In this document: positions 1 to 6,050 of the stretch, one piece after another
How positions within the stretch are numbered: position 1 is the first letter of the stretch
How the letters are laid out: each line of letters starts with the position of its first letter
Origin: an uncultured Gammaproteobacteria bacterium
GTDB lineage: Bacteria > Patescibacteriota > Patescibacteriia > UBA2591 > UBA6264
Assembly (NCBI GenBank): GCA_964617525.1
Contig: CAZTWG010000039.1
Location: 1-6,050, forward strand
Length of the DNA stretch: 6,050 bases
Direction of reading: 5' to 3'
Notes under the pieces: generated by a model
The model's database searches: none
What the model saw: only the letters and a program-made list of their open reading frames with translations
Told to the model about the DNA's origin: nothing
Made by a program: the position numbers and the translations under genes

Positions 1-19
1 GCATAAATTATTGCACAAA

Positions 20-28
20 TGGTATAAT
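20..28 (+). promoter_or_regulatory. Possible extended -10 promoter (TGgTATAAT) for tsaB
   Basis: TGG at 20-22 is followed by a perfect TATAAT at 23-28, 17 nt upstream of the ATG at 46. There is no properly spaced -35: TTGCAC at 11-16 is only 6 nt away. The window edge limits upstream context. Confidence 0.35.
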
Positions 29-45
29 TTTGATAAAATATAAAA

Positions 46-462
46 ATGTTTCTATTCATCAATAGTCTTCAAGAAAATAAAATATCTTTGGCTTTATTTA
101 AAGACCTAAATCATATTCAGTGGCTTGAGGAATCGGTCAAAAATAAAAGCAGAGAAAATATTTTAATAATTTTAGACAAAATTCTAAAACAAAACAAGAA
201 AAGAGCAAAAGACCTTAAAGGTATTATAGTTGTCAATGGACCAGGTTCTTTCGTTGGCATTAGGATTGCCCTTTCTGTTGTAAATGCTTTGGCATGGGCT
301 TTATCTATCCCAGCCAAAGGTATCCCTGTCTCTAGTGGGATGACAAACGAGGACTTAATCAAGAAATCTTGGTCCCAAATTGTCAAAAGCAAAAAGTATA
401 AGGCAGTCGAGCCCTTTTATGGGCAAGAACCACACATTACTATCAATAAGAAAAAAGCATGA
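46..462 (+). CDS. tsaB: tRNA t6A37 threonylcarbamoyl-transfer protein TsaB (YeaZ family), short 138-aa form
   Basis: The N-terminus MFLFINSL..ISLAL matches the YeaZ 'ILAIDTA..VAL' start. The motif 'VVNGPGSFVGIRIALSVVNALAWALSIPAKGIP' matches the YeaZ/TsaB signature '[32 protein letters not shown]'. The protein covers only the N-terminal ASKHA-like half (E. coli YeaZ is about 230 aa). Confidence 0.8.
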   Translation: MFLFINSLQENKISLALFKDLNHIQWLEESVKNKSRENILIILDKILKQNKKRAKDLKGIIVVNGPGSFVGIRIALSVVNALAWALSIPAKGIPVSSGMTNEDLIKKSWSQIVKSKKYKAVEPFYGQEPHITINKKKA

Positions 463-519
463 ACCCCGTTAGAAGTCTGACAGAGAAGCGTTTCTAATTA
501 GGGGATTAACTAAAGATTT

Positions 520-1251
520 ATGAACAAAACTTCTGACGGGGTAAAAACATCTAAAAAAGAATTAGTTAATATTCCCCAACATATAGGTTTTATAGTAGAT
601 GGCAACCGGCGTTGGGCTCGCAAATATGGTCTTCCTATTAATTATGGGCACAAAAGGGGATATGACAAAGTAAAGAAAGTTATGGATTGGTCTCTCAAGA
701 GGGGGGTTAAGGTTTTAAGTTTTTATATTTTTTCTACAGAAAATTGGGGCAGAGATAAGAGGGAAATAAGTCATCTTATGAATCTTATAAAACGATTTTT
801 CAAGCAGGATCTAAAATATTTTACGAAAAATGAAATTAAACTATTAATTTCTGGGCGGATAGATGACCCTCGTTTGTCCACTGAAATAAGGAAAATTGCA
901 AAAATAGCTCAGGAGAAAACTAAAAATAATAAAAAGGGAATAGTTAATTTAGCTTTTAATTATAGCGGTCGTTCAGAAATAATTCAGGCTATTAAAAGAA
1001 TTGTTAAGGAGAAAATAGAAATATCTGCCATCAAAGAAGATTTACTTAATGGATATTTATGGGCTTCTGGTTTGCCAGACCCAGATTTAATTGTTAGGAC
1101 GTCAGAAAAAAGATTATCTGGTTTTTTGCTTTGGCAGTCTGCTTATTCTGAATTATGCTTTATAGATAAATATTGGCCAAGTATCGCAGAGAAAGACATT
1201 GATAGTATTTTAGCTGATTATTCGCAAAGAAAAAGACGTTTTGGGAAGTAA
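520..1251 (+). CDS. uppS: Isoprenyl transferase / undecaprenyl-diphosphate synthase (cis-prenyltransferase)
   Basis: It carries the diagnostic cis-IPPS motifs 'HIGFIVDGNRRWARKYGLP..GH..G', 'LSFYIFSTENWGR', 'RTSEKRLSGFLLWQSAYSEL' and a C-terminal 'RKRRFGK'. Length is 243 aa, typical for UppS. Confidence 0.93.
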   Translation: MNKTSDGVKTSKKELVNIPQHIGFIVDGNRRWARKYGLPINYGHKRGYDKVKKVMDWSLKRGVKVLSFYIFSTENWGRDKREISHLMNLIKRFFKQDLKYFTKNEIKLLISGRIDDPRLSTEIRKIAKIAQEKTKNNKKGIVNLAFNYSGRSEIIQAIKRIVKEKIEISAIKEDLLNGYLWASGLPDPDLIVRTSEKRLSGFLLWQSAYSELCFIDKYWPSIAEKDIDSILADYSQRKRRFGK

Positions 1252-1265
1252 TAGTTGATTAGATT

Positions 1266-2096
1266 ATGTTTTTGCAAATTATTTGTATTCTATTTTTAAT
1301 AATTTTTTTAGTATATTCCATACTCAAAGAACCGTTTAATGTTTGCTTAGAACGCAAGGACATATTTTTGGAAAAATTACCGACTAATTTTGACGGATTA
1401 AAAATTGTTCAAATTAGTGATTTGCATTCTAAGAAATTTGGCAAAAAAGAAAAAAGAATTTTAGAGATTATAGGTCAGCTTAATGTTGATTTTCTTTTTA
1501 TAACCGGCGACATAAATGAAGCTAAACAAAGAAAAGTTAATTCTTGCATTGAGTTTTGGAAAGCCCTAGGAAAAGTAAAGCAAGGTTGTATTTATGCTGT
1601 CTTTGGTAATCATATTTACGAACATCAAAAAATAGAACCTATTGTTTTAAAAAATATTTTGAGAAAATCAGGAATACAGATTCTTGATAACGAAAATGTA
1701 AAGCTAAGGAGAGAAGAACAATATATTTGGCTCTTGGGTGTTGATGACCCACACACAAATCATCATGATTTATCAAAAACATTGCAAGGCATAGATAATT
1801 CCTCAACAAGAATATTATTATCGCATAGTCCAGAGATAATAGATGATTTAAAGACGGGGGATGCTGATTTAATTTTAGCTGGGCATACACATGGCGGACA
1901 AATTAAAATTCCTGGGATTTGTCCCTTTTGGGTGCCGACAAAATATCATGGCAAATATCAGCGCGGATTGTTTAAAGTTAAGGGCGCTTATCTATATGTT
2001 AATCGTGGGATTGGAACAGCTCACTTTCCTGTTCGTTTTAATTCTAAACCAGAGATAACACTATTCACACTTAAAGACCCCCAAATTGACCACTGA
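1266..2096 (+). CDS. Membrane-anchored metallophosphoesterase (calcineurin-like, YkuE/YaeI type)
   Basis: An N-terminal hydrophobic helix (MFLQIICILFLIIFLVYSIL) precedes the ordered phosphoesterase motifs 'ISDLHS' (DxH), 'ITGDI' (GD), 'FGNH' (GNH) and 'AGHTHGGQI' (GHxH). Confidence 0.85.
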   Translation: MFLQIICILFLIIFLVYSILKEPFNVCLERKDIFLEKLPTNFDGLKIVQISDLHSKKFGKKEKRILEIIGQLNVDFLFITGDINEAKQRKVNSCIEFWKALGKVKQGCIYAVFGNHIYEHQKIEPIVLKNILRKSGIQILDNENVKLRREEQYIWLLGVDDPHTNHHDLSKTLQGIDNSSTRILLSHSPEIIDDLKTGDADLILAGHTHGGQIKIPGICPFWVPTKYHGKYQRGLFKVKGAYLYVNRGIGTAHFPVRFNSKPEITLFTLKDPQIDH

Positions 2097-2113
2097 GGTC
2101 AATTTCAATTTTT
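2083..2113 (+). terminator. Weak intrinsic terminator-like hairpin overlapping the stop codon of the phosphoesterase gene
   Basis: AAATTGACC (2083-2091) pairs with GGTCAATTT (2097-2105) as a 9-bp perfect stem. The 5-nt loop ACTGA contains the TGA stop. The T5 run (2109-2113) is separated from the stem by 'caa'. Confidence 0.4.
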
Positions 2114-2116
2114 GTA

Positions 2117-2144
2117 TTGACAAATTCTTCAAATCTGCTATAAT
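2117..2144 (+). promoter_or_regulatory. Consensus sigma70-type promoter with extended -10 (copy A)
   Basis: The -35 is TTGACA at 2117-2122, the spacer is 16 nt, TGc lies at 2136-2138, and the -10 is TATAAT at 2139-2144. Both hexamers are perfect consensus. Confidence 0.8.
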
Positions 2145-2154
2145 TTCAATAATT

Positions 2155-2182
2155 AAGAACAAAAACGTTCTTTAAAAGGAGG
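2155..2182 (+). promoter_or_regulatory. Leader palindrome AAGAAC-N6-GTTCTT followed by Shine-Dalgarno AGGAGG (copy A)
   Basis: AAGAAC (2155-2160) and GTTCTT (2167-2172) are perfect inverted repeats about +4 to +21 from the predicted TSS. AGGAGG lies at 2177-2182, 4 nt before the ATG at 2187. The same elements occur at 3626-3653 and 4436-4463. Confidence 0.6.
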
Positions 2183-2186
2183 AAAA

Positions 2187-2666
2187 ATGTTGACAATACT
2201 TATTAAGTCCGTATTGTCCCTTGTTGCTTATGTTGTTATTATCATTGTTTTTAGGTTAGCCTATCATTTCTTGATTGCAAAAAGACATCTTCCGAGACAG
2301 TCAATGAATATCTGTGGTCCAGAAGGGATTACAGTAGATGTCTCTGGTCTATTCTACGACGGTCATAGAGAAGAGTCTCTTAAGCTCACTAGAGATTTAT
2401 CTACAATTTTCTTTTCTGTAGGTTTCTTCATCTTCGGCATAATTTCTCTTTTTTTAAGGGGAATGAATACGCCAATGATATTGGTTCTGTTTTTCAACTT
2501 TTCGTATTATCTTGGTGCAAGTGCAAGAACAGCGACAGAAGATGCAAAGGATTATCTCTCCTCTTTCATGGGAGAACTAACCCGTCTTGAAGCAATAGGT
2601 AGTATTCTCTTGGCTGTTTTATTTTCAGCAGGGACAACAGCGCTTATTGTCCTTTTATTAGGGTAA
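2187..2666 (+). CDS. Hypothetical integral membrane protein, about 4 TM helices (159 aa)
   Basis: A perfect SD is well placed upstream. Hydrophobic segments lie at about residues 3-29, 73-90, 95-110 and 135-158. A polar loop lies at 30-72 and an amphipathic stretch at 111-134. I recognise no catalytic motif. A strong terminator follows. Confidence 0.75.
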   Translation: MLTILIKSVLSLVAYVVIIIVFRLAYHFLIAKRHLPRQSMNICGPEGITVDVSGLFYDGHREESLKLTRDLSTIFFSVGFFIFGIISLFLRGMNTPMILVLFFNFSYYLGASARTATEDAKDYLSSFMGELTRLEAIGSILLAVLFSAGTTALIVLLLG

Positions 2667-2684
2667 GGTGCAGAAAAAAGTATT

Positions 2685-2718
2685 AGGCTTGATCTTTGTG
2701 TCAAGCCTATTTTTTTTG
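2685..2718 (+). terminator. Rho-independent terminator
   Basis: TAGGCTTGA (2685-2693) pairs with TCAAGCCTA (2702-2710) as a 9-bp perfect stem with an 8-nt loop. A T8 run (2711-2718) follows immediately. Confidence 0.85.
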
Positions 2719-2737
2719 TGATATTATTGGGGATTTT

Positions 2738-2762
2738 ATTTAGGAATCCGATTCCTAAATAG
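2738..2762. promoter_or_regulatory. Perfect 11-bp inverted repeat (TATTTAGGAAT ccg ATTCCTAAATA), candidate operator
   Basis: The arms at 2738-2748 and 2752-2762 are exact reverse complements with a 3-nt spacer. The repeat lies in the 198-bp intergenic region about 100 nt upstream of the Nudix ATG, and no T-run follows it. Confidence 0.45.
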
Positions 2763-2864
2763 TTTAATTTGTGTTTATGATAGAAAAATGTTAAACTAAC
2801 ATTAGTCGGTTTTCTCTGCTTAGTCTTGGGGAGACGGTAATTATAATCAATAAAATAAACAAAA

Positions 2865-3512
2865 ATGAAAGTTAAAAAATTATTAGAATTCATGGAGAAA
2901 AACACTGAGTTTATTCCTAGCTGGAAAGAATATAAAGGAGGCGGTTTGTATAACCCTCATTTTGGTTCAGTAGAGAGAATTGTTGTCTGCGAAGATGATG
3001 ACACTCCTATTTTTGATCAGTATCAGGTTGTAGAAAAGGGGGGGGCAATTGTTGTCCCTTATTATTTTAAAGATAATAATCTAAAGGATGTTTTTATTGG
3101 GCTCAATACATGTATTCGGGCGGTTGTTGCCGATTTAAAGACAGGTGAACAAGGAAACCTAAAGAGCATAGAAGTGCCTAGGGGATTTGGAATTGGTGAT
3201 GAAGAAGATTCTTCTGTAGCTATCAGAGAATTAGGCGAAGAGACACAACATGTAGTCAAAAAGTTAGATTTAATAGGCTACGTTAATGCTAATACAGCCT
3301 ATTTTAAGAATTATGGAATTTCAACATTTGCGGCATTAATTGATACAGATTCTTTGGGCAAATTTACTCCTGACCCAAACGAAAAGATACTTAGTTGTAG
3401 TTTTTATTCTGTAGAAGAAGTTAAAAAAATGTTGAATGATAACAAGATTTTTTGTGGGCTTACTAAATCAGCGCTTTTAGATTTTCTCGTTTTCATCAAA
3501 AGTGATCTGTGA
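2865..3512 (+). CDS. Nudix hydrolase (ADP-ribose pyrophosphatase-like), 215 aa
   Basis: A near-canonical Nudix box G-x5-E-x7-REUxEExGU lies at residues 107-129 (nt 3183-3251). It reads G FGIGD E EDSSVAI RE L G EE T Q H, with only the last G replaced by Q. There is no SD upstream, as for the flanking native genes. Confidence 0.8.
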   Translation: MKVKKLLEFMEKNTEFIPSWKEYKGGGLYNPHFGSVERIVVCEDDDTPIFDQYQVVEKGGAIVVPYYFKDNNLKDVFIGLNTCIRAVVADLKTGEQGNLKSIEVPRGFGIGDEEDSSVAIRELGEETQHVVKKLDLIGYVNANTAYFKNYGISTFAALIDTDSLGKFTPDPNEKILSCSFYSVEEVKKMLNDNKIFCGLTKSALLDFLVFIKSDL

Positions 3513-3523
3513 ATATAAACTAA

Positions 3524-3545
3524 CCTATAACTGACCTATAACTGA
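3524..3545. repeat. Tandem 11-bp direct repeat CCTATAACTGA x2
   Basis: 3524-3534 is identical to 3535-3545. The repeat starts 12 nt after the Nudix stop codon, and the second unit supplies the CTGA of the terminator's left arm. Confidence 0.9.
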
Positions 3546-3567
3546 CCCGACGGGTCAGTTTTTTTTT
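3541..3567 (+). terminator. Rho-independent terminator (5' part of module copy B)
   Basis: CTGACCC (3542-3548) pairs with GGGTCAG (3552-3558) with loop GAC, and A3541/T3559 can extend the stem. A T9 run follows at 3559-3567. Confidence 0.8.
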
Positions 3568-3587
3568 CAGGGAGTCTCCCACGCATA

Positions 3588-3615
3588 TTGACAAATTCTC
3601 CAAATTTGCTATAAT
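3588..3615 (+). promoter_or_regulatory. Consensus sigma70-type promoter with extended -10 (copy B)
   Basis: TTGACA lies at 3588-3593, the spacer is 16 nt, TGc lies at 3607-3609, and TATAAT lies at 3610-3615. The GGGAGTCTCCC palindrome at 3570-3580 lies just upstream. Confidence 0.8.
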
Positions 3616-3657
3616 TTCAATAATTAAGAACAAAAACGTTCTTTAAAAGGAGGAAAA

Positions 3658-4296
3658 ATGAAAATTAACTACGCTAAACGCATTGCTCGATTACAAGAGT
3701 GTCTAGGCATAGACACCGGCATTACCGCTCAGCAGTTCAAGCTGGAGGCCGAACATCTATGGGACGTTATGATTCAAAGGGATCCTAAGATAGTTAGTGA
3801 ATTCAATATAGTGCTTCCAGTGGTTTTACCTAAGCTTGTTACTGGTGACCTTGGTATTGAGTTGCAATTGTATCTAGAAGGAGTTGGCAAAAGCTATGCT
3901 AAAATTACCGATAGAGAGTTCCATAACTATTATGAGAATGAATTAGATGGCAAGGTCAAAATAGTTCCAGGGAGTCATCATAATCAACTCATCAAACGTA
4001 TGAAACAGGGGTCACTTGTCGGCATACATCTTTCAGGTCTTTTGCGTGGCGAATTTGAACCAAGAGAGCAATACTTACTATCTGGCATGGATATTCCTAT
4101 TGTCGTGTTGATGTTTCCCGATCTATTTGGTTGCGACCATAATCAGATTTTGGACATGACTGCTCTCTCGTGGCGAAACGGGAGGGGACTTGCTTTAGCT
4201 AGCTACAAAACAGGCGCAGAGTTTAATATTACTGGCAACTTGCTTTATGCGGGTGTTGCTGATTATGCTCGACCCTCTTACCTATTTTTAGGGTAG
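3658..4296 (+). CDS. Hypothetical soluble protein, 212 aa, no recognisable motif
   Basis: The ORF has a perfect SD (AGGAGG 3648-3653) and its own strong terminator. It has no signal peptide or TM segment. It is noticeably more GC-rich than its neighbours: hand counts give 43% for 3661-3720 and 48% for 3721-3780. Confidence 0.75.
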   Translation: MKINYAKRIARLQECLGIDTGITAQQFKLEAEHLWDVMIQRDPKIVSEFNIVLPVVLPKLVTGDLGIELQLYLEGVGKSYAKITDREFHNYYENELDGKVKIVPGSHHNQLIKRMKQGSLVGIHLSGLLRGEFEPREQYLLSGMDIPIVVLMFPDLFGCDHNQILDMTALSWRNGRGLALASYKTGAEFNITGNLLYAGVADYARPSYLFLG

Positions 4297-4310
4297 GTTT
4301 CTCAATTTAT

Positions 4311-4344
4311 AGGTCTTTCGTATTTGCGAAAGACCTGCTTTTTT
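4311..4344 (+). terminator. Rho-independent terminator
   Basis: AGGTCTTTCG (4311-4320) pairs with CGAAAGACCT (4327-4336) as a 10-bp perfect stem with a 6-nt loop. It is followed by GCTTTTTT (4337-4344). Confidence 0.85.
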
Positions 4345-4347
4345 AAT

Positions 4348-4470
4348 TATAACCAACCCGACGGGTCAGTTTTTTTTCAGGGAGTCTCCCACGCATATTG
4401 ACAAATTCTTCAAATCTGCTATAATTTCAATAATTAAGAACAAAAACGTTCTTTAAAAGGAGGAAAAATG
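4348..4470 (+). repeat. Regulatory module copy C, long form with truncated terminator arm
   Basis: It contains ACCCGACGGGTCAG plus T8 (4356-4377), GGGAGTCTCCC (4380-4390), the promoter, the leader, the SD (4458-4463) and the ATG at 4468. The left arm of the hairpin reads CCAACCC instead of CTGACCC, so only 4 bp can pair. Confidence 0.97.
4398..4425 (+). promoter_or_regulatory. Consensus sigma70-type promoter with extended -10 (copy C)
   Basis: TTGACA lies at 4398-4403, the spacer is 16 nt, TGc lies at 4417-4419, and TATAAT lies at 4420-4425. Confidence 0.8.

Positions 4471-6050: not shown

What the first reader, a model, noticed from the sequence alone, without database searches (positions are those of the whole stretch)
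2083..4470. One consensus promoter-leader-RBS module triplicated and fused at the ATG to three unrelated ORFs
Three copies (2115-2189, 3586-3660, 4396-4470) carry the same elements. These are a perfect TTGACA, a 16-nt spacer, TGcTATAAT, a roughly 35-nt leader with a palindrome, AAAGGAGG, 4 nt, then ATG. Copies A and C are 75/75 identical. Copy B differs only at two promoter-spacer positions, so every functional element is invariant. Identity stops at the start codon, and the downstream proteins (4-TM protein, 212-aa soluble orphan, small lipoprotein) share no similarity. ATG-to-ATG spacing is 1471 and 810 bp. This is neither a gene duplication nor a CRISPR array nor an IS element. It looks like a portable expression signal that places otherwise unrelated genes under one strong, shared control. 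A precise boundary at the ATG on three different ORFs is hard to obtain by chance. It implies either a dedicated mechanism or repeated homologous exchange within the module.
Basis: partly seen in the sequence, partly recalled or inferred. Interest (0 to 1): 0.88.

Follow-up and report, generated by a model that had tools for sequence, protein, structure and literature searches.

The report
Recombining promoter cassette in variable island
Three near-identical copies of a terminator-promoter-leader-ribosome-site cassette head three unrelated genes in a variable island of an uncultivated Parcubacteria genome. Strain variants show genes being deleted, and possibly duplicated or circularised, by recombination between the copies, much as described for T4-type phages.

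Summary
Copies at 2115-2189, 3586-3660 and 4396-4470 are 75/75 (A and C) and 73/75 (B) identical. Each ends at the ATG of a gene unrelated to the other two. Independent assemblies reproduce the arrangement, so it is not an artefact. It is also not the genome's usual signal: of 23 genes on the contig, only these three have a Shine-Dalgarno site.

The module is a family found across a Parcubacteria clade. Every related genome has 1-5 copies, all inside the same island between a metallophosphoesterase gene and a SIMPL gene. They sit in front of at least 9 unrelated ORF families.

Copies within one genome share substitutions that differ between genomes. In the same species, three contigs join flank A directly to the third gene, which is an exact A/C recombinant missing 2281 bp. 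One 951-nt contig is a circular 810-bp path with a chimeric B/C junction.

The best reading is a composite terminator/promoter/RBS cassette that expresses insulated single-gene units and acts as a recombination anchor. The closest known relatives are the PeSLs of T4-type phages and "putative mobile promoters". There is no sign of a dedicated enzyme. The exact ATG boundary is specific to this genome; across the family, homology ends at the Shine-Dalgarno site. This is a new variant of a known kind and of moderate interest.

The parts
1266..2096 (+). Conserved left flank of the island: metallophosphoesterase gene
   Evidence: Pfam Metallophos. Syntenic in all relatives.
2083..2114 (+). Hairpin AAATTGACCACTGAGGTCAATTT plus a T-rich tail, overlapping the metallophosphoesterase stop codon. 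This is the terminator-like part of cassette junction A.
   Evidence: Terminator scan.
2115..2189 (+). Module copy A. Elements: -35 2117-2122; TG 2136-2137; -10 2139-2144; palindrome AAGAAC/GTTCTT 2155-2172; SD AAAGGAGG 2175-2182; ATG 2187-2189.
2187..2666 (+). 159-aa predicted multi-pass membrane protein. It is an ORFan. Related genomes carry an unrelated 217/276-aa family at this position.
   Evidence: No Pfam match. No homologue other than itself. No similarity to relatives' loci in any of six frames.
2684..2717 (+). Intrinsic-terminator-like hairpin plus T8 that closes cassette 1
2865..3512 (+). NUDIX-family gene with its own promoter (not the module) and no SD. It is the conserved core of the island.
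   Evidence: Pfam NUDIX. Homologues of 79-88% identity sit in every syntenic island.
3537..3585 (+). Long-form upstream part of copy B: the NUDIX terminator hairpin 3540-3560 plus T9, then the palindrome GGGAGTCTCCC 3570-3580
   Evidence: The hairpin CCAACCCGNCGGGTTGG sits after NUDIX in relatives that lack any cassette here.
3586..3660 (+). Module copy B. Elements: -35 3588-3593; -10 3610-3615; palindrome 3626-3643; SD 3646-3653; ATG 3658-3660. It differs from A and C by two SNPs in the promoter spacer.
3658..4296 (+). 212-aa protein. It is an N-terminally truncated homologue of a ~300-aa family, at least one member of which is the variable protein of a diversity-generating retroelement (DGR).
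4310..4347 (+). Terminator-like hairpin plus T-run that closes cassette 2
4348..4395 (+). Long-form upstream part of copy C: a duplicated copy of the NUDIX-terminator right arm and T-run, then the palindrome GGGAGTCTCCC 4380-4390
4396..4470 (+). Module copy C, identical to A. Elements: -35 4398-4403; -10 4420-4425; palindrome 4436-4453; SD 4456-4463; ATG 4468-4470.
4468..4767 (+). 99-aa lipoprotein (lipobox LAGC). Its last ~6 codons and its terminator are homologous to the 3' end of the unrelated 75-aa gene at this position in a relative.
   Evidence: Pfam LPAM_1. Distant homologues. 3'-end alignment.
4791..4823 (+). Terminator-like hairpin that closes cassette 3
4895..5653 (+). Conserved right flank of the island: SIMPL/DUF541 gene with its own promoter (4832-4860) and no SD

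Best explanation
The module is a lineage-specific composite cassette junction. It consists of the upstream gene's terminator hairpin, a sigma-70-type promoter with an extended -10, a ~37-nt leader, and a perfect Shine-Dalgarno site. Each copy heads an insulated single-gene unit in a hypervariable island of an uncultivated Parcubacteria (Patescibacteria/CPR) chromosome.

I infer two roles.

1. Expression. It supplies strong transcription and SD-led translation to accessory genes, in a genome whose housekeeping genes have no SD.

2. Recombination. Because the copies are near-identical direct repeats, ordinary homologous recombination and gene conversion between them homogenises the copies. It also deletes or swaps the ORFs between them, and may duplicate or circularise them. 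No dedicated enzyme is needed.

Identity stops near the start codon simply because shared ancestry ends there. Fusions that upset the SD-to-ATG geometry would not be expressed.

Secondary, weaker inference: the conserved GTTCTTT box is an anti-SD that masks GGAGG in relatives. In the window lineage the palindrome's left arm (AAGAAC) pairs with that box instead. The C that closes the SD helix has also been lost, and the -10 has become a perfect TATAAT. Together these changes would make the window version a derepressed, 'up' form.
For: Shown by tool results:
- Not generic. Only 3 of 23 genes on the contig have an SD. S2, L10, L12 and EF-Ts do not. The same holds in a relative, and only one other SD was seen among downstream genes. 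A profile search finds no copy outside the island in any locus.
- Family-wide. Each of 7 related islands has 1-5 copies, all on the + strand and all directly upstream of an ORF. They precede 9 unrelated ORF families.
- Homology with a relative runs through the module, stops at about the ATG (2187) and resumes at 2763.
- Concerted evolution. All three window copies carry TGCTATAATTTC, while every copy in the relatives carries TGTCATACTTTT or a near variant of it (TGCCATAC, TGTAATAC; TTTC in one copy).
- Recombinant haplotypes within the species (flanks more than 99.5% identical). Three contigs (L044, L045, L046) from two ENA samples and one NCBI MAG join the metallophosphoesterase gene and flank A through the module to the 99-aa gene. 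This is an A/C recombinant missing 2281 bp.
- L005 is 951 nt, which equals 810 + 141. Its first and last 141 nt are identical, and its junction combines the C-type flank, the B-type SNPs and the 212-aa gene start.
- Each cassette ends in a terminator-like hairpin.
- An empty site exists. In L020, L030 and L033, NUDIX is followed directly by the SIMPL promoter.
- Anti-SD. In all 10 relative copies the minimum-energy fold pairs GUUCUUU with the SD, with P(SD paired) of 0.51-0.88. Five of those copies exceed at least 98% of leader shuffles. The window's B and C copies score 0.08-0.13.

From the literature: PeSLs have the same anatomy and the same proposed mechanism, including mini-circles (PMC2839356; PMC4122927).
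Against: - No transcript data exist, so promoter strength, the transcription start site and SD use are inferred from consensus only.
- Only about 26 kb of this genome was screened, so copies elsewhere cannot be excluded.
- The circular L005 path and the deletion contigs are assemblies, not reads. A de Bruijn artefact at low coverage is unlikely for three independent deletion contigs, but it cannot be excluded for the single circular path.
- How the first module-ORF fusions arose is unexplained.
- The anti-SD helix is weak (-4.5 to -6.8 kcal/mol). Its 5' arm never varies, so there is no true covariation. The copies are not independent samples.
- The hairpin's left arm is missing in several relatives (L020, L030 copies 2 and 4, L034), so the palindrome is dispensable.
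Confidence: 0.7

Rival explanations
1. Regulon signal. The copies stay identical through selection, because one regulator binds the palindromes (AAGAAC-N6-GTTCTT in the leader, GGGAGTCTCCC upstream of -35) and co-regulates the three genes. Recombination would then be incidental.
For: - A palindrome at about +8 to +25 is a typical repressor position.
- GTTCTTT is invariant in the 12 profile-detected copies; the more diverged copy before the 207-aa ORF in L030 has GTTCCTT.
- The long-hairpin leader subtype shows one compensatory arm change between L027 and L030. That change fits either a symmetric operator or an RNA helix.
Against: - Identity covers promoter-spacer and loop positions that have no expected function.
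- Lineage-specific substitutions are shared by all copies in a genome, which is what conversion or recent copying would produce.
- The left arm is absent in several relatives.
- GGGAGTCTCCC occurs only in window copies B and C.
- GAAC-N6-GTTC does not fit the Gram-positive LexA box spacing of N4 (from my own knowledge).
- Selection on an operator cannot explain the deletion or circular haplotypes.
Confidence: 0.15
2. Mobile element or integron-like system. The module would be part of a MITE, an IS end or an attC/attI-type site moved by a dedicated recombinase.
For: - Hairpin-rich junctions.
- The island is variable.
- A relative carries an rve-family transposase inside its island (L019).
Against: - There are no terminal inverted repeats or target-site duplications around the module.
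- No integrase or transposase is present on the 23-kb contig.
- The L019 transposase is a strain-specific insertion that is absent from L017.
- Every cassette has its own promoter, unlike integron cassettes.
- There were no hits in phage, plasmid or viral collections.
Confidence: 0.05
3. Assembly artefact, or the organism's generic promoter/RBS.
For: - Several contigs break inside the repeat (L009, L011, L003), as repeats usually cause.
Against: - Two full-length contigs from different assemblers and samples, plus bridging contigs over each copy, give the same order.
- 20 of 23 genes on the contig have no SD, and nothing else matches the module profile.
Confidence: 0.03

Closest known systems
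PeSLs (promoter-early stem-loop cassettes) of T4-type phages (Arbiol et al. 2010, PMC2839356; Comeau et al. 2014, PMC4122927)
   Same: - About 100-bp composite made of the upstream stop codon and stem-loop terminator, a consensus sigma-70 promoter, then an SD and the start codon.
- Sits in front of ORFans in hyperplastic regions.
- Indels between close relatives are bounded by the elements.
- Recombination between flanking copies is proposed to delete, insert or circularise single-gene cassettes.
   Different: - Here the host is a cellular chromosome (Parcubacteria) with no phage genes nearby.
- There are only 1-5 copies, confined to one island, against about 50 per phage genome.
- Copies are far more uniform (100% against loosely conserved motifs).
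- The SD contrasts with an otherwise SD-poor genome.
- Neither promoter/terminator activity nor circular DNA has been shown experimentally.
Putative mobile promoters / promoter reuse in prokaryotes (Matus-Garcia, Nijveen & van Passel 2012; commentary PMC3575422)
   Same: - At least 80% identical upstream sequence of 50 nt or more in front of non-paralogous genes in one genome.
- No associated IS element.
   Different: - That survey scored positions -150 to -50 and gave no mechanism.
- Here the shared block runs to the start codon, is conserved across a clade at one locus, and comes with recombinant haplotypes.
SD-masking leader hairpins (fourU-type RNA thermometers)
   Same: A U-rich tract (GUUCUUU) is predicted to pair with GGAGG in the relatives' leaders. 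The helices are weak and are predicted to melt between 37 and 65 C.
   Different: - Only predicted, with no covariation.
- In the window copies the SD is predicted to be open.
- No Rfam family matches.
Phage 'morons' (autonomous promoter-gene-terminator units). This comparison rests on my own knowledge.
   Same: Each cassette is a self-contained transcription unit inserted between conserved genes.
   Different: Morons do not share one common promoter sequence, and they are carried on prophages.

Membership tests
PeSL (T4-type phage regulatory cassette) | Consensus sigma-70-like promoter | tested here: met
   12/12 hexamer match plus TG in all three copies.
PeSL (T4-type phage regulatory cassette) | Adjacent stem-loop able to terminate upstream transcription | tested here: met
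   Terminator-like hairpins at 2083-2105 and 3540-3560. Copy C has a weaker, chimeric version of the hairpin.
PeSL (T4-type phage regulatory cassette) | SD and the start codon of the downstream gene at the 3' end | tested here: met
   AAAGGAGG, 4 nt, then ATG.
PeSL (T4-type phage regulatory cassette) | Lies upstream of variable or ORFan genes in a hyperplastic region; indels between close relatives are bounded by the elements | tested here: met
   Island content differs in every relative. An A/C deletion haplotype exists.
PeSL (T4-type phage regulatory cassette) | Circular cassette DNA formed by exchange between neighbouring elements | tested here: inconclusive
   L005 is a circular 810-bp assembly path with a chimeric junction. 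A tandem duplication or a graph artefact has not been excluded.
PeSL (T4-type phage regulatory cassette) | Resides in a T4-type phage genome | tested here: not met
   Flanks are bacterial housekeeping genes. No PHROG or viral hits.
Putative mobile promoter (PMP) | At least 80% identity over 50 nt or more upstream of genes in the same genome | tested here: met
   97-100% over 75 nt, and 96% over 128 nt for B and C.
Putative mobile promoter (PMP) | Adjacent coding sequences are not paralogous | tested here: met
   All-vs-all BLASTP gave no hits.
Integron | IntI integrase, attC-flanked promoterless cassettes, and a single Pc promoter | tested here: not met
   No integrase on the contigs. Every cassette carries its own promoter. 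The hairpins are 21-28 nt terminators.
MITE / Correia-like promoter-bearing element | Terminal inverted repeats and a target-site duplication | tested here: not met
   The inverted-repeat search and the alignment of flanks show neither.
FourU-type RNA thermometer / SD-masking leader | The SD is paired in a weak helix that melts with temperature | tested here: inconclusive
   Predicted in relatives. Not predicted for the window copies. Melting cannot be tested here.
Any Rfam RNA family | Covariance-model match | tested here: not met
   Nothing matched at the module.

The most novel reading that the evidence does not exclude
The island may be a chromosomal 'expression dock' of CPR bacteria. A PeSL-like cassette would let strains capture, audition and exchange foreign or newborn ORFs, including an ORFan and a truncated DGR-target fragment. 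Exchange would go through small circular intermediates. Only these captured genes would get SD-led, riboregulated translation (anti-SD and anti-anti-SD leader) in a genome that otherwise does without SD. This would extend a shuffling mechanism known only from phages to cellular genomes.
Probability: 0.2. Interest if true: 0.75.

Novelty: new variant of a known kind. Interest (0 to 1): 0.5.

Why it matters
Reduced CPR genomes are thought to vary mainly in small islands of surface and host-interaction genes. This locus offers a concrete, sequence-level mechanism for how such an island turns over: homologous exchange at a shared terminator/promoter/RBS cassette. Natural recombinant haplotypes are already visible in metagenomes.

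It also shows that the PeSL principle may not be confined to phages. The module genes are the only ones with a strong SD, and that contrast with the SD-less housekeeping genes gives a handle on translation initiation in these organisms.

Tried and rejected
- Exact-pattern scans for the leader/RBS in GTDB genomes and IMG/VR gave 0 hits. A degenerate promoter pattern in IMG/VR also gave 0.
- BLASTN of the long form against GenBank phages and PLSDB plasmids found no match. This rejects a phage, plasmid, vector or synthetic origin.
- Rfam found nothing at the module.
- PHROGs and PADLOC searches on ten island proteins found nothing informative. The one 'Cor' hit matches only the lipoprotein signal peptide.
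- The AlphaFold model of the 212-aa protein was too poor to use (pLDDT 46.6), so I ran no fold search. A PDB profile search found nothing.
- A six-frame comparison of the 159-aa gene region with relatives' islands found nothing, so I cannot trace where this ORFan came from.
- Within-species SNPs are too few to test selection on the ORFs.
- I considered a LexA 'Cheo box' (GAAC-N4-GTTC) and rejected it on spacing, which here is N6.
- I considered integron and MITE readings and rejected them (see the membership tests).
Full report
**1. Observation**

The window has three direct copies of one block, with start-to-start spacing of 1471 and 810 nt.
- Aligned, A (2115-2189) and C (4396-4470) are identical.
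- B (3586-3660) differs at two promoter-spacer positions.
- B and C share about 50 further nt upstream: a hairpin plus T-run, then the palindrome GGGAGTCTCCC.

Each copy has the following elements:
- TTGACA, a 16-nt spacer, and TGnTATAAT. These are the only 12/12 promoter matches in the window.
- The palindrome AAGAAC-N6-GTTCTT.
- AAAGGAGG, then AAAA, then ATG.

The three ORFs (159, 212 and 99 aa) show no similarity to each other. Each cassette ends in a terminator-like hairpin, at 2684-2709, 4310-4337 and 4791-4813. The NUDIX terminator at 3540-3560 forms the upstream part of long-form copy B.

**2. Real, and not generic**

The window lies on a 23.4-kb ENA contig and a 10.1-kb JGI contig with the same order. 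Shorter contigs from other ENA and JGI samples bridge each copy; contigs from Logan assemblies stop before or inside copy A.

The flanking genes are TsaB, UppS, a metallophosphoesterase, SIMPL, RNase J and ribosomal proteins. Relatives are labelled Candidatus Parcubacteria.

Of 23 genes on the contig, only the three module genes have an SD. S2, EF-Ts, L10, L12 and the rest have A/T-rich upstream regions without one. The same holds in a relative, and among downstream genes of this species only SLAC1 has an SD. A profile of the module finds no copy outside the island in any locus I hold.

**3. A clade-wide family tied to one island**

The single metagenome scan recovered a related organism with a ~88% identical module at the syntenic position, fused to a different ORF. 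Using the NUDIX protein as an anchor, I collected syntenic loci from several related genomes.
- Each has 1-5 module copies.
- All are on the + strand and sit directly before an ORF.
- All lie between the metallophosphoesterase and SIMPL genes.
- The downstream ORFs fall into 9 unrelated families.

The conserved parts are the promoter (TATTGACAAATTCCGCAAATCTGTCATACTTTTAA) and GTTCTTTAAAAGGAGGA. The leader between them varies: a short hairpin, a long hairpin, or a deletion.

After GGAGGA the sequences diverge, and the distance to the start codon is 2-7 nt. So across the family the shared block ends at the SD, not at the ATG.

Homology between the window and relative L017 runs from the left flank through the module to about position 2187, then resumes at 2763. 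In L020, L030 and L033, NUDIX is followed directly by the SIMPL promoter. That is an empty site for cassettes B and C.

**4. Recombination between copies**

(a) Concerted evolution. All three window copies carry TGCTATAATTTC. Every copy in the relatives carries TGTCATACTTTT or a near variant of it (TGCCATAC, TGTAATAC; TTTC in one copy), even though copies occupy equivalent positions in both lineages: first after the metallophosphoesterase gene, and last before SIMPL.

(b) A deletion haplotype. Three contigs have flanks 99.6% identical to the window. They are L044 (a 43-kb contig), L045 and L046 (an NCBI MAG). Each joins the metallophosphoesterase gene and the A flank, through one module, straight to the 99-aa gene. 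This is the exact A/C recombinant, and it lacks 2281 bp.
- The A flank in these contigs carries a distinctive variant that destroys the -35 box. The same variant is also seen joined to the 159-aa gene in L010.
- In sample ERZ27248110 the deletion contig and the full-island contig L003 both occur, so the two arrangements coexist there.

(c) A circular path. L005 is 951 nt, which equals 810 + k (141). Its first and last 141 nt are identical. The junction combines the C-type upstream flank, the B-type spacer SNPs and the start of the 212-aa gene. This is what a B/C exchange would produce, either as a circle or as a tandem duplication. It rests on an assembly path only, so I treat it as suggestive.

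(d) The right-hand boundaries of replaced segments vary. The 99-aa gene shares its last ~6 codons and its terminator with the unrelated 75-aa gene of L019, but not with L017.

**5. The fused genes**

- The 212-aa protein aligns with ~300-aa homologues but lacks their first ~100 residues. The module was therefore joined inside an ancestral ORF. That argues against a precise dedicated mechanism. One full-length homologue is the target of a diversity-generating retroelement. Its VR and TR differ mostly at TR adenines, and bAvd and RT genes lie next to it.
- The lipoprotein has distant small homologues.
- The 159-aa membrane protein has no homologue.

**6. The leader**

In every relative copy the minimum-energy fold pairs the invariant GUUCUUU with the SD and the following AAC or AC. 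P(SD paired) is 0.51-0.88, and five of the ten copies exceed at least 98% of leader shuffles.

In the window copies GUUCUU instead pairs with the upstream AAGAAC. The closing C is replaced by A, and the SD is predicted to be open (0.08-0.13 for B and C).

Together with the change from CATACT to TATAAT, the window lineage appears to carry an 'up' version of the module. This is prediction only. The helices are weak, the 5' arm never varies, and several relatives lack the AAGAAC arm.

**7. Comparison with known systems**

PeSLs of T4-type phages have the same anatomy: stop codon, stem-loop, consensus sigma-70 promoter, SD and start codon. They have the same location, upstream of ORFans in hyperplastic regions. 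They also have the same proposed mechanism, including mini-circles (PMC2839356; PMC4122927). Membership fails on one point: this is not a phage genome.

The module also meets the operational definition of a putative mobile promoter (PMC3575422).

Integron, MITE, Rfam-family, phage, plasmid and synthetic origins were each tested and not supported.

**8. Verdict**

The 'portable expression signal' reading is supported, with homologous exchange rather than a dedicated mechanism behind it. This is a new variant of a known kind, of moderate interest. The most useful follow-up is read-level confirmation of the recombinant junctions and a whole-genome census of the module.

Noticed in passing
window 3658-4296; L039 6001-8454: The 212-aa protein is a truncated homologue of a diversity-generating-retroelement (DGR) target family. 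In L039 the full-length homologue has a VR (6776-6905) matching a TR (7289-7418), with most mismatches at TR adenines, next to bAvd and RT genes. No TR or RT lies on the window's contig.
   Followed up: partly
L010 ~2085-2125; L044 ~200-245; L045; L046 ~8700-8745 (equivalent to window 2106-2125): A natural variant of copy A's upstream edge (CACTTTTTTATATAAATTC) removes the TTGACA -35 box. It occurs both in front of the 159-aa gene and in the deletion haplotype in front of the 99-aa gene.
   Followed up: partly
L007 whole locus; L044 9194: The genome is almost free of SD sites, ribosomal protein genes included. Besides the module genes, only a SLAC1-family transporter gene has a GGAGG upstream.
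   Followed up: partly
L019 2140-3423: A 427-aa rve-family (DDE) transposase gene is inserted in the island of one relative, right next to its second module copy. It is absent from the otherwise near-identical L017.
   Followed up: no
L027 15001-18612; L033 4589-8227, compared with the 809-aa PPDK gene on L007 17686-20115: The pyruvate phosphate dikinase gene carries an intein (1203-1212 aa) in two related genomes, but not in the window species or in L030.
   Followed up: no
window 5964-6050; L002 8559-8631: The intergenic region between the 101-aa gene and RNase J holds a 36-nt tandem repeat (TAAGAACCTGCTCACTT...GAACCTTGAAA). Its copy number differs among strains, giving an intergenic length of 121 or 197 nt.
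   Followed up: partly
window 3526-3547: A tandem duplication of the 11-nt unit CTATAACTGAC lies immediately upstream of the NUDIX terminator hairpin. The second unit provides the compensating left arm that makes hairpin B perfect, whereas hairpin C keeps the ancestral CCAAC arm and is mismatched.
   Followed up: no
L030 6046-14343: In one relative the island has expanded to ~7.5 kb through a diverged segmental duplication. The repeated unit is: module, 208-aa NUDIX paralogue, IMPase-like gene, module, variable ORF, 217-aa NUDIX. A further degenerate module copy lies at 10168-10240.
   Followed up: partly
window 4748-4823 vs L019 1575-1735: The last ~6 codons and the terminator of the 99-aa lipoprotein gene are homologous at the DNA level to the 3' end of the unrelated 75-aa gene in L019. 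The ORF body was apparently replaced between the module and a point inside the old ORF.
   Followed up: partly

What the first reader, a model, noticed from the sequence alone, without database searches (positions are those of the whole stretch)
3524..4377. Junction anatomy suggests cassette insertion by recombination between terminator-promoter modules (PeSL-like shuffling)
The long repeat form begins inside a terminator hairpin. In copy B the hairpin is intact (CTGACCC-GAC-GGGTCAG + T9) and terminates the Nudix gene. In copy C the left arm is replaced (CCAACCC), leaving a crippled 4-bp stem plus T8. The upstream 212-aa ORF instead brings its own unrelated 10-bp-stem terminator (4311-4344). 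This is what is expected if a unit [module + 212-aa ORF + own terminator] integrated by homologous recombination into a pre-existing Nudix-[terminator+module]-lipoprotein arrangement, duplicating the module. Repeated stem-loop plus early-promoter units flanking small orphan ORFs are the defining feature of PeSL cassettes in T4-type phage hyperplastic regions. Recombination between those units shuffles and circularises single-gene modules. Finding the same architecture in a cellular housekeeping context (tsaB, uppS) would be new.
Basis: inference. Interest (0 to 1): 0.72.

Follow-up and report, generated by a model that had tools for sequence, protein, structure and literature searches.

The report
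Reiterated terminator-promoter cassette driving gene turnover
Three near-identical terminator, promoter and ribosome-binding-site modules precede the three lineage-specific genes of a variable chromosomal interval in an uncultured Patescibacteria-like bacterium, and metagenome contigs show these modules recombining to delete or circularise the genes between them, much like the PeSL cassettes of T4-type phages.

Summary
Three direct copies of one module precede ORF159, ORF212 and a 99-aa lipoprotein. The module is TTGACA-16-TGcTATAAT, a leader, AAAGGAGG and ATG. B and C share a 50-nt left extension including a hairpin, intact in B and mismatched in C. ORF212 has its own strong terminator.

- A haplotype lacking window 2190-4470 joins metallophosphoesterase to the lipoprotein through one chimeric A/C module. 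It occurs in three assemblies, and in two samples it forks cleanly from the long form.
- An 810-bp closed-cycle contig carries ORF212 and one chimeric C/B module, meaning a circle or a tandem repeat.
- Copy C is a mosaic of B and A.

Sister species keep Nudix in this interval, so the short form is a deletion. They carry the same module in one or two copies (a degenerate remnant in one) before unrelated genes, and the interval's gene content differs in every species.

The module is native and ancient, not phage-derived. C's "replaced" arm is the family's canonical arm. ORF212 is a truncated gene.

The insertion history of ORF212 is not demonstrated. Genome-wide copy number, read-level support and promoter or terminator activity remain untested.

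I rate this a cellular, PeSL-like variant of a known kind.

The parts
2083..2105 (+). Hairpin AAATTGACC-ACTGA-GGTCAATTT overlapping the metallophosphoesterase stop codon. It is a weak terminator-like element to the left of module A.
   Evidence: Found by the terminator scan. Folds at -9.7 kcal/mol, z = -2.65.
2115..2189 (+). Module A, the short form. Its parts are -35 TTGACA (2117-2122), a 16-nt spacer, TG plus -10 TATAAT (2139-2144), a leader with the inverted repeat AAGAAC-N6-GTTCTT (2155-2172), SD AAAGGAGG (2175-2182) and the ATG of ORF159 (2187).
   Evidence: It is 100% identical to 4396-4470. A homologous promoter lies at the same position after the metallophosphoesterase gene in L034 and L126, with a degenerate remnant in L030.
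2187..2666 (+). ORF159, a lineage-specific predicted membrane protein and the first cassette gene. Its terminator lies at 2684-2709.
   Evidence: It has no Pfam match. A search of 5.8 billion proteins found only itself. It is absent from the syntenic interval of L030, L034, L125 and L126. The terminator folds at -15.3 kcal/mol, z = -5.1.
2865..3512 (+). Nudix-like gene of 215 aa. It is ancestral to the interval and is not preceded by the module. It is lost in the short haplotype.
   Evidence: Pfam NUDIX, E = 7.8e-5. It has 80-87% amino-acid orthologues at the same position in L030, L034 and L126, with a conserved 100-nt upstream region.
3537..3664 (+). Module B, the long form. Its parts are the intact Nudix terminator hairpin (3540-3560), a run of nine T (3559-3567, overlapping the last two bases of the stem), CAGGGAGTCTCCCACGCATA (3568-3587), -35 (3588-3593), -10 (3610-3615), the leader, SD (3646-3653) and the ATGAAAA of ORF212.
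   Evidence: The same hairpin (CTGACCCGTCGGGTCAG plus T-run) ends the orthologous Nudix gene in L034 and is followed directly by the SIMPL promoter.
3658..4296 (+). ORF212, an N-terminally truncated and internally deleted member of a roughly 300-aa protein family of unknown function. It has the highest GC content in the window.
   Evidence: Homologues are 262-332 aa and 42-49% identical. ORF212 lacks their first ~75-115 residues (only 28 in the shortest, P0008), including the conserved LFDKHGRRIP..VCDANR motif. GC is 0.42 and GC3 0.39, against 0.32-0.36 and 0.24-0.28 for the flanking core genes.
4310..4344 (+). ORF212's own intrinsic terminator, unrelated to the module hairpin.
   Evidence: A 12-pair stem at -17.0 kcal/mol, z = -5.8, followed by CTTTTTT.
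4348..4474 (+). Module C, the long form and a mosaic. Its parts are a chimeric hairpin (left arm AACCAACCC 4351-4359, right arm GGGTCAGTT), T8, the same left extension as B, a spacer identical to A, the leader, SD and the ATGAAAA of the lipoprotein gene.
   Evidence: The hairpin folds no better than shuffles. It is the only mismatched member of the hairpin family.
4468..4767 (+). Lipoprotein of 99 aa, the third cassette gene, retained in the short haplotype. Its terminator at 4791-4813 is followed by the native SIMPL promoter at 4832-4860.
   Evidence: LPAM_1 lipobox match. It has only about 20 weak homologues among 1.84 billion representative proteins. The terminator and SIMPL promoter are homologous to L126 11190-11290, where a different 75-aa ORF follows the module.
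2190..4470 (.). Segment of 2281 bp absent from the short haplotype. The crossover lies within the 68 nt shared by A (2122-2189) and C (4403-4470).
   Evidence: Seen in L007/L018, L015 and L017. It forks cleanly from the long form in two samples.
3537..4347 (.). Unit of 810 or 811 bp (module, ORF212 and terminator) that forms a closed cycle in contig L005. The crossover lies between 4356 and 4409.
   Evidence: L005 is 951 nt, which equals 810 plus an exact 141-nt terminal overlap. Its junction is C-left (CCAACCC), the B-type spacer and the ORF212 start.

Best explanation
The feature is a reiterated, locus-native regulatory cassette with a dual role.

Composition: an intrinsic-terminator hairpin with a T-run, then a consensus sigma-70 promoter with an extended -10, then a 45-nt leader with a strong Shine-Dalgarno sequence and the start codon.

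Role 1 (inferred from consensus matches and folding, not measured): each copy insulates and strongly expresses one lineage-specific gene (ORF159, the truncated ORF212, the lipoprotein). These genes lie in a hypervariable interval between conserved genes, the metallophosphoesterase gene and SIMPL, of a Patescibacteria-like chromosome.

Role 2 (shown from contigs): the copies are direct repeats of 68-124 bp at 97-100% identity, so they undergo homologous recombination and gene conversion.
- An A x C exchange deletes ORF159, Nudix and ORF212 and leaves one chimeric module. This is a haplotype polymorphism within populations.
- A B x C exchange gives an 810-bp circle or tandem unit carrying ORF212 and one chimeric module.
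- Conversion keeps the copies within one species nearly identical and produced the mosaic copy C.

Longer-term consequence (inferred from species comparison): the same module persists while the genes behind it are gained, lost and replaced.

Whether incoming genes enter through module-borne circles or acquire the module after arrival is not resolved.
For: Anatomy:
- Three 12/12 promoters with TG lie exactly in the three modules.
- Hairpin and terminator folding energies are; the alignment is.

Deletion haplotype:
- L015 (MAG GCA_053985555.1, an 11.5-kb contig running from tsaB to SIMPL), L017 (a 43-kb contig) and L007/L018 all join the metallophosphoesterase gene to the lipoprotein gene through one module. 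The breakpoints fall in the 68-nt A/C identity.
- In sample ERZ27248007, L023's last 141 nt equal the first 141 nt of both L007 (short form) and L120 (long form). In ERZ27248110, L017 and L003 likewise share 141 nt and then diverge. Both haplotypes are therefore supported at k = 141, which exceeds the repeat length.

Polarity of the event:
- Nudix is syntenic and 80-87% identical in L030, L034 and L126, so the short form is a deletion.
- The -35-less allele of module A also occurs in the long form (L022), and an intermediate allele occurs in L123.

Cycle: L005 is 810 nt plus a 141-nt overlap, with a chimeric C-left/B-spacer junction. L006 shows an A/C-type spacer before ORF212.

Mosaic copy: C combines B's left part with A's spacer.

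Family depth and gene turnover:
- The module is present after the metallophosphoesterase gene in L034 and L126. A second copy occurs in L126, and two copies occur in L125. These copies precede unrelated ORFs.
- Core identity is 97-100% within this species and 92% within L126, against 89% or less between species.
- Interval gene content differs in all five lineages.

Hairpin family: three compensatory pairs and 94% of cells paired, and copy C alone carries the two central mismatches, at the covarying pairs.
Against: - All variants come from short-read metagenome assemblies. I could not inspect reads or coverage.
- The cycle could be a tandem duplication, or could arise from chimeric library molecules.
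- Only three copies are known. Genome-wide distribution is essentially untested: the exact 28-mer was found only at this locus in one JGI contig, and the species is absent from the GTDB representatives searched.
- No haplotype lacking only ORF212 was found.
- Full-length ORF212 homologues elsewhere carry no module, so the module does not travel with that gene.
- Promoter, terminator and leader functions are inferred from consensus only.
- The leader hairpin AAGAAC/GTTCTT is not conserved in L125 or L034.
- Deletion between direct repeats is generic and needs no dedicated system.
Confidence: 0.7

Rival explanations
1. This is ordinary local promoter duplication plus generic repeat-mediated deletion. 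On this view a strong native promoter and leader was copied twice by segmental duplication, or was captured by newly arrived genes. The short haplotype is a RecA-type deletion between direct repeats. The modules play no part in bringing genes in, and the resemblance to PeSL is superficial.
For: - The only polymorphism proved is a deletion.
- The module is native to position A in sister species.
- ORF212 homologues elsewhere lack the module.
- ORF212 is a truncated fragment fused at the module's ATG, which suggests illegitimate joining rather than clean cassette exchange.
- More than 4000 families of duplicated promoters before unrelated genes are known (PMC3575422).
Against: - Orthologous module copies in L125 and L126 share the upstream flank but are followed by different ORFs. 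The L126 module-ORF-terminator-SIMPL frame matches the window's, but a different ORF sits inside it. This is replacement within a conserved regulatory frame.
- The 810-bp cycle equals exactly one module-to-module unit.
- All three lineage-specific genes, and only those, carry the module.
Confidence: 0.2
2. The variants are assembly artefacts. On this view the short form and the cycle are mis-joins of de Bruijn graph assemblers across a 68-124-bp repeat in mixed-strain metagenomes, and only the long form exists.
For: - Many contigs of this locus break at or near the modules.
- Strain mixtures are evident from SNPs.
- No reads were examined.
Against: - The repeats are shorter than the final k of 141. 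The junction-specific bases lie 70-122 nt apart, so single 141-mers must span them: the -35-less allele to the lipoprotein start, and CCAA to the B-type spacer to the ORF212 start.
- The forks share exactly 141 nt.
- The short form recurs in three assemblies on different SNP backgrounds, including an 11.5-kb MAG contig with private SNPs.
Confidence: 0.07
3. The module is a shared regulatory element maintained by selection. On this view the three genes form a small regulon, and the copies are similar because a transcription factor or RNA-binding factor needs the palindromes GGGAGTCTCCC and AAGAAC-N6-GTTCTT, not because of recombination.
For: - The two palindromes lie at plausible operator positions.
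- The TTGACAAATTC..CAAATCTG..GTTCTTTAAAAGGAGG core is conserved across species at the level of coding sequence.
Against: - Selection does not explain 100% identity at every spacer and leader position over 75 nt.
- It does not explain the B/A mosaic of copy C or the chimeric junctions in the variants.
- The left arm of the leader palindrome is lost in L125 and L034.
- This rival is compatible with the best explanation rather than an alternative to the recombination evidence.
Confidence: 0.03

Closest known systems
PeSL (promoter-early stem-loop) cassettes of T4-type phages (Arbiol et al. 2010, PMC2839356; Comeau et al. 2014, PMC4122927)
   Same: - Both are composites of about 100 bp: a stem-loop terminator, a strong sigma-70 consensus promoter, an SD and a start codon.
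- Both are reiterated in a hyperplastic region immediately upstream of lineage-specific or orphan ORFs.
- In both, indels between close relatives have breakpoints in the motif and leave one chimeric motif.
- Both show a circular junction carrying one ORF and one chimeric motif.
- Crossovers map between the -35 region and the ATG in both.
- A -35-destroying allele here parallels the promoter-down mutations the PeSL authors recovered on cloning.
   Different: - This is a cellular chromosome next to tsaB, uppS, rplJ/L, argS and RNase J, not a phage. No viral hits were found.
- Only three copies are known, against about 50 per phage genome.
- The copies are true homologues at 97-100% identity, rather than a loose motif class.
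- The hairpin lies upstream of the -35, which is one of the five PeSL subclasses.
- Circles are inferred from an assembly cycle, not from inverse PCR.
- There is no sequence homology to the phage PeSLs.
Putative mobile promoters / promoter reuse in prokaryotes (Matus-Garcia, Nijveen and van Passel 2012; PMC3575422)
   Same: Highly similar upstream regions precede non-homologous genes within one genome, with no IS or MITE involved. The B/C pair meets their criterion of at least 80% identity over at least 50 nt within -150 to -50.
   Different: - That survey catalogued promoter pairs. The commentary read here (PMC3575422) reports no linked terminator, local clustering in one variable interval, population-level deletion or circle variants, or gene replacement behind conserved copies; the full paper was not read.
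- It predates available Patescibacteria genomes.
Homologous-recombination deletion and tandem amplification between short direct repeats (textbook RecA-dependent unequal exchange; from general knowledge)
   Same: The mechanism matches the A x C deletion and the 810-bp circle or tandem unit, and the products carry one chimeric repeat.
   Different: The generic mechanism does not predict that the repeats are complete expression signals. It also does not predict that they persist across species in front of changing genes.
Integron gene cassettes (attC plus IntI; from general knowledge)
   Same: Both involve single-gene units bounded by imperfect palindromes in a variable array, with circular intermediates.
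   Different: - No integrase is present in about 23 kb of context.
- Each gene here has its own promoter, whereas integron cassettes are usually promoterless.
- The observed breakpoints lie in the promoter-leader region, not in the palindrome.
Promoter- or terminator-bearing miniature repeats (Correia elements, ERIC, REPIN; cited in PMC3575422)
   Same: Both are short intergenic repeats that supply promoters or terminators to neighbouring genes.
   Different: The module has no terminal inverted repeats or target-site duplications, is not dispersed as far as tested, and has its right boundary at the start codon.

Membership tests
PeSL (T4-type phage regulatory cassette) | Contains a strong sigma-70 consensus promoter | tested here: met
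   TTGACA-16-TATAAT scores 12/12, with TG, in all three copies. These are the only 12/12 sites in the window. Promoter activity was not measured.
PeSL (T4-type phage regulatory cassette) | Contains a stable stem-loop acting as a terminator or attenuator within the composite | tested here: met
   Copy B has a 9-bp GC-rich stem followed by nine T (the first two also close the stem) at -17.3 kcal/mol. Copy C is a mismatched copy. Copy A has a different, weaker hairpin at 2083-2105. Across species the hairpin family shows three compensatory pairs.
PeSL (T4-type phage regulatory cassette) | Ends 3' in a Shine-Dalgarno sequence and the start codon of the downstream ORF | tested here: met
   AAAGGAGG-AAAA-ATG is present in all copies.
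PeSL (T4-type phage regulatory cassette) | Concentrated in hyperplastic regions, mostly upstream of ORFans | tested here: met
   Interval content differs in the window, the short form, L030, L034, L125 and L126. The module precedes exactly the three lineage-specific genes. ORF159 has no homologue at all.
PeSL (T4-type phage regulatory cassette) | Many copies per genome (about 50) | tested here: inconclusive
   Three copies lie in about 45 kb of this genome held here. The exact 28-mer was found only at this locus in JGI contigs. The species is not in the GTDB representative set. The rest of the genome was not seen.
PeSL (T4-type phage regulatory cassette) | Indels between close relatives have breakpoints in the motif and leave one chimeric motif | tested here: met
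   The short haplotype lacks 2190-4470 and carries one A-left/C-right module.
PeSL (T4-type phage regulatory cassette) | Mini-circles carrying ORF(s) plus one chimeric motif | tested here: inconclusive
   L005 is an 810-bp closed cycle at k = 141 with a C-left/B-right module. A circle cannot be distinguished from a tandem repeat without reads or PCR.
PeSL (T4-type phage regulatory cassette) | Resides in a T4-type phage genome and acts as an early promoter | tested here: not met
   The context is cellular: tsaB, uppS, rplJ/rplL, argS, RNase J and PPDK. No matches were found in viral contigs. PHROGs gave only two marginal matches, Nudix to a MutT/NUDIX family at E = 0.004 and the lipoprotein signal peptide to Cor at E = 0.002. 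The feature therefore works like a PeSL but is not a member of that phage-defined class.
Putative mobile promoters (PMP) | At least 80% identity over at least 50 nt in the -150 to -50 upstream windows of two genes in one genome | tested here: met
   B versus C: 3537-3608 against 4348-4418, with 5 differences in 72 aligned positions. The A/C identity lies mostly inside -50 and so falls outside their window.
Putative mobile promoters (PMP) | The downstream coding sequences are not paralogous | tested here: met
   All-against-all BLASTP found no hit between ORF159, ORF212 and the lipoprotein.
Integron cassette array | A tyrosine-recombinase integrase (IntI) adjacent, with attC-bounded promoterless cassettes | tested here: not met
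   No integrase or recombinase Pfam match occurs among the genes of the 23-kb contig. Each gene has its own consensus promoter.
MITE / Correia-like element | Terminal inverted repeats and a target-site duplication flanking the repeat | tested here: not met
   The inverted-repeat scan shows only the internal hairpins and no terminal inverted repeats bounding the module. The right end is the ATG.
Known structured RNA leader (Rfam) | Match to a curated covariance model | tested here: not met
   The only hit was a chance snoRNA match at E = 0.59.

The most novel reading that the evidence does not exclude
The module may be a cellular counterpart of phage PeSLs in the full sense. On this reading it is a self-perpetuating terminator-promoter-RBS cassette that excises single genes as small circles and re-integrates them at other module copies, possibly in other strains or species. 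It would thereby serve as a recombinase-independent vehicle for gene capture and exchange in the reduced genomes of Patescibacteria. The truncated ORF212 would be a captured fragment made expressible by the module's own start codon.
Probability: 0.3. Interest if true: 0.8.

Novelty: new variant of a known kind. Interest (0 to 1): 0.62.

Why it matters
Patescibacteria (CPR) have small, streamlined genomes, and little is known about how they gain and express new genes. This locus suggests a simple, enzyme-independent route.

A portable expression frame (terminator, promoter and RBS) is reiterated in one tolerant interval. It makes any gene placed behind it immediately expressed and insulated. 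Its own repetition supplies the homology for deletion, amplification, circularisation and replacement.

This logic was proposed for the hyperplastic regions of T4-type phages. In the literature I could search, the term PeSL appears only in phage papers.

The locus also offers a concrete, testable population polymorphism: long form, short form and circle, all in named public samples. It is also a caution for MAG assembly and binning, because contigs break or fork exactly at these modules.

Tried and rejected
- Rfam scan of the window at a permissive threshold gave nothing relevant, so the leader is not a known RNA family.
- Genome-wide or other-species copies by exact pattern. The JGI metagenome scan returned only the same locus. 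The collection evidently omits the short contigs that also carry the module, so this test has low power. The GTDB representative scan returned nothing.
- Synteny through genome contigs using a metallophosphoesterase alignment returned only distant relatives at 53% identity or less. Sister species had to be reached through the search for homologous proteins and the look-up of encoding contigs instead.
- Phage origin. Two DNA patterns and the ORF212 family profile found nothing in viral contigs. PHROGs gave only a signal-peptide-level Cor match and a weak Nudix match, and PADLOC gave nothing. I rejected both a phage origin and a defence-island reading.
- Module travelling with ORF212. The contexts of full-length homologues P0009 and P0005 show no module-like sequence upstream. 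Rejected.
- Integron or MITE models were rejected; see the membership tests.
- Taxon name through cluster members: no names were on record. The Patescibacteria assignment rests on the source names of metallophosphoesterase homologues and on gene content.
- I considered the short form to be ancestral, with the long form arising by insertion. I rejected this because Nudix and its upstream leader are syntenic and 77-84% identical at the nucleotide level in sister species. In addition, the -35-less module A allele carried by every short form also exists in a long-form contig (L022), with an intermediate allele in L123.
Full report
**What is in the window.** The 6050-bp window is low in GC. All of its genes lie on the + strand, in this order:
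- a short tsaB (46-462)
- uppS (520-1251)
- a metallophosphoesterase gene (1266-2096)
- ORF159 (2187-2666)
- a Nudix-like gene (2865-3512)
- ORF212 (3658-4296)
- a 99-aa lipoprotein gene (4468-4767)
- a SIMPL/DUF541 gene (4895-5653)
- a 101-aa membrane ORF

The 23-kb source-like contig adds argS, an amino-acid kinase, rplJ, rplL, RNase J and PPDK. The closest named homologues of the metallophosphoesterase come from Patescibacteria, Pacebacteria and Minisyncoccales MAGs. This is therefore a cellular, CPR-type chromosome.

**Checking the observation.** A module occurs three times in direct orientation.
- A (2115-2189) and C (4396-4470) are identical over 75 nt.
- B (3586-3660) differs from both at two spacer positions, 3600 and 3606.
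- B and C alone share a further 50 nt on the left: TATAAC, the hairpin, the T-run and CAGGGAGTCTCCCACGCATA.

Each copy contains the following elements:
- TTGACA, a 16-nt spacer and TGcTATAAT. These are the only three 12/12 promoter matches in the window.
- A leader with the small inverted repeat AAGAAC-N6-GTTCTT, which folds at -5 kcal/mol.
- AAAGGAGG and the ATG.

- Hairpin B plus T9 folds at -17.3 kcal/mol.
- Copy C has two central mismatches and folds no better than shuffles.
- ORF212 has an unrelated 12-pair terminator at -17.0 kcal/mol (z = -5.8).

The duplication covers the whole hairpin, starting at TATAAC (3537/4348). B and C differ by two bases in the left arm, so the repeat does not start inside the stem.

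**Population variants.** Exact-protein look-ups returned about two dozen contigs of the same species, at 99.4-100% identity, from several samples and from two GenBank MAGs. Four results matter.

1. *A short haplotype.*
   - L015 is an 11.5-kb contig of GCA_053985555.1 running from tsaB to SIMPL. L017 is a 43-kb contig, and L007/L018 is a third example.
   - All three join the metallophosphoesterase gene to the lipoprotein gene through a single module. They lack window 2190-4470.
   - The crossover lies within the 68 nt that A and C share.

2. *The short and long forms coexist.*
   - In ERZ27248007, the last 141 nt of L023 equal the first 141 nt of both L007 (short) and L120 (long). The two then diverge at window 2101.
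   - In ERZ27248110, L017 (short) and L003 (long) share 141 nt and diverge at 2017.
   - The repeat is shorter than k = 141, and the junction-specific bases lie about 70 nt apart. These joins therefore need real spanning k-mers.

3. *An 810-bp closed cycle.*
   - L005 (ERZ27248162) is 951 nt, which is 810 nt plus an exact 141-nt terminal overlap.
   - It reads ORF212, its terminator, C's left part (CCAACCC), B's spacer SNPs, and then the ORF212 start.
   - This is the junction expected from a B x C exchange, giving either a circle or a tandem repeat. The crossover lies between 4356 and 4409.

4. *Allele exchange among copies.*
   - L006 has the A/C-type spacer in front of ORF212.
   - Copy C in the window combines B's left part with A's spacer.
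   - Module A has an allele series: the window type; L123 with one change; and L022 and all short forms with CACTTTTTTATATAAATTC, which lacks the -35.
   - Because the -35-less allele occurs in front of both ORF159 (L022) and the lipoprotein (short form), the short form is best read as an A x C deletion in an L022-like strain.

**Sister species.** Metallophosphoesterase homologues at 66-78% amino-acid identity led to four related lineages with conserved flanks running from tsaB, uppS and the metallophosphoesterase gene to SIMPL, the 100-aa ORF and RNase J. One of them, L125, is a 7.9-kb contig that lacks tsaB and ends before SIMPL. The gene content between the metallophosphoesterase gene and SIMPL differs in every lineage:

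| Lineage | Genes in the interval |
|---|---|
| L030 | Nudix only |
| L034 | Nudix225, inositol phosphatase, Nudix217 |
| L125 | a reverse-strand 193-aa ORF, a divergent Nudix, inositol phosphatase, and more (the contig ends before SIMPL) |
| L126 | a 217-aa ORF, Nudix, inositol phosphatase, a reverse-strand rve-like 427-aa ORF, a 75-aa ORF |
| Window | ORF159, Nudix, ORF212, lipoprotein |

- The window's Nudix and about 100 nt upstream of it are orthologous across L030, L034 and L126. Identity is 80-87% at the amino-acid level and 77-84% at the nucleotide level.
- Nudix is therefore ancestral, and the short haplotype is a deletion.
- ORF159, ORF212 and the lipoprotein are the three genes specific to this lineage, and they are exactly the three that carry the module.

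**The module is old and native.**
- *L034:* the metallophosphoesterase gene ends in a hairpin (GGGACCCGAGGGGTCCC), followed by CACTATGCATATTGACAAATTCCGCGAATTTGTCATACT and a leader ending GTTCTTTAAGGAGG.
- *L126, first copy:* a full copy follows the metallophosphoesterase gene. It reads AACCAACCCGACGAGTTGGTT, a T-run, the promoter, and then AATTAAGAACAAAGACGTTCTTTAAAAGGAGG.
- *L126, second copy:* this copy is 95% identical to the first. It precedes a 75-aa ORF, whose terminator and the SIMPL promoter that follows are homologous to window 4791-4860.
- *L125:* two copies are present. One shares its upstream flank with L126's second copy but is followed by a different ORF.
- *L030:* a degenerate remnant is retained.
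- None of the ORFs behind these copies are related to each other, apart from the Nudix paralogues.
- Core identity is 97-100% among the window's copies and 92% within L126. Between species it is 89% or less. This fits either concerted evolution or lineage-specific re-duplication.

**Reinterpreting the hairpin.**
- Across these loci the hairpin forms a family, AAC[C/T][A/G]ACCC-GNC-GGGT[T/C][G/A]GTT. It has three pairs with compensatory changes, and 94% of cells are paired.
- The canonical form in L125 and L126 is AACCAACCC...GGGTTGGTT.
- B, and the Nudix terminator of L034, is the doubly compensated variant AACTGACCC...GGGTCAGTT.
- Window copy C has the canonical left arm with the B-type right arm, and it alone carries the two central mismatches, at the covarying pairs.
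- C's arm is therefore not a random lesion. It marks a recombination or gene-conversion endpoint inside the shared ACCCGACGGGT core.

**The cargo.**
- ORF159 has no homologue other than itself among 5.8 billion clustered proteins.
- The lipoprotein has about 20 weak relatives.
- ORF212 has nine homologues of 262-332 aa at 42-49% identity.
  - It lacks their first ~75-115 residues (only 28 in the shortest, P0008), including a conserved motif, and also an internal segment of about 18 residues.
  - It has the highest GC and GC3 in the window.
  - It is thus a fragment of a foreign-looking gene that is readable only because the module supplies ATG-AAA in frame.
- Full-length homologues in other CPR genomes have no such module.
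- No cargo protein matches defence or phage families beyond trivial hits.

**Mechanism, and what is shown versus inferred.**
- *Shown from sequence and contigs:* reiteration of a complete expression frame; a deletion polymorphism with breakpoints in the frame; a closed-cycle junction; mosaic copies; conservation of the frame across species with changing cargo.
- *Inferred:* that the promoters and terminators are active; that exchange is by general homologous recombination (no recombinase gene is nearby); and that the cycle is an excised circle rather than a tandem array. Recovery of the full cycle as an isolated contig hints that its depth exceeds that of its chromosomal connections, but I could not measure this.
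- *Unresolved:* whether genes enter through module-borne circles.

**Comparison with known systems.**
- Arbiol et al. (PMC2839356) describe PeSLs with five properties:
  - They are composites of about 100 bp, made of a stem-loop, a sigma-70 promoter, an SD and an ATG.
  - They are concentrated in hyperplastic regions.
  - They lie before ORFans.
  - They mediate indels that leave one chimeric motif.
  - They produce mini-circles.
- Every architectural and behavioural feature I could test is met here. The exceptions are the phage context (not met), the copy number (unknown) and direct proof of circles (inconclusive). The locus therefore works like a PeSL array without being a member of that phage-defined class.
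- On the cellular side, the B/C pair satisfies the operational definition of putative mobile promoters (PMC3575422). That survey, as summarised there, describes neither the terminator linkage nor the local array nor the population dynamics.
- In the searchable literature, the term PeSL occurs only in phage papers.

**Verdict.**
- Recombination between modules and PeSL-like behaviour are supported.
- The specific insertion history is not shown.
- The hairpin detail is reinterpreted.
- The novelty claim is narrowed.

I rate the finding as a new variant of a known kind, of moderate to high interest. The main caveat is that all variant evidence comes from short-read metagenome assemblies.

Noticed in passing
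window 5964-6047; L001 12315-12390 and 14095-14160; L002 8560-8750: A second repeated intergenic unit lies downstream of ORF101. It reads AAGAACCTGCTCACTTTGTTCGCAGAACCTTGAAAT followed by an AT-rich promoter-like stretch. It is present once in the window, twice in L001 and three times in L002. A diverged copy sits before the MamF-like gene. This is another copy-number-variable regulatory repeat in the same genome.
   Followed up: partly
window 3658-4296: ORF212 is an N-terminally truncated and internally deleted member of a roughly 300-aa family of unknown function found in other CPR-like genomes. Its GC (0.42) and GC3 (0.39) are the highest in the window.
   Followed up: yes
window 2106-2122; L022 2100-2125; L123 1580-1610; L015 5936-5950: Module A has an allele series: CAATTTTTGTATTGACA (window), CACTTTTTGTATTGACA (L123), and CACTTTTTTATA---TA (L022 and all short forms). 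The last allele destroys the -35 box and leaves only the extended -10.
   Followed up: partly
L126 9450-10733 (- strand): A 427-aa ORF with an rve-like integrase core (Pfam E = 6e-5, below the curated cut-off; motif HTDNGTEF) lies immediately upstream of module copy 2 in the sister species. It is possibly an IS element in the same hot spot.
   Followed up: partly
L125 6951-7250 and 7328-7627: A 100% identical 300-nt direct repeat with 377-nt spacing lies downstream of the inositol phosphatase gene in a sister species. It contains GGACCC..GGGTCC hairpins.
   Followed up: no
window 4120-4158; L020 8855-8896; L008 1-50: In MAG GCA_053986565.1 one contig ends inside ORF212 with 8 substitutions in 39 nt. 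The next contig of the same MAG starts at 4114 with the window allele. This means either two diverged ORF212 alleles or copies in that population, or an assembly-end artefact.
   Followed up: partly
window 3526-3547: An 11-nt tandem duplication, TATAACTGACC x2, forms and precedes the left arm of hairpin B.
   Followed up: no
window 2763-2864; L030 7881-7981; L034 9642-9743; L126 7690-7795: About 100 nt upstream of the Nudix gene is conserved at 77-84% across species, including GTTTTCTCTG..GTCT.GGGAGA. This may be a conserved leader or regulatory element. It has no Rfam match.
   Followed up: no
L034 5844-6986 (also L035-L037): tsaB and uppS are called as one fused 380-aa ORF (TsaD plus Prenyltransf domains) in one sister lineage. 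They are separate genes in the window.
   Followed up: no
L126 6815-6846 and 8446-8477; L126 6843-6869 and 9412-9438: Two further hairpin elements are each duplicated within the sister species' interval: GTTAACCTCTAGAGGTTAAC and the canonical AACCAACCC hairpin. Terminators as well as promoters are therefore reiterated there.
   Followed up: partly
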